A stretch of DNA of 64,000 nucleotides from Limnochordales bacterium (lineage in GTDB: Bacteria > Bacillota > Limnochordia > Limnochordales > DUMU01), in the NCBI GenBank assembly GCA_014896315.1, contig JADBKP010000001.1, forward strand, positions 393,557 to 457,556, given 5' to 3'. Made by a program: the position numbers and the translations under genes. Numbering within the stretch: position 1 is the first letter of the stretch; each line of letters begins with the position of its first letter. This document shows positions 1-64,000 of this stretch, piece by piece. Under the pieces are notes generated by a model. That model was not told where the DNA came from, searched no databases, and was given only the letters and a program-made list of their open reading frames with translations.

Positions 1-487
1 ACCGGCCTGCCAGGGGCACTCCGGCGTCACGGAGCAATTCGATGATACCCGCAGGTGTGCAGGCAATGAAACCGGGTAGACCTGCGAGGAGCCGGCCGGC
101 GTTGACCGGATGGAAGCCGTCAACGTCTTTTTCCGGGCGAATCGCCTCCAGCACCTCAGCCTCCATCTTGCGATCGGGCAACGGCAGTTGCACCAGGATC
201 CCGTCCACTTCCGGATTCTCGTTCAATTCGGCCACCGTCGCGAGCAACTGCTCCCGGCTCACGTGGGCCGGCAGCCGCCGCACAAAGGACCGCATTCCCA
301 CCTCGGCACATGCCTCTTCCTTCTTCTTCACGTAGATGTGGGATGCGGGATCATCACCGGCTAAGATGACCGCCAGGCCCGGAGGGCGTCCTGCCGCCGC
401 CACTACCGCCGCCACCTCGGTTTTGATCTGCCGGCGCAAACGTCGTGCCAGCGATCTACCGTCGAGAATCCGCGCTTCCGTCAACAA
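1..487 (-). CDS. folD: Bifunctional methylenetetrahydrofolate dehydrogenase/cyclohydrolase FolD, N-terminal ~160 aa; the 3' end lies beyond the window edge
   Basis: Absent from the ORF track because it is open at the window edge. My minus-strand translation from TTG (487 or 484) reads LLTEARILDGRSLA..PGLAVILAGDDPASHIYVKKKEEACAEVGM..VDGILVQLPLP..DVDGFHPVNAGRL, which is FolD-like. A GGAGGTGA Shine-Dalgarno (SD) motif sits directly upstream. Confidence 0.85.
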   Translation of the reverse strand, partial: MLTEARILDGRSLARRLRRQIKTEVAAVVAAAGRPPGLAVILAGDDPASHIYVKKKEEACAEVGMRSFVRRLPAHVSREQLLATVAELNENPEVDGILVQLPLPDRKMEAEVLEAIRPEKDVDGFHPVNAGRLLAGLPGFIACTPAGIIELLRDAGVPLAGR

Positions 488-581
488 GTTCACCTCCAGA
501 AAATCCAGAAAAAAAGGAGAGCCGCCGGGCCTGGCGAACCGTTTTACTGCACGTACCACCCGCTACAGGAGGATCAGGACA

Positions 582-941
582 GTGAAATACAACCCAACCA
601 GTCCTGTATTTCGTGTCCGACCTCGCAGCCCACTACCCCCAGGGAAAGACCACCAGCCGGTGGGCAGCGCTCCCCGGCGGCTTATAGCTGTGGGCTTCCG
701 TCCCACTGACAATCCACCCCGGCCGGTGGTCTTCTGGGAACTCGACGGCCACTCCCGCTATCGCATGCGGCGCATCACCAGGATTCGTCGCGACTGGTTC
801 GACGACTGGCGCAACCACTGTTTCGAAGTGGAAGCAGATGGCCGGGTGTACTACCTCGCCCATCATCGTTCTCTGCTTACCAGCCGCTACGGACGCTCAT
901 ACTGGATTCTGATCGACGCCAAGGCCCCCCCGTCTATCTGA
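582..941 (+). CDS. Hypothetical small protein (119 aa)
   Basis: GTG start preceded by AGGAGGA at 8 nt, inside track ORF 336..941. The C-terminal part reads RDWFDDWRNHCFEVEADGRVYYLAHHRS..YWILID and I recognise no family with confidence. Confidence 0.4.
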   Translation: MKYNPTSPVFRVRPRSPLPPGKDHQPVGSAPRRLIAVGFRPTDNPPRPVVFWELDGHSRYRMRRITRIRRDWFDDWRNHCFEVEADGRVYYLAHHRSLLTSRYGRSYWILIDAKAPPSI

Positions 942-957
942 ACTCGATCCTTGACGT

Positions 958-1929
958 CTACGTCCACCAAGGCGTCGCCGGCTGCTCCCGCAGGATGGCT
1001 GCCTTGAGCGTCTCCACAGCCTTGCGGAAGCCTTCGTCGATGGAAGCCATGGCGTCCTCATGCTCAATGCTGAGTACGCCGTCATAGCCTACCGTCCGCA
1101 GCGCGGAGACGATGTCCTTCCAGGTCTTGAGGTCATGCCCGTACCCTACGGAACGGAAAGTCCAGGACCGGTGCGGAATGTCCTGATAGGGTCGGGCATC
1201 CAGCGCGCCATCCACAGCCGTATTATACGGGTCGATGTACGTGTCTTTGGCGTGGAAATGGTACAGTGCCCCGGCCTCGCCCAGCTTGCGGATGGCCGCA
1301 ACCACGTCGATACCCTGCCAGAAGAGATGGCTCGGATCCAGGTTAGCACCGATGATCGGGCCAACAGCCTCACGCAGCTTCAACAGGGTGTACGGGTTGT
1401 AGACACAGAAGCCGGGGTGCATCTCAAATGCGATCCGTTCAATTCCGTGGTCGGCGGCGAACTTAGCCTCCTTTTGCCAGTAAGGAATGAGCTTCTCTTC
1501 CCACTGGTACTTCAGAATCTCGAGATAGTCGGGGGGCCAGGCACAGGTGACCCAGTTGGGCCAGCGGGCGTTGTCAGAATCTCCCGGACAACCCGAAAAA
1601 CCGACGATAGTCTTGACACCCAGTTTCTCAGCGAGCAAGACGGCGTTACGCCAGTCTTCATGGAATCTCCTGGCAATCTCCGGTTGCGGGTGCAGCGGGT
1701 TCCCGTGACAGCTAAGGGCTGAGAGCTCAAGGCCAGAGTCCTCCAGCTGCTTGCGCCATGTAGCCAGCTTATTCGGGTCGGCCAGCAACTCAGCGGGATT
1801 GCAATGCGCCTTGCCCGGATAGCCACCGCAACCGATCTCCACGGCGTCAAGTCCGTAGGACTTGACCTTGGCCAGCATCTCCCCAAACGAGAGATTCCCG
1901 AAGAGCACTGTGAACACACCTATCTTCAT
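958..1929 (-). CDS. Sugar phosphate isomerase/epimerase (xylose isomerase-like TIM barrel)
   Basis: Track ORF 958..2064 trimmed to the ATG at 1929 (MKIGVFTVLFG) with a GGAAGGAG SD. The motifs GLDAVEIGCGGYPG, ERIAFEMHPG and LSIEHED are typical of this family. Confidence 0.8.
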   Translation of the reverse strand: MKIGVFTVLFGNLSFGEMLAKVKSYGLDAVEIGCGGYPGKAHCNPAELLADPNKLATWRKQLEDSGLELSALSCHGNPLHPQPEIARRFHEDWRNAVLLAEKLGVKTIVGFSGCPGDSDNARWPNWVTCAWPPDYLEILKYQWEEKLIPYWQKEAKFAADHGIERIAFEMHPGFCVYNPYTLLKLREAVGPIIGANLDPSHLFWQGIDVVAAIRKLGEAGALYHFHAKDTYIDPYNTAVDGALDARPYQDIPHRSWTFRSVGYGHDLKTWKDIVSALRTVGYDGVLSIEHEDAMASIDEGFRKAVETLKAAILREQPATPWWT

Positions 1930-2011
1930 GGTTGGCAGCCAACTCCTTCCCTGGTTTTTCCATCCGCCCTGGTACATTTTAGCACAACCGCAACGGTGGC
2001 TTTCGAACGGT

Positions 2012-3040
2012 TCACAGCGGCAGCCGTACCGTCTCGCCGGTCTCGGCCGACTTGAGCGCAGCAATTACGATCTCCAGCGCTTTGCGGCCCTCCTCGCCGG
2101 GGATGGGCGGTGGCTCATCTTTCACCAACGCCTCCACGAAGGCATCAATTACGCCACTGTTAAACTGCCCACCTCGCTCGTTGGTCTGCAGCGGCGGCAC
2201 GGATACTTCCATCTCTCCTCGGGCAGGTTCAGCTAAAGCCAGGATCAGCGGCCGCTTCGGATCGGCAGCGATCTTCAGCATACCCCGCTCCCCGTAGAAG
2301 ATCGTACTGTTATCCTCGCCCGGCCGGTACGTCCAGCTGGCAGCCAGCACGCCAAACGTGCCGGAAGAGAACTCCAGCAATGCCATGGCATTGTCCTCGA
2401 CGGTACCTGCTTTTTCAAATCGTCGGGTAATGGCCCGGACGGAAACCACTTCTTCACCCAGAAGCCAGCGAACCAGGTCCGCCTTGTGAACCCCCAGGTC
2501 GGCCATGGCTCCGGCAAACGCCTTTTCCTTCTCGAAGAACCATTTGCCAGTGGGGCTCCAATGCTCGGGACCACCGTGACCGAAGGTGGTCTTGAAGGTG
2601 GTTATCCGTCCTAGGATGCCGCTCTCCAGGATTCTCTTGGCCACCTGGTGCATGGGAGCAAGCCGCTGGTTGTGGCCAACCATCAGTTTGACCCGGTTGT
2701 CCCTGGCCGCCCGGATCATCTCATCCGCTTCCGCCAGCGAGGTAGCCATCGGTTTCTCCACCAGCACGTGCTTGCCGGCGCGGGCCGCGGCGATGGCCAT
2801 GGGAGCATGCAGGTAGTTAGGAGTGCAGATGCTTACGGCATCGATCTCGTCGATAGCCAGAAGGTCCTCATAGTTCGTGAAAACATGCTCGACACCGTAC
2901 TCGTCGGCCAGCTTGCGGGCCTTTTCCGGGACGATGTCACAAAAGGCCACAAGCTCCACATTGGGATTGGACGCATACTCGGGAATGTGGCGATAGCGGG
3001 CGATCTGCCCGGTGCCGATTACACCGACTCTTATAGCCAT
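2012..3040 (-). CDS. Gfo/Idh/MocA family NAD(P)-dependent oxidoreductase
   Basis: MAIRVGVIGTGQIARYRHIPEY Rossmann N-terminus, plus EKPMA and GHNQR motifs. Start trimmed to the ATG at 3040, which has a G-rich SD. Confidence 0.85.
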   Translation of the reverse strand: MAIRVGVIGTGQIARYRHIPEYASNPNVELVAFCDIVPEKARKLADEYGVEHVFTNYEDLLAIDEIDAVSICTPNYLHAPMAIAAARAGKHVLVEKPMATSLAEADEMIRAARDNRVKLMVGHNQRLAPMHQVAKRILESGILGRITTFKTTFGHGGPEHWSPTGKWFFEKEKAFAGAMADLGVHKADLVRWLLGEEVVSVRAITRRFEKAGTVEDNAMALLEFSSGTFGVLAASWTYRPGEDNSTIFYGERGMLKIAADPKRPLILALAEPARGEMEVSVPPLQTNERGGQFNSGVIDAFVEALVKDEPPPIPGEEGRKALEIVIAALKSAETGETVRLPL

Positions 3041-3069
3041 CTGAACGTACTCCCCCCGTACCGTTCTTC

Positions 3070-4284
3070 TCACGCTTTGTCACCAGAACCACGCCGATCA
3101 GAAGCGGAACCATTCCCATCAGAATCGGTCCGTCCTGTCGCCAGCATCACCCCCACCTGCAGCCATGATGCAAGGCGTTCGCCGGCGCAAACCAGAAGCG
3201 AGTGGACCTCTGCCATGGCTACCTCAAGTGACATCGGTTCAGTCAGGATACTAAGTGCTGCAGCAAGCCCCCTCTCATCCGGCAGGTGAACTTCGGGCGC
3301 AATGCTGCCGGCAACCGCCACTGCCAGTCTACCTTGCGCCCGTGCCCTGCGGGCCACTCCGTACGGAACCTTCCCGTAAGCAGTCTGTCCATCCAGACGT
3401 CCCTCACCGGTGATAACCAGGTCCGCCCAGGCGATCGCTTCATCCAGGCCGACAGCATCCGCCACCAACTCCACGCCTGGCTCAAGACGAGCCGTTTCGG
3501 TGACAGCGAGCAGGCTGAACCCGACACCCCCGGCTGCGCCCGTCCCCGGAACATCTCGCACGCGTCGGCCGGCAGCCTGCTCTAGGAGATCGGCGTATCG
3601 GGCCAGATTCATCTCCAGTACTTTCACTTCCGCAGGAGAAGCCCCTTTCTGCGGACCAAAGACAGTGGCCGCTCCGGTAGGACCGAGCAGCGGGTTGGTA
3701 ACATCACAGGCCACTCTGATAGGAACGGTTCTTAGCCGCGAGTCCAGTGTGGAAAGGTCAATGGCCGCCAGGTCGGCAAGGGATCCGCCGCTCCCTATGA
3801 GCTCACGACCATCCGCAGCGAGAAGTCGTGCCCCCAGCGCCCCCAGCATCCCGCTGCCGCCGTCGACTGTGGCCGAACCGCCAATTCCGAGCAGCACTTC
3901 GGTACAGCCTGCGTCGAGCGCCTTTCGTATTAGCTCCCCCAGCCCGTATGAGGACGTACGCAGAGGTTGCCTCTCTTCCGGTGAGAGCAAGGCCAACCCG
4001 CAGCAGGCCGCCATCTCGATCACGGCTGTACGGCCTCCGGGTCCGATCCGACCGAAACGTGCCTGACACGGTCGCAACAGGGGGTCATGCACTTCGACCT
4101 CCACCCAACTCCCCCCGGCCGCTTCTACCACTACGGCAGCAGTTCCCTCTCCCCCATCAGCCATCGGCAGGAGCCGCACTTCCGCCCAGGGCATAACCCG
4201 CAAAAGGCCGCGGGCAAGATCGGCAGCAACCTCAGCAGCGGAAGCAGATCCCTTGAATTTATCCGGTGCGATCAGAATTCTCAC
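3070..4284 (-). CDS. glxK: Glycerate kinase
   Basis: GTG start. The N-terminus (M)RILIAPDKFKGSASAAEVA and a body with GGSATVDGG, ITGEGRLDGQT and GKVP are typical of glycerate kinases. Confidence 0.85.
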   Translation of the reverse strand: MRILIAPDKFKGSASAAEVAADLARGLLRVMPWAEVRLLPMADGGEGTAAVVVEAAGGSWVEVEVHDPLLRPCQARFGRIGPGGRTAVIEMAACCGLALLSPEERQPLRTSSYGLGELIRKALDAGCTEVLLGIGGSATVDGGSGMLGALGARLLAADGRELIGSGGSLADLAAIDLSTLDSRLRTVPIRVACDVTNPLLGPTGAATVFGPQKGASPAEVKVLEMNLARYADLLEQAAGRRVRDVPGTGAAGGVGFSLLAVTETARLEPGVELVADAVGLDEAIAWADLVITGEGRLDGQTAYGKVPYGVARRARAQGRLAVAVAGSIAPEVHLPDERGLAAALSILTEPMSLEVAMAEVHSLLVCAGERLASWLQVGVMLATGRTDSDGNGSASDRRGSGDKA

Positions 4285-4354
4285 CGTTTGAGTCCCCCGG
4301 GCAAATGAGCTTCTAACCTCCTGATTCGTTGCCGAAAAACCAATCCCTCCCGTA

Positions 4355-4401
4355 CAAAAAACCGGAGTCGTGCGGCTTCAAGCCTCTCCGCCCGACTCCG
4401 G
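4355..4401 (-). terminator. Rho-independent terminator candidate downstream of the tRNA cluster
   Basis: On the minus strand, CCGGAGTCG..(22 nt)..CGACTCCGG is followed by TTTTTTG. Confidence 0.5.
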
Positions 4402-4428
4402 TATCCGAACAAACCAGCAGAAAAAAGA

Positions 4429-4505
4429 TGGTGCGCCTAGCAGGATTCGAACCTGCGCACCCGGCTCCGGAGGCCGGCGCTCTGTCCCCTGAGCTATAGG
4501 CGCAC
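4429..4505 (-). tRNA. tRNA-Arg (anticodon CCG)
   Basis: Hand-folded cloverleaf: acceptor GTGCGCC/GGCGCAC, anticodon arm CCGGC-CTCCGGA-GCCGG, T-arm CAGGTTCGAATCCTG, encoded CCA. Confidence 0.9.
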
Positions 4506-4550
4506 ACAAACCTCTATTACATTATAGACCGTAAACGGCCATTCTGTACA

Positions 4551-4625
4551 TGGAGCTGGCGGAGGGACTCGAACCCTCGACCTGCGCATTACGAGTGCGC
4601 TGCTCTACCACTGAGCTACGCCAGC
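4551..4625 (-). tRNA. tRNA-Thr (anticodon CGT)
   Basis: Acceptor GCTGGCG/CGCCAGC, anticodon arm GCGCA-CTCGTAA-TGCGC, T-arm GAGGGTTCGAGTCCCTC, encoded CCA. Confidence 0.9.
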
Positions 4626-4637
4626 CTGCCAAAAACA

Positions 4638-4713
4638 TGGAGCGGATGACGGGACTCGAACCCGCGGCCCTCGGCTTGGGAAGCCGATGCTCTACCAGCT
4701 GAGCTACATCCGC
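4638..4713 (-). tRNA. tRNA-Gly (anticodon CCC)
   Basis: Acceptor GCGGATG/CATCCGC, anticodon arm TCGGC-TTCCCAA-GCCGA, T-arm GCGGGTTCGAGTCCCGT, encoded CCA. Confidence 0.9.
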
Positions 4714-4734
4714 CCGCAAACCCTGGGTCACATA

Positions 4735-4811
4735 TGGTGGGCGCAGCAGGACTCGAACCTGCGACCTCTACGATGTGAGCGTAGCGCTCTGACCAACTGA
4801 GCTATGCGCCC
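4735..4811 (-). tRNA. tRNA-Val (anticodon CAC)
   Basis: Acceptor GGGCGCA/TGCGCCC, anticodon arm CTACG-CTCACAT-CGTAG, T-arm GCAGGTTCGAGTCCTGC, encoded CCA. Confidence 0.9.
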
Positions 4812-4901
4812 GACACTCTAGCAAGTCTGATAATACGCCCGCAGGCTGCCACTGTCAAGCCGGCTAACCCCCGCACCGCGGGCGTGAAGCAAACCCTAAG
4901 T

Positions 4902-4977
4902 TGGTACCGCCAACGGGATTCGAACCCGTGTTTTCGCCTTGAAAGGGCGATGTCCTAGGCCCCTAGACGATGGCGGC
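4902..4977 (-). tRNA. tRNA-Glu (anticodon TTC)
   Basis: Acceptor GCCGCCA/TGGCGGT (G1-U72 wobble), anticodon arm TCGCC-CTTTCAA-GGCGA, T-arm ACGGGTTCGAATCCCGT, encoded CCA. Confidence 0.85.
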
Positions 4978-5063
4978 TCGCCGATTGAGTATAGCAGATC
5001 GGGCTCACCAGCGTCAACCTGGCCTGCGGGAACACGGGAGCCTCTGGCAGAGGCGGTCAAGGG

Positions 5064-6293
5064 CTAAGCACCTTGCCAATGTTTGGACCAGCGAACATTG
5101 TGCGGTGGGCTTTCGAGACGCTGCTGCAGCCGCGCCACATTCACCTCCCGAGGCTGGCAGTGCGCGGCCACGGCCAGGGCCGCGGCCACCCCCGCCGCCT
5201 GGCCAATGGAGCTGACCGTCACCATCACCCGGAAGCCTGACAGGGCTATGTGCGTCGCCGAGATGCAGCGGCCGGCCACCAGAAGCCCGTCTACTCCGCG
5301 GGGCACAAGGGCCCGGTAGGGGATGTCATACATAGGGGTGCGGTCCTGGTAGATCTTCTGACGGTCGGGCTCCCAGCTATCAAGTCCGCGATTTGAGGAG
5401 GTGATGGCGTCGGGAAAGCGGCGACCTTCCTCACAGTCGTTCTCTGTCACCATAACCTCACCGACTATGCGGCGGGATTCCCTGATCCCAAGGCGCGGCG
5501 CGACATACGTCACTGCGAAGCCCTTTTCTTCGAGGATGGCGAAATGGGGTAACATCACCTCCCAGGCCGCCCGCTCCGCCTCCCGCAGCGCCGCATCATC
5601 CGTGGTATCCGTGCACTCCACCTGGCAGCCCCAATGCAGGTACTCACCAAAGCCGATATCACGGTTGTAGTCGAAATCGGGCACGTAAGTGGAGGCGGGG
5701 TCTATGCGCCGGCTCTTGAACATCCACGTGCACAGCTGCACCTTCCGGTCGGCAACCTCGGGAGCGTGTACTTCACCAAACTCCGAGCGGGCCTCCCGGC
5801 CGTAACGATATTCGCAACCGGCGGCAAACGCGATATCCCCGTCGCCGGAACAATCAATCACCACGTGGGATCTGATCCTGAGGGTGGCCATCCCCCGGTC
5901 TGCTCCCCGCCGGACCAGGACCACCACGCCGGTGACCCGGTTGCCCTCTTTAAGGACGTCGACTGCGGTAGCCCGGGTGAACACATGCAGGTTGGGCTCG
6001 GCGGCGGCCAGCTGCCGGCAAGCATAGGCGAACCAATGGCTGCAGAAGGCCCGGCCGTGAGCTTTGTAAAGATAATCCTTCTCGGCCAGAATCCGGCGTA
6101 TCTCCTGGTTGACACCGCAGACTATCCCCGGGCTGAAAGCCTGGACACCATAGTCTACTGCTGCTCCGCCCAGCATCGCGTCTTCTTCCACCAGTATCAC
6201 GGCCGCCCCCTCGCGGGCTGCCGAGAGGGCGGCGCCGACACCACTTGGACCTCCGCCAACCACAACGACGTCGGTCCGGATCTCTTCTACCAT
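5064..6293 (-). CDS. FAD-dependent oxidoreductase (FAD_oxidored-type)
   Basis: N-terminal dinucleotide-binding motif DVVVVGGGPSGVGAALSAAREGAAVILVEE..GG. An AGGAG SD lies 9 nt before the ATG. It lies 29 nt downstream of the solute-binding-protein gene on the same strand. Confidence 0.75.
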   Translation of the reverse strand: MVEEIRTDVVVVGGGPSGVGAALSAAREGAAVILVEEDAMLGGAAVDYGVQAFSPGIVCGVNQEIRRILAEKDYLYKAHGRAFCSHWFAYACRQLAAAEPNLHVFTRATAVDVLKEGNRVTGVVVLVRRGADRGMATLRIRSHVVIDCSGDGDIAFAAGCEYRYGREARSEFGEVHAPEVADRKVQLCTWMFKSRRIDPASTYVPDFDYNRDIGFGEYLHWGCQVECTDTTDDAALREAERAAWEVMLPHFAILEEKGFAVTYVAPRLGIRESRRIVGEVMVTENDCEEGRRFPDAITSSNRGLDSWEPDRQKIYQDRTPMYDIPYRALVPRGVDGLLVAGRCISATHIALSGFRVMVTVSSIGQAAGVAAALAVAAHCQPREVNVARLQQRLESPPHNVRWSKHWQGA

Positions 6294-6322
6294 CGCTCAC
6301 TGCTCCTGTCCGTGCTCACCGC

Positions 6323-7684
6323 TTACTTCTTCTTGTTCGCCCAGTATGAGTCCAGCATCTGCTGCGCAAGCTGCTGTGCCCTCTCTGCTGCCGACTGTGC
6401 GTTGGACGTTCCGGAGATCACATCTGTAGCCATTGGGATGAGAACATTGCGAAGCATGTCGCTGTAAACCGGAGGTATCGGTATCGCCACGTCAGACTCG
6501 AGAGCTTTCAGCACGATGTCCCAGTGTTCATTGATCTGGTAGTACACGGGCAGCGTGTTGAACCCGCGGATGGGCGAAGGCCGCTTCTGTTTGAGCATGA
6601 AAACCCCGGCACCCTCCGGTTCTGCGGTTAGCCATTCGAGGAGCAGATATGCTGCGTATTGTTTATCTCTGGCAATGTTGACAGGTATGACGTACCCCCA
6701 TCCTTCGGTAACGACGCCATGATTGCCGGCTCCTGGTCGGCGACCGTTGCGGGGGAAGAGCCCCACTCCCATCCGCATTTTGGGGGCAAACTCATCCCGG
6801 TTCCAGAAAATCGAGACATTCGCCCAGAACATTCCCTGATAACCCGCCCAGAAGGCACCGATCGTAGGGTTGCCTATGTTCTTGAGGAACTGGTTTTCGG
6901 CCGACAGACCGCGGTTTATCTTCTGTGTGAAGTTGGCCATCCAGTTTAGAACCTCTATCGATTCCACACTGGTGAGATATACCTTTCGCCCATCGTCAGA
7001 GATATACCTTCCGTTGTTTGAATAAAGAAGAGGCAGGTATGCTTGTACGTTGGACGTTATGCCTATCTGCACGAAGCCGCGGTTTGGATCCCACTTGTTC
7101 AGCTTCGCAGCGAAGGTCTCGAATTCATCCCATGTCTGCGGTGCTCTATCGACAAGACCGACCTGCTCGAACATGTCCCGGTTATAGGCGATCAGATACA
7201 CCGTAGCGCCGCCGGTCGGTCCCGGCATTGAATAGGTCTTGCCGTCGACCACGAACCCATTCATCTCCTGCGGGTAGAAGTGCTCCGCGGGATTCAGCTT
7301 TCGCTCGGCCAGGAAGGAATCGATGGGAAGTAACAACCCTTCATAAGCAAAGGAGGGCACTTCATAGCGACGCAGCATGATCACGTCAGGAGGCGTGCCA
7401 CTCACAATCGATGTAATGATCTCGTCTCGCATTCCGGAGGTTGACTTGGGTACTGCCTGGACTGTGATCCACGGATAAGCCTTCTGGAAGCGGTCTATCA
7501 TCTCTTGAACCATGTCCTGCCGTTGGGCGCCCCAGTAGTGCCAGAGAACCAGCTTGACCGGCTTTTGGTTTACCCGCACCGGACGCTCCTTGTAGCTCAA
7601 AACGGCCGCCGAAGCCGATGCAGTAGCAAGAGCCAGAAGCAGCGCTATAATGGCAGAAACCTTGAAGAAACGGGCCGCCTGCAT
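6323..7684 (-). CDS. ABC transporter extracellular solute-binding protein (family 1, sugar type)
   Basis: Signal peptide MQAARFFKVSAIIALLLALATASASA, a GAGGAGGTG SD, and typical solute-binding-protein length and C-terminus (..AERAQQLAQQMLDSYWANKKK). Confidence 0.85.
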   Translation of the reverse strand: MQAARFFKVSAIIALLLALATASASAAVLSYKERPVRVNQKPVKLVLWHYWGAQRQDMVQEMIDRFQKAYPWITVQAVPKSTSGMRDEIITSIVSGTPPDVIMLRRYEVPSFAYEGLLLPIDSFLAERKLNPAEHFYPQEMNGFVVDGKTYSMPGPTGGATVYLIAYNRDMFEQVGLVDRAPQTWDEFETFAAKLNKWDPNRGFVQIGITSNVQAYLPLLYSNNGRYISDDGRKVYLTSVESIEVLNWMANFTQKINRGLSAENQFLKNIGNPTIGAFWAGYQGMFWANVSIFWNRDEFAPKMRMGVGLFPRNGRRPGAGNHGVVTEGWGYVIPVNIARDKQYAAYLLLEWLTAEPEGAGVFMLKQKRPSPIRGFNTLPVYYQINEHWDIVLKALESDVAIPIPPVYSDMLRNVLIPMATDVISGTSNAQSAAERAQQLAQQMLDSYWANKKK

Positions 7685-7820
7685 GGATACACCTCCTCAT
7701 AGGTGTGCGCCAGAAGAGTTGGTTAACCGAATTACCACTTCTACAAAAGCACCGCGAATCCTTCCAGGGACAACCTCAGCCGGTTCGCAGCTGGCACGGT
7801 CGACAAGCAACACAGGCTAA

Positions 7821-8030
7821 GATCAACCCAACTGGCCGCAGGTACTCCTCGCCCTCGATACCGACGTCGTCTTCCCTGCAGTACCGGGCTTCGACAAAAT
7901 GTACAACGCCGCTCGGGCATACATCGACCGGGCGCTCGCCGGCGACCTTGCCCCCGAAGTGGCGTTGAAGCAGGGGGCTGAGGAAGTGCAAAAGCTCCTC
8001 AATCAGTACTGGTCGAGCCAGAAGCGGTAG
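7821..8030 (+). pseudogene. C-terminal remnant (~69 codons) of an ABC solute-binding protein
   Basis: My translation reads ..VVFPAVPGFDKMYNAARAYIDRALAGDLAPEVALKQGAEEVQKLLNQYWSSQKR*, which resembles a solute-binding-protein C-terminus. It has no N-terminal part and no signal peptide. Confidence 0.45.
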
Positions 8031-8080
8031 AGAGGAGCGGTCGGCGACGGTCTGTGAAAAGGCGGACACTGAAGGAGAAC

Positions 8081-8103
8081 GGAGGGAGCGGCCCGCTCCC
8101 TCC
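8081..8103. terminator. GC-rich hairpin between the convergent SBP remnant and purA; possible bidirectional terminator
   Basis: GGAGGGAGCG-GCC-CGCTCCCTCC forms a perfect 10-bp stem. The flanking T-tracts are weak. Confidence 0.4.
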
Positions 8104-8113
8104 GTCTGGTGTT

Positions 8114-9400
8114 TCAGAACAAGAGGTCCGGATTGACCACTATGGTCTCTTCCCGGTCGTACCCCACCGAAACGAGTGCGAGCGGTGCCCCGCACAGCTC
8201 GGAGATGGCTTCCAGGTAGCGACGGGCGGCGGCCGGCAGTTCATTATAGCTACGAGCGCCGGCGGTGCTCTCCCAGCCGGGAAGCTCCTCATAAAGCGGC
8301 TGAGATTCGGCAAGTAGCCGCAGGTCGGTTGGGAGTGTCCGCCGGGTTTGCCCCCCGTAGCGGTAACCGACGCAGATCTTCACCTTCTCCAGCCCGTCGA
8401 GAACGTCAAGCTTGGTTATGGCAAGCCCGGTTATACCGTTGACCCGCACCGCAAAACGTCCGACCACCGCGTCGAACCAGCCACAGCGGCGGGGCCGGCC
8501 GGTAGTGGTGCCGAACTCCTGGCCGCGAGTCCGCAGGTGATCACCGAGCGGGCCGCGTTCTTCTGAGGGAAACGGCCCCTCACCGACGCGGGTAGTATAG
8601 GCCTTGGCCACTCCCAGAACCTTGTTTAGCCGGGTCGGCCCAAGCCCCGCCCCCACGCAGACGCCGCCCGCCGTGGGCGACGAGGATGTCACAAAAGGAT
8701 ATGTGCCGTGATCTATGTCGAGGAGAGTTCCCTGAGCACCCTCGAACAGAATGCGTTTGCCCGCCTCCGCCGCCTCGTTTACAAGTGTGACGGTATCCAC
8801 GATCCTTCCTCGCAGCCGTTCTCCGTACTCGAGGTACTGCTCCAGCAACGCTTTTTTCTCGAATCCCGGATGGTTAAAGACCTGCCGCAGCCACCTATTC
8901 TTTATGGGCAGCACCCGGTCGAGGGCCTCGCTCAGAGCCTCTCGGTCCAGAAGATCTATCATCCGGATTCCGTAGCGGGCGACCTTATCAGCGTAACACG
9001 GACCGATACCGCGGCCGGTCGTGCCAATGCGGCGTTCCCCCCGCAACTCCTCCTCCAGGCGATCCTGCTCTTTGTGGTAGGGCATGATCACCTGCGCCCG
9101 ATCACTGATGAAGAATGAACGGGTGTCTACCCCCCGTCTTTCCAGCTCCTCGATCTCGGCCAGCAGCTCCTCGGGATCGACTACCACGCCATTTCCTAGA
9201 AGACAGATAGTACCCGGATAGAAGATCCCCGAAGGAACAAGATGCAGTCGGAAGGTAGCGCCGCGAAAAACCACCGTATGCCCGGCGTTCGCTCCTCCCT
9301 GGTAGCGAACGACCATATTCGCCCGCGCCGCGAGGAAGTCGGTTATCTTCCCTTTACCTTCGTCTCCCCATTGCGCACCGACAATTGCCAGCGTCGCCAT
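8114..9400 (-). CDS. purA: Adenylosuccinate synthase
   Basis: MATLAIVGAQWGDEGKGKITDFLA, GGANAGHTV, TTGRGIGPCY and GTTTGRPRRCGW are canonical PurA motifs. Confidence 0.95.
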   Translation of the reverse strand: MATLAIVGAQWGDEGKGKITDFLAARANMVVRYQGGANAGHTVVFRGATFRLHLVPSGIFYPGTICLLGNGVVVDPEELLAEIEELERRGVDTRSFFISDRAQVIMPYHKEQDRLEEELRGERRIGTTGRGIGPCYADKVARYGIRMIDLLDREALSEALDRVLPIKNRWLRQVFNHPGFEKKALLEQYLEYGERLRGRIVDTVTLVNEAAEAGKRILFEGAQGTLLDIDHGTYPFVTSSSPTAGGVCVGAGLGPTRLNKVLGVAKAYTTRVGEGPFPSEERGPLGDHLRTRGQEFGTTTGRPRRCGWFDAVVGRFAVRVNGITGLAITKLDVLDGLEKVKICVGYRYGGQTRRTLPTDLRLLAESQPLYEELPGWESTAGARSYNELPAAARRYLEAISELCGAPLALVSVGYDREETIVVNPDLLF

Positions 9401-9538
9401 AACCGGGCCCCCGTTTCCACAAAAGCTAGATTATTATAGGCTCTACGCTAGAAAGTGTGGGTTCTAAGGGGAAAAGGCGGTACACGAGCCAAGGAATGAA
9501 TAGTCAGACAACATCCCGGAGGTAGCCCGCGACCGCTT

Positions 9539-9714
9539 ATGAAACAGGTTATCTGTAAACTGCTGGGTTTGCAATCCTGGATTCTCTACAAGGTAGACGG
9601 CAGCGGTATCAGTGCCTGGGATGCGGCAAAGTGTTCACCGAGCGCCTGCCTGGGATTCGCCTCCCGGGGACAGTAGACCTGGCGTGTCGAGGCAGAGCTG
9701 ATCTCTTCGGCTAG
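9539..9714 (+). pseudogene. Degenerate transposase N-terminal fragment (zinc-ribbon type, possibly ISL3-like)
   Basis: Two frames read KLLGLQSWILYKVDGS and RRQRYQCLGCGKVFTERLPGI, resembling the N-terminus of ISL3-type transposases. It is frameshifted and truncated, and the local GC content is visibly lower. Confidence 0.3.
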
Positions 9715-9965
9715 GCAAAGCGGTTGGCCCATCGTTCGATGTCCAGGGGCTGCGCATCGGGGTATACCGGGTCGCAAGCGAATGCCAGGCGGTTACGGTG
9801 TTCCAGGTAGTAACCGTACTCGTGCGCCACCGAGAACACCTGATGCCCTAGAGACCGGGTCGAATCGACGACAATAAAGTGTTCATCCCGATACCGTGCC
9901 AGAAGAGCAGAGCTGTTCTGAAACCCGAAAGGGTATCGGATAACCCGAAGCCCTGTCGTACTGCG
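9711..9965 (-). pseudogene. ImmA/IrrE-family metallopeptidase core, apparently 5'-truncated
   Basis: GLRVIRYPF..ALLARYRDEHFIVVDSTRSLGHQVFSVAHEYGYYLEH..ERWANRFA matches the ImmA/IrrE layout. The HExxH motif is degenerate (HEYGY), and I see no plausible start or partner XRE (Xre-family repressor) gene. Confidence 0.45.
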
Positions 9966-10058
9966 GCCTTCTGTCCCCTGCAAGCGACAGGCATCAGGTC
10001 CGCGAGGCCATGATATTATGTGGGAGCGAGTCTGGCTTGGCCGGGAGGCGGAGATTAT

Positions 10059-11054
10059 ATGCAAGCCATTGTTCCAGTGGCAGGTATTGGCACGCGGCTG
10101 CGGCCGCATACGCACACCGTTCCCAAGGCCCTGGTCTCAGTGGCCGGAAAGCCGATCCTCGGACATATCCTGGACCAACTGCTACCCCTGGGGATCGACG
10201 AAGTTATCCTGGTCGTAGGTTATCTGGGCGATAAGATCGTCAATTATGTCAACACCCACTATCAGGTAGCCGTTCGCTTCGTCGAACAAGAAGAACGCCT
10301 GGGGCTCGGCCACGCGATCTACCTGACCCGAGAGGTAGTCCGCCCGGAGGAGCCGGTCCTGATCGTACTGGGAGACACGATCTTCCGTGCCGACCTCGGT
10401 CCGGTGCTCAAGGGTTCAACCAGCGCCCTCGGAGTCAAGGCAGTAGACAACCCCCGCAATTTCGGCGTGGTTGAACTGGATGCGAGCAACCGCATCCGCC
10501 GGTTGGTGGAAAAGCCCTCCGACCCGCCAAGCAACCTGGCGATTGTCGGGCTCTATTTCATCCGCAACCCGCGCCTGCTATTCCAGGGACTCGAGGAAAT
10601 CATCCGTCGCAACCAGAGGGTCAAAGGGGAATTTCAGCTCACCGACGGGCTCCAGTACATGCTCGAGGCGGGCGAGGAGTTTACCACCTTCTTCGTGAAC
10701 GACTGGTTTGACTGCGGCAATCCCCGGACGCTCCTGGAAACCAACCACGTTCTGCTTTCGGAGAATACAGTTCACTATCAACCTGGCGAGACCGTGGTCG
10801 ATTCGATCATCATTCCTCCCGTCTCCATCGCCCCGACGGCGCGCGTCCGTCAGTCGGTGATCGGCCCGTACGTTTCCATAGGCGACGACGCCGAGATCGT
10901 CCTGTCAGTAGTCAAGGAGAGCATCATCAACGAGGGGGCGCGCGTCTCCAACGTGGTGCTGAGCGATTCGGTGGTCGGTGAACGAGCGGTCGTGGAGGGC
11001 ACTTTCACCTCGCTCAACATTGGCGACTCCTCGGAAATCCGCATCGGCAGGTAA
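10059..11054 (+). CDS. Sugar-phosphate nucleotidyltransferase (glucose-1-phosphate thymidylyl/uridylyltransferase-like, with a C-terminal left-handed beta-helix)
   Basis: MQAIVPVAGIGTRLRPHTHTVPKALV (G-x-G-T-R-L motif), VLGDT and EKP motifs, and a hexapeptide-repeat-like tail. Start trimmed to the ATG at 10059, after GGGAGGCGGAG. Confidence 0.8.
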   Translation: MQAIVPVAGIGTRLRPHTHTVPKALVSVAGKPILGHILDQLLPLGIDEVILVVGYLGDKIVNYVNTHYQVAVRFVEQEERLGLGHAIYLTREVVRPEEPVLIVLGDTIFRADLGPVLKGSTSALGVKAVDNPRNFGVVELDASNRIRRLVEKPSDPPSNLAIVGLYFIRNPRLLFQGLEEIIRRNQRVKGEFQLTDGLQYMLEAGEEFTTFFVNDWFDCGNPRTLLETNHVLLSENTVHYQPGETVVDSIIIPPVSIAPTARVRQSVIGPYVSIGDDAEIVLSVVKESIINEGARVSNVVLSDSVVGERAVVEGTFTSLNIGDSSEIRIGR

Positions 11055-11056
11055 AG

Positions 11057-11869
11057 TCAGCCTGTGCCGGACAGGCGGAAAAAGCTGCGGGCAGCAGCGG
11101 TCGTTGATGCCGCAACCTCTGCCAGGCTGAGGCCGCGTACCTCGGCCAGTTTGGCCGCAACCTCGCGGACATGGGCTGGTTCATTACGTCTGCCTCGGTA
11201 AGGCTCGGGAGCGAGGTAGGGGGCATCGGTCTCGACCAGCAACTTGTCCGGAGGGATGATGGTGGCAATCTCCCGAAGCCACTGCAGCTTTTTGAAAGTG
11301 ATCGGCCCCGCCAGCGAGATCCAGCATCCGAAGGCGAGAGCCCGCTCGGCATAGGGCCGGCTGCCCAGAAAGCAGTGGAGCACCACCTGCGGGCCGCCCG
11401 GAGTTCCTACCCCTGCCGCCTCCAGGATGGCAAGGGTCTCCTCCTCCGCCTCCCGGCTGTGTACGATTACGGGAAGGCCCAATTCGGCGGCCAATCCCAG
11501 CTGGCGTCGGAAAACTTCCTGTTGGGTGGGGCGAGGGGAGTAGTCATAGTGAAAATCGAGTCCCACCTCGCCGATGGCGACCACGCCAGGAGTACGGGCC
11601 AGTCTCCGCAACTCGGCCTCTTCCTCGCGGCCAAAATTCCTGGCATCGTGGGGGTGAACCCCCACAGCAGCAAAGAGCTGCGGCCCGCCCGGACGCCCGG
11701 AATCGCCACCTGCCAGCGCAAGGGCCCGTCGCGACGAGGGAAGGTCGAACCCGGGAACAACCACCTGCAGCACTCCGGCTGCCACCGCCCGTCGCAAAAC
11801 CTCTTCTAGATCACCGGCAAAGGCTTCGTCGTTCAAGTGGGAATGTGTATCCACCAGTTCTATCTGCAC
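11057..11869 (-). CDS. tatD: TatD family metal-dependent hydrolase
   Basis: (M)QIELVDTHSHLND, GEVGLDFHY, VIVHSREA and ETDAPYL are TatD/YabD motifs. GTG start with an AAGGAG SD. Confidence 0.85.
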   Translation of the reverse strand: MQIELVDTHSHLNDEAFAGDLEEVLRRAVAAGVLQVVVPGFDLPSSRRALALAGGDSGRPGGPQLFAAVGVHPHDARNFGREEEAELRRLARTPGVVAIGEVGLDFHYDYSPRPTQQEVFRRQLGLAAELGLPVIVHSREAEEETLAILEAAGVGTPGGPQVVLHCFLGSRPYAERALAFGCWISLAGPITFKKLQWLREIATIIPPDKLLVETDAPYLAPEPYRGRRNEPAHVREVAAKLAEVRGLSLAEVAASTTAAARSFFRLSGTG

Positions 11870-11969
11870 CTAACCATCTCCTTGACTGGTAACTCTCGTC
11901 AGTACCAGGAAGATTCGGGAGAGACGAGAATTAGTGTAAGTAGCCTAGGCCAAAGGTGGCGAGCTGGCG

Positions 11970-13277
11970 TTGCCCTTCGGTTTGCTAGTAATTATCATCA
12001 CGGTGCTGCTTGGCGCTCTGGTTGCCTGGGTCGGTGACCGTATCGGGCGCAAGGTCGGCCGACAGCGGCTGTCCTTGTTCGGGCTGCGACCAAAGTATAC
12101 CTCGGTTATTGTGACCATAACCACCGGGGCGTTTATAGTACTGGTAACCATCACCACCATGGCTCTTCTATCACAGGACGCGCGGACCGCCCTGTTTGGC
12201 ATCGAAGAGCTGCGGTCGACCATCAAAAGCTTGGAAAGCGATCGACAGCTCCGTCAGAAGGAGCTAAACGAGCTCCAGCAGCGTCTGGCTCGCGACCAGA
12301 AGCAGCTTGGCGAAACTCTGGCCACGCTCTCTTCCACGCAGAAACAACTGCAGGCAGTCAAGGCCGAGATTGACGGATTGAACCGGGAGATAAGCAAGCT
12401 GACCTCTGACAGGGACAAGCTGTTACAGGAGCGGGCGAGGCTGGCGAGGGAAAAGGAAGCACTCGAAGCCGAGCGTTCAGCGCTGGAAGAGCGCGTTAAA
12501 GAGCTCGGCAATCAGGTTAGCAACTTGCGTTCTTTCAGCGACCGTCTTTTTGGTGATCTTTCCCGATACTTCTTCGGTTTCCGCCAGGGACACGTGGTCA
12601 TTCGCTCGGGGCAGCCCCTCAGCTACGGCGTAATACCAACCGACCGTGACACCGACACAATCAAAGGATATCTCAACTATCTGTTAACCTCAGCAGCCCA
12701 GACGGCGCAGGTTTGGGGCGCCGGTGCCGATGACCAGGGACACATCTTGCTGCTCAACCAGTGGGTGACCGAAAAAGATCCGATTTCAGGCGAACTTCGT
12801 TTACGACAACTGTCGGTGGACGAGATCCTGGATCAGGTGGCTCACGCTCTGCGCAGCAACCCAAACGTTACCAGCGCGATCGTGCGCGTGGTCTCCGTCG
12901 CCAACACGCTGCAGGGTGAACCCGTACCGGTAGATTTTGAGCTATTCATCAACCGTATCATCTACAACAAGGGCGATATCATCGATAGCATCATTCTGGA
13001 CGGCCGCAGTTCCGAAGCGGAGTTGTTCACCCGCCTCTATTCCTTCCTCCGGGTCAACATCAACCAGGAAGCTCGGGCTCGGGGCGTGCTGGAATCCCCG
13101 GAAGGTTCACTCGGTGAGATCAGTATCGAACGGGCTTTCTCGGTCATACAGGAGGTTCGCAAAGCTCAGCAGCCTGTGCGTGTCGATGTAGTAGCCGCCG
13201 AAACGATCTCCACCATCGGCCCGCTTAACATTGACTTCCATCTTGTGATCCCCGCCGCAGATACTGGCAGGGATTGA
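11970..13277 (+). CDS. DUF3084-type membrane-anchored coiled-coil protein
   Basis: TTG start. N-terminal transmembrane segments (FGLLVIIITVLLGALVAWVGDRIGRKVGRQRLSLFGLRPKYTSVIVTI) are followed by a long heptad-like segment rich in Q, E, L and K. Confidence 0.7.
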   Translation: MPFGLLVIIITVLLGALVAWVGDRIGRKVGRQRLSLFGLRPKYTSVIVTITTGAFIVLVTITTMALLSQDARTALFGIEELRSTIKSLESDRQLRQKELNELQQRLARDQKQLGETLATLSSTQKQLQAVKAEIDGLNREISKLTSDRDKLLQERARLAREKEALEAERSALEERVKELGNQVSNLRSFSDRLFGDLSRYFFGFRQGHVVIRSGQPLSYGVIPTDRDTDTIKGYLNYLLTSAAQTAQVWGAGADDQGHILLLNQWVTEKDPISGELRLRQLSVDEILDQVAHALRSNPNVTSAIVRVVSVANTLQGEPVPVDFELFINRIIYNKGDIIDSIILDGRSSEAELFTRLYSFLRVNINQEARARGVLESPEGSLGEISIERAFSVIQEVRKAQQPVRVDVVAAETISTIGPLNIDFHLVIPAADTGRD

Positions 13278-13302
13278 CGGGCTCTGGAAATTTCAGTATA
13301 CT
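13274..13302 (+). promoter_or_regulatory. Sigma-A-type promoter candidate for abrB
   Basis: TTGACG, a 17-nt spacer, then TATACT, about 50 nt upstream of the abrB start. TGGCGAA (13306..13312) and TGTCGAC (13323..13329) just downstream resemble Spo0A boxes (TGNCGAA). Confidence 0.4.
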
Positions 13303-13350
13303 CCTTGGCGAAGTCGTTTTTGTGTCGACCGGCGTCGAGGAGGGATAAAG

Positions 13351-13596
13351 GTGAAGTCGACTGGTATTGTTCGTAAAGTAGACGAACTTGGCCGGGTGGT
13401 GATTCCCATAGAGCTGCGCCGCACCCTACAGATCGGCGAGAAAGATGCGCTCGAGATCTATGTGGACGGCGAGAAGATCGTGCTGAAGAAGTACCAGCCC
13501 GCCTGCATCTTTTGCGGCAATGCCAACGGAATTCGCGTCTTCAAGGAGAAGAACATCTGCGCTGACTGTTGGCAAGCCATGCGTTCAGCCTCGTAA
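13351..13596 (+). CDS. abrB: AbrB/SpoVT-family transition-state regulator
   Basis: (M)KSTGIVRKVDELGRVVIPIELRRTLQIGEKDALEIYVDGEKIVLKKY is a textbook AbrB N-terminal swapped-hairpin domain. GTG start after GAGGAGGGA. Confidence 0.9.
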   Translation: MKSTGIVRKVDELGRVVIPIELRRTLQIGEKDALEIYVDGEKIVLKKYQPACIFCGNANGIRVFKEKNICADCWQAMRSAS

Positions 13597-13648
13597 CCCG
13601 GGCCGCTGTTGCCGGCGCCCTTGGCGCTACCGGTACGACCCGGCTCGA

Positions 13649-13678
13649 CCCGGCGGGCCCACATGCTCGCCGGGTTTT
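13649..13678 (+). terminator. Rho-independent terminator candidate after abrB
   Basis: CCCGGCG..(12 nt)..CGCCGGG followed by TTTT. Confidence 0.5.
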
Positions 13679-13679
13679 C

Positions 13680-14588
13680 TCACCTCTCCTGCTCATCGCC
13701 ATCACTCTCATCCGAACTCGAGCCGGGCACATCGGCAGCGGTGGCATATAACAACTGATAGAGTTGACGCCGGCTGAGGCCGAATTCTCTGGCGACCTGA
13801 CGCAGGGCATCGGTCCGGGAGATGCCCTCCGCCATAACTTCGGCTACCCTCTGTAACATCTGCTCTCGTCGCTGTTCTTCATCGGCTCGTTCGGGCGAGT
13901 CTGCCCTGTCGGGTAAAGGCTGAGCCTCTTGAGCTTCCAGGACCAGAGTGATCTCGCCTTTCGCCTCCCGTTGAGCCCACCTGGCGGCCAGATCGCTTAA
14001 GGATCCGACGTCTATCTCCTCATGAACCTTAGTCAGCTCGCGAGCGACAGCAGCCCGACGGCCCGGCATAAGCGCAGCCAGGTCCTGCAAGGTTCGTACC
14101 AGGCGTGGTGGGGCTTCAAAGATCACCACCGCCCGTTCCTCTCCTGCGAGTTTCTGCAACCGTCGCCGCCGGGCTGCACCGCTACGCGGCAGGAAGCCCT
14201 CAAAGCACCAGCGATCGGCCACCAGCCCCGCAATCATCACAGCAGTGGTAACGGCAGAAGGGCCGGGAAGCACCGTGACCGGCAAGCCTTCTTGCCGACA
14301 GGCAGCTACAAGCTCCCGCCCGGGATCAGAGACACCGGGTGAACCGGCATCGGTTACAAGGGCCAGTCGGCGGCCCTGCCGCAACTCTACCAGAAGGTGC
14401 GGAAGCTGCTGCCGCCAGTTGTGACTGTGGTAGCTGAGCAGGGGCTTCTCAATCCCGTAGTGCTTCAGGAGTTTCCGCGTCTGGCGGGTGTCCTCGGCTA
14501 CTATCGCATCTACCTCACGCAAAGTGCGGAGCACTCGCAACGTAATATCTTCCAGGTTCCCAATCGGGGTGGCACAAACGTAGAGCAC
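13680..14588 (-). CDS. rsmI: 16S rRNA (cytidine1402-2'-O)-methyltransferase
   Basis: (M)LYVCATPIGNLEDITLRVLRTLREVDAIVAEDTRQTRKLL is the RsmI signature. I prefer the GTG at 14588 (GGAGGAG SD); the track ORF extends to a TTG at 14621. Confidence 0.85.
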   Translation of the reverse strand: MLYVCATPIGNLEDITLRVLRTLREVDAIVAEDTRQTRKLLKHYGIEKPLLSYHSHNWRQQLPHLLVELRQGRRLALVTDAGSPGVSDPGRELVAACRQEGLPVTVLPGPSAVTTAVMIAGLVADRWCFEGFLPRSGAARRRRLQKLAGEERAVVIFEAPPRLVRTLQDLAALMPGRRAAVARELTKVHEEIDVGSLSDLAARWAQREAKGEITLVLEAQEAQPLPDRADSPERADEEQRREQMLQRVAEVMAEGISRTDALRQVAREFGLSRRQLYQLLYATAADVPGSSSDESDGDEQER

Positions 14589-14617
14589 CCGTCTCCTCCC
14601 CACCCGGCTAAAGCAGA

Positions 14618-15754
14618 TCAACCTGCTTCCGCGGCCCGCGCTTGTCCGTCCGGGTGCGAATCCTTGCGCGGGCGGGCCCGCCGATGCCGCTCTGGTTGCC
14701 TGCCGCGACGATGTCCCCGTCCCTTTCCTTTGGAGACTTGCCGGGCTTCAGGGCAAGCAGGAGCGGACCGCCGCTTCCGTGACCGACGTTGCCTCTCTTC
14801 CCCGCGCGCCGGCGACGGCGTCTTGCCGGACTCAGCGCCGGAATCATCTGCCTCCTGCGGCGGCGGAAGATCGATGGTGGTCACGCGATTGCCCTCTCCT
14901 GGCTCGCTTCCGGCATCCGAATCATGCGCCACAGCTGCCTCCACGTGGCAGCGGCCGGCATCTCCATCATCTGCTTCGGCCGTCGTCGTAGCCTCGATCA
15001 GCTTGTTCGTCTCATTCGTCTCGTTGATCTCGCTGCGTTCGTCGGAGAGGAGTTCCTGATCCTGACCGTCGTCTTTGGCAAGACAGTTCCCTTCGCTGTC
15101 ATCCTCATACCGGAGACAACACATCAGCCGGCCACACATACCGGATATGCGCCCGGGGTTGAGCGAGAGGTTCTGCTCCTTTGCCATGCGAATGGCCACT
15201 GGAGCAAATTCCCGCAGGAAGGTGGCACAACAGAGCGGACGACCGCAGGGCCCATAGCCCCCCACCAACCGAGCATGATCGCGGACTCCAATCTGGCGCA
15301 GCTCGACGCGGCAATGGTACCGGGAGGCCAGGTCGTAAACAAGCTCTCGGAAATCGACTCTGCCTTCGGCCACAAAGTAGAAAGTTACTTTGCCGCCGTC
15401 GAAAGTCCACTCCACATCGACAAGGCGCATGGGCAGCCCCCGGGCCTCGATGCGCTCCTGGCAAAATGCCCGTGCCTCCCGTTCTCGAGCCTTGAGTCGC
15501 TCCAGCTCATCGGCATCCTCGGGGCGCCAGACGCGGATTACCGGCTGCAACGGCTGGGGGATGTCCGCAACAGGTACAAGACGCGGCGGAACGACCACCT
15601 CGCCCCACACCTGGCCGTGCTCGGTCGCCACCAGAACACGCATTCTGCGCTCGAGGGCCAGGTCCCTGGGATCGAAATAATAGATGCGAGCCGACTTGGG
15701 AAGCCGGACTCCCACAACAGTCCGCAGTTCCTTCTGGGCAACACTCTCTTGCAC
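14618..15754 (-). CDS. ricT: PSP1-domain protein YaaT/RicT with a long disordered C-terminal tail
   Basis: VVGVRLPKSARIYYFDP, the PSP1 core and the ..MCGRLMCCLRYE Cys cluster. I prefer the GTG at 15754 (GAGAAGGTGA SD, no overlap with holB); the track ORF runs to 15841. Confidence 0.8.
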   Translation of the reverse strand: MQESVAQKELRTVVGVRLPKSARIYYFDPRDLALERRMRVLVATEHGQVWGEVVVPPRLVPVADIPQPLQPVIRVWRPEDADELERLKAREREARAFCQERIEARGLPMRLVDVEWTFDGGKVTFYFVAEGRVDFRELVYDLASRYHCRVELRQIGVRDHARLVGGYGPCGRPLCCATFLREFAPVAIRMAKEQNLSLNPGRISGMCGRLMCCLRYEDDSEGNCLAKDDGQDQELLSDERSEINETNETNKLIEATTTAEADDGDAGRCHVEAAVAHDSDAGSEPGEGNRVTTIDLPPPQEADDSGAESGKTPSPARGEERQRRSRKRRSAPACPEARQVSKGKGRGHRRGRQPERHRRARPRKDSHPDGQARAAEAG

Positions 15755-15758
15755 AATT

Positions 15759-16844
15759 TCACCTTCTCTGGGCTGGCACACGCTCAAAAGATCGCTCCTT
15801 ATGCCAGCCGTCCCGAACACGGAGAAAAAGCACCTCGACACCCAGACGAGCGCTACCTAATTGTCCAACTTTCCGGGCCATCTGGTAGGCTTCCTTGGCC
15901 AAGTCGATAAAGATCTCCGATTCTGGCACACGGAGGTCACCCTTAACAAGTCTTTCTTTCAACTCAGGAACGAGCAACAGCTCGTGTACTTGTTGTACTT
16001 GTCCGTGGGCCGATGCCACCAAAGCCAGATCTCGCAAGACTAGAGCCAGGGTTTCTAGCCTCTTCGCCAGGTCCTGGGCCTCGGCCCAGGCCTGGGCCTC
16101 CTCGAACAATCGGTGGGCCGAGACCTTTCCTAGCTGCAAGACCCACTCCGCCACTGCCCGGCGGAGAGCAGCGGACTCTTCCGCACTCAGCTCTCGGGCT
16201 ATCGCCGGTCGTCCTCCCGACAGCCGGGCCACACTGGCTGCCACCTGCTGTGGCACACCCTGGTCAACAAGCCAAGCCTCCACCAGAGCAACGGGTAGAG
16301 CCGTCAGGCTAACCTGCTGGCAACGCGAGCGAACCGTGGGTAATAAGCCGGCGGGACTTTCGGTCACCAGCAGCCATTTCACCCGCTCCGGCGGTTCTTC
16401 CAGGCTTTTCAATAGCATATTCTGCCCCGCATCTGTCAGCATGTCAGCGGGAATCAGCACGCCCACGCTGTAATTGGCCCGTGCAGGGCGCAAAGCGGCA
16501 ACCTGCCTGACCCACTCGCGGAGCAGGTCCAACCCGATCCTCTGCCCGTCTCGGGCTGCAAGCCAGTGCAAGTCCGGATGGACCCCCGCCTCCACCGCCT
16601 GGCAGTCCGGGCAGATGCCGCATCCCCACCCCGAGATGTCGGGATGCGCGCAAAGAAGAGCCTGGGCCACCGCCCGGGCCAGTGTGCTTTTCCCGACACC
16701 CGCCGGCCCTGTAATCAGGAGCGCATGAGGCAGGCGCCCGGCGCGCAAGTCAGCGGCGAGCAAAGCTTTGACCCGCTCCTGACCGAGCAAGCGGTCGATC
16801 AGCCGGCCTTGGGCCGGTTCTTTTCCGCTGGTCCCCATCACCAT
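15759..16844 (-). CDS. holB: DNA polymerase III subunit delta'
   Basis: LLGQERVKALLAADLRAGRLPHALLITGPAGVGKSTLARAVAQALLC, a Zn-module-like CGICPDC, and the conserved tmk-darA-holB-yaaT order. Confidence 0.85.
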   Translation of the reverse strand: MVMGTSGKEPAQGRLIDRLLGQERVKALLAADLRAGRLPHALLITGPAGVGKSTLARAVAQALLCAHPDISGWGCGICPDCQAVEAGVHPDLHWLAARDGQRIGLDLLREWVRQVAALRPARANYSVGVLIPADMLTDAGQNMLLKSLEEPPERVKWLLVTESPAGLLPTVRSRCQQVSLTALPVALVEAWLVDQGVPQQVAASVARLSGGRPAIARELSAEESAALRRAVAEWVLQLGKVSAHRLFEEAQAWAEAQDLAKRLETLALVLRDLALVASAHGQVQQVHELLLVPELKERLVKGDLRVPESEIFIDLAKEAYQMARKVGQLGSARLGVEVLFLRVRDGWHKERSFERVPAQRR

Positions 16845-16862
16845 GACAGCACTCGCATCAAG

Positions 16863-17303
16863 TCAAATGCGGTCGAATCGGCTGACATTGAGCACAAAGA
16901 CAATGGCTCCGGCGGATTCCGATCCACAGGGGGTGATTCCTGTTTCCGGACCGGAGAGAGCACCAGTGCCCGCACCCGTACCCGCACCCGCACCGGTACC
17001 CATACCCGTGCCTGTATCTGCGCCTGCATTTGCACCTGCTCCTGCGCCTGCTCCTGCACTTGTACTCGTCCCAGAGCCGGCGCGCGCCTGCCCGCGCCCC
17101 TGGCGCGGCCTGCAGGTATTCCGCAGGATCTCGACCACTTCCGGCACCCGCTCATTTTCCACGCCGATGAGAAAGGTTGTATTCCCCTGGCGCAGAAAGC
17201 CGCCGGTGCTTGCCAGCTTGGTAGCCCGCAGTCCTTTCTCGAGTAGCTTTTCAAGTACCGGCCCCGCGTCCTGGTTTTGAACCACAGCCAGCACCAGTTT
17301 CAT
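16863..17303 (-). CDS. darA: PII-like cyclic-di-AMP receptor DarA/PstA (YaaQ, DUF970) with an expanded loop
   Basis: MKLVLAVVQNQDAGPVLEKLLEKGLRATKLASTGGFLRQGNTTFLIGVENERV and a C-terminal GAIVFVLNVSRFDRI match DarA. ATG at 17303; the track ORF 16863..17570 over-extends upstream. Confidence 0.8.
   Translation of the reverse strand: MKLVLAVVQNQDAGPVLEKLLEKGLRATKLASTGGFLRQGNTTFLIGVENERVPEVVEILRNTCRPRQGRGQARAGSGTSTSAGAGAGAGANAGADTGTGMGTGAGAGTGAGTGALSGPETGITPCGSESAGAIVFVLNVSRFDRI
16961..17070. repeat. Imperfect tandem hexanucleotide repeat (GCNCCN/GTACCC type) inside darA
   Basis: The plus strand reads ..cccgcacccgtacccgcacccgcaccggtacccatacccgtgcctgt..gcacctgctcctgcgcctgctcctgca.. It encodes TSTSAGAGAGAGANAGADTGTGMGTGAGAGTGAGTGA in the darA frame. 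Confidence 0.65.
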
Positions 17304-17326
17304 CACAACCACCCTGCCGTGAGGCC

Positions 17327-17944
17327 TCAGATATTCAGCCCCAGCCGTTGTCGCACCGTAGCTGCTACAGCTTCCGCCACCGCTTCCGGATTTCCCTCGG
17401 CCGGTACTACCGCCATCCGCTCCGGCCAGCGGGCAGCAAGCTGCAGGTAGGCCGCCCGTACCCGTTCCTGGTAGTCCAGACCCCGGGACTCCATCCTGTC
17501 CGGAGGTCGTCCCAGCCGCCTCAAGGCGGTCGCCACCGGAAGATCCAACAGAATGGTCAGATCCGGCCATAGCCCTCCGGTGGCAAACTCGTTTATCTTC
17601 AAGACGGCTTCCACTCCGGCAAAAGATGCGCCACCCTGGTAGGCAAGGCTGGAATCGGTGTACCGATCGAGCAGGACGACTGCCCCGCGGGCCAGTGCTG
17701 GCCGGATCACCTCTTCTACGTGGGTCGCCCGGGCCGCTGCCAGCAGTAACACTTCAGCGGCCACTCCCAGCTCGTACTCCCTGGCGAGCAGCATCCGGCG
17801 GATCGCCTCGCCAAGCGGCGTGCCCCCGGGCTCACGACTGGTGACCACGGTATAACCGGCTGCCTGCAACCGGCGGGCGAGCAACTGCAGCTGCGTACTC
17901 TTGCCCGCGCCATCCACTCCCTCAAATGTGATGAAGGCTGCCAC
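17327..17944 (-). CDS. tmk: dTMP (thymidylate) kinase
   Basis: (M)AAFITFEGVDGAGKSTQLQLLARRL, REPGGTPLGE and DRY..S..AYQG motifs. I prefer the GTG at 17944 (AAAGGGG SD, 7-nt spacer); the track ORF extends to a TTG at 18061. Confidence 0.85.
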   Translation of the reverse strand: MAAFITFEGVDGAGKSTQLQLLARRLQAAGYTVVTSREPGGTPLGEAIRRMLLAREYELGVAAEVLLLAAARATHVEEVIRPALARGAVVLLDRYTDSSLAYQGGASFAGVEAVLKINEFATGGLWPDLTILLDLPVATALRRLGRPPDRMESRGLDYQERVRAAYLQLAARWPERMAVVPAEGNPEAVAEAVAATVRQRLGLNI

Positions 17945-18073
17945 AAGCCCGCCCCTTTCTTTGAGGGTTTCGACACCCGCCCCGGTGGTCCTGCCAAGCA
18001 AGAACTGCCGCCTTCCGGAGGGAGAGGCGGCAGTCGCCACAACAGCTCTGCTGCTAGACAATTCTGTCCACAG

Positions 18074-19699
18074 TCAGGCGGAAGCCATAACCAGAAGCCC
18101 CTGGCGTGGGTCCCGTCCGGGCGAGAAAGTGCGCAGGTGGGCACCGGCATCACTAAACTGGTGAACAGCCTCTATTACTGCTGGGGTCACCACTTCTCCC
18201 GGGCTAACCAGAGGTATCCCGGGCGGATATGGCGCGATCCATTCAGCTGCTACCCTACCGACGGCTCGGTCCCACTCCACCCACTCGCTTGGAGCGAAGA
18301 AGGCGTCCCGCGGCGAGACCGCCACCTGGGGCTCCGGCAAACGTAAGGAGGCCAGCAGGCTCGCACCGGCAACCGCCTCTCCCCGCCCCCTCTCCACCGC
18401 GAGGTCGGCCGCCAGGCGCCGGAAAGCGCCCACCAGCCTTTCCGCGGTGGCCGGCGTATCCCCGATGGTAATCAGGGCGAGCACATGGGTAAAGTCCGAA
18501 AGCTCGATCTGAACACCAAGTTTGCGCAGCATCCGCTCGGCTGTGTAACCCGTAATCCCAAGCCCTGAGACATCAACGATCACCTTGGTCGGGTCAAGAT
18601 CGTAGTAGCCCGGACGGCCAAGCCTCTCAACACCCCAAACCTTTAACCCCGGGATCAGGCTCAACTCCTGCCGGACCGCCATGGCCAGACTCAGCGTCCG
18701 TTCCAGTAGCTCCTCTCCCTGACGGGCCATCTGCCACCGGGCCGCATCCAGCGATATGCAGAGCAGCGGATTGGGGCTGGTGCTCGTTACAAGCCGCAAC
18801 GCTCCCGCCACCTTCTCGGGATCAAGACGCGGTCCACGCACGTGCAGCAGGGAAGCCTGGGTCAAGGCTCCCAGCAGCTTGTGAACGGAGTGCGCCACCC
18901 CATCCGCTCCCACCTCCAGGGCGCTGAGGGGAAGGTCCGGGTGGAACGGAAAATGCGCCCCGTGGGCCTCATCCACCAGGAGTGGAATCCCGTGGCGATG
19001 GGCAAGCTCCGCCACCTCTGCCACCTTGCCGGCGATACCGTAGTAGTTGGGGTTGATCATAAAAAGTGCTCTGGCCCGGGGATGTGCGGCCAGCGCTGCC
19101 TCGTAGGCCGAGCAGTCGGGGACTCCCGGCACGCCCGCGTCAGAATCAAACGGCGTGGGCAGGTATACAGGGATTGCCCCCGTCATGATCAGACCGCTGA
19201 CGGCAGACCAGTGCGCGTCCCGGGGCATGATGATCTCGTTACCGGGGCGTAAGGCCGCGAGCATGAGCGCCTGGATTCCGGAGGTAGTGCCATTTACCAG
19301 GAAAAATGAACGGTCGACCCGGTAGAGCCGGGCTGCTAGCGCTTCAGCCTCCGCTACGGCTGCATCCCAGTCATTCCCTAACGCGGGATCTTCAACTTCA
19401 TCACAGATGTCATAACTGGCAGCCGACCCGAGAAGCTGTGCCAGCGGTTCTGCCAACCCACGACCGCCTTTGTGACCGGGCGTGTGGAAGCGGGCAATAC
19501 CCGCCTCCTGATAGGCGCGGTTGGCGTTCAACAACGGAAGTCGCTCCTGATCCTCGACTCGATCGAGGCCACGGTCAGCAATGCGGGATAACCCGGGACG
19601 ACACTCTGACGGGAACCGGTCAGCCGCGGCGTCCGCGGTCGGCACGGTCGGAACGGTACGAGACTCATGGTTCATGATGATGGCCATCTTTTCAATCAT
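18074..19699 (-). CDS. PLP-dependent Orn/Lys/Arg decarboxylase family protein (YaaO-like)
   Basis: FHTPGHKGGRG, the S.HK PLP-lysine context (AHSVHKLLGALTQAS), and position upstream of tmk as in Bacillus. The exact start among the N-terminal Met codons is uncertain. Confidence 0.8.
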   Translation of the reverse strand: MIEKMAIIMNHESRTVPTVPTADAAADRFPSECRPGLSRIADRGLDRVEDQERLPLLNANRAYQEAGIARFHTPGHKGGRGLAEPLAQLLGSAASYDICDEVEDPALGNDWDAAVAEAEALAARLYRVDRSFFLVNGTTSGIQALMLAALRPGNEIIMPRDAHWSAVSGLIMTGAIPVYLPTPFDSDAGVPGVPDCSAYEAALAAHPRARALFMINPNYYGIAGKVAEVAELAHRHGIPLLVDEAHGAHFPFHPDLPLSALEVGADGVAHSVHKLLGALTQASLLHVRGPRLDPEKVAGALRLVTSTSPNPLLCISLDAARWQMARQGEELLERTLSLAMAVRQELSLIPGLKVWGVERLGRPGYYDLDPTKVIVDVSGLGITGYTAERMLRKLGVQIELSDFTHVLALITIGDTPATAERLVGAFRRLAADLAVERGRGEAVAGASLLASLRLPEPQVAVSPRDAFFAPSEWVEWDRAVGRVAAEWIAPYPPGIPLVSPGEVVTPAVIEAVHQFSDAGAHLRTFSPGRDPRQGLLVMASA

Positions 19700-19972
19700 C
19701 CCACCTGATATCCAATTCTGTCCCGTATCCGCACCGGTGCCACCTTCATGCTCGGCGACGCAGACTGGCAGCAGACTGACAGCAGGGCCAAACCCGGGCC
19801 CATCTCACGCCTCGCTCCCGTTCTGACTGCCAGCCAGAATCGGAACGATGCTGGAGGTGCTCTCCGGGGTGCGGGCAAGGTCCAGCCCATTATAGAGATT
19901 GCCCACACGGGTGTACAGAGGGAATATGTCGAAAGCGAGAACCAGAAAAGAGAAATTGACGGAGGGGCATGG

Positions 19973-20002
19973 GGGGCGGCCCGGCGGATGATGGGCCGCC
20001 CC
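19973..20002 (-). terminator. Terminator candidate after the SBP gene
   Basis: GGGGCGGCCC-(10 nt)-GGGCCGCCCC forms a perfect 10-bp stem 17 nt after the stop. A moderately T-rich stretch follows on the minus strand. Confidence 0.5.
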
Positions 20003-20018
20003 GTATCAACCCAGCAGC

Positions 20019-21338
20019 CTATTTGATAATTCCGTAGTGCCTGTTGTAACGGTCCAGAATCAGTTGCGAGAGCCGCGCCGCTTCATCCAGAGCGGCTTGA
20101 GGCGTCGCCTGGTGGCGAATGGCTTTCCAGAAGGCATCCGAGATCAGGGCGTCGATCTGTGGATATGCGGGATGGGGCGGCCGGAGTCGGGCGAACTCCA
20201 TGGCCAGGATAAACACCCTCAGTACCGGATCCTGGATGAGCTGTTGGTTGATGGCAGCCTGGCGATTGGCCGGGATGAACCCGGTCCCCACTCCCAATTG
20301 CACCTGCGGCTCAATGGATGTGAAGTAACGGATAAACTTCCAGGCCGCTTCCGGGTGCGAAGAGCCAACCGGGATGGCCAATCCATGTCCTCCGGAGAGG
20401 GTGGCCCGGCGGACCTTCTGCGGCGGCAGGCCGGCCGCAAGATCGTTCTTGTAGATGTTGGGGAAGTTCTCGCGCACACCCTGGAGGGTCCAGGAACCCT
20501 CCCATATCAGGCCTACCTGTCCTTTCAGCACGGGACCGAGCGCTCCGGTCGTCCAGTCAACACGTGAACCGAATTCGTCCAGTCGCGCCTGCCCACCGTA
20601 GAAGTCAACAAACTCAACCACCCACTGCAGGGCCTCAACCGCCGGCTTATCTGCAAAGATAACCTTCGTCAGCGACTCGTTAAGCAACTCTCCTCCGTTT
20701 TGCCAGATGTACTCCTTGAGCGAGATGTTCCCCCAGTTGGGGACGTAACCGACCCGGGAGAGCCTGCCGTCAGACTCCCGACGTGTCAGCTTCGCCGAAA
20801 CGGCTCGCAACTCGTCCCAGGTGGCCGGCGGTTTTTCGGAGTCAATACCAGCAGCCTCCAGCGTGGAACGTAGATAAAGCAACGCGCGCGAGTCGGTGTT
20901 GGTGGGGATGGCGTACTGCTTGCCCAACCAGCGGGCTTCCTGCCAGGTAGGAAGGAAGAACGTATTGGCGTCCAGCTTGTCGCGAGCAATAAGCGAATCC
21001 AACGGAGTGAGGGCGCCGTTGGCGGCAAATTCACAGGTCATGAAGCGATCGATCAGCACGACGTCAGGAGCAGAACCGCCCGCTACGGCCGCCATCAGCT
21101 TTGCCCTGAGATCACCGGTAGGAATAACTCTCACTTCTACTTCGTTCTGGGTCTGGTTGAAGCGGTCGACAATGGACTGGATCACCGGATTGACGCCCCA
21201 GTCATGCCAGAAGGTGATGCTCGTCTTAGCGGAAACCGCTCCACCCACAGTGAAGAGTAGCCCCAGTACCACCAGCATGGCAGCAGCCGCAAGGGGACAT
21301 GACGAACGGATCCGACCAAGCCTCAGCATACTACCCAT
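20019..21338 (-). CDS. ABC transporter extracellular solute-binding protein (sugar type)
   Basis: Signal/anchor LAAAAMLVVLGLLFTVGGAVSA, solute-binding-protein family 1 layout and an AAAGGAG SD. Confidence 0.85.
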   Translation of the reverse strand: MGSMLRLGRIRSSCPLAAAAMLVVLGLLFTVGGAVSAKTSITFWHDWGVNPVIQSIVDRFNQTQNEVEVRVIPTGDLRAKLMAAVAGGSAPDVVLIDRFMTCEFAANGALTPLDSLIARDKLDANTFFLPTWQEARWLGKQYAIPTNTDSRALLYLRSTLEAAGIDSEKPPATWDELRAVSAKLTRRESDGRLSRVGYVPNWGNISLKEYIWQNGGELLNESLTKVIFADKPAVEALQWVVEFVDFYGGQARLDEFGSRVDWTTGALGPVLKGQVGLIWEGSWTLQGVRENFPNIYKNDLAAGLPPQKVRRATLSGGHGLAIPVGSSHPEAAWKFIRYFTSIEPQVQLGVGTGFIPANRQAAINQQLIQDPVLRVFILAMEFARLRPPHPAYPQIDALISDAFWKAIRHQATPQAALDEAARLSQLILDRYNRHYGIIK

Positions 21339-21410
21339 CGCTCCTTTCCCGTTATCCGGTCATTGGTGTCCCGCTCATGATGAACCTTCCTTCGAGGCCA
21401 GCGGTGTCGC

Positions 21411-22670
21411 TCACTGGCTGTCTGCTGGAAGCCCCAGGGTCAGGGCGAAGATGTGAATACTCGGGTTGTTGGGCAGGACCACCGATTCTATCTCCCGGCT
21501 GGCATCTAGCTTCCACCAAACCCGGAATAGCCGCGTCGCCGGGCCGGTTGGTCCGTTCCGGTCGTACCGGTGGGCCATCTCCCAGGCTACTTCTTCGCCG
21601 AAGCTGGGCTCACCGCACCAGTCACTGACCCGGATATCGACCGTCTGAGTGCTGCCATCGGCGTAGTTCACAGTCAATTTGCCGGTCTGCCCACCACCCG
21701 TGGCGGTAGCAAGTATGTACAGCCCGCTGTACATACCCTTGGGGAGCGGCAGGCGCTGGCCCCGGGCCTGAATGTTGTTCAGCAGCCCATCCGCATACTC
21801 CGGCATCAACCACTCCACTCCGGCCAGCTTCACCACCTGACCGGCAGGCGGCATCAGCTCGGCGGCCAGATTCCAGCCAACTCCGTCGAAGTTGCCGTCG
21901 GCCGGGTTGGCCAGAGTACTGACGCCATCCTGGTTGAAATGGGCGCGCAGATCGACCGGAAGAGAGATCGGTTCACGGAAGACCTCCAGGCCCTCGATGG
22001 GGAGGAGATTAGGGGCCAAACCAAGTGAGAGCGCAAACAGATGGATATTTACCTGCTCGGGAAACTCAATCCGGACCAGTTCTTTGTTGGGGTTAAGGGA
22101 AATAGCGGTGGCGTAGAGCGATACGGGCAGATCCTGCTTGCCGAGAACGTTGTAGCGTCCCGACATCCGAACGGCAACCACTTCCGTGGGCTGCGGCTGC
22201 CCGGCCCAGTCAGAAACCCGCAGCTCGGCCTCGACCCTTTCACCATCGGCATAGACAAACGTCAAACGGGCGCGCTTGGCCCCGCCGGTTGCGGTGGAAA
22301 GGAAGTAAGCGTCATAGTACTTACCGGCGGGAACTTCCACTTTTTGGTTGTAGAACACCATATTGTTCTTGACGAATGGTGCCCGGGTCTCGGGAATCCG
22401 GAAGAAGACATCTTTTACTTGAATGATACTTCCTGCCGGCGGCATCTCTTCGGCCATCAGCGACCAGCCGATGCCGTCGAGATTGCCATCCACCGGATCC
22501 TCTTCAGTGGCAACGCCATCGTTGTTGAAATACGGTTCAAGATCAACGAGCACCGTTTGCCCCTGTATCATGTTAGCCTGAGCCGCCGCCTTCACCGGCA
22601 GACCAGCCAACACGAGCAGCAGCATTACAAACGGGACCAACCACAATGAAGTCCTGGCCTTAGCTGGCAT
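21411..22670 (-). CDS. Secreted protein made of two tandem ~190-aa homologous domains (putative glycan-binding, uncharacterised)
   Basis: Start MPAKARTSLWLVPFVMLLLVLAGLPVKAAAQA (signal peptide; GGGAGGG SD 6 nt upstream). The two halves share FNxDG..DGNxDGxGW..MPPAG..ATGG..Y(A)DG..RVSDW..IH(L/I)FAL(S/T)LG. Confidence 0.6.
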   Translation of the reverse strand: MPAKARTSLWLVPFVMLLLVLAGLPVKAAAQANMIQGQTVLVDLEPYFNNDGVATEEDPVDGNLDGIGWSLMAEEMPPAGSIIQVKDVFFRIPETRAPFVKNNMVFYNQKVEVPAGKYYDAYFLSTATGGAKRARLTFVYADGERVEAELRVSDWAGQPQPTEVVAVRMSGRYNVLGKQDLPVSLYATAISLNPNKELVRIEFPEQVNIHLFALSLGLAPNLLPIEGLEVFREPISLPVDLRAHFNQDGVSTLANPADGNFDGVGWNLAAELMPPAGQVVKLAGVEWLMPEYADGLLNNIQARGQRLPLPKGMYSGLYILATATGGGQTGKLTVNYADGSTQTVDIRVSDWCGEPSFGEEVAWEMAHRYDRNGPTGPATRLFRVWWKLDASREIESVVLPNNPSIHIFALTLGLPADSQ

Positions 22671-22707
22671 TCTCATCCCTCCCGCTGCAATGGGTATCGT
22701 CCGAGCC

Positions 22708-25521
22708 TCAGTTGTTGACCTGCCGCGGCGCGCTATCCGACTCCAAAAGCCACGTATCAATGCCTTGCGGTCGCGCCTGCCATACCACCTCCCCGATGCC
22801 CGGGTCAAACCGGAACGAGGTGGCGACCCTGCGCCCCAAAGCGTTGACCGGCACAACCCTCGAGGTGCCCGCTCCCCAGGACTGGAGCCAGTGACAGGCG
22901 ATCCTGGCCTCTCCTGCTTGCCCCAGCGCTTCTACGGTCCTAACCAGGACTGCCTCCCCGCTCCGGCGCAGGGCGGTAACGATCAGGTTGGAGCTCGTGG
23001 TCAGGAAACTCTTCGGCATAGTCGGCATAGTCGACACATGTGAGGGCGACCCGTCGCGCGCATTCGCATTCGCCCGATCTTCGGCCGGTTCAACCCAGCG
23101 GGCAAGCAGCGGTTCGTTGTACTCCCAGGCTTGCCGAAAGACTGCAGCCGTATCCCAGGTCCCGGCATGCGGATAGATAGCATACTCAAACCTGTGCTTG
23201 CCCTCTCCGAGAGCATTGGGCGAATCCCCGTGACGGAAGAAGGTGTAGTCTATGCTCCGCATCAGCGTAAGATAGTACAGCCCGCCGTAAATCTCGTGGT
23301 CGGGCAAGCCGCGGTTCAGCAAGGCTACCCCGCCGGTCCTCTCACTTGAGGTGTCCACCCATTTGACCGCCGGCCACTGACCCACCGGCCGATTCGAAGT
23401 AAACCCATAGGGTATCTCGTAGGTCGTCGTGCCCCTGCCCGTTGTGGGCATAACCACTCTGATGATCTTGTTCCGGTCCCGCCAGTCCAGTGACGTGACG
23501 AAATCAATCCGCCCGCCGGCCTCGGGAAGATCGATCTCCCGTACCAATTCTGACCCGTCGAAGCGCGTATGATATACGATCCGGGTCATCACCGGCCCCT
23601 GAAAGGCTTTCCCTTCTCCGGCCGCTTCCAGCGTGGTCGCCACCGTCCGGCTGCCGCCGTCGTGGAAGTACGCGTTACTGTTGTCGGTAGCGATAATGAT
23701 CTGATTACCCGCTAAAGGTTCACTCATGAAGGTGGTGGAACGGTGCTCAATCCACACTTTCCCATCTGTTGCCGAACGTATTTCAAGAATGTTGCCGTTT
23801 CCGTCCAGTTTGATGACGTACGTTCCAGTCTGCAGTTCCCACTCGCCCTCCGGTGGTCGCAGCTCTCGTTCCCAAGGCGAGAAGGAGGGACTGATCCCCC
23901 ATTGGAAGTGGTAAACACGATGTCCGAATGCCGGCACTTCGGCCATAAACGCTATTTCGACACCCGGCTGGCCAGTGCTCTGGTTCGATACCAGCTCGGC
24001 AGCAGGATCCCAAACCCGCTCCTGGGCTGGGACGCGAAACTCGTCAACAAAGTGGTTTACTCTCTCAAGCACCTGGTAGGTTACTTCCTTGCCCGACTCG
24101 TCGACCAGGCGGAAAGGTGTGCTGCGCAGCAGGTCAGGAGCAACAGGTAGGAAGACCCGTACCAGCTCCTTGCGATCCCAGTTGAGCCCGTTGAAGAGCA
24201 TCAGCGCCGGCGGCCCCGTTCTCCTGTCCGGGTCGGCCTCCCGGTCGTCCGCCACGACCCAGCCCGCCGCGCGAGCAAGCGCTGCCGTGGCAGCTGTTGC
24301 GGCCTGAGCAGCTATTGCCTCGGTCTGCTCGTATCGCTTCTCCATTTCGCCATAGACGCCGTCTACAGCGGTCGCCGGCAGTAGGTCATGGAACGTGTTG
24401 ATGGCAAGATTAAGCCAGGCTTTTTCCAGCTCGTCCGCCGGAAATCTAAAGTCATTACCGCTAACATCTTTCACTAGGCTGGCCAGGGTTGCCAGGCGCT
24501 CCGCTTGTAAGAGCCGGTGCTCGGCGGCACGGTGACGCTGTTTGATCCAGATCCGAGCGCTGTAATTACCCGGAAAAACCCGGTTGGACTCGTCGTGGTA
24601 CTCGGGAAGTGCAACGTTACTCTGGCGCACCGCCGTGAAGAAGTCGCTCAGCGTGGCAACATTCATCTTCACGTCGGTATGCCTTTCATTCCAATAGCGG
24701 GCGATCTGAACCAGCTTCGACGGCGGGGCGGCATAATCACCACCTACAGGTATCAGAACATGGTTTGTGGCACTGTAGTTGCGCAGCTCGCGGTAAATAT
24801 CGTATAGCGCAGCCGCCTCTCGCTCGATATCAGATGACCGCCCGAGCTTTTGTGCCACATCGTAACCCTTCACCATCCAGGCCGTCAGTACTCGTGAACC
24901 GTCGGGGGCTACCCACCAGAATTCGCTCTTGGGTGGTCGCTGCGTGTCGCCGGCACGGGCGAAAGCAAACTCCTGTATCCGAACCTGCTGCAGAATCTGC
25001 GGCATCTGCCACGAATGGCCGAACGAATCGATATTGAACCCGCTTATACTCTCCATCCCGAAGGTCTCTCGTAGATACCGCTGCCCCAGTACCCCGTTCT
25101 GCAGTAAGGTCTCGCCCTCCGGCAGGTTTTCGTCCGGCTGGATGTAAAGCCCGCCCACCAGCTGAGCGCGACCTTGGTTGACCAGGTCGCGCAGGTCGAA
25201 GGCGGCCATGGGGTACATAAGCAGGAACGTCTTTATGGAAGGTACCTGATCGAGCACAAAACGATATCCGGGTTCCAGCACGGCTTCGTTGACATGGGCA
25301 TGGTAAACGCTGGCGATCTGGCTGGCATTGCTGAATTCGTCCGCCAGCCAGGCCACATCGTAGTGGGAGTGGGGCACAAGCCATATCGTGCCCTCTGTCC
25401 CGTATTCAAACGTTCCGTCCATCTGAGCCCCCCGGGCTGCGGCTGCTGTGATCATCACTGCTACAGCCGCCGTCAGCAAAGGCACCAGTAAGGATTTGCC
25501 TGGCTTGTGTACCGGCGGCAT
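22708..25521 (-). CDS. Glycoside hydrolase family 38 alpha-mannosidase with an N-terminal hydrophobic signal/anchor
   Basis: IWLVPHSHYDVAWL (GH38 N-terminal metal site), FNIDSFGHS, and about 940 aa in length. I prefer the ATG at 25521 (GGGGAGG SD); N-terminus MPPVHKPGKSLLVPLLTAAVAVMITAAAARGAQ. Confidence 0.85.
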   Translation of the reverse strand: MPPVHKPGKSLLVPLLTAAVAVMITAAAARGAQMDGTFEYGTEGTIWLVPHSHYDVAWLADEFSNASQIASVYHAHVNEAVLEPGYRFVLDQVPSIKTFLLMYPMAAFDLRDLVNQGRAQLVGGLYIQPDENLPEGETLLQNGVLGQRYLRETFGMESISGFNIDSFGHSWQMPQILQQVRIQEFAFARAGDTQRPPKSEFWWVAPDGSRVLTAWMVKGYDVAQKLGRSSDIEREAAALYDIYRELRNYSATNHVLIPVGGDYAAPPSKLVQIARYWNERHTDVKMNVATLSDFFTAVRQSNVALPEYHDESNRVFPGNYSARIWIKQRHRAAEHRLLQAERLATLASLVKDVSGNDFRFPADELEKAWLNLAINTFHDLLPATAVDGVYGEMEKRYEQTEAIAAQAATAATAALARAAGWVVADDREADPDRRTGPPALMLFNGLNWDRKELVRVFLPVAPDLLRSTPFRLVDESGKEVTYQVLERVNHFVDEFRVPAQERVWDPAAELVSNQSTGQPGVEIAFMAEVPAFGHRVYHFQWGISPSFSPWERELRPPEGEWELQTGTYVIKLDGNGNILEIRSATDGKVWIEHRSTTFMSEPLAGNQIIIATDNSNAYFHDGGSRTVATTLEAAGEGKAFQGPVMTRIVYHTRFDGSELVREIDLPEAGGRIDFVTSLDWRDRNKIIRVVMPTTGRGTTTYEIPYGFTSNRPVGQWPAVKWVDTSSERTGGVALLNRGLPDHEIYGGLYYLTLMRSIDYTFFRHGDSPNALGEGKHRFEYAIYPHAGTWDTAAVFRQAWEYNEPLLARWVEPAEDRANANARDGSPSHVSTMPTMPKSFLTTSSNLIVTALRRSGEAVLVRTVEALGQAGEARIACHWLQSWGAGTSRVVPVNALGRRVATSFRFDPGIGEVVWQARPQGIDTWLLESDSAPRQVNN

Positions 25522-25707
25522 CCCACTCGCCTCCCCGCAGGTCGAATCTCCGCGACTCTGCACTCCTTTTTATAGATACGTTGCTGCTATAACCAATCCT
25601 GCCTTCATGCAGTAAAATGTTCAAAAATCCATGGCGACGCGTTGGAACTATTGCAACACAAGTCCGCTGGATCACCCACCGAAGGAAAGGCATGAGGCAG
25701 GCGTACA

Positions 25708-25899
25708 GTGCAGACGCCCGGCGTTGCCGGCCGGGGTGAACTGGACGTGAAGCTCCTGCAGTTGTTACGGGTGAACCGCAGCAGGCTGCTCGCTGAGATC
25801 GCCCTGCAAACGGGGGTGGCGGTGCGACCGTTGCACCAGGCAACCCAATTCGCGCGCGTTGGTCCCTCGTGGGGGCAGCCTTCCTTCTCCCCAGTGTAG
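25708..25899 (+). pseudogene. Decayed duplicate of the Lrp/AsnC HTH N-terminus of the gene at 27419
   Basis: TPGVAGRGELDVKLLQLLRVNRSRLLAEIALQTGVAV parallels APGVPRWDELDEKILQLLRVNGRMPLAEIALQVGVAV, after which the frame is lost. The upstream DNA (ggaactattgcaaca vs ggaatatttgcaacg) is also paralogous. Confidence 0.5.
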
Positions 25900-26051
25900 C
25901 TGAGAAACGGTGAAGACAATCAGAATCAGTAACTATCCCCGCCAGTGCGATCCGGTCGGCGGATCTGCACGTTTGCACTGCAGACCCGCCCGACCGTCCT
26001 GGTTGCGTCTACCGGTATCTCACTACCGAAATCTCAAACACGCGCCAGCAA

Positions 26052-26789
26052 CTATCTGGCGGCAACCTCAGCAAGGAGCTTCTCTATGACGGGAATGATT
26101 GAGCTTATCGCCGACTTTGGATCTGTCTCTTTGTTGTAAACCCTGTTCAGAGCAGCATCTATGACGCTAAAGAACGAGTCTCTCCGAGGATGCACCAAGC
26201 CGTAGCCGTTAAAGGCATGCTTCTCCACACCATAAACGAAGGGTACCTTAGATATATGCGGGTGTCCCGGGACCCTTAGCCACAGATCGGAACTGGCAAC
26301 AAGTCTATGCGCAGGGGTTATAAACTGCTCTCTTGCCCACAGGGACAGGCCCTGCATGCCAGCAGCAAACTTAACGAACTCCCAGGCCTCGCGCGCATGG
26401 TTAGTACTCTCTACTACACTCCAGCATGAACCATCTGCCCGCTGAACAGCATAGTTCTTCTGGGGAATAGTCAGAAGGCCCCACTTGAAAGTGGCGTTCT
26501 TAAGGTAGACGGTGAGTGTCCAGTGCCCGATTACGTTCATAGAGGCAGTGCCCTGGAGGAAATCAGCACTTTCTCCAGGTTGTGGCATCACGTGATATCG
26601 CCAGCGAAGATCCTGTAGAAACTGAAGCGCCGAAATAGCTTCAGGAGTGTCTAGTAGAAACTTGCGAGGGTATAGTTCATCATCAAAGAAATTTGTGCCG
26701 GTAGCTGACCAAATCCACAGGTTTGGATATACCGATTGTGGCCACGTTGACGCGAAGCAACCGCTCCGGGAAGTGGCGACGTTAACCAT
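26052..26789 (-). pseudogene. 5'-truncated ABC solute-binding protein gene (C-terminal ~245 codons only)
   Basis: The solute-binding-protein-like C-terminal half (..AREAWEFVKFAAG..) has no signal peptide or N-terminal lobe. Its GC content is visibly lower than the flanking DNA. Confidence 0.6.
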
Positions 26790-26814
26790 CGAGCTACGAG
26801 TTCGGTGACTTACC

Positions 26815-27068
26815 TATGCTGCGCATCACTGTCAGATAGTACAGGCCACCGTAAACTTCATGGTCCGGCAATCCACGATTGAACAGAGCGACCCCACCGG
26901 TTTCCTCGTTCGAAGTATCAACCAACCCTTCACCATCCAGGCCGTCAGCACTCGCGAACCGTCAGGAGCTACCCACCAGAACTCGCTCCTCGGTGGCCTC
27001 TGCTCGTCACCAGCCCGGGCAAAGGCAAACTCTCGAATGCCAACTTGCTGCAAATTCTGCGGCATCTG
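26815..27068 (-). pseudogene. Rearranged fragment copy of the GH38 gene
   Basis: By eye, 26815..26925 aligns to 23255..23360 and 26925..27068 aligns to 24864..25010. The fragment translation MPQNLQQVGIREFAFARAGDEQRPPRSEFWWVAPDGSRVLTAWMVKG matches MPQILQQVRIQEFAFARAGDTQRPPKSEFWWVAPDGSRVLTAWMVKG in the intact GH38. Confidence 0.7.
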
Positions 27069-27418
27069 ACCAGCATCCTCCTGGCTGGTTGGAGTTCAGC
27101 CGCATTTGCCTCGCCTCCATCTTTGAACCTTGCATGTAAGGCCCGGCCCCTTCCTCGAGTTCTTTTATCCATACTTTGTGAGCAAGGTAGTTCCTTCTCA
27201 CTTGGATGAATTGCTCTACCAATGTACATGTACACCGACGGATCATGACCGCCGAGTAGGAACCCAACCTGTCGGCACCAACGGGTAGATCCCTAGCTAC
27301 GTCGGATCGCGGTAAACTATTGCCGAGCTTCTGGCGCCGCCCTGGAATATTTGCAACGTTCCTGCGTCGGACCGGCCGCAGGCCGTATCCGCCAGGCCGG
27401 ATAGGGGGCCACAGTACA

Positions 27419-29968
27419 ATGGATGCGCCTGGCGTTCCCCGTTGGGACGAGTTGGACGAGAAGATTCTGCAGCTCTTGCGCGTGAATGGCAGGATGCCCC
27501 TGGCCGAGATCGCCTTGCAAGTGGGGGTGGCAGTGAGCACCGTATCCAACCGGATTCGCCGCCTCAGCGAAGCAGGCGTAGTACAGGGATATCGGCCCCT
27601 GGTCAACCCGCGCTTCTCCGTAGCCGGGGTGGAAGCACTGGTAACAGTTGCGAGCAGCAATCCTCGGGACTTGCAGCTGGTTCTCCAGGAGTTGCAGGCA
27701 GCCGGGGTTCGAATTGGAGAGGTCTATCGCACCCTGGGCAGTACTGAGTACATCTGCCGGGTAGTGGCGCCCGGTGTTGACCATCTTGACCGCGCCATGG
27801 CCAGCTTTGAGCGGCTCGAAAACATCCGGGTCAGTTTGCTAGTTCTCACCGAACTGGTCGCCTTTCCGGAACCATCACTGGACCATGGCACACCCACCGG
27901 CCCCCTCTCCGAACAGCGCCCTCTCGAGCCGGGGACCCGGTTATACTTCGTCAGCCTGACCGAGTACGACCCGGATCGTACACCACCGGCCCAGGTCGTA
28001 GAATACCTCGCCCGCGCTGGCTACCGGACGCTGGTCGTCGACGCCGTCAACCCCTGGGGCGCATACTACGCCAGCCGCCGTCTGCCCCTTGCCCCTCACT
28101 GTCACGGCCGGGATTTGCTGGCCGCCTTCTGCGAAGCGAGCCGGAGCCGCGGCGTCAACCTCCTGGCAGCCATCGAGTGCCGGGCAATGCCGCAGTTTCT
28201 CGCTGCTCAGCATCCGAGCTGGCTGCAGCGGTATGCCGGTGGTGAGGCAGCGAAAGCCTATGGGCCTTTCTTTCGCGGCTGTTTTCGGGGTAACTGGCAA
28301 GAATGGCTGCGGTCGCTGGCCAAAGAGCTGCTTGAAACTTATCCCCTGGATGGCCTGGTCGCTCTCAACCCCGAGTATGACCCGTCCGCCTGCTACTGCG
28401 ACAACTGCCGGCAGGGCTTTCAAGCCCACAACGGAATGCAGCTGCCTGCAAAGCCGGACAGCATTGACTACCCAACCTGGTCCCGCTGGTTGGAATGGAA
28501 AGTGGCAGCCATCAACCAGTTCATCGTCTCCCTGGCAAACCTCGTGCATGCGCACTCGCCCCGGCACCGGCTGCTCGTCATGAGCGACCAGGCCCTCTCC
28601 GACCGTTCACAGGCTTACGGCATTCGCCTGCAGCACCTGGCGGAACGGTGCGATGGCGTGGTCTGCGCCGGCGAGCCGGGCATCCGCAGCTCCGCTCCGC
28701 TGCTGGAGAGTCTCGACCGCTGTGAGCGGGGCGCTGCTCTCGCGTCCCGCCAGACCTTCATTGCCTCGTTGTCGGGCTCCTATGCGCCATGGACTTACTA
28801 CGCCATCCCTGCTGAGCCGCTGCAGCTTGCTTTAGACCTCATGGCAGCCGCAGGCCAGAACGTAGCCTGTCTTGACCTGGGCCGTGTTGAGGAGTTGCCT
28901 CCTGCCTCTCCCGTCGCCGGTGTAGACATCCTTTCCGTACCGCGCCAGCCGCTCTGGCACTACTGCGCACTTCTCTACTCCCCCGAGGACTGGTGCACCG
29001 CGGCCGGACGTCAGGCCCGACCTTCTCATGCCGACTGCTTTCGCGGATTTTACAAGGCACTCACCCGTGCCAGTCTTCCGTTTGAAGTCATCAGCCTCCT
29101 GAAGGTGGGGAACGATCCGTCCGCGCTTGAAAAGCTGTCTACCTTCCGGACATTGATCCTGCCTTCCCTCAACGACCTGCCCATATCAATGGCTCGCTGG
29201 CTCGTACACTACGTTGAAGCCGGAGGAAGCGTCGTTGGTTCATTCCTGGGCATCATGAACCAGCCCCAAACAGACGTAGCCATTGTCCTTGAGGATCTCT
29301 TCGGTCTGGCGCGAGTCGAGCCACCGGTACAGGTTGAAGCAGCTTACACAGTTATCACATGCGGGCAGCTGCGGGAGACTCCTTCCGTCCTCCCGGCCTA
29401 CCCGCGCTGGCTTCCCGTTCAAACCGATCGGGCAGAGGTTTGGGGGACTATCCTGGCCCAGGAGAGTGCCTGGGGAGGTCTCTCCCAGACAAACAAGCCT
29501 GCCCTGGTAGCCACAAAGCGTGGCAGGGGACGAACGCTTCTCTTCACGTTTCCGTTTGGTGCACTCTACGATCAGTTTTCCGATCCCGGGCTCGAGATGC
29601 TGCTGCGGGCAGTTCTCTCATGGGCGGCAGGTGAGGAGTCCCCGCTGCTTATCGAGTCAGAACGTTCACTGGTATGCCGGGCCAGTCGGGCGTTGGAAAG
29701 CCCCGAAAGGGCCTGGCTCTACATCGTCGATGGGGATTATGTGTTTGCGCCCCGCCCCTGGCGGCGCCCGCCACAGCTCCCGCACGGGCGCGTCATACTG
29801 CGCCTTCCCCGTCCACCCCGCCATGCCTCCTGGACGCCTTCCGGTCACAAAGCTTCCTGGGAGAGGGTAGAGAAACTTCCCTCGGGAAAGCCGGTCGACG
29901 GCACCTACTATGCCTTCCCCTTCGCCGGTATCACGGCCGGCAGTCTGTTAGTCATCGACTTTGAGTGA
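27419..29968 (+). CDS. Lrp/AsnC-family transcriptional regulator fused to a GH42-like (GHL6/GH42-type) TIM-barrel and GH42M-like module (849 aa)
   Basis: The N-terminus ELDEKILQLLRVNGRMPLAEIALQVGVAVSTVSNRIRRLSEAGVVQGY plus a RAM-like domain covers about 150 aa. Next comes LVALNPEYDPSACYCDNCRQGF (GH42-like NEY + CxCxxC) and later TLILPSLNDLPISMARWLVHYVEAGGSVVGSF (GH42 trimerisation-domain-like). ATG at 27419. Confidence 0.7.
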   Translation: MDAPGVPRWDELDEKILQLLRVNGRMPLAEIALQVGVAVSTVSNRIRRLSEAGVVQGYRPLVNPRFSVAGVEALVTVASSNPRDLQLVLQELQAAGVRIGEVYRTLGSTEYICRVVAPGVDHLDRAMASFERLENIRVSLLVLTELVAFPEPSLDHGTPTGPLSEQRPLEPGTRLYFVSLTEYDPDRTPPAQVVEYLARAGYRTLVVDAVNPWGAYYASRRLPLAPHCHGRDLLAAFCEASRSRGVNLLAAIECRAMPQFLAAQHPSWLQRYAGGEAAKAYGPFFRGCFRGNWQEWLRSLAKELLETYPLDGLVALNPEYDPSACYCDNCRQGFQAHNGMQLPAKPDSIDYPTWSRWLEWKVAAINQFIVSLANLVHAHSPRHRLLVMSDQALSDRSQAYGIRLQHLAERCDGVVCAGEPGIRSSAPLLESLDRCERGAALASRQTFIASLSGSYAPWTYYAIPAEPLQLALDLMAAAGQNVACLDLGRVEELPPASPVAGVDILSVPRQPLWHYCALLYSPEDWCTAAGRQARPSHADCFRGFYKALTRASLPFEVISLLKVGNDPSALEKLSTFRTLILPSLNDLPISMARWLVHYVEAGGSVVGSFLGIMNQPQTDVAIVLEDLFGLARVEPPVQVEAAYTVITCGQLRETPSVLPAYPRWLPVQTDRAEVWGTILAQESAWGGLSQTNKPALVATKRGRGRTLLFTFPFGALYDQFSDPGLEMLLRAVLSWAAGEESPLLIESERSLVCRASRALESPERAWLYIVDGDYVFAPRPWRRPPQLPHGRVILRLPRPPRHASWTPSGHKASWERVEKLPSGKPVDGTYYAFPFAGITAGSLLVIDFE

Positions 29969-31183
29969 TGACGCCGGCCCCTCTTCCAGCCAAGCAGCAA
30001 GGCGGGCGAGGATTTCCACCATGGCCGCCTGATCGAGAAGTGTAAGGTAAGCCTGCCCCCGACGCGGCAGGCCGCCGCGCCAGTCGGGAAGAAACCAGCC
30101 GTCCGCGTCCCGCGCTTGCACCAGCGCTGCCCTGACCGACCGTTCAAACCAGCGAAGCGGTTCGCTGTTTCCCGTCACTTCTGCGAAGCGCAGGTAGCCC
30201 CGAAGCAGAACGGCGTTGAACCAGGGAGTTGGCGGGGGGTAGGAGATGGGATCACTCTCGACAACCGAATCGCTCGGGATGGGATCGAAGAAGAGGCGGC
30301 TCCCTTCGACCATCCAGCGGGCAGCGTCCAGGTAGGTTACATCCTGGAAGAGGCGATAGAGCAGCACGACCGTTTCCAGCGGGGTACCCGTGTTGTAGGT
30401 CCAAAAGGTACGATCAATGCTGCCGTCCTGCCGGATGGCATCCCAGAAACGACCCGAAGGGGCCTGCAGGGTCTGTACGAGCCAGTTATAGATTCTTTCG
30501 CTCCACTTGAGGTAGACGTGGTCGCCGGTGAACAGGTAAAGCTCTGCCGCCAGCAGCGCTGCCGGGCCGTTGCTGCAAGTGTTTTTGCTTCCCGGATCAC
30601 CTTCACGCCAGGCTATTCCACCCCCGAGACGGTCATCCCACCCGCTGATGACGAAGGCGAAAGTCCGCTCGGCCTGGTCTACCAGCTCGGGACGGCCCAG
30701 TATCCGGGCGGCCCGCAGCAACTCCAGGCCAATCCAGGCATTGTCATCGTAATATCGTTGACCGCCCCCCCGCTCGAGCACGGCCGAATCGTAGCCGGGA
30801 ACCGGGCCGCTATCATCCCAGTACCGGGGCAGCGCCTCTCCTACCAGTCTCTCGACCACCGGCCGCCAGACCGCTCCCTCCTGGCCGGGATGAGCCGCCA
30901 GGGCGTTGGCCGCGGCCAGCGCGGCAGAAAACGGCCAGACATATGCCACTTGTATCTCCTCGCCCGCACCGCCCACCTGCTCCGTCCGGCCGGCGGGTTG
31001 CAGTTGCTCCCGCAGCAGCGGCGTTCCCGGAACAGCAAAGAACGCTAAAACTCGCGTAAAAAGACGAACGGCAGTACGGCGGAATCTGGCGGCAGTAAGA
31101 GTCGGGTCAGACCCTGGTGCATCCTGGTATGCTGTCACGCTCCCATCTCCTTGCTTTTCCCCGTTGGAACGGGGTAACTTCAT
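29948..31183 (-). CDS. Glycoside hydrolase family 76-like (alpha-1,6-mannanase family) protein
   Basis: YYDDNAWIGLELLRAARILG, GGGIAWREGDPGSKNTCSNGPAALLAAELY and TYNTGTPLETVVLLYR fit the GH76 alpha/alpha-6 barrel motifs. An alternative GTG start at 31138 has a better SD (AAGGAG). The 3' end overlaps the convergent gene by 21 nt. Confidence 0.75.
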   Translation of the reverse strand: MKLPRSNGEKQGDGSVTAYQDAPGSDPTLTAARFRRTAVRLFTRVLAFFAVPGTPLLREQLQPAGRTEQVGGAGEEIQVAYVWPFSAALAAANALAAHPGQEGAVWRPVVERLVGEALPRYWDDSGPVPGYDSAVLERGGGQRYYDDNAWIGLELLRAARILGRPELVDQAERTFAFVISGWDDRLGGGIAWREGDPGSKNTCSNGPAALLAAELYLFTGDHVYLKWSERIYNWLVQTLQAPSGRFWDAIRQDGSIDRTFWTYNTGTPLETVVLLYRLFQDVTYLDAARWMVEGSRLFFDPIPSDSVVESDPISYPPPTPWFNAVLLRGYLRFAEVTGNSEPLRWFERSVRAALVQARDADGWFLPDWRGGLPRRGQAYLTLLDQAAMVEILARLAAWLEEGPASSLKVDD

Positions 31184-32578
31184 CTAGTTGCGCAGGCTCG
31201 TCAGCGGTGCGGGAATGCGACCGCCCCTTTGGGCCAGGACTTCACAGCCAAAAGGAGAAACCCGCATTACCGGGCCACCTCCGAGCAGCCCTCCGAATCT
31301 GACCGAATCACCCGGCTTCTTTCCCGGTACAGGAATGATCCGCACTGCGGTGGTCTTGTGATTGATCACCCCTATACTCAGTTCATCAGCAAGAATACCC
31401 ACCAGCGTACTTGTGGGAATGTCGCCGGGAACTGGCACCATATCCAACCCGACTGAACAAACCGCCGTCATCGCCTCCAGTTTCTCGAGGCTGAGCGAGC
31501 CTTTCTCCACGCCATCGCACATACCACGGTCCTCGGTGACCGGGACAAAGCCCCCGCTCAAGCCACCGATGGCCGCCGAGGCCATCGCTCCGCCCTTCTT
31601 GACGGCGTCAATCAACAGCGCCAGGGCAGCCGTGGTTCCCGGAGCTCCCACGGAGTCAACGCCGATCGCCTCCAGGATCTCGGCGACGGAATCGCCCACA
31701 GCAGGAGTGGGGGCAAGGGACAGGTCGAGGATGCCGAAAGGCACTCCCAAACGGCGGGCTACCTCCCGGCCAACCAGTTCGCCGGCCCGGGAGATCTTAA
31801 ACGCTGTCCGCTTCACCGTCTCGGCCACCTGATCCAGGGGAGCATGCGGGCCCAAACGCCGAATCGCCTCGAGAACCACCCCTGGGCCGCTGATGCCGAC
31901 GTTGAGCACCGCCTCCGGCTCACCAATGCCGTGAACCGCCCCCGCCATGAAGGGGTTGTCTCCGGGCATGTTAGCAAAAACAACGAGGCGGGCGCAACCG
32001 CTCCCATCCGTGGACGCGGTCTTCTCGGCAGTCAACTTGATCTGTTCGGCCAAAAGGCGCAGCGCGTCCATATTGATGCCGGCCCGGCTACTGGCAGCAT
32101 TTACCGACGCGCACAACCTTTCCGTAGCTGCCAGAGCGTCCGACAGGGAAGCCAGAAAGACTTCGTCGCCTCGCGTCAATCCTTTCTCCACCAGGGCTGA
32201 ATAGCCACCGATGAAATTGACCCCTACCTCCCGGGCCGCCCGGTCAAGGGCCTCTGCCAGACGCACAAGTACCTGGATTTGCTTGGTCGTCCCCGGTCCC
32301 GCGGCAGCCACCGCCGCTTCTGCCACGAGTGAGATAGGCGTCACTGCGATGCGCTGGTTGATGATGGGGATGCCCAGCTCACTCTCTACCTCACGTGCGA
32401 CGGGAACCAGGCGCGCCGCGGTCCGCGTGATCTTGTCCAAAACACGTCGCACGAGCTCATCCGGGTCGGGGGTAATGCAGTCTCGCAGGCTGATACCGAG
32501 AGTGACGGTGCGGATGTCGAAGTGCTCCACTTCGACCATGCGAATCGTTTCTAGGATTTCCTGAAGGGTGAACGGCAT
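31184..32578 (-). CDS. UPF0210/DUF711 (PFL-like) family protein
   Basis: [34 protein letters not shown] and about 460 aa in length are characteristic. It is paired with the upstream ACT protein, as in many genomes. Confidence 0.85.
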
Positions 32579-32638
32579 GACGCACCTCTCCTTGACCTGG
32601 TTACAGCCCGGACTGTCAGCCGGGGTTCGTGGGATTTG

Positions 32639-33010
32639 TTAAGGGCGGTGCATGCGGTGAAAAACCGCCTCCTTTTGTGCTAGAACTTGGACACCCAGCT
32701 CTTCTCCCGCCCGGACCAGTTCCGCCTTCAGTTCACCGAAGGGTACGTCTGCCCGGCTGAGATCGCCGATAAGAGTCATAGAGAACAACTCGCCAAAAAT
32801 CGTCTGGTTGATATCCAGGATGTTTACAGAGTGCCTGGCCAAAACGGAGGTGATCGTAGCGATGATGCCGATCCGGTCGCGCCCTAGCACCACCACTACC
32901 ACCCGGTCGTCCGCCTGCCTGGCCGTCCCCGGCGGCCCGCTCTCAGCATCGGACAGCTCCCGTCCAATCAGGCGCAACAGTTCTGACGTTTGCTTATTTT
33001 CTACCTCCAT
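32639..33010 (-). CDS. ACT domain-containing protein (UPF0237 family)
   Basis: VVVVVLGRDRIGIIATITSVLARHSVNILDINQTIFGELFSMTLIGDL. ATG at 33010 with a GGGAAGGTG SD; the track ORF over-extends to 33085. Confidence 0.8.
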   Translation of the reverse strand: MEVENKQTSELLRLIGRELSDAESGPPGTARQADDRVVVVVLGRDRIGIIATITSVLARHSVNILDINQTIFGELFSMTLIGDLSRADVPFGELKAELVRAGEELGVQVLAQKEAVFHRMHRP

Positions 33011-33184
33011 GCCCGACACCTTCCCGTCTCTTGCCAAGAGATCGAAATTGTCTGTACGTCTCCTGGCAGGAGAATATGGCAACATGCAGAAACCACGAAT
33101 GGTTTTTGTTTTCCAACAACGTCACTGTTCTTGCGTTTGCCGGAAACAAGCCTTCTCCTCCCGAGCCGAAAGGAGAGTGGGTAC

Positions 33185-33898
33185 ATGGCAAAACAAGAGT
33201 ACACTCCCGACCGCCCAGCCGACTTCGCGTTGCTTCCGTCCATCGTCTCGTGGCACGAACTGGCCAACCGCCTGGCGGTTGTCGAAACTCTGGTGCGGTT
33301 GATCGCAGCCTCAACTCCGGAGGAGTTGCGCCAAGGGCACCTCGACCGGTTGAAGCAGCAGGTCTACACACTTCGCAGCGCGGCTGAGGAGCTTTCCGAA
33401 CTAGCTACCGGGGCGCTCGCCGACAAATGGGAGATCCTTGACGTTGCACGTCTGCTGGCTCAGGTGTGCGAGTCCTTACTGGTAGAGGCCCAAATGGGCG
33501 GGGTGGCTCTGGACTACCCCGATGACCGATTCTCCACCACGCACTACCCGCCTCTCATTCGCGGCAACCGGCAGCTGCTGCGCCCGGCTCTGCTTAACAT
33601 CGTCCGTAATGCAATCCAGTTTTCACCTCCGGGTAGCAAGGTTAAGGCCCGGTTGCGCGCAACCCGGCACTGGGTTCACGTACAGATCCTCGATGAAGGC
33701 CCCGGCCTCCCACCAGCCTTTACCCCTGTTGCCCAGCAGCTTGGTGAAAGCACCCGTCCCGGCGGCCACGGCATCGGTCTGTACATAACTGCACTGGTGC
33801 TGGAGCGCTGGCATGACGGCCGTCTCCGCCTCTTCAACCGCAAACCCCACGGCAGCATTGCCTACATCCGTCTCCCCCGGCGGTTCACTCTGGAGTAA
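33185..33898 (+). CDS. Small soluble histidine kinase (DHp + HATPase_c only, no sensor or transmembrane region)
   Basis: AAAGGAG SD. H-box-like SWHELANRLAVVETL, N box LLNIVRNAIQFSP, G1 box ILDEGPGLP, G2 box GGHGIGLYIT. Confidence 0.65.
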   Translation: MAKQEYTPDRPADFALLPSIVSWHELANRLAVVETLVRLIAASTPEELRQGHLDRLKQQVYTLRSAAEELSELATGALADKWEILDVARLLAQVCESLLVEAQMGGVALDYPDDRFSTTHYPPLIRGNRQLLRPALLNIVRNAIQFSPPGSKVKARLRATRHWVHVQILDEGPGLPPAFTPVAQQLGESTRPGGHGIGLYITALVLERWHDGRLRLFNRKPHGSIAYIRLPRRFTLE

Positions 33899-33929
33899 GC
33901 CGCGCCTCGACCGGGTAGCGCTTCCTGCC

Positions 33930-34532
33930 TCACTTCCCATCCAACCCGAGCTCGGCAGCGGCTTTTCGCATACCGGCTATCACCTGGGCAATCAACTCAG
34001 ACAGCTCAAGCCCCAGTTCAGCTGCACCCTGGCGAATGACCTCCCGGTCAACGCCAGCGGCAAACCTCTTATCTTTCATCTTTTTCAGTACTGAAGCGGG
34101 TTCCAGGTTATGTAGTGAACGGTCGGGCCGCACCAAAGTCGCGGCGGTGATCAGGCCGGTAAGCTCGTCAACCGCAAAGAGGGCCCGGTCCATGTCACTC
34201 TCCCGCGGCGTACCGGTGTACTCAGCATGAGCCAGTACTGCATGAATCAACTCCGCCGGGTAGCCACGCCGCCGCAACTCCTCCGCGCCTCGATACGGGT
34301 GGTCTTCCGGGGTGGGGTACTTCTCCCAATCGAGGTCATGTAGTAGCCCGGCAAGTCCCCACAGCTCTGGGTCACCTCCCCGCAGCAAGGCCAGGTGGCG
34401 CATGGCCGCCTCCACGGCCAGGGCATGTTTGCGCAGAGAATCGCTCTTGACCCAGCTGCACAGCAACTCCCAGGCCTCATCTCTGCTTGGCAGGCGCGCC
34501 CCCGAGGGGCTTGGGCTGCCACTATCTGTCAT
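33930..34532 (-). CDS. HD/HDIG domain metal-dependent phosphohydrolase
   Basis: LRKHALAVEAAMRHLA..GLLHDLDWEKYP (H..HD motif) and about 200 aa in length. Confidence 0.75.
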   Translation of the reverse strand: MTDSGSPSPSGARLPSRDEAWELLCSWVKSDSLRKHALAVEAAMRHLALLRGGDPELWGLAGLLHDLDWEKYPTPEDHPYRGAEELRRRGYPAELIHAVLAHAEYTGTPRESDMDRALFAVDELTGLITAATLVRPDRSLHNLEPASVLKKMKDKRFAAGVDREVIRQGAAELGLELSELIAQVIAGMRKAAAELGLDGK

Positions 34533-34561
34533 TTCAATTCCTCCCCGACTCTGAGGTCGCG

Positions 34562-35677
34562 TTATGCAGCAAAACGGAAGAGAACCACGTCACCGTCCTG
34601 AATCTCGTACTCCTTGCCCTCGCTGCGCACCCAGCCCCTCTCCCGGGCGGCTGCAAAACTGCCGGCAACCAGGAGTTCTGCGGCGCTGATCACCTCGGCC
34701 TTGATAAAGCCACGCTCCATGTCGGAGTGAATCTGCCCGGCAGCCTGCGGCGCTTTCGTACCCGCCGGAACAAGCCAGGCCCGGGTCTCAATACCCTTGA
34801 CAGTGTAGAACCTGACAAGCCGGAGCGCCTCAAGACTTGCCAGCACCAAGCGTTCCAGACCCGAGCTAGCAATACCCATCTCATCCCGCAACTGCGCTGC
34901 CTCATCCGGTGCGAAGGCCGCCAGAGTCATTTCCAGTGCGGCGCTCACCGCGACAAGCGGCATTCCCCGGGCCCGTGCCCATCGTTCCAGATCTAGGTAA
35001 ACCGGAGGAGGTTCTCCCCTGGCCTGGGCGAGCCAATCACTCTCTGACAGGTTGGCGACGTAGATCATGGGCTTGGCGGTGAGGAGGAAGAGGTTGTCCA
35101 ACCAGCGCCGCTCCTGCTCGTCCGCAAGAGAGAAGGTACGGGCCGGCTCTCCGGCTGCCAGATGAGCAGCCAGGCGGTCGGTCCACTCTTTTTCTTGAAC
35201 TACCTGAGGATTGTGGCTCTTGACCTCGCGGGCCAGTTTCTCTTGCCGGCGGGCGAGGGTTTCCAGGTCGGCCAGCAACAACTCCGTCTCGACGATCTCC
35301 GCGTCTCGGATAGGATCAACCGACCCGTAGATGTGAGCCGCTTCCGAGCTCTCGAAACAACGCAGCACATGGGCAATGGCGTCGACCTGGCGGATGTGGC
35401 CGAGAAACTGGTTGCCCAGCCCCTCCCCGCGGCTGGCGTTCTTAACCAAGCCGGCGATGTCGATAAAGCGGGTGGTGGCCGGCGTAACCTTTTCCGGTTT
35501 CAGTAACCGGGCCAGCTCCACCAGGGTCGGGTCGGGAATCGGGACGACCCCGACGTTTGGTTCAATAGTACAGAAGGGATAGGGAGCAACCGCTGCCGTT
35601 CCCTGCACCAGGCTGTTAAAAAGAGTGGACTTGCCGGCATTGGGCAGGCCGACAATACCGGTGGCAAGCTCGTGCAC
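34562..35677 (-). CDS. ychF: Redox-regulated ribosome-binding ATPase YchF
   Basis: GIVGLPNAGKSTLFNSL, DIAGLVKNASRGEGLGNQFL and the C-terminal TGS-like KEYEIQDGDVVLFRF. Confidence 0.95.
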   Translation of the reverse strand: MHELATGIVGLPNAGKSTLFNSLVQGTAAVAPYPFCTIEPNVGVVPIPDPTLVELARLLKPEKVTPATTRFIDIAGLVKNASRGEGLGNQFLGHIRQVDAIAHVLRCFESSEAAHIYGSVDPIRDAEIVETELLLADLETLARRQEKLAREVKSHNPQVVQEKEWTDRLAAHLAAGEPARTFSLADEQERRWLDNLFLLTAKPMIYVANLSESDWLAQARGEPPPVYLDLERWARARGMPLVAVSAALEMTLAAFAPDEAAQLRDEMGIASSGLERLVLASLEALRLVRFYTVKGIETRAWLVPAGTKAPQAAGQIHSDMERGFIKAEVISAAELLVAGSFAAARERGWVRSEGKEYEIQDGDVVLFRFAA

Positions 35678-35926
35678 TCACGACTCCTCCTGCTCTGCTA
35701 TCTGCCGGCGCACGATGGCCTTGACACTCCGTTCAAACTGCGGCCGGGGCAGCATGACAACCCGATTGCAGCCTGTGCAGCGCAGGCGGAAGTCCATACC
35801 GGTTCTGATAACCTCCCAGTCCGTGCTGCCACACGGGTGCGGTTTGCGGAGACGTACGATGTCACCCAGGTAGAACTTGGCGCCAACGAAACTCACGACA
35901 ACCACCCCCGGGGGGGACGTCACCAT
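35678..35926 (-). CDS. DUF951 family protein (YyzM-like)
   Basis: LGDIVRLRKPHPCGSTDWEVIRTGMDFRLRCTGCNRVVMLPRPQFERSVK. It abuts ychF as in Bacillus. The start is ambiguous: ATG at 35926 or GTG at 35896. Confidence 0.7.
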   Translation of the reverse strand: MVTSPPGVVVVSFVGAKFYLGDIVRLRKPHPCGSTDWEVIRTGMDFRLRCTGCNRVVMLPRPQFERSVKAIVRRQIAEQEES

Positions 35927-35994
35927 TCTACCCCGCTCGGCCCTGATCCGCAAAAGTTCCGGGGCCGCAGCCACCAACCGGCCAAGCGGCCTGC

Positions 35995-36897
35995 TTACTG
36001 CGCGGGCTCGGACAGCTCGAGCGGCCAGGCCGGGTATGAGCCCAACACCCGAACCTGAACCTCCTGTCTTGCCAGCGCGGCAATCGCCTCGGAGAGCGGG
36101 GCCAGCAGCCGGTGGCCCTCACAGTCTATGTAGAAATTATACTCGCCGAGACGCCGCCGGGACGGGCGGCTCTCGATACGGGTCAGATTAATCCGTCTGC
36201 TGGCGAATTCCCCCAAGAGGTCGTAGAGCAGACCGGGACGGTCAGTCTCAGGCACCAGTATCAAAGAGGTCTTGTCCTTCCCGTGCGGCGAGGGCGGACG
36301 GTCATTCCAGCCTACCGCAACGAAGCGGGTGGCGTTGTTCTTCTCATCCTCTATGCCCCGGGCAAGTATCTCAAGGTTATAGATCTCGGCCGCCCGGGCC
36401 GGGGCGATGGCTGCCAGACGGCGATCACCCCGGGCGGCTACCAGCGCCGCACCCGCTGCCGTACTGCTTGCCTCCTCCACTTTAACAGAAGGGAGCACCT
36501 CCCGCAGAAACCGGCGACACTGGGCAAGTGCATGCGGGTAGGAGACCACCGTCTCCACCGTATCAATGCTTGTCCCCGGCAGGCCGAGCAGGCAGTGTTC
36601 AACAGGAACGACCACCTCGCCCCGCAGCCAGAGACCGCTCTCTGTCAACAGGGCGTTGAGAACGAGAGGGACCGACCCTTCCAGGGCGTTCTCCAGGGGA
36701 ACGAGAGCCTCGTCAGCCTTACCCTGGAGCAGCGCTCCCAGGGTGTCCGGAATAGTCGGACATGGAAGCAGGCTCGATACGCTGCCAGTTGCAGCTGCTG
36801 CAGCCGGAGCCCCATAGAAGTGACTGACATAACGCAAAGCGGCCGCCTCGCTGAAAGTACCGGGCGGCCCGAGGTACGCCAGCAACGCTTTACTCAT
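35995..36897 (-). CDS. pheA: Prephenate dehydratase
   Basis: LAYLGPPGTFSEAAA, NATRF and ESRP motifs plus a C-terminal ACT domain. GGAGAGGA SD. Confidence 0.9.
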   Translation of the reverse strand: MSKALLAYLGPPGTFSEAAALRYVSHFYGAPAAAAATGSVSSLLPCPTIPDTLGALLQGKADEALVPLENALEGSVPLVLNALLTESGLWLRGEVVVPVEHCLLGLPGTSIDTVETVVSYPHALAQCRRFLREVLPSVKVEEASSTAAGAALVAARGDRRLAAIAPARAAEIYNLEILARGIEDEKNNATRFVAVGWNDRPPSPHGKDKTSLILVPETDRPGLLYDLLGEFASRRINLTRIESRPSRRRLGEYNFYIDCEGHRLLAPLSEAIAALARQEVQVRVLGSYPAWPLELSEPAQ

Positions 36898-36963
36898 TAC
36901 TCATCCTCTCCGGGCCTCCGCGGCAGGTCGATGATGGGATAGAGGGTCGGATCGTAGATCGAA

Positions 36964-37902
36964 TCAGTGATTGAACTCACACCGTCTCAAAGTCCAGGAG
37001 TCTGAGCCGTATTTCTCCCCCTCAAGCATCAGCGCCAGCTCCTGCTCCCGGGCGGTGAGCGTCCCTGGCTCTAGGGTGATGCCAAGGGCCTGGCAGAAAC
37101 CGGCGACCACGGCATCGGCAACCTCCTGCCATGCCACCTCTCGCCCCAGCACCCGGTCAAGAGCTGTGGCGTGCCCCCGCAATGCCCGTATGGCCTCCTC
37201 GTGGTCATCTTGCTCCTCGTGGTTGAGCAAGGAAAGGAAAAGCCCCTCATCCAGGTGAAGCAGGATCGAACCATGCTGCAGCAGCCCACCGTACCGGCGC
37301 ACTTGCGCGCTGCCCACAAGCTTTCTGCCCCCTGCAATCAGCTCGTACCACGAAGAGGAGGCAAAACAGGCGGCGCCTGCCGCCCGCCCCCTCCCGCGCC
37401 GTGAGCCGGAAGCCTCCTCTTCTGCGGACGATCTCTCTGCCCATCTGACGGCACCGCTCGTGAACGGAGCGTGAGGACCGTAAAGATCGACCGGCACTCC
37501 CAACCGGGTCAGCCCGGCCAGCAAGGCCCGGCTCAGATAGCGATATGAGGCAATGACACCGGCCGGCAGCTCCGGCAGATCGAGGGGCAAAACCACGCTA
37601 TACGTCACTTCCCGGTCATGCAGGACCGCCCGGCCGCCGCTGGGCCTCCTTACCAGGTCGTAGCCGAGCGCCTGCAGCCGCTCCCGGTTTACCACTTCCG
37701 CTCCCTGGTTGGCACCCAGAGAGAGTGTGGGACGAGCCCAGCTATATAAACGGAGGGTGGGAGGTGCCCGATGGGCCCCCACCTCCCGGAGAATCGCCTC
37801 GTCTACCGCCATCTGCCGGCTGCCTCGCGCCGGGATTTCCTCGCGCAGCAGTCGCCAAACTCGCGCCGGGGAGGAGTGCTCTGCGCTACCCCCGCCGCTC
37901 AA
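36964..37902 (-). CDS. Lipoate/octanoate-protein ligase family protein (LplA/LipM-like, BPL_LplA_LipB domain)
   Basis: AVDEAIL..PTLRLYSWARPTLSLG..GYDLVRRPSGGRAVLHDREVTYS..GGRKLVGSAQ. Directly downstream of gcvPB. I prefer the TTG at 37902 (7 nt after the gcvPB stop); the track ORF extends to 38082. Confidence 0.75.
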   Translation of the reverse strand: MSGGGSAEHSSPARVWRLLREEIPARGSRQMAVDEAILREVGAHRAPPTLRLYSWARPTLSLGANQGAEVVNRERLQALGYDLVRRPSGGRAVLHDREVTYSVVLPLDLPELPAGVIASYRYLSRALLAGLTRLGVPVDLYGPHAPFTSGAVRWAERSSAEEEASGSRRGRGRAAGAACFASSSWYELIAGGRKLVGSAQVRRYGGLLQHGSILLHLDEGLFLSLLNHEEQDDHEEAIRALRGHATALDRVLGREVAWQEVADAVVAGFCQALGITLEPGTLTAREQELALMLEGEKYGSDSWTLRRCEFNH

Positions 37903-37909
37903 CGGTCCT

Positions 37910-39415
37910 TCACCCCCGCTCCTCTTCCCGCCCTTTCTCCTTCTGAACCACCGCCTGGCGCATGCGCCAGTTGAGGACGGGATTGCGATTGGCACGTACC
38001 TCGTCCAAACGGGATACGGGCGTGGTGTGGGGCGCCTCCCGGATGACGTCGGGATTCTCCTTCGCCTCGCGCGCCACGGCAATCAGCGCCTCAGCAAAAC
38101 CATCCAGCGTCTCTTTGGCCTCCGTCTCCGTCGGTTCACACATAAGAGCTTCCTCCACCACAAGCGGGAAGGCTACGGTGGGCGGATGGTATCCATAATC
38201 GATGAGACGCTTGGCTAGGTCGGTAGCCCGCAAGCCAGACTCTTCTCGCTGCCGGCGAGCCGAGCAGACAAACTCGTGCATGCACCTGCGGGAGTAAGGA
38301 AAGACGTAGAGGCCCGACGCGCGCAGGCGAGCCTGCAGGTAGTTGGCGTTGAGCACCGCAGCTTCTGCTACCTGCCGCAGCCCGGTCGGCCCCAGCATGC
38401 GGATGTATGTATAGGCGCGCACCATGACCCCAAAATGCCCGTAGAACTCCTTGATCCTGCCTACTGACAGAGGGCCGGCCGGCTGCAGCCGATATTTCCC
38501 ACTTGTCGCGTCATACTCCACCCGCGGTCCGGGCAGAAACGGTATCAGCCTTTCGGTGACGCCGATCGCTCCCGCTCCTGGACCACCTCCGCCGTGGGGC
38601 GTCGAGAAGGTCTTGTGCAGGTTGAGGTGAACAATGTCAAACCCCATGTCACCGGGCCGGCATACGCCCAGGATCGCATTCATGTTGGCGCCATCGTAGT
38701 AGAGAAGGCCTCCGGCCCCGTGAACGATGGAAGCGATCTCGGTGATCTCTTTCTCAAACAGGCCCAGCGTGTTCGGGTTGGTGAGCATCAGCCCTGCCGT
38801 GGCCGGTCCGACCAGCCGGCGCAGCTCTTCCACATCGACGCCGCCCTCTTTGTTAGAAGGAACAACTACCACCTCGTAGCCGGCCAGGGCCGCGCTGGCC
38901 GGGTTGGTCCCATGGGCGGAGTCCGGGACAATTATCTGGCGGCGACTCTTCTCCTCGCCCCGGTGGCGGTGGTAGGCCTGGACCAGCAAAAGCCCCAGAA
39001 ACTCCCCGTGTGCCCCGGCAGCTGGCGCCAGAGTGATAGCGTGCATGCCCGTGATCTCGGCCAGGTACTGTTGTAGTCGGTACATAAGTTCGAGCGCGCC
39101 CTGGACCGTTTCCTCCGGCTGGTAGGGATGAATCCGGCTGAACCCCGGCAGGGCCGCGACGGCCTCGTTTATCCTGGGGTTGTACTTCATCGTACAGGAA
39201 CCCAGGGGATAAAACCCGACATCCACCGCCCAGTTGCGGTGGGAGAGGTCGGTATAGTGGCGGATCACCTCAAGCTCCGACAATTCCGGGAGCAGAAGCG
39301 GTCCTTGGCGGCGGGCACGAGGCGGGACCAGCTCATCCAGCGGCTTCGCAGGAACGTCTAGAACCGGCAACCGGTACGCACGCCGGCCGGGTGCACCCCG
39401 TTCAAAAATAGTCAT
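37910..39415 (-). CDS. gcvPB: Glycine dehydrogenase (aminomethyl-transferring) subunit 2
   Basis: [26 protein letters not shown] (PLP-lysine region) and about 500 aa in length. Confidence 0.95.
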
Positions 39416-39428
39416 ACACCCTCACCCC

Positions 39429-40799
39429 TTACGCCCCGGCGGCCGCGTTGACCGCCCAAGTTACAGCGGTGACCAATCTGTCAATCTCCTCGCGGGAACG
39501 GGCTTCAGTTACACAGACCAGGTACTTATGAGCCCATTCCTCTCCGGGTAGCAGAGATGCCAGAGGTAGCGGGCCTATGATACCCGCAGCGAGAAGCTGG
39601 CGGGTGAGTTCGGCGGGCTCTACCGGGATGGTGAGCACGAACTCCTGGTAGAACGGCCCCGAGAAAGCCAGGGAACAACCGGGGATTTGCTGCAGGCGCT
39701 CGGCCGCGTAGTGCGATTTTTGCAGGCAGGCCTCAGCCACTTCTCGCAGCCCTTGCGGGCCGAGGAGTGCCAGGTAGACCGCCGCCATAAGGGCGTTGTG
39801 CGCCTGGTTGGTACAGATGTTGGACGTGGCCTTCTCCCGCCGAATGTGTTGTTCTCTTGTTTGCAGGGCAAGAACAAAGCCGCGTCGCCCCTGCCGATCA
39901 ACGGTCTCTCCCACGATGCGCCCAGGCAGCCTCCGCAGCAGCTCCTGTCTGGCGGCGAAGAAACCAAAGTGGGGCCCGCCAAATGAGATCGGGTTACCCA
40001 AAGGCTGGCCGTTACCCACAGCAATGTCGGCACCCAGCTCTCCCGGCGGAGTCAGAATTGCCAGGGAGATGGGGTCGGCGACTACGATTGCCAGCGCTCC
40101 TGCCTTGTGGGCAAGTTCTACAGCCTGCTTTGCCTCCGTCTCGATGATCCCAAAGAAGTTAGGGTTCTGGACCACCACTGCCGCTGCCGCAACCTCCAGC
40201 TCTTTCGCGAGGGCGGCAAGGTCAACCTGGCCGGAGGACCGGTCAAAGGGCAGATCTACCATCTCCAGGCCGCGAGCCCGCAGATAAGTTGCGGTCACCT
40301 CTCTGTACTCTGGGTGAACGTTCTGCGGCACCAGGACGCGACGTTGTCCCGTCACGGCCGAAGCCAATAAGGCAGCCTCTGCGAGAGCGGTGGCCCCGTC
40401 GTACATGGAAGAGTTGGCGACGTCCATCCCCGTCAACTCCACCATCATGCTCTGGTACTCCCACATGGCCTGGAGCTCACCCTGGCTGATCTCAGCCTGG
40501 TAGGGGGTGTAGGCGGTGAGGAACTCGCCACGCGACACTATGGAAGTGACGGCTGCAGGGATGAGGTGATCGTAGGCCCCGGCGCCAAGAAAGCAGGGAT
40601 AAGTATCCAGGTCGCGGTTTACGGCTGCGAGCCTTCTCAGTTCCCGCCAGATCTCTGCTTCGCTGGCGGAAGGCGGCAGGTTGAGCTGGCCCTTGAGCCG
40701 GAGGGCGCTGGGAATGTCGGCGAAGAGCTGCTCGAGTGCGTTCACACCGATGGTGCGGAGCATCTCCCGGCGCTCGGTTTCGGTATGGGGAAGAAACAT
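39429..40799 (-). CDS. gcvPA: Glycine dehydrogenase (aminomethyl-transferring) subunit 1
   Basis: MFLPHTETERREMLRTIGV.., FLGAGAYDH, TAYTPYQAEISQG. ATG at 40799 with an AAGGGAGGGG SD. Confidence 0.95.
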   Translation of the reverse strand: MFLPHTETERREMLRTIGVNALEQLFADIPSALRLKGQLNLPPSASEAEIWRELRRLAAVNRDLDTYPCFLGAGAYDHLIPAAVTSIVSRGEFLTAYTPYQAEISQGELQAMWEYQSMMVELTGMDVANSSMYDGATALAEAALLASAVTGQRRVLVPQNVHPEYREVTATYLRARGLEMVDLPFDRSSGQVDLAALAKELEVAAAAVVVQNPNFFGIIETEAKQAVELAHKAGALAIVVADPISLAILTPPGELGADIAVGNGQPLGNPISFGGPHFGFFAARQELLRRLPGRIVGETVDRQGRRGFVLALQTREQHIRREKATSNICTNQAHNALMAAVYLALLGPQGLREVAEACLQKSHYAAERLQQIPGCSLAFSGPFYQEFVLTIPVEPAELTRQLLAAGIIGPLPLASLLPGEEWAHKYLVCVTEARSREEIDRLVTAVTWAVNAAAGA

Positions 40800-40874
40800 T
40801 ACTATCCCCTCCCTTTCGGCAGGCAACCGCCGTCGGGCCGGCAGTGGCGGTTGTGACTGCTTCCGTCTTTCCTC

Positions 40875-41276
40875 TCAGTCTTCACCACCGTCTGCCTCTT
40901 CGCCCGCGACCGAGGCGCGGTACTCGTCCGCAGTCATGAGGTTGTCCAGTTCGGATGGGTCGCTCAGCTCGACCTCTACGATCCAGCCATCCTCGTAGGG
41001 AGACTGGTTGATCAACTCCGGGCTGTCCGAGAGCCGGTCATTGACGGCCACCACCGTGCCGGAGACGGGAGCATAGACGTCCGAAACCGACTTTACGGAC
41101 TCGATAACAGCAAAGGCCTGTCCGGCAACAAGCGTGTCTCCCACCGAAGGCAGGTCCACGAAGACCACATCCCCGAGCTCGCTTTGGGCATAATGGGTGA
41201 CACCTATGCGAGCCTTATTGCCCTCGACTTTGACCCATTCGTGCTCGGAGCTGTAGCGCAGGTCTTCCGGATACAT
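40875..41276 (-). CDS. gcvH: Glycine cleavage system H protein
   Basis: [46 protein letters not shown] (lipoyl-lysine motif). ATG at 41276 with an AAGGAGG SD. Confidence 0.95.
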
Positions 41277-41348
41277 AGGGGTACCTCCTTGTCTGCTTGT
41301 TTGCAGTACATGGGCGTGCAGGGACTCCTCGGTAGTCCTTGCTGACAT

Positions 41349-42575
41349 TTAGCGCTTGATGTGAGACGGAACCAGCGGGGCACGGGCTACCCGAGCTGGA
41401 TGGGTCTCTCCCCTGATCTCAACCTCAAGCTTTGTACCCACAGGAACCAGAGATGTGGGCACATACCCGAGAGCAATCCCTCTCTCCAGAGTAGGGGAAA
41501 ACCCTCCGCTTGTCACGGTCCCAACCTGTTTCCCGCGGTACACGATCGGACAGCCGCGCCTGGGGATAGCATGGTCCTCCATTACCAGGGCAACTAGCTG
41601 CCGCTTGATCCCTTCTATCTTCTGGCGGACCAGGGCCGTCCTGCCGACGAACAGCCCTTTCTGGAACTTGACCGCCCATCCCAAACCGGCCTCAAGGGGC
41701 GTAATGCTCTCATCTATGTCGTTCCCGTACAGCGCATACTTCATCTCCATGCGCAAGGTATCCCGGGCACCCAGGCCCGCGGGTGTGAGGCCCTTGGGGC
41801 TGCCGGCCGCAAGGAGTGCATCCCATACCGCCTCTGCTTCCTGTACGTCGATATACAGCTCGAACCCATCCTCGCCGGTGTAACCGGTGCGCGCCACCAG
41901 GGCGGGCACCCCCGCCACTCTCCCCCAGTCACACCAGAAGTAACGCAGCTCGCTCAGGGGTGTTTCCAGCGACGCTATCGAACGGAGAATCTCTTCAGCA
42001 CGCGGCCCCTGTACCGCGAGCAACGCAATACTGTCGCTGGCGTCGATCAAGTTGGGTTGAGGTGAGAAGTGGTCTTTCCTATCCGGACCCGCGAGTTCCG
42101 GATTGGAGAGTAGCCTCTTCCACCAGGACAGATCCTTTTCCCGGCAGGACGCGTTGACAACCACCAGGAAGCTGGCTTCACCTTCCGGCGAGTCGGTCTG
42201 GCGGCAGACCCGCTTATACCAGCGCGGGAGCGAGCCCAAGCTCTCCGAGCGTGGCAACCGGTAGATTACGATGTCGTCCACGATTCCCCCGTCTGGCAGG
42301 CACAGACAGCTGTACTGTGCCTGCCCCGACTCGAGGCGGGCAGGATCGTTAGTAATGCTCCAGGCCAAAAAGGGTAGGGCGGCTTCGCCCGTTATCAGCA
42401 CCTCGCCCATGTGGCAGAGATCGAAAAGGGCGGCGGCCTGCCGCACTGCGCGATGCTCCGCTAGAATCCCTGTGTACTGCAACGGCATTCGCCACCCGGC
42501 AAAGGTGGTCCAGCGTGCTCCCAACATCGCGTGGCGAGAGGCAAGTGGAGTTGAACGGATCTGCTGCTGGTTCAT
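41349..42575 (-). CDS. gcvT: Glycine cleavage system aminomethyltransferase T
   Basis: STPLASRHAMLGARWTTFAGWRMPLQYTGILAEHRAVRQAAALFDLCHMGE, ARTGYTGEDGFE. It carries an internal insertion relative to typical proteins of about 365 aa. Confidence 0.9.
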   Translation of the reverse strand: MNQQQIRSTPLASRHAMLGARWTTFAGWRMPLQYTGILAEHRAVRQAAALFDLCHMGEVLITGEAALPFLAWSITNDPARLESGQAQYSCLCLPDGGIVDDIVIYRLPRSESLGSLPRWYKRVCRQTDSPEGEASFLVVVNASCREKDLSWWKRLLSNPELAGPDRKDHFSPQPNLIDASDSIALLAVQGPRAEEILRSIASLETPLSELRYFWCDWGRVAGVPALVARTGYTGEDGFELYIDVQEAEAVWDALLAAGSPKGLTPAGLGARDTLRMEMKYALYGNDIDESITPLEAGLGWAVKFQKGLFVGRTALVRQKIEGIKRQLVALVMEDHAIPRRGCPIVYRGKQVGTVTSGGFSPTLERGIALGYVPTSLVPVGTKLEVEIRGETHPARVARAPLVPSHIKR

Positions 42576-42955
42576 CCTGTGTACGTCCTGCCCTCGGCGG
42601 AGGCATCAGGACATCCTCCCCCCCTTGCACACCCGGGCAATTGATCGGCCCTGGCTTAGCCTAGATATAGTTACCCAAGCGGAAAGCCATTCCTCCTTTG
42701 CTTGTTCACCGTTTCCGCGGATAGGCAGGAGGACGTGAACCGTGGGAACCTCTGTTTTCGCCCTTCGATATACTGTAGCGACGCTGTGTCAGGGAGGGAT
42801 CGGGTATGGAGCGACTGCTGCGTGGCCTTTTAGGGCCGGTAATGCGTTGGCGAAAGGGCGCTTTTTTTCTTGTCGTGCGCATGCCTCGGCGGCGCCGCTG
42901 ATCGCGGTCTGCTTGCCCGGACCACCCGGGGGCAGGGGATAGGAGGGGGTACGCG

Positions 42956-44017
42956 ATGGGTGCAGAGCACCGCATCCAGGACGTAGCTGCATTACAGGCG
43001 AAGGTGACTGCCAGTGTCCGCCGCAAGCCGAATGTTGTGGGATGTGGGGTCGGTTACAAGCATACTGCCGGCCGCCCCACGGATTCCATCTCCTTGCTGG
43101 TCCTCGTTCGGAAGAAGGAGCCGGAAGGAGTCCTGGGTCAGAGTGAGCGGGTGGAGAAGGAGATTGGTGGCGTCCCCACTGACGTGATTGAGGTAGGTGA
43201 TGTGCGCCTCTTGGGGTCACCCCCGGCCGCTGCCTGGCAGGAGGCCAACCCGAGCCTGCGCCGAGTACCGGAACCGGAACGCTTGCGGCGGGTCCGACCC
43301 GCGCCGGCGGGGGTCTCAATCGGCCACTACCAGGTATCGGCCGGAACCTTTGGCGCAGTGGTCAGGCGTCGCGGGCGTCTGTACATCCTGTCCAATAACC
43401 ATATACTGGCTAATGCAAGCAACGGCAGAGACGGTAAGGCAAAGATAGGAGACCCCATTCTTCAGCCGGCCGCATACGATGGAGGGGTCGTAGGTCAGGA
43501 TACCATCGCGTTCCTTGCGGCCTTCGCACCGTTATACCGCGCCAACGACGTCACCCAGCATTCAGCGCTGACTCGCGGTCTGGACCGTCTTCTCAGGGCT
43601 CTTTTCGGGGTACGGGTTACGACCGATCGCCCGCTCCGGAACACCGTCGACGCGGCGCTGGCAAAACCTATTGACGAAACTGTCATTTCCCCGGAAATAT
43701 TCGGTATCGGCCGGGTCTCCGGCGTGGGCCGTCCCGAACTTGGGATGAAGGTCCGCAAGAGTGGAAGGACTACTGGAATAACGGAGGGAAGACTGCTGGC
43801 CGTTCATGTGGAGATGGAGGTTGGCTATGGGGATAGCAGCGTGGAGTTTGCTGATCAGCTGCTTTTCACTCGCATGAGCGATCCGGGAGATTCTGGTTCT
43901 TTGGTGATGAGCGAAACCGGTCAGGGTATTGGCTTGCTCTTTGCCGGCAGTGACAAAGCGACACTGGCCAACCCATTGGATAAGGTTCTGCAGGCGTTCG
44001 ATGCCACGTTGGTCTGA
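42956..44017 (+). CDS. Chymotrypsin-fold (S1-like) serine protease with an N-terminal pro/accessory domain
   Basis: Candidate catalytic triad contexts: SNNHILAN (His), VDAALAK (Asp), GDSGSLV (Ser). AGGAGGGGG SD 6 nt before the ATG. Confidence 0.65.
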   Translation: MGAEHRIQDVAALQAKVTASVRRKPNVVGCGVGYKHTAGRPTDSISLLVLVRKKEPEGVLGQSERVEKEIGGVPTDVIEVGDVRLLGSPPAAAWQEANPSLRRVPEPERLRRVRPAPAGVSIGHYQVSAGTFGAVVRRRGRLYILSNNHILANASNGRDGKAKIGDPILQPAAYDGGVVGQDTIAFLAAFAPLYRANDVTQHSALTRGLDRLLRALFGVRVTTDRPLRNTVDAALAKPIDETVISPEIFGIGRVSGVGRPELGMKVRKSGRTTGITEGRLLAVHVEMEVGYGDSSVEFADQLLFTRMSDPGDSGSLVMSETGQGIGLLFAGSDKATLANPLDKVLQAFDATLV

Positions 44018-44302
44018 CGGTCTCCGGGCTCCACGGGGGCTGCTGTCATAGCTCCTTCGGTTCTTTTCCTTTCGTCTGGATCGCGTAAGGTGTTCCCTTT
44101 CGGCCACGGACGGCGTTTTCAACTCAATACAAGCGCTATTCCGCCATAGAGGTCTGGGAGGGCCTTGAGCGAACAGGGGTTCGGGAAGAGAACCGCATTG
44201 GCTTGCCGTCCCTCCGTTGCTAGCGGCGTATCAGACCCGCCTTTGCCGCATATACTGACCACCACCGGGGTTCAATCCCAATTCGCGGCAAAGGAGCAAC
44301 GT

Positions 44303-44941
44303 ATGGAGCTTGGGGGCCTTTCCATACGCGGTCGGTTGCAGTCGGGGGCGGTGCGGGTTTTCTACGGAGAGCATGGGGCCGCGCAGCATCTCGCGCGCGG
44401 TATTCTAGTGCTGCTTGATGAACTGAACATGGTGGATCAGCGTTGGATAGTTGTCTGCGTCGGCAGTGACAGGTCGACGGGAGACGCGCTTGGTCCGCTG
44501 GTCGGCGAAAAGCTGAGCCTGGCCAGGCCACCAGGAGTTCTCGTCTTTGGCACGCTCGAGCAACCCGTTCATGCCACGAACCTGGGAGACGTTCTCGCGA
44601 CGATAAGGCAGAGATTTCCTCCCGTTCCCGTGCTCGCGGTTGATGCCTGCCTGGGCCAGGCGGAGAACGTCGGCTACATCTCGTTGCGTCCGGGACCCCT
44701 GCGCCCGGGAACAGGGGTTAACAAGCAGTTGCCGCCCGTCGGTGATCTGCATTTGGTGGGCGTAGTCAACGTCGGGGGGTTCATGGAGTATTTCGTCCTG
44801 CAGAATACTCGCCTGAGTCTGGTCATGCGGATGGCAGATGTAATCAGCGAGGGCTTGCTGCTCGCGGCTCAGTCGCGCCAGGCGTTTGCCAGGGCGGACG
44901 CCGCTTGTACCCGTTTTCCTGATCACGCCGTTCCGGACTGA
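44303..44941 (+). CDS. yyaC: Putative sporulation protein YyaC (DUF1256, spore-protease-like)
   Basis: VVCVGSDRSTGDALGPLVG..VLAVDACLG..PGTGVNK..VGDLHLVGVVNVGG matches YyaC. AAAGGAG SD and ATG at 44303; the track ORF over-extends upstream. Confidence 0.8.
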   Translation: MELGGLSIRGRLQSGAVRVFYGEHGAAQHLARGILVLLDELNMVDQRWIVVCVGSDRSTGDALGPLVGEKLSLARPPGVLVFGTLEQPVHATNLGDVLATIRQRFPPVPVLAVDACLGQAENVGYISLRPGPLRPGTGVNKQLPPVGDLHLVGVVNVGGFMEYFVLQNTRLSLVMRMADVISEGLLLAAQSRQAFARADAACTRFPDHAVPD

Positions 44942-45024
44942 CACTCACGCCGGAGCGGGTTATGGAGGGGAGGCGCAACCCGGACGGGTTTGGCGTGCCT
45001 CCCCTGTCCCGCCTCTGCCGGTAC

Positions 45025-45267
45025 TCACATGAGCCGTTCTTTGAGGGCGGCAATCACTTCCTCCGGCGACTTGCCATCCGCGCTGATGACCGGAGCGCTG
45101 GTCTTGATGTCCTGGGCTCCGGTCAGGTCCTGGCTCATGCCGCTGGTGACCGCGGCGTCCGCCCGGTCCAGGCCCTCGGCGAGGCCAACTACCTGGAAAC
45201 CGGCTCGTGCCAGAGGATCCCGCAGGTAGCTCAGCTTATCATCCAGGGCGACCACCCTGCGAACCAT
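45025..45267 (-). CDS. YkuS/UPF0180 family protein
   Basis: An 80-aa product, MVRRVVALDDKLSYLRDPLARAGFQVVGL..DAAVTSG, with the typical YkuS layout. Confidence 0.7.
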   Translation of the reverse strand: MVRRVVALDDKLSYLRDPLARAGFQVVGLAEGLDRADAAVTSGMSQDLTGAQDIKTSAPVISADGKSPEEVIAALKERLM

Positions 45268-45321
45268 ACCGAGCCCCCTTTCGCTGGTCTACGGACTTAG
45301 TCTGCGCCGGTCCCCCGCATC

Positions 45322-46503
45322 CTATCGAGCCAGGGGAGTGGTGGGGTCAGGGGTGTTTTCTTTGGACGTCGCCCGCAGGCGCCGCAACCAGCCGAAAAGG
45401 CCGCCGGCCGAGGGCGGTGGGGATAGGTTAAGGAGCTTCGCTGCGAGGGCGTAGACATCCCGGGCCGCGCGCGAGGCCGGGTACGATAAGATGAGCGGCT
45501 GCTGCCGGCGGACCGAGAGCGCTACCGCCGGATCAAACCGAAAGAGTCCCAGTAACTCCAGATCCACATTAAGGAAGCGGCGGCAGGCAAAGATCATTTT
45601 CTCGGCCACTCGCTCTCCCTCCTCAGCACTGCGGCTCATGGCCACTACCAGGTGGAAGGTACTGCCTGGACGTTGTCCGCTCACTACCTTCACCAGCGCG
45701 TAGGCATCGGTGATGGCGTGCGGCTCAGGCGTGGTCACCAGGATGATCTCGCCGGCTGCCAAAAGGAAGCTGGTCACCCGCCGGGAGAGGCCAGCGCCGG
45801 TGTCGAAAAGGAGCAGATCCGCTCTTCGATCGAGCTCGCCCAGTTGCGCGTAGAGCCGCTGGAAGCGGTGATCGTCGAGGTCGGCCAGCTCCTGCACCGC
45901 TGAACCGCCGGGCAGAACGAGCAGCCCTTCAGGCCCTTCAACCAGGATCTCTGGCAGCGGACGTTCCGAACGGACCAGGTCGGTCAGCGTGTAGCGGGAC
46001 GGCAGGTTGAGGAGGACATCAACATTTGCCGTGCCCAGGTCGGCGTCGACGAGGACGACACGTTGGCCGGCGCGCTGCAGGGCGATGGCAAGGTTGATGG
46101 CTAAGACGGTCTTGCCGACACCGCCTTTCCCGCTGGATATGGCGAGGGCGCGTTTGGTCGGACCGGATTGCGGCGGCGGTGCAGGCGGCTGCGGAATCCC
46201 GAGGACCAGGCAGCGGGTGCTTCCCGCCTCGCGGTCAATCACCCGCCACCTTGTAGGCGGATGGGCGCCGTCACCGGGAAACACGTTAACCATCGTTCCT
46301 ACCGGAATGAAGACAAGCTTGCCGTTCTCCTCCGGGAGCGTAATGCGCATCTGACCGTTATGGTAGGCCAGGACTGTGCTGCGGTAGGTTCCTCGGTGAA
46401 CGGGCGACTCCGCCGTGAGGCGGATAACCTGCTGCGGTTGAAAGGCGGGAATCTCTTGTTCTCCCGGGAATTCCTGAGTGGGCCTGTCAGCCAGAGGTAC
46501 CAC
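45322..46503 (-). CDS. MinD/ParA/FlhG-type P-loop ATPase with an N-terminal ~130-aa PilZN/PilZ-like extension
   Basis: Deviant Walker A AISSGKGGVGKTVLAINLAIAL, then VLVDADLGTANVDVLL. The N-terminus VIRLTAESPVHRGTYRSTVLAYHNGQMRITLPEENGKLVFIPVGTMVNVF resembles YcgR-N/PilZ beta-barrels. The GTG start at 46503 has a poor SD, so the start is uncertain. Confidence 0.7.
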   Translation of the reverse strand: MVPLADRPTQEFPGEQEIPAFQPQQVIRLTAESPVHRGTYRSTVLAYHNGQMRITLPEENGKLVFIPVGTMVNVFPGDGAHPPTRWRVIDREAGSTRCLVLGIPQPPAPPPQSGPTKRALAISSGKGGVGKTVLAINLAIALQRAGQRVVLVDADLGTANVDVLLNLPSRYTLTDLVRSERPLPEILVEGPEGLLVLPGGSAVQELADLDDHRFQRLYAQLGELDRRADLLLFDTGAGLSRRVTSFLLAAGEIILVTTPEPHAITDAYALVKVVSGQRPGSTFHLVVAMSRSAEEGERVAEKMIFACRRFLNVDLELLGLFRFDPAVALSVRRQQPLILSYPASRAARDVYALAAKLLNLSPPPSAGGLFGWLRRLRATSKENTPDPTTPLAR

Positions 46504-46537
46504 CTCCGCCCGGCGGCGGGTTTTCTCGCTCTACCCG

Positions 46538-46563
46538 GCCAATGTTCCACGTGGAACATTGGC
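46538..46563. promoter_or_regulatory. parS: parS centromere site (perfect 26-bp palindrome containing TGTTCCACGTGGAACA)
   Basis: GCCAATGTTCCAC|GTGGAACATTGGC. The central 16 bp fit the parS consensus TGTTNCACGTGAAACA. It lies in the 63-bp gap between the parB stop and the MinD-like gene start. Confidence 0.85.
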
Positions 46564-46566
46564 AAA

Positions 46567-47460
46567 TCAGGACTCCTGATCTCCTCCTGTAATCCGTTCC
46601 ACAATCCGCTCCAGATCTTCCTGCGAGTAAAACTCTATCTCAAGCACGCCTTTCTTCTTTCCGGGCCGGCAGCGCACCCTCGTTCCGAGCACCGACTGCA
46701 CCCGTTCCACTACTTCCCGCAACTCGGGCTTGAGCAGCACCTCGCCCCGTCCGCTTCGGGCACTCCCCTGCCCTCCCGGCGCCCGCTTTGCCCTCCACTG
46801 CCTTACCCGCTCCTCAAGCTCCCGTACACTCCAGTTGCCCCGGACTGCAGCCGTAGCCAGCGCCTCCTGCATGCTCTTCTCTTCCACTCCCGCCAGGACC
46901 TTCGCGTGCCCCGCGCTCAGCTCCCCGCTCCGCACCAGCGCTTGTACGCCCTGGCTCAGGCTCAGCAGACGCAGTACGTTACTCACCGTCGAACGCTGCT
47001 TCCCTACCGCAGCCGCCACCTCTTCCTGTGTCAAGCCGAACTCTACCATCAAACGCCGGTAGGCTTCGGCCTCGTCCAGCGGATTCAGATCCTCTCGCTG
47101 GAGGTTCTCGATCAGCCCGAGCTCCATGGCGGTACGGTCATCCAGCTCTCGGACGACGGCCGGTATTGTCCGCAACCCCGCCATCTGTGCCGCCCGCCAG
47201 CGGCGTTCGCCGACCACCAGTTCGTAGCCGCCCGCCACCGGCCGCACCACCACAGGCTGAACCACCCCATGCTGCCTGATCGACTCTGCCAGCTCTTGCA
47301 ACCGGCTGCTGTCGATCTCACTCCGCGCCTGGTATCGCCCGGGGGCTATCGCCTCAACCGCGATCTCCCGCGGTCCTTGTTCCGTTCCCCTCTCTTCCCC
47401 CAGGAGTGCCTGCAATCCCTTCCCCAAGACAGCTCGTCCCGGTGCACCCTTGCTTGCCAC
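46567..47460 (-). CDS. parB: Chromosome partitioning protein ParB/Spo0J
   Basis: VLGKGLQALLG, GVVQPVVVRP, ELVVGERRWRAA and an HTH GKQRSTVSNVLRLLSL with SAGHAKVL (ParB-type specificity residues). I prefer the GTG at 47460 (AAAGGGGGG SD); the track ORF begins at a TTG at 47487. Confidence 0.9.
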   Translation of the reverse strand: MASKGAPGRAVLGKGLQALLGEERGTEQGPREIAVEAIAPGRYQARSEIDSSRLQELAESIRQHGVVQPVVVRPVAGGYELVVGERRWRAAQMAGLRTIPAVVRELDDRTAMELGLIENLQREDLNPLDEAEAYRRLMVEFGLTQEEVAAAVGKQRSTVSNVLRLLSLSQGVQALVRSGELSAGHAKVLAGVEEKSMQEALATAAVRGNWSVRELEERVRQWRAKRAPGGQGSARSGRGEVLLKPELREVVERVQSVLGTRVRCRPGKKKGVLEIEFYSQEDLERIVERITGGDQES

Positions 47461-48262
47461 CCGGCCGTCCCCCCTTTCCGCGGTCAACTTCCGCCACCAT
47501 CCGCTGCATCAACTCTCGCGCAGCCTGCCGATAAGCTTCCGCACCGCGTGACTGCCCATCATACAGAATGATCGGCTTACCAAAACTGGGAGCCTCGCTC
47601 AATCTGACGTTGCGGGGGATAACCGTCGCAAAAACCTTCTCACCGAAAACATCCCGCACCGAACGGCTCACCTCTTCTGCCAAACGCGTGCGCGCATCAT
47701 ACATGGTGAGCAGCACCCCCGCAACCTCAAGCCCCGGGTTGAGGTGGCGGCGAACCATATCCACCGTTCGCAGCAGTTGCGTCACACCCTCCAGCGCGTA
47801 GTACTCGCACTGGATCGGAATCAGTGCCGAGTCAGCCACCGCCAGCGCGTTTACCGTCAACAATCCCAGTGACGGCGGCGAATCGATCAGTATGAACCGA
47901 TAGCGATCCGCCACCGGCGCCAATGTCTCCTTCAGCCGGTACTCGCGGGAAAAGACCGAGACCAGCTCTATCTCCGCGCCTGCCAGATCTATGGTGGCCG
48001 GCAGTACGTCGAGCCGCGGCAATGCCACGTTTTCCAGTATAACGTCCTCTGCTGCCGCCGACCCGATCAGGCACTGGTAGACCGAACCGGACAGTTTTTC
48101 CCGCTCTACCCCAACACCGCTTGTGGCGTTCGCCTGCGGATCCATGTCAACCAGCAGCACCCGCTCCCCTAACTCCGCGAGACAGGCCGCCAGGTTGACC
48201 GCCGTGGTGCTCTTACCCACTCCGCCTTTCTGGTTGACTATCGCCAGAATTCGTCCCTTCAC
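47354..48262 (-). CDS. soj: Chromosome partitioning ATPase ParA/Soj
   Basis: ILAIVNQKGGVGKSTTAVNLAACLAELGERVLLVDMDPQANAT. A C-terminal tail of about 45 aa runs into parB in another frame. Start is the GTG at 48262 or 48268. Confidence 0.9.
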   Translation of the reverse strand: MKGRILAIVNQKGGVGKSTTAVNLAACLAELGERVLLVDMDPQANATSGVGVEREKLSGSVYQCLIGSAAAEDVILENVALPRLDVLPATIDLAGAEIELVSVFSREYRLKETLAPVADRYRFILIDSPPSLGLLTVNALAVADSALIPIQCEYYALEGVTQLLRTVDMVRRHLNPGLEVAGVLLTMYDARTRLAEEVSRSVRDVFGEKVFATVIPRNVRLSEAPSFGKPIILYDGQSRGAEAYRQAARELMQRMVAEVDRGKGGRPGGKQGCTGTSCLGEGIAGTPGGREGNGTRTAGDRG

Positions 48263-49199
48263 CGGCACTGCTCCCGTCTTTACTCAACTTCCCGTCCGCA
48301 AGCCGGACCAAAATACTGATACGGTAACCTTCGCCTGTCTCCTCCTCTTCTACGTCTACTTCCAGCCCCGTCTTCCTGACGCTCTGCACCAGCTTCAAGA
48401 CAGAATTGCGCAACGGCCGCAAATCTTTCATTATGTGAATGACCCGCTGTTGCCGCTCCCGCCGCGGTCGCCCACCTTCCCCGGTGCTTCTTCCTCCCCC
48501 CTCGCGCCTCTCCTTGACCAGCCGTTCCGTCTCCTCCGCACTCAAACCCCGCTCTTTCACCTCACGCAAAACTTCCAGCTGCTCTTCTTCGGACTCCAAC
48601 ATCAACACAGCGCGCGCCTGCCGCTCGCTGATCATTTCCCGGGAAATCCACTCTTGTACTCGCGGCGACAGCCGCAGCAGACGCAACTTGTTGGCCACCG
48701 CCGGCTGGCTCTTGCCCAGCCGCTCCGCCAGCTCCTCCTGCGTCATCTTAAACTCCGTCAGAAGCTGCTGGTACGCACGGGCCTCTTCGAGGAAATGCAG
48801 TTGCGCCCGCTGCAGGTTCTCAACCAGCGCGGCCTCCGCCGCCTCTTTCTCATCCAGGTCGCGCACCAGCGCCGGGATCTCCGTCCAGCCTAACTTCCGG
48901 CAAGCCCGCAGCCGTCTCTCGCCGGCCACCAGCTCGTACTCGCCGTCTCCGCTTGGTCGCACCACTACCGGTGCCAACAGCCCCTGATTGGCAATGGAGC
49001 GGGCCAACTCCTCGACCTCGTTCTCATCAACCCGCTGGCGTGGCTGCCATCTGCCCACCCTGATCGCGCCAATGGGCAAGCGAACTATGCGCTCGTCACT
49101 CTGGGAAGGCAGACCCGGTCCGCCAGACTCGGGCTCCTCCTTTCCACGCCCGCGCTGATCCTCCTGATTGCGTGACCGCAGTAGATCTCCGAGCCGCAC
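48213..49199 (-). CDS. noc: Nucleoid occlusion protein Noc (ParB paralogue)
   Basis: The HTH GKSQPAVANKLRLLRL and ISERQARAVL carry Noc-type residues (Q, K, ER.AR), not ParB-type. The rsmG-noc-soj-spo0J order also fits. I prefer the GTG at 49199 (AAGGTGAGG SD); the track ORF begins at a TTG at 49271. Confidence 0.85.
   Translation of the reverse strand: MRLGDLLRSRNQEDQRGRGKEEPESGGPGLPSQSDERIVRLPIGAIRVGRWQPRQRVDENEVEELARSIANQGLLAPVVVRPSGDGEYELVAGERRLRACRKLGWTEIPALVRDLDEKEAAEAALVENLQRAQLHFLEEARAYQQLLTEFKMTQEELAERLGKSQPAVANKLRLLRLSPRVQEWISREMISERQARAVLMLESEEEQLEVLREVKERGLSAEETERLVKERREGGGRSTGEGGRPRRERQQRVIHIMKDLRPLRNSVLKLVQSVRKTGLEVDVEEEETGEGYRISILVRLADGKLSKDGSSAGEGTNSGDSQPERRSG
48634..48647. 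promoter_or_regulatory. Exact match to the Noc-binding site (NBS) consensus palindrome ATTTCCCGGGAAAT, inside noc
   Basis: The sequence ATTTCCCGGGAAAT is read directly at 48634..48647. It encodes W-I-S-R-E-M-I of Noc on the minus strand. Confidence 0.7.
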
Positions 49200-49321
49200 T
49201 CTGCACCTCACCTTCCCGGCGGATTCGCGCTTTCGACCTCGATACTGACGGAATTTCTCTTCTACACTCAATCTTCAATCCCTGCCAGATTTCGGGCATG
49301 CCGTTCCGACAGCTCCCCGAT

Positions 49322-50113
49322 CTAGCGGTGCTCCTTTCCGTCCCCGAGTGGCCGCTTCTCCGGAATCCCCTCCCGCCGCGGAAAGCGGGGATCGCAGTTG
49401 CGGCTCTTTGCCGCCACAACCAGCATCCTCCTGCCCCAGCCCTCCGGCAGCTCTTCCTCCACTACCCGGATCTCGCCGATGCCCAGCTGTTCCTTGCACC
49501 CCTCAAGGAGTCCGACCTCCTCCCGCCCTTCCGGACCCTTGTATGCAACCATTACCCCACCGACCCGCAGCAGCGGCAGAGCGTACTCGGCCACCACGTC
49601 CAGCCGGCCGACCGCCCGTGCCACGACCAGCGGCAACTGCTCGCGCCAGGCTGGTTCTCGCCCGAGCCGCTCCGCCCGGCCCTCCCAGACCACAAGGCGC
49701 GCCGGACTCACCAGCGGCGCAAGCTTCCGCAAGAAAGCCGCCTTCTTGCGCACCGACTCTACCTCCAGACAGTTCCAACCCCCGGCTATCCCCAGCACCA
49801 CCCCGGGTAGGCCCGCGCCCGCTCCCAGGTCAGCCAGCCAGGCGTCCGCCCCTGGCGCCCTCCCTACCGCTGTCATCCCCAACAACGAGTCGATGACGTG
49901 CTTCCAGGCAACAGCCTCCGGTTCAGTGATGCGCGTCAGGTTGAACTCTTCATTGGCCGCCACCACTTCGCAGGCATATCGAACCAGCCGCTCCCGCTCT
50001 CCTGCCCCTACCTCGAACCCAAGCCGGGGCTGAATCCAAGCCAGTCCTGCCGTGAGCGCCGCACGAAACCTCTCGATCTCCTCCAGACCCCATCCCATGC
50101 GTTCCGCCCCCAT
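49322..50113 (-). CDS. rsmG: 16S rRNA (guanine527-N7)-methyltransferase
   Basis: FNLTRITEPEAVAWKHVIDSL, DLGAGAGLPGVVLGI, ARAV. The start is at 50113 or the Met 5 codons downstream. Confidence 0.9.
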   Translation of the reverse strand: MGAERMGWGLEEIERFRAALTAGLAWIQPRLGFEVGAGERERLVRYACEVVAANEEFNLTRITEPEAVAWKHVIDSLLGMTAVGRAPGADAWLADLGAGAGLPGVVLGIAGGWNCLEVESVRKKAAFLRKLAPLVSPARLVVWEGRAERLGREPAWREQLPLVVARAVGRLDVVAEYALPLLRVGGVMVAYKGPEGREEVGLLEGCKEQLGIGEIRVVEEELPEGWGRRMLVVAAKSRNCDPRFPRREGIPEKRPLGDGKEHR

Positions 50114-50144
50114 CGATAAGAAAGGGCGTCCTTACGGGACGCCC
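50114..50144 (-). terminator. Rho-independent terminator candidate between jag and rsmG
   Basis: On the minus strand, GGGCGTCC-CGTAA-GGACGCCC is followed by TTTCTT. Confidence 0.5.
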
Positions 50145-50202
50145 TTCAACCTTCAACCCCAACTCCATCCGGCGAGCATCGCAGTCTCTTTTGCTGCCCG
50201 GT

Positions 50203-50901
50203 CTACTCCGACGCACCTGGCTTGGGTCCTTCCTCCCCGCCTTCTCCCGAACTGCCCGGCCGCTCCCTTGCTCCCTGCCCCGTCGAGCGTCCGACCGGCG
50301 CGATGATGACCCGCCTGTACGGCTCCTTCCCTTCGCTATACGTTTCGACATCCGGGTCGTTTGCCAGGGCCAAATGAATAACCCGGCGCTCCAACGCGTT
50401 CATGGGCTCGAGCGCCACCGGTCGGCCCGTCAGCCGGGCCTGGCGCGCCATTCTTTGCGCCAGTGCCTCCAGTGTCCGTCGCTGCCGCTCCCGGTAACCC
50501 TCGACATCCACTACCACACGGAACCGGCCCTCGGCCCCCTTCGCCACTACCTGGCGTACTAGCAACTGGAGTGCATCCAGAGTCTGGCCGCGGCGACCGA
50601 TGAGCAGTCCCGCCCCGCTACCACGAATACTGTACCGGATGACGTCTTCTTCTCCCACCTTGCCGTCAACGAACGCGTCTACCCCGATACCCCTGATCAC
50701 CTCTTCGAGAAAGCGGCGTCCCCTCCGCATCAGCCTTTCCTTCGGCGGAACTTCTGTAACCCTGACCTTTACGTAGCGTCCGCCAAGACCGAATAAACCC
50801 CGCGTTCCCTCCCCGATCACCTCCACCTTAACTTCGTCCGACTCGACCCCCAGTTCCTCCAGAGCGGCAATCACGGCCTCGTCAACGGTCCGCCCCGTCA
50901 T
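50203..50901 (-). CDS. jag: Jag/KhpB RNA-binding protein (Jag_N, KH, R3H)
   Basis: MTGRTVDEAVIAALEELGV..EVKVEVI (Jag_N) and a C-terminal R3H region LEPMNALERRVIHLAL. The ATG at 50901 lies 1 nt after the yidC stop, with GGAGG upstream. Confidence 0.85.
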   Translation of the reverse strand: MTGRTVDEAVIAALEELGVESDEVKVEVIGEGTRGLFGLGGRYVKVRVTEVPPKERLMRRGRRFLEEVIRGIGVDAFVDGKVGEEDVIRYSIRGSGAGLLIGRRGQTLDALQLLVRQVVAKGAEGRFRVVVDVEGYRERQRRTLEALAQRMARQARLTGRPVALEPMNALERRVIHLALANDPDVETYSEGKEPYRRVIIAPVGRSTGQGARERPGSSGEGGEEGPKPGASE

Positions 50902-50902
50902 C

Positions 50903-51619
50903 TCAACGGACCTGACCTCCGTCTCCTCCCTCGCTGGGCGCTGCTCGTCCACGCTTATGCCGCCCTCCTTCCTCCCTCGTTGGTGCACTCTTCGCATCCT
51001 CGGGTTTGGGAATTCCCAATGTTCGGTTGATCAGCCACTGCTGTCCGATGCTAAACAGGGTGCTGGCCACCCAGTAGAGCGCCACCCCTGCAGGAAGCGT
51101 AGCGGTAAGCCCGGCAAAAATGATGGGCATCATGGCCACCATACCTTTGGTGGTCGGATCCCCACTACTGCCCGTCCCGCTAAGCAGGCTTTGCGCGTAC
51201 ATTGTCACGCCGCTCAGAATCGGCAGGATGAAGTAGGGATCAGCAGCCCGCAGGTCGTCGATCCATAGAAAACCCTGGCGGAACTCATAGACCCGCAACA
51301 TGTTGTAGAGTGCCCACAAGAAGGGCATCTGTACCAGAATCAGCAGGCAGCCCGAGAACGGATTTACCTTCTCCTCGCGATAAAGCTGCAGCAGGCGTCG
51401 CTGCAGTTCCTCCGGCTTGTCGCGATACTTCTCCTGCAGCGCAGCTACCTTGGGCTGAATTGCCCGCATCTTGGCCGTCGTACGAAACTGGGGGGTCATG
51501 AGCGGCCAAAGCAGCAGGCGGATTACCACCGTAAGCAGGATCACGCCCAACCCCGCGCTGCCGGTCAGGTCCGCAAAGAGTTCAAGAAGCCATCTCATCC
51601 CTGCTTCCAGGTACTGCAA
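50903..51619 (-). CDS. yidC: Membrane protein insertase YidC/SpoIIIJ (short Gram-positive type)
   Basis: GLGVILLTVVIRLLLWPL, KMRAIQPKVAALQEKYRDKPEELQ, NPFSGCLLILVQMPF. Confidence 0.9.
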   Translation of the reverse strand: MQYLEAGMRWLLELFADLTGSAGLGVILLTVVIRLLLWPLMTPQFRTTAKMRAIQPKVAALQEKYRDKPEELQRRLLQLYREEKVNPFSGCLLILVQMPFLWALYNMLRVYEFRQGFLWIDDLRAADPYFILPILSGVTMYAQSLLSGTGSSGDPTTKGMVAMMPIIFAGLTATLPAGVALYWVASTLFSIGQQWLINRTLGIPKPEDAKSAPTREEGGRHKRGRAAPSEGGDGGQVR

Positions 51620-51714
51620 GAGCGTATCTCCTTCCGTCCGCGCAACCTCGCTAGTTCAAGCCGGACTGATGTCGCGCCGGCACCACCCAGACCCGCCAGC
51701 CCCATCTGTCCCCG

Positions 51715-51996
51715 TCACGGAACCGGATCGTATCCGCCGGCATTCCACGGGTGGCACCTGCTGATCCGCCGTACGGCAAGGAGTGCTCCTCGCCACGGCC
51801 CATATTTCTGCACGGCCTGCAGCGCATATTCGGAACAAGTAGGATAAAAGCGGCAGCTCCGGGGCTTCCAGGGAGAGATAAACTGTCGGTAGGCCTGGAT
51901 GGACAAAAGCAAAAGGCGCGCGAGCAGTACGCTTCCGACGCGCCAGCAGGTACGCACCCAAATGCTATTTCTTGCCCATCCAACGGTGCTCCGCAT
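51715..51996 (-). CDS. yidD: Membrane protein insertion efficiency factor YidD
   Basis: IQAYRQFISPWKPRSCRFYPTCSEYALQAVQKYGPWRGALLAVRRISRCHPW. Confidence 0.85.
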   Translation of the reverse strand: MRSTVGWARNSIWVRTCWRVGSVLLARLLLLSIQAYRQFISPWKPRSCRFYPTCSEYALQAVQKYGPWRGALLAVRRISRCHPWNAGGYDPVP

Positions 51997-52014
51997 ATCG
52001 TGCCTTTCACAGCT

Positions 52015-52593
52015 TCAGACGTGAAGTTCCGGTAGCCGCCGCCTCCAGTCATCCCAAGCCTTCGCTACGGCCTGCTCCAGGTCTTCCCTCAGCTCCTGAT
52101 AGCTGGCGCCTCCCGCCTGCGGCCGGGCAGCCACCACCAGTTTGACCGTAGCTGCGCACGTCCTACCATTTACTCCCTGCTCGACCATAGATCGGAGAAG
52201 CTCCGTGCCCCTGCAGATCTCCACTACGGCTGCTCGCAACCGCCGGCGAACCCGGTTGCGCACCACCGCCTTCCCCACTTTCCTGGATACCGAAAACCCA
52301 ACCCGCACTTCGCACCTTTCGCCCGGTTCGACCAGCAAGCGTACCCCGACCAGCCGGGACTCCCCCCGGGCCCCCAGAGCATACACCCGGGCAAACGCTG
52401 ACCTGCCACGTAAGGCTGCCGGCGACGGGGCCCGGACCCTACCGGCCCCGCTTACACCGTCAGCCGTGCCCGGCCCTTCGCCCGGCGACGCTTCAGGGTC
52501 CGGCGCCCGCCCGGAGTGGCCATCCGGGCCAGAAACCCATGCACCCGGGCCCGTCTGCGCCGCTTCGGCTGCCACGTCCTCTTCATCACCCAT
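52015..52593 (-). CDS. rnpA: Ribonuclease P protein component, with an N-terminal extension that overlaps all of rpmH
   Basis: Core [36 protein letters not shown] (RNR motif). In this frame the only start codons upstream of the conserved N-terminal motif are the GTG at 52575, the ATG at 52593 and the ATG at 52647. I chose 52593 because GGAG/GGGAG SD motifs lie upstream. Confidence 0.7.
52452..52586 (-). CDS. rpmH: 50S ribosomal protein L34
   Basis: Below the track's size cut-off and found by hand: [44 protein letters not shown] (44 aa), a canonical L34 sequence at the canonical position upstream of the rnpA core. Confidence 0.9.
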
Positions 52594-52719
52594 CGCTCCC
52601 ACTCCACGGAAAAGCGCTAGCGAAGCGCTCCTCACGCAAATCTCCATGCTCTATGCGTAGGAACGCCTAGATTATAGTAACCAGCCGCGACCAGTGTCAA
52701 TTAAGCTTGTCGCCTCCTG

Positions 52720-52959
52720 CTATCCACAGTTCTCCACAGGATCCACAACCTGTTGACAGTACAGGGCTGTGCGCGCCCTGAAGGCGCCCCCGCCCAACCG
52801 GATTCCACAGATCTCCCCAAATATCGGGGAAAGGCTGTGGATAGATACATCGCTACCGTTGCTCCTGCTAAATGCGGGTACCGGCGCCGCGCCCAGGCCG
52901 CGCACCCCCTTTCCACAAGCCTTCTTGGCCTGTGGATAACTTGTTGATTCTGTGTATAA
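52720..52959. other. oriC: oriC, upstream DnaA-box cluster (rpmH-dnaA intergenic region)
   Basis: At least 8 DnaA-box-like 9-mers (consensus TTATCCACA): cTATCCACA 52720, TTcTCCACA 52730, ggATCCACA 52739, gATTCCACA 52801, TGTGGATAg 52836, TTTCCACA 52910, TGTGGATAA 52931 (perfect), TGTGtATAA 52951. Confidence 0.8.
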
Positions 52960-53034
52960 CCTGCCGCGATTACCAGTCGCCTCGGGCAGGAGATCCCGCC
53001 CCTTGTCCCGAATCGATACGGCGGAGGTCTCACC

Positions 53035-54606
53035 ATGCAAGACGCTGAGACAATCTGGACGCAAACCCTGGCGCTCCTTGCGGAGCACCTGGACCCTGAC
53101 ACCTTCTCCGCCTGGCTGAGCGGAGCACGGCCACTGGGAGTCCATGGCAACACGCTCCTGGTTGAGATACCCAATGAGTTCGCGCGCGACTGGCTAAACG
53201 CGCAGTATCACGATTTCCTTCATGCTTGTCTGGCCCAGATTGTTGGAGAGGGCTGGAATATCCGGTTCCTCCTGCCAAACGAGAGCCCTCCGCGGCGGGC
53301 CCAGGTTGCTCGTCCTGCAAGTGCACTCTTTCCGCCAGTTACCCCGGAGACACAGCCAATCCCGGGTGTCCTGACGCGTCAGGACCTCTTGCGTGACGCC
53401 CGATCCGGACGTACGCCAGTACGGTCGCAGCCACTGCCTGCCTCGCCAGCTATGTCGGAGGTGGCGGCCGCGCGCCTGCCCTCAAATCTTTCGGCGCGTC
53501 CTTCGGCCGGCGGTACCGGCACCGTGATCACGCCTCCTTCAATATCCTTGCCTCCCATCCAGCACCGCGACCGCGATGACCTCGTTCTCCACCTGAACCC
53601 GAAGTACACCTTTGACACCTTCGTGGTCGGTGCCAACAACCGCTTTGCGCATGCCGCCTGTCTGGCGGTGGCCGAATCCCCGGCCGAGAGCTACAACCCT
53701 CTCTTCCTGTACGGTGGGGTCGGGCTGGGCAAGACCCACCTCATGCAGGCTATCTGCCACTATGTACTGGAGCGGTCACCCAACGCCCGGGTCATGTACG
53801 TAACCTCCGAAAAGTTCACCAACGAATTGATCAACGGCATCCAGAAGAAGGCGATGGACCAGTTCCGCGCCCGCTACCGGACGCTGGACATCCTGCTGAT
53901 CGACGACATCCAGTTCGTCGCCGGGAAGGATAGCACGCAAGAGGAGTTCTTCCACACCTTCAACGCGCTCTACGAGGCAAACAAACAGATAGTTATCTCC
54001 AGCGACCGCCCGCCCAAGGAGATCCCCACCCTCGAAGAGCGGCTCCGATCCCGCTTTGAATGGGGCTTGATGGCCGATATCGCTCCGCCCGACTTCGAGA
54101 CACGCATTGCCATTCTGCAACGGAAGGCCGCTTTGGATAACCTCGAGGTTTCGCCCGAGGTCATCACGTACCTGGCCGAACAGATCCAAAGCAACATTCG
54201 CGAGCTCGAGGGTGCGCTCAACCGGGTAGTGGCCTACGCTTCCCTGGCTGGCCGCGAGCTCACCGTCGACCTTGCCCGCGAAGCACTCAAGCCCATGCTC
54301 TCGAGCAATCCCATGCGGGTGACCGTCGCCGCCATCCAGAAGGTCGTGGCCGAATACTTTGGCGTCCCTCTGGATGAGCTGCGCGGCAAACGGCGCAGCC
54401 GCTCCGTGGCCTTCCCGCGGCAGATTGCCATGTACCTCGCCCGGGAGCTGACCGACGCCTCCCTGCCCCAGATTGGTGAGGAGTTCGGCCGCGATCACAC
54501 TACCGTCCTGCATGCCTGCGAGAAGGTGAAAGCTGAGCTGGCGCAGGACCGTTCTCTCCAAGTGCACCTGCAAACCCTGAAGGAACGGCTGCTCCGCAAT
54601 TCCTAG
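53035..54606 (+). CDS. dnaA: Chromosomal replication initiator protein DnaA
   Basis: LNPKYTFDTFVVGANNRFAHAA, LFLYGGVGLGKTHLMQAI, IDDIQF, and the domain IV motif FGRDHTTVLHA. It has a long, P/S-rich domain II. Confidence 0.97.
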   Translation: MQDAETIWTQTLALLAEHLDPDTFSAWLSGARPLGVHGNTLLVEIPNEFARDWLNAQYHDFLHACLAQIVGEGWNIRFLLPNESPPRRAQVARPASALFPPVTPETQPIPGVLTRQDLLRDARSGRTPVRSQPLPASPAMSEVAAARLPSNLSARPSAGGTGTVITPPSISLPPIQHRDRDDLVLHLNPKYTFDTFVVGANNRFAHAACLAVAESPAESYNPLFLYGGVGLGKTHLMQAICHYVLERSPNARVMYVTSEKFTNELINGIQKKAMDQFRARYRTLDILLIDDIQFVAGKDSTQEEFFHTFNALYEANKQIVISSDRPPKEIPTLEERLRSRFEWGLMADIAPPDFETRIAILQRKAALDNLEVSPEVITYLAEQIQSNIRELEGALNRVVAYASLAGRELTVDLAREALKPMLSSNPMRVTVAAIQKVVAEYFGVPLDELRGKRRSRSVAFPRQIAMYLARELTDASLPQIGEEFGRDHTTVLHACEKVKAELAQDRSLQVHLQTLKERLLRNS

Positions 54607-54637
54607 TAACTTCCAGCAAACGTTCCTGGCGGGCAAA

Positions 54638-55060
54638 GGATCCACATTGTCCTTGTGGATAAGTAGTCGATCCTAAATCATACGCAGAAGAGGGCCCGGC
54701 TATCACCAGATTATTCACCGTTTCGGCACGGGCCCTTCCCCAGGCCTTTCCCGGCGTTTTTGCCTTTTCCTCGGTCCTGGGTGCTGCCTGTCCGAGACTT
54801 TTCCACACAACCCAACGCCCGACGAAGGCGACAGCTACCTCCATACGAGTAAGTCTTCCACCTCCACCCCCGCCACCACCCGACGCCCCGCAATCCACCC
54901 ACCCGCCGACCGGACACCCACCCACCACCCATACGCATACAAAAGTCACCCGCCCGCCGACTCAAACTAACCCCTTCCACCGCAAGCTCGGCAGGATTTC
55001 ACCCCTCCAGCCGGAAGCCTATAAACGGTATACTGGTTAACAAAGCAACAGCTGTCGCAA
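54638..55060. other. oriC: oriC, downstream part (dnaA-dnaN intergenic region): DnaA boxes, a C-rich tract and an AT-richer candidate unwinding segment
   Basis: ggATCCACA at 54638, TGTGGATAA at 54654 (perfect), TTTTCCACA at 54799. The locally AT-richer stretch ctataaacggtatactggttaacaaagcaaca lies at about 55019..55050. The bipartite layout resembles Bacillus oriC. Confidence 0.6.
54858..54930. repeat. Strand-asymmetric C-rich tract (CCACC/CACCC repeats)
   Basis: The plus strand reads tccacctccacccccgccaccacccgacgccccgcaatccacccacccgccgaccggacacccacccaccaccc. The complement carries many GGG/GGGG runs. Confidence 0.7.
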
Positions 55061-55100
55061 ACTTCTCCGCACAAAGAAGAAAAGAAGGAAGGGAGCACCT

Positions 55101-56234
55101 TTGCGCCTGGTCACTCGACGTTCCGATCTGGTGGCTGCCCTCCAGACAGTAGAAAGAGCCGTCTCGACGCGCCAAACGATGCCCATCCTCTCCGGGGTCC
55201 TGCTTGCTGCCGCAGAGGGGCAACTCCGGCTCTACGCAACCGACCTTGAACTCTCGATCGAATGTCGAATACCGGCACAAGTAGAAGAAGAAGGATCGGC
55301 AGTCCTGGATGCCCGCTATCTGCACCAAATCGCGCGTCGTTTTCCCGAAGACGAGGTCTATATCGAAAAAGCAGCGGCTAGCGGCGTGGTACAGGTGCGG
55401 TCCGGGCTTTCACGGCTCTCGCTTCACTATCAGGATCCAAGCGACTTCCCCCAGCTACCGCCGGTGGAGTCCGAATACGGTTTCACGATTAACCAGAAAA
55501 CGCTTTTCACCATGATAAGATCCACCCTCTTTGCTACCGCCAACGACCCTGGGCGGCCTTTCCTGACCGGGGTGCTGTTCGAAATCGACCCTGGTGAACT
55601 GCGCCTCGTAGCCACGGATGGTAATCGTCTGGCGTTAAACCGCCACGTCTGGGAAGAGAAAGAGAATCCTCCTACGGGATCATTCCGTGCTATCGTGCCT
55701 GAGCGGAGTCTGGGCGAGTTACTGCGGGCCAGTGTCATATCCGCAGCAGGAGAAGAGGACAATATACAGGTAACCGTACGGATGGATAGGCGGCAAGTTT
55801 CGTTCAGCTGGCCCTCCTACCAGCTTGTCACCCGGCTGATCGAAGGGCAATTCCCCAACTACCGGCCGGTAATCCCGGCTCACCAGAGAATTACGGTCGC
55901 CGTTCCCCGGGAAGCGTTGCTAGCCGCAGTTGAGAGGGCCGCCGTCCTCTCCCGCAGCGGTGCCGCGTTCACCAGTCTCATGCTGGAGAACGGGGTGCTA
56001 CGGCTGCGCAGCCGCGAAGCGGAAGTGGGACAGGTGGAAGAGGAAATACCGGTCACCTATGAGGAGAGCCCCTTCGAAACCGCCTATCAAGCCCGCTTTC
56101 TCACCGACGTCCTGCGGGTGCTCTCCTCTGAGGAAGTGCTGCTGGGCCTTGATGCATCCCTGAGTCCCGGAACCATCCGCCCGGCAGGACAGGATAACTA
56201 CGTGTATGTGATGATGCCGGTGAGAGTGGGCTGA
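55101..56234 (+). CDS. dnaN: DNA polymerase III subunit beta (sliding clamp)
   Basis: TTG start after GAAGGAAGGGAG. PILSGVLL, LRLYATDLELSI, RLIEGQFPNYRPVIP, YVYVMMPVRV. Confidence 0.95.
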   Translation: MRLVTRRSDLVAALQTVERAVSTRQTMPILSGVLLAAAEGQLRLYATDLELSIECRIPAQVEEEGSAVLDARYLHQIARRFPEDEVYIEKAAASGVVQVRSGLSRLSLHYQDPSDFPQLPPVESEYGFTINQKTLFTMIRSTLFATANDPGRPFLTGVLFEIDPGELRLVATDGNRLALNRHVWEEKENPPTGSFRAIVPERSLGELLRASVISAAGEEDNIQVTVRMDRRQVSFSWPSYQLVTRLIEGQFPNYRPVIPAHQRITVAVPREALLAAVERAAVLSRSGAAFTSLMLENGVLRLRSREAEVGQVEEEIPVTYEESPFETAYQARFLTDVLRVLSSEEVLLGLDASLSPGTIRPAGQDNYVYVMMPVRVG

Positions 56235-56263
56235 GGGCTGGTGGTGCGCGAGGGGCGGGGAGT

Positions 56264-56557
56264 ATGGGAGGCGAAATGAGGGAAAGCAGCGGTAAGAGTG
56301 AGGCCAAGCAGACATCGGTTGCGATCCGCGGCGGCTGGATCACCCTTGGGCAGTTTCTTAAACGTCTCGCCTACATACGAACGGGGGGCGCCGCCAAAGC
56401 CTGGTTGCAGGAGAATCAAGTGCTGGTGAATGGTGAACCGGAAACGCGACGGGGCAGGAAGCTTCGCCCCGGCGACACCGTGCAGATAGGCGAAGAGAGC
56501 TACGTCTGTGTCGACGCCGACGTTGCCACCGATGAAGAGACGCCACCGGGTGTGTAG
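56264..56557 (+). CDS. yaaA: S4-domain RNA-binding protein YaaA
   Basis: ITLGQFLKRLAYIRTGGAAKAWLQENQVLVNGEPETRRGRKLRPGDTVQI. It sits between dnaN and recF as in Bacillus. The start may be the Met at 56276 (GGGAGG SD). Confidence 0.8.
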   Translation: MGGEMRESSGKSEAKQTSVAIRGGWITLGQFLKRLAYIRTGGAAKAWLQENQVLVNGEPETRRGRKLRPGDTVQIGEESYVCVDADVATDEETPPGV

Positions 56558-56559
56558 CC

Positions 56560-57750
56560 GTGTGGGCGCGTGACCTCAAACTCCGCAACTTCCGAAACTA
56601 TGCCGCCCTGGAGCTCTCCCTTCCTCCTCAGGGTGCGGTCTTCCTGGGCGAGAACGGCCAGGGGAAGACCAACCTCCTCGAGGCCATCTACCTTGCGCTC
56701 AGCGGTAGACCGCTTCGGGCCGGGCGCGAAAAAGAGTTGATCCGGTGGGGGGAAGATACTTATCTCGTTCGTCTTGAGGTGGAGCGAGAAGAGGGAGAGT
56801 CGGGAGTCGAGGTCATAGGCCAGCTGGCCGGCAGCAAAGAGAGTGGCCGCCGCACGGTGACGGTCAACGGAACCAGAGTGCCGGCCCAGGAGCTACCCGC
56901 TTTCTTCTCGGTGGTCGTGTTTACACCCGACCACCTCGAGCTGGTCAAAGGTAGTCCGGGGGCGCGGCGGCTCTTTCTTGATCACCTGCTGGGGGGCGCG
57001 AGTGCTTACTACCGGCATCAGCTGCTGCGCTACCAGCGCTTGCTGGCCCAACGGAACCGCCTCCTGAAGAGTGCGGCAGGGATACCGCCTCCGGCCGGCA
57101 GCGAGTTGTCGCGCCTTGCCGAACCGTTCACCGAAGCATTCATTGACACGGCCGCCCGGCTTCTGGAAAAGCGGGTGGCGGCGCTTGGCAGGCTAGAGCA
57201 GGCCGCCCGGGCTGCCTACAGGAGCATCAAGCCGGGCGTACCCACGGCCGGCCCGGACGGGGGAGGAGACCTGGCCCTCAAGTATGAGCCGGCGGGGATG
57301 ACGATAGACGGATCGGAAGCTACCTATCCCGCCTCGCACCGGGAGTGGAGGGAGTGGCTCTGGCGCACCTGGAAAGAGGTGCAAACGCGGGAATGGCAGC
57401 TAGGCATGAGCTTGCTCGGGCCGCACCGCGATGATCTGATCATTTCTGCGGACGGTGTGGAGCTCCGGACGTACGGTTCACAGGGACAGCAGCGGAGTGC
57501 AGTTCTCGCGCTCAAACTTGCAGAGGTACTCTTTCTCCACGAGGAGACGGGTCGCTGGCCGGTACTGCTGCTCGACGACGTCCTATCGGAACTTGATCCG
57601 GGGCGGCGGGAAAGGTTTCTGGAGGCGCTGCCCGGGGAGGTACAGGTGATCATCACTTCGGCTGAACCGGAACTGATCCGCAGAGTAGCACTGCGGGACA
57701 GGCCTGTCTTCAGCGTCAGTCAAGGCCAGGTAGGGGTGTGGGCGACATGA
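56560..57750 (+). CDS. recF: DNA replication and repair protein RecF
   Basis: LKLRNFRNYAALEL..FLGENGQGKTNLLEAIYLA (Walker A), GSQGQQRS (signature motif), LLLDDVLSELD (Walker B). Confidence 0.95.
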   Translation: MWARDLKLRNFRNYAALELSLPPQGAVFLGENGQGKTNLLEAIYLALSGRPLRAGREKELIRWGEDTYLVRLEVEREEGESGVEVIGQLAGSKESGRRTVTVNGTRVPAQELPAFFSVVVFTPDHLELVKGSPGARRLFLDHLLGGASAYYRHQLLRYQRLLAQRNRLLKSAAGIPPPAGSELSRLAEPFTEAFIDTAARLLEKRVAALGRLEQAARAAYRSIKPGVPTAGPDGGGDLALKYEPAGMTIDGSEATYPASHREWREWLWRTWKEVQTREWQLGMSLLGPHRDDLIISADGVELRTYGSQGQQRSAVLALKLAEVLFLHEETGRWPVLLLDDVLSELDPGRRERFLEALPGEVQVIITSAEPELIRRVALRDRPVFSVSQGQVGVWAT

Positions 57751-58010
57751 CCGTTTATCTTCATGTGGGCGGCGATATTCTCATCCCACTGAGCCGCGTG
57801 GTAGCGATACTGGAGGCGGGCTGCCGGCAAAGCGCCCCCGCGACCGAGCTCTTCTTCCGGCAGGCGGAAAAGGAGGGCAGGCTTGAGGTTGTAGACCCGC
57901 ACAAGACGGGTGCTTACGTGATCACCGATGACAAGATCTACGCTTCGCCCATCAGCCCGACTACCCTCAAGGCACGCGCGGGTGTTCTCATCCTGGGTGA
58001 GGAAGATTGA
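57747..58010 (+). CDS. remB: DUF370 protein (RemB/YaaB-like)
   Basis: MTVYLHVGGDILIPLSRVVAIL..ASPISPTTLKAR. ATGA overlap with the recF stop. Position recF-yaaB-gyrB as in Bacillus. Confidence 0.8.
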   Translation: MTVYLHVGGDILIPLSRVVAILEAGCRQSAPATELFFRQAEKEGRLEVVDPHKTGAYVITDDKIYASPISPTTLKARAGVLILGEED

Positions 58011-58156
58011 CTGCGGACCGGCCGGTGAGTAAACTATTCATGTTAAGCCGCCCGTGGACGCCGTGTCCCAAGCCAGGTGTAACAGGCGGCACTTTTTGTG
58101 CCCTGCTGGAGGGATTGGGTACTATAACCGGTGAGGCCGAGTGGAGGGGTGAGTAG

Positions 58157-60100
<1,944 letters not shown>

Positions 60101-60182
60101 GGCATGCGGCGCCCCGATTCGCACGGGTGCGAGTGCGTCGGAAAGCAGCCGGCCGGAGTGATATCCGGGAAGGGAGCTTCGT

Positions 60183-62624
60183 ATGGCCGAAGGGATGGAA
60201 GAGCGGATTCTTAACGTCGCTGTCGAGCAGGAGATGCAGCGCTCGTATATCGACTATGCGATGAGCGTCATCGTTGACCGTGCTCTGCCGGATGTACGCG
60301 ACGGTCTGAAGCCGGTTCAACGTCGCATCCTGTATGTAATGTCGGAAATGGGGTTAGAACCCGGCCGGCCGCACCGGAAGTCGGCAGCCATCGTCGGCGA
60401 GGTCATGGGTAAGTATCACCCCCATGGCGATGCCGCGATCTATGACGCGATGGTACGGATGGCCCAGGAGTTTTCCTACAGGTACCCGCTGGTAGACGGG
60501 CATGGGAATTTCGGCAGTGTGGACGGCGACCCCCCGGCGGCCATGCGGTATACGGAAGCCCGGTTGTCTCCCCTGGCCATGCAGTTGCTGGCAGACATTG
60601 ATGAAGATACCGTCGATTTCGTTCCCAACTACGACAACACCCAGCAGCAACCGGTGGTCCTACCGTCGCGCTTTCCGAATCTCCTGGTCAACGGTTCATC
60701 GGGCATTGCTGTGGGTATGGCCACCAACATTCCCCCCCACAATCTTGGCGAGGTCATCGACGGGCTGGTGCTGCTGCTCGACCGACCGGACACCTCGGTC
60801 CAGGAGCTGATGCGGGTTATCAAGGGACCGGACTTCCCCACCGGGGGTCTGATCCTGGGACGGGATGGTATCAAAGAAGCCTATGAGACCGGCCGCGGGC
60901 GAATTCGGATGCGGGCGCGTGCTTTTATCGAGCCGATGGAGGGGGGCCGTTCCCGCATCGTCGTAAACGAGCTGCCCTACATGGTCAACAAGGCCGCCCT
61001 GATCGCGAAGATAGCCGAGCTCGTGCACGAACACCGGCTGGAAGGAATCTCCGACTTAAGGGACGAGTCGGACCGGCGCGGCCTGCGGATAGTCGTAGAG
61101 CTAAAGCGGGACGCCGACCCGCGGGTCGTGCTCAACAACCTGTTCAAGCACACGCAGCTCGAGGAGACGTTTGGGGTCATCATGCTGGCGCTGGTGGATA
61201 ACCAGCCCCGCGTCCTCAACCTCCGCGAGCTTTGCTTGCACTACCTCTCGTTCCAGCGGGAAGTGGTGACGCGCCGGACCCGCTATCGCCTGACCAAGGC
61301 TGAGGAACGGGCCCACATCCTGGAGGGGCTGCTTGTAGCACTCGATCACATCGACGAGATCGTCACCCTTATTCGCCAGAGCCATACAGACGACGAGGCT
61401 AAAGCGGAATTGATGAGCCGTTTTGCCCTGAGCGAGAAGCAGGCACAAGCCATCCTAGATATGATGCTGCGGCGTCTGACCGGACTTGAGCGAGAGAAGA
61501 TCCAGACGGAGTATAACGAGCTCCTGCGCAAGATCGATGAGTACCGGGCTATTCTGGGTGATCCTGCCAAGCGAGATGCGGTGATCCGCAGCGAGCTTCT
61601 CGCGATCCGGGAAAAGTTTGCCGACCAGCGCCGTACCGAGATCGTTGCTACTGCCGAGAGTGCCGCCGATTTCAACCCGGAGGACTTGATTCCCGACGAA
61701 GAGATCGTAGTGACGGTAACGAACCAGGGCTATATCAAACGACTGCCCATAAACGTCTACCGTCCCCAGCGGCGCGGCGGCCGGGGCATAGCGGCGATTT
61801 CGACACGGCAGGAAGATTTTGTTGAACAGCTTTTCGTCACCACCGCACACTCATACGTCCTCTTCTTTACCAATCTGGGCCGTGTCTATCGGGTGCGCGG
61901 TCATGAGATACCGGAGGCGAGCCGCCAGGCGCGGGGAACTGCCATTGTCAACCTGATCCCCCTCGAGCGAGATGAAGTGGTGCAGGCCGCCATCCCCGTG
62001 CGGCAGTATGACGACGAACACTATCTATTCATTGCCACCCGCAACGGTATGGTGAAGAAGACGGTCCTGAGCGAGTTTGACAGTCCGCGCACGGGCCTGA
62101 TCGGCATCACCCTTGGCGAGGGTGACGAGGTGGTCAACGCCTGCCTGACCGATGGAAACCAGGAAGTGATCCTGGTCACCCGCAGGGGACAGGCGATCCG
62201 TTTCCGGGAAGAGGAGACGCGCCCGATGGGAAGGATGGCCAGGGGAGTGCGGGGGATCGCCCTGGAGGAAGGCGATCTGGTAGTGGACATGGATGTAGTC
62301 CGTCCCGGTGGGCACCTGCTGGTCGTCAGCGAGTTGGGCTTTGGGAAGCGGACACCACTCTCGGAATACCGGCTGACCGGCAGGGGTGGAAAGGGCATCC
62401 GAACGCTAAACGTAGCGGAGAAAAACGGAGAGATAGTCGGTGCGCGGGTAGTGGGCGAGCAAGATGAGGTGATGATCATCAGCTCTTCGGGTGTCATGAT
62501 CCGTCTCGCCGTGGGTGACATACCCGTGCAGGGGCGGGCGACCATGGGCGTGCGCTTGATGAAGTTGGACGAAGGGCAGAAGGTTGTCACGCTGGCGCTT
62601 ATCGCGGCACGGGACGAGGATTAG
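60183..62624 (+). CDS. gyrA: DNA gyrase subunit A
   Basis: [44 protein letters not shown], the AAMRYTEAR active-site Tyr context, and C-terminal beta-pinwheel repeats. Confidence 0.97.
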
Positions 62625-62714
62625 CACGGGTATCGGGTATAAGCCGCTGCCGTTTAGGACTGTCATTGATCCTAAAAGAGTAGTGGATCTGAGGCGGGAG
62701 GCGTTGAGACGAGT

Positions 62715-63224
62715 ATGGCGGGCAGGGCAAGCATCGTCGAGCTGGCGGAGAGGCTGGGCCGTGCCCTGGCAGAGTCCGAGGAGGCGCAAGCCCTCAAGGA
62801 GGCTCGCAAGCAGCTGGAGGAACATGCGGCGGCCAAGATCATGTGGGACGACCTGGTCCGTAGAGAGAGGGAGTTGCAGCGCCGCCTGGCAGCGGGCGAA
62901 GCTGTCAGCGAGGAAGAGAAGCAGCAGGTTGCCGAACTCTTCCGGCTGGCAAGCTATAACCCGTACATCCAGCGTCTGCTGGAGGCCGAGTACCGCTTTA
63001 CCCAGCTGATGCTGGAAGTACAGCAGGTCATGGGGAAGGCCGCAGGACTCCCGTTTGCCCTTGAGGAAGAAGGGGCGGCGGCGACTCAAGTCGACGCAGG
63101 ACAACCCGGATCGACGACGAATGCGACGGAGGCGGGAGATACCGGGAGAGAGAGTACAGCGAGCAGCAATCCCGATCTCACCGTAGCTCGCCGGCGCATC
63201 TGGGTGCCTGGCGATCCGCTGTGA
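62715..63224 (+). CDS. YlbF/YmcA-family protein (Ric-complex-type regulator) with a disordered tail
   Basis: IVELAERLGRALAESEEAQALKEARKQLEEHAAAKIMWDDL..YNPYIQRLLEAEYRFTQLMLEVQQVM fits the YlbF/YmcA helical pattern. Confidence 0.65.
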   Translation: MAGRASIVELAERLGRALAESEEAQALKEARKQLEEHAAAKIMWDDLVRRERELQRRLAAGEAVSEEEKQQVAELFRLASYNPYIQRLLEAEYRFTQLMLEVQQVMGKAAGLPFALEEEGAAATQVDAGQPGSTTNATEAGDTGRESTASSNPDLTVARRRIWVPGDPL

Positions 63225-63263
63225 TGAAGCCCATGAAGTCGGAGGCGAAAGGGAGCTGCGTAA

Positions 63264-64000
63264 ATGACCACGGAGAAGGAAAGCACCCCTGTCGTGACGG
63301 TAGAAGAGCTGGGTAAGCACGTCGACCGCGTAGTTGAGTTGCGCGGCTGGCTATACAACAAGCGGTCGAGCGGGAAGATTCGTTTTCTCGAAGTGCGTGA
63401 CGGTACCGGTATCGCCCAGGCGGTCATGGTCAAGAATGAACTGCCCGCCGAGGTCTTCGACCGCTACGATCTGTTGACGCAAGAGAGCTCGCTGATCGTG
63501 CGCGGGCGGGTGCGGGCCGACTCCCGGGCACCCGGCGGCTTTGAGCTGGCGCTGACAGATATTGAGATCGTTCAGATTGCGCACGATTACCCGATAACGC
63601 CCAAGGAGCACGGGATCGAGTTCTTGATGGACCACCGTCATCTTTGGCTGCGCTCCCGCCGCCAGCATGCGATCCTGCGGATCAGAAGCGAAGTGGTCAA
63701 AGCCGCCCGGGACTGGCTCGACGACCACGGCTTCATCCTGATAGATGCCCCCATTCTTACGCCCAACGCCGTCGAGGGCACGACCACCCTCTTTGAAACC
63801 GACTATTTCGGTGAGAAAGCCTATCTGACGCAAAGCGGCCAGCTCTACATGGAGGCGGCCGCGATGGCGCACGGGAAAGTCTACTGTTTCGGCCCGACCT
63901 TCCGGGCGGAAAAGTCCAAGACCCGCCGACACCTTACAGAATTCTGGATGCTCGAGCCGGAAATGGCTTACGCAGACCTGGAAGAGAATATGCGGGTCCA
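63264..64000 (+). CDS. asnS: Asparagine--tRNA ligase, N-terminal ~245 aa; continues beyond the window
   Basis: Absent from the track because it is open at the window edge. My translation from the ATG at 63264 (AAGGGAG SD) reads ..[60 protein letters not shown], with class IIb AsnRS-type motif 2. Confidence 0.85.

Follow-up and report, generated by a model that had tools for sequence, protein, structure and literature searches.

Candidate nesting of rpmH within an extended rnpA reading frame in the Bacillota order Limnochordales

The conventional rpmH-rnpA operon, which encodes ribosomal protein L34 and the RNase P protein RnpA, is found in the "majority of bacteria" (PMC9945441). In operons of this type, such as those of E. 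coli and B. subtilis, rnpA has its own start codon after rpmH. The locus considered here lies in a 64-kb window (the whole stretch of DNA analysed) from a metagenome-assembled genome (MAG) of Limnochordales, an order of Bacillota, and it lacks that start, which raises the question of where the translation of its RnpA begins. An earlier note on this DNA had placed rpmH out of frame inside the 5' part of rnpA and had regarded such an arrangement as known only from Thermus; the nesting and its coordinates are confirmed on the minus strand, while the idea that Thermus stands alone holds for the searchable literature and fails in a survey of sequences, in which other lineages also carry the overlap.

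Anatomy of the rpmH-rnpA locus

The rpmH gene occupies positions 52586..52452 on the minus strand, running from ATG (52586..52584) to TAA (52454..52452), and encodes 44 amino acids plus a stop. Its product matches all 44 positions of the L34 profile PF00468 (1-44/44, E 3.4e-21, 75.3 bits, cut-off 25) and also TIGR01030 (E 3.8e-19, 68.6 bits, cut-off 37.65). The earlier note had considered that a second rpmH elsewhere might leave this frame untranslated; exactly one L34 reading frame was found in the 64-kb window. The open reading frame containing rnpA (52647..52015, minus strand, 210 aa) runs in the -1 frame with respect to rpmH and remains open (52650 to 52015) over the full length of that gene, with an in-frame stop at 52653. 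A search of its translation with PF00825, as the earlier note had suggested, matched residues 77-197 (E 3.5e-18, 66.1 bits, cut-off 22.3), so that homology begins at residue 77, corresponding to nt 52419, 33 nt past the rpmH stop; TIGR00188 gave 46.3 bits (cut-off 38.35).

The RnpA core, delimited by PF00825 and by the predicted structure, extends over 52015..52419 (minus strand). In an AlphaFold2 model built from a 94-sequence alignment, with residues counted from ATG 52593, residues 1-58 of the resulting 192-aa protein have no secondary structure (pLDDT 51-67), and the fold begins at residue 59 with strand 59-60 and helix 64-73 (pLDDT >90). The top 15 Foldseek matches of this model are all RNase P proteins, with B. 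subtilis RnpA entries 4jg4 and 1a6f reaching TM scores of 0.81 and 0.79, respectively (normalised to target), and phmmer aligned residue 11 of 1a6f with residue 62 of the window protein (E 2.5e-07). Relatives show little or no variation at L61 and F67, the conserved basic "RNR" motif is present, and G107, A109, V110, R112, N113, and R117 are invariant in the 94 homologues. By profile, predicted fold, and motif, the rnpA product is a bacterial RNase P protein.

Apart from the missing rnpA start, the locus resembles the conventional operons of E. coli and B. subtilis, with rpmH, rnpA, yidD, yidC, and jag lying next to dnaA and with a single promoter from which rnpA would be expressed on the rpmH transcript. 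On the minus strand, rnpA is followed by yidD (51715..51996, PF01809, E 8e-32), yidC (50903..51619), and jag (50203..50997), and the order rnpA-yidD-yidC-jag also occurs in relatives. The longest open reading frames of yidC and jag overlap by 95 nt (50903-50997, minus strand), and a similar overlap of 62 nt is called in the related contig L004; the jag start may have been set too far upstream, or the two genes may truly overlap. A predicted sigma-70-type promoter for the rpmH/rnpA transcript, composed of TTGACA, an 18-nt spacer, and TATAAT, lies at 52671..52700 on the minus strand and agrees with consensus at 12/12 positions (shuffled sequence yields a mean of 0.2 sites). All clade relatives carry the TTGACA...TATAAT pair ahead of rpmH, and the predicted transcript start near 52664 would leave a 5' UTR of ~70 nt.

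Two putative Shine-Dalgarno (SD) motifs are arranged in tandem as GGAG-T-GGGAG at 52605..52596 on the minus strand. The first, GGAG (SD1, 52602..52605), lies 8 nt upstream of an ATG at 52593 and has the same sequence, GTGGAGTGGGAGCG, in the relatives L001 and L009, with CTGGGGTGGGAGCG as its counterpart in L004; the second, GGGAG (SD2, 52596..52600), lies 9 nt upstream of the rpmH ATG at 52586. A small G+C-rich hairpin (AGCGC, a 7-nt loop, GCGCT), read from the sequence at 52613..52629 (minus strand), is situated just upstream of these motifs. Short G+C-rich hairpins are found at the equivalent place of the 5' UTR in L001, L004, L006, and L089, with differing sequences; comparison among clade members yielded a weak consensus fold with no compensatory changes, and an Rfam search around the locus matched no known RNA element.

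Between the rpmH promoter and dnaA (53035..54606), a DnaA-box cluster of five TTATCCACA-like sites (at most one mismatch) spans 52720-52959, and two further DnaA-box-like sites lie just downstream of dnaA (54654-54807). The whole window holds 15 such sites versus 5.9 expected, and the flanking clusters look like a bipartite oriC. The source of the window is itself a MAG; an assembly error is nevertheless disfavoured, because independent assemblies of relatives from separate sequencing runs show a like arrangement.

Candidate start codons in the window and its relatives

A codon-by-codon listing of the rnpA frame revealed no ATG, GTG, TTG, CTG, ATT, ATC, or ATA between GTG 52575 and GTG 52386, which bears out the earlier note's claim of a start-free interval and extends it to CTG and ATH codons. 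Similarly, the stretch from the rpmH stop to the codon of Leu61 (52411..52451, minus strand) contains no canonical start and no CTG, ATH, or ACG codon in the rnpA frame. Since the N-terminal motif of RnpA follows rpmH without an intervening start, translation of RnpA must begin at or upstream of 52575. Five in-frame candidates are available there, namely ATG 52647, GTG 52635, GTG 52602, ATG 52593, and GTG 52575; the earlier note had named 52575, 52593, and 52647, all of which are present, and had missed 52635 and 52602.

These candidates were compared at the DNA level with the corresponding loci of relatives, whose RnpA identity was measured against the window. They comprise the contigs encoding P0002 (L001-L003) and L009 (64-66% identity), those encoding P0003 (L004/L005, 42%), P0004 (L006-L008, 44%), and P0009 (L089/L090, about 42%), and Limnochorda pilosa (L098, AP014924, about 42-46%). 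The earlier note had called for a comparison of the rpmH-rnpA junction in related genomes, and both frames proved to be open there. An ATG in frame with rnpA and at exactly -7 relative to the rpmH start is present in 7/7 loci (the window, L001, L009, L004, L006, L089, and L. pilosa), where rpmH itself starts with ATG or GTG and where the 4 nt following the -7 ATG vary among lineages (GGTG, CGTG, GCGT, GAAG, and GAAC). What has been observed is the gene anatomy, the lack of a conventional start in the window, and the presence of the -7 ATG throughout these loci. In the window, this codon occupies 52591..52593 on the minus strand, 7 nt upstream of the rpmH ATG and in the -1 frame. It is favoured because it is conserved while the other candidate starts are not, and ATG 52593 is therefore considered the most likely start of rnpA, in which case rpmH would be completely nested and RnpA would have 192 aa. 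That the -1 frame stays open was rejected as evidence by itself, as it does so by chance in 48% of synonymous rpmH recodings generated with the codon usage of the window; it is the absence of a downstream start together with a conserved in-frame -7 ATG that exceeds chance.

Several features count against this assignment. The spacing between SD2 and ATG 52593 is just 2 nt, and SD1, a GGAG, is short. The tandem SD motifs proposed in the earlier note are both present, and their geometry is plausible, given that GGAG is 8 nt from ATG 52593 and GGGAG is 9 nt from the rpmH ATG; their function is putative, with SD1 presumably serving rnpA and SD2 presumably serving rpmH. In addition, L001 and L009 have one start-like codon after rpmH, a TTG, which is the Leu61 codon itself.

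The most serious alternative, though an unlikely one, is that RnpA starts at GTG 52575 (52573..52575, minus strand), 11 nt inside rpmH, which would give a protein of 186 aa and an out-of-frame overlap of 124 nt out of 135, so that rpmH would not be strictly nested. This is the codon selected by PGAP for the identical GenBank protein P0001 (186 aa, "MAG: Limnochordales bacterium"); an NTG occupies the position in the window (GTG), L001 (ATG), and L004 (TTG) as well as in several Thermus loci, and a GAGG formed by the rpmH codons AAG AGG lies 2 nt upstream. However, the NTG arises automatically from the Thr-Trp codons of L34, as GTG 52575 consists of the last base of the Thr codon and the TG of the Trp codon. 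In L006 and L089, where L34 has Tyr, the equivalent codons are ATA and GTA, neither of which is a start, and the main SD motifs of the window are at least 20 nt upstream of 52575. Moreover, published work places the rnpA start of Thermus at the upstream AUG of AUGGAUG (PMC9841429).

A conventional order with re-initiation after the rpmH stop, at a non-NTG codon among the 12 codons preceding the core (for example, AGG 52440), appears distinctly improbable. Very little RnpA is required (in E. coli, L34 exceeds it ~130-fold; PMC9945441), and a precedent of sorts may be offered by L028 and L077, two loci from OM1/Acidimicrobiia MAGs (locus position ~2440-2520) in which the rnpA frame is +1 relative to rpmH. 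These loci have no ATG, GTG, or TTG from the upstream stop to the conserved Leu, and they have an ATA 2 nt past the rpmH stop (TGAAATAGCG); their rnpA may use a non-canonical start or termination-reinitiation, and, as they seem to be without a canonical start, non-canonical initiation of rnpA may exist in nature. The window, however, has no CTG, ATT, ATC, ATA, or ACG between the rpmH stop and Leu61, and no candidate position for re-initiation is conserved among the window, L001, and L004, unlike the -7 ATG.

A start further upstream, at ATG 52647 or GTG 52635, is very improbable. Both codons belong to the rnpA frame, follow its last stop (52653), and would yield proteins of 210 aa (the longest open reading frame) or 206 aa. 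Neither is preceded by an SD motif, however, and ATG 52647 is just ~15 nt from the predicted transcript start; in the corresponding stretch, L001 has an in-frame TAG, and L004, L006, and L089 have no equivalent codons. Both were accordingly rejected as not conserved and lacking an SD, and GTG 52602 was likewise considered and rejected. That an L34-RnpA fusion arises through a -1 ribosomal frameshift in rpmH, or that a truncated RnpA starts at GTG 52386, is scarcely credible, for although rnpA is read in the -1 frame relative to rpmH and GTG 52386 is the next canonical start, no classical slippery heptamer was seen in rpmH on inspection by eye, and a start at 52386 (residue 70), which the earlier note had rightly said would delete the N-terminal motif, would remove strand 59-60 and cut away half of helix 64-73 together with L61 and F67, both encoded upstream of it.

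With ATG 52593 as the preferred start, the relatives fall into two groups. Neither the window nor L004 has a canonical rnpA start downstream of rpmH. In contrast, L006, L089, and L. pilosa retain a conventional GTG or ATG 5 nt after the rpmH stop (M-ERLRRR / M-ERMRRR), from which the annotated RnpA of L. pilosa (123 aa) begins. L. pilosa and the L006 and L089 loci belong to the same bacterial order as the window and share with it the -7 ATG and the open -1 frame leading into rnpA, but the retained start makes their overlap optional, and since they may not need the -7 ATG, its conservation there could have another cause. As read from these loci, the overlap is obligatory in the sub-lineage of the window and optional in its sister group. 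Such a distribution looks like a stepwise origin, in which an open frame and an upstream ATG would have come first and the internal start would have been lost later, and the Limnochordaceae may represent a living evolutionary intermediate that makes two RnpA isoforms.

Two observations concern the records themselves. The contig L009 (JBLNBY010000171.1) goes under the title "MAG: Bacteroidota bacterium", but its rpmH/rnpA locus is of Limnochordales type, with an RnpA 66% identical to that of the window and a promoter and SD region resembling those of L001, and its taxonomic label or binning is probably wrong. In the overlap-type contigs from Logan, ENA, and JGI (L001-L008 and L089-L097), the gene calls comprise a long rnpA and no L34, while the L34 gene is called in the GenBank record of L. 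pilosa. Annotations can therefore easily miss a nested rpmH, and L34 can seem to be missing from MAGs, because contig gene calls omit rpmH at overlap loci.

The N-terminal extension and the wider distribution of the overlap

Initiation at ATG 52593 would give RnpA a 58-residue N-terminal extension (52420..52593, minus strand), encoded mostly in the -1 frame of rpmH. The extension contains 10 D+E versus 3 K+R, and G, P, A, and S account for 35 of its 58 residues. A search of a 51-aa extension against 1.84 billion protein representatives returned only the protein itself and low-complexity noise. Following a suggestion of the earlier note, synonymous-site constraint was examined in rpmH, and no conservation in excess of that in dnaA or yidC was detected, in a comparison whose 44 codons afford little power. 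Codon identity at conserved residues in three pairs was 0.62, 0.53, and 0.49 for rpmH, as against 0.56, 0.45, and 0.45 for dnaA and 0.65, 0.41, and 0.47 for yidC. The extension seems to be carried along with the L34 codons, its own sequence apparently not under selection, in agreement with work on Thermus, in which the extension is reportedly under relaxed constraint and dispensable in vitro. Because the extension shows no detectable protein-level constraint and is predicted to be disordered, the overlap probably matters for coupled initiation rather than for protein function.

A wider survey classified 77 of the 80 best-listed genome loci, chosen by RnpA similarity, together with the window and 8 clade contigs. 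Among the loci listed, those with an apparently obligatory overlap are the window, L004/L005, six loci from Thermus species, L037, and L057. All six Thermus loci have an ATG at -4, rnpA in the -1 frame, and no start from the rpmH stop to the RnpA core. The L037 locus (Ca. Sysuimicrobium calidum) has two consecutive ATG codons (-25/-22) preceded by a GGGGAGG of their own, and its rpmH starts with TTG; the L057 locus (a Truepera radiovictrix MAG) offers solely a GTG at -73 and a CTG that overlaps the stop of rpmH. In 73 conventional loci, the nearest start mostly lies 6-7 codons upstream of the Leu61 equivalent. When the 192-aa protein was searched against metagenome contigs, one distant, conventionally arranged locus (L091) was recovered.

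An extension in the -1 frame of L34 is called in 77 of the 232 RnpA homologues retrieved, and a Met precedes the core in only 11 of these 77. Six more metagenomic contigs were picked from the extension-carrying proteins; four of them (L092, L094, L095, and L097) have no canonical rnpA start after rpmH, and two (L093 and L096) have a possible conventional start. The contig L094 (ENA ERZ27256608, 71% GC) contains GGAAGGATGTGGATGGATGAAG, with an ATG at -4 as in Thermus (ATGGATG) and another at -10. Together, these data suggest that the arrangement is commoner in GC-rich bacteria than the literature says, in a sample that is biased and in which most contigs carry no taxonomy. The broader proposition that overlap of rpmH by rnpA is recurrent and probably of independent origin in GC-rich bacteria, with the Limnochordaceae perhaps a two-isoform intermediate, is advanced at even confidence.

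Proposed coupled initiation and known systems

The explanation that best accounts for the locus as a whole, with a nested rpmH, RnpA made from ATG 52593, and coupled initiation of the two genes, is considered likely. The promoter at 52700..52671 would produce one mRNA carrying the start codons of two proteins, in different frames and 7 nt from each other. Ribosomes choosing ATG 52586 would make L34, while the presumably far rarer ribosomes choosing ATG 52593 would proceed in the -1 frame through rpmH into the RnpA core and yield an RNase P protein of 192 aa, in which residues 1-58, acidic and unstructured, would arise as a by-product of L34 coding. With the starts so near each other, joint occupancy would be impossible and initiation mutually exclusive, so that RnpA synthesis would amount to a fixed small share of L34 initiation, tying the supply of the RNase P protein to ribosomal protein synthesis. 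We infer the start in use, the roles of the SD motifs, the expression ratio, and the coupling from the arrangement of the locus.

The closest known counterpart is the rnpA-rpmH overlap of Thermus thermophilus and other Thermus species, credited to Feltens et al. (2003, PNAS 100:5724) in PMC9841429 and bioRxiv 10.1101/520783. A coupling of RNase P protein supply to ribosomal protein synthesis has been proposed for Thermus. A 2022 report gives rnpA/rpmH of Thermus as the only described ambiguous start site (PMC9841429); in another account, only two out-of-frame internal initiations are known, and the pair is one of them (bioRxiv 10.1101/520783). A literature search on Limnochordia and RNase P and on nested rnpA/rpmH found nothing beyond the Thermus reports. 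As in Thermus, the 5' part of rnpA in the window encloses all of rpmH and is read in the -1 frame relative to it; the presumed rnpA ATG precedes that of rpmH by a few nt, no start intervenes between the rpmH stop and the core, and the extension is acidic, Pro/Gly-rich, and poorly conserved. The two systems differ in start spacing (7 nt in the window, ATGGGTGATG, versus 4 nt in Thermus, ATGGATG), in their SDs (two tandem SD-like motifs versus the single GGAGG reported for Thermus), and in their hosts (Bacillota, order Limnochordales, versus Deinococcota). The Thermus overlap is reported to be experimentally proven, and that of the window is predicted from sequence.

A looser likeness exists to the ambiguous or adjacent starts of E. 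coli, AUGUG/GUGUG sites such as those of pqiA and tamA (PMC9841429), where two starts also lie a few nt apart in different frames, with one or two SDs and competition for ribosomes. The alternative frames in E. coli are short open reading frames, however, while both frames in the window encode essential, universally conserved proteins.

On the evidence of its sequence, the window locus is a Thermus-type overlap in a Bacillota order, of which the literature names Thermus as the sole described case. It indicates that such an overlap can also originate or be maintained beyond Deinococcota, and spacings of 7 versus 4 nt and one versus two SDs become comparable as determinants of how ribosomes would be partitioned between two essential genes, a question that becomes testable because the cultured L. 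pilosa has both the long and the short start.
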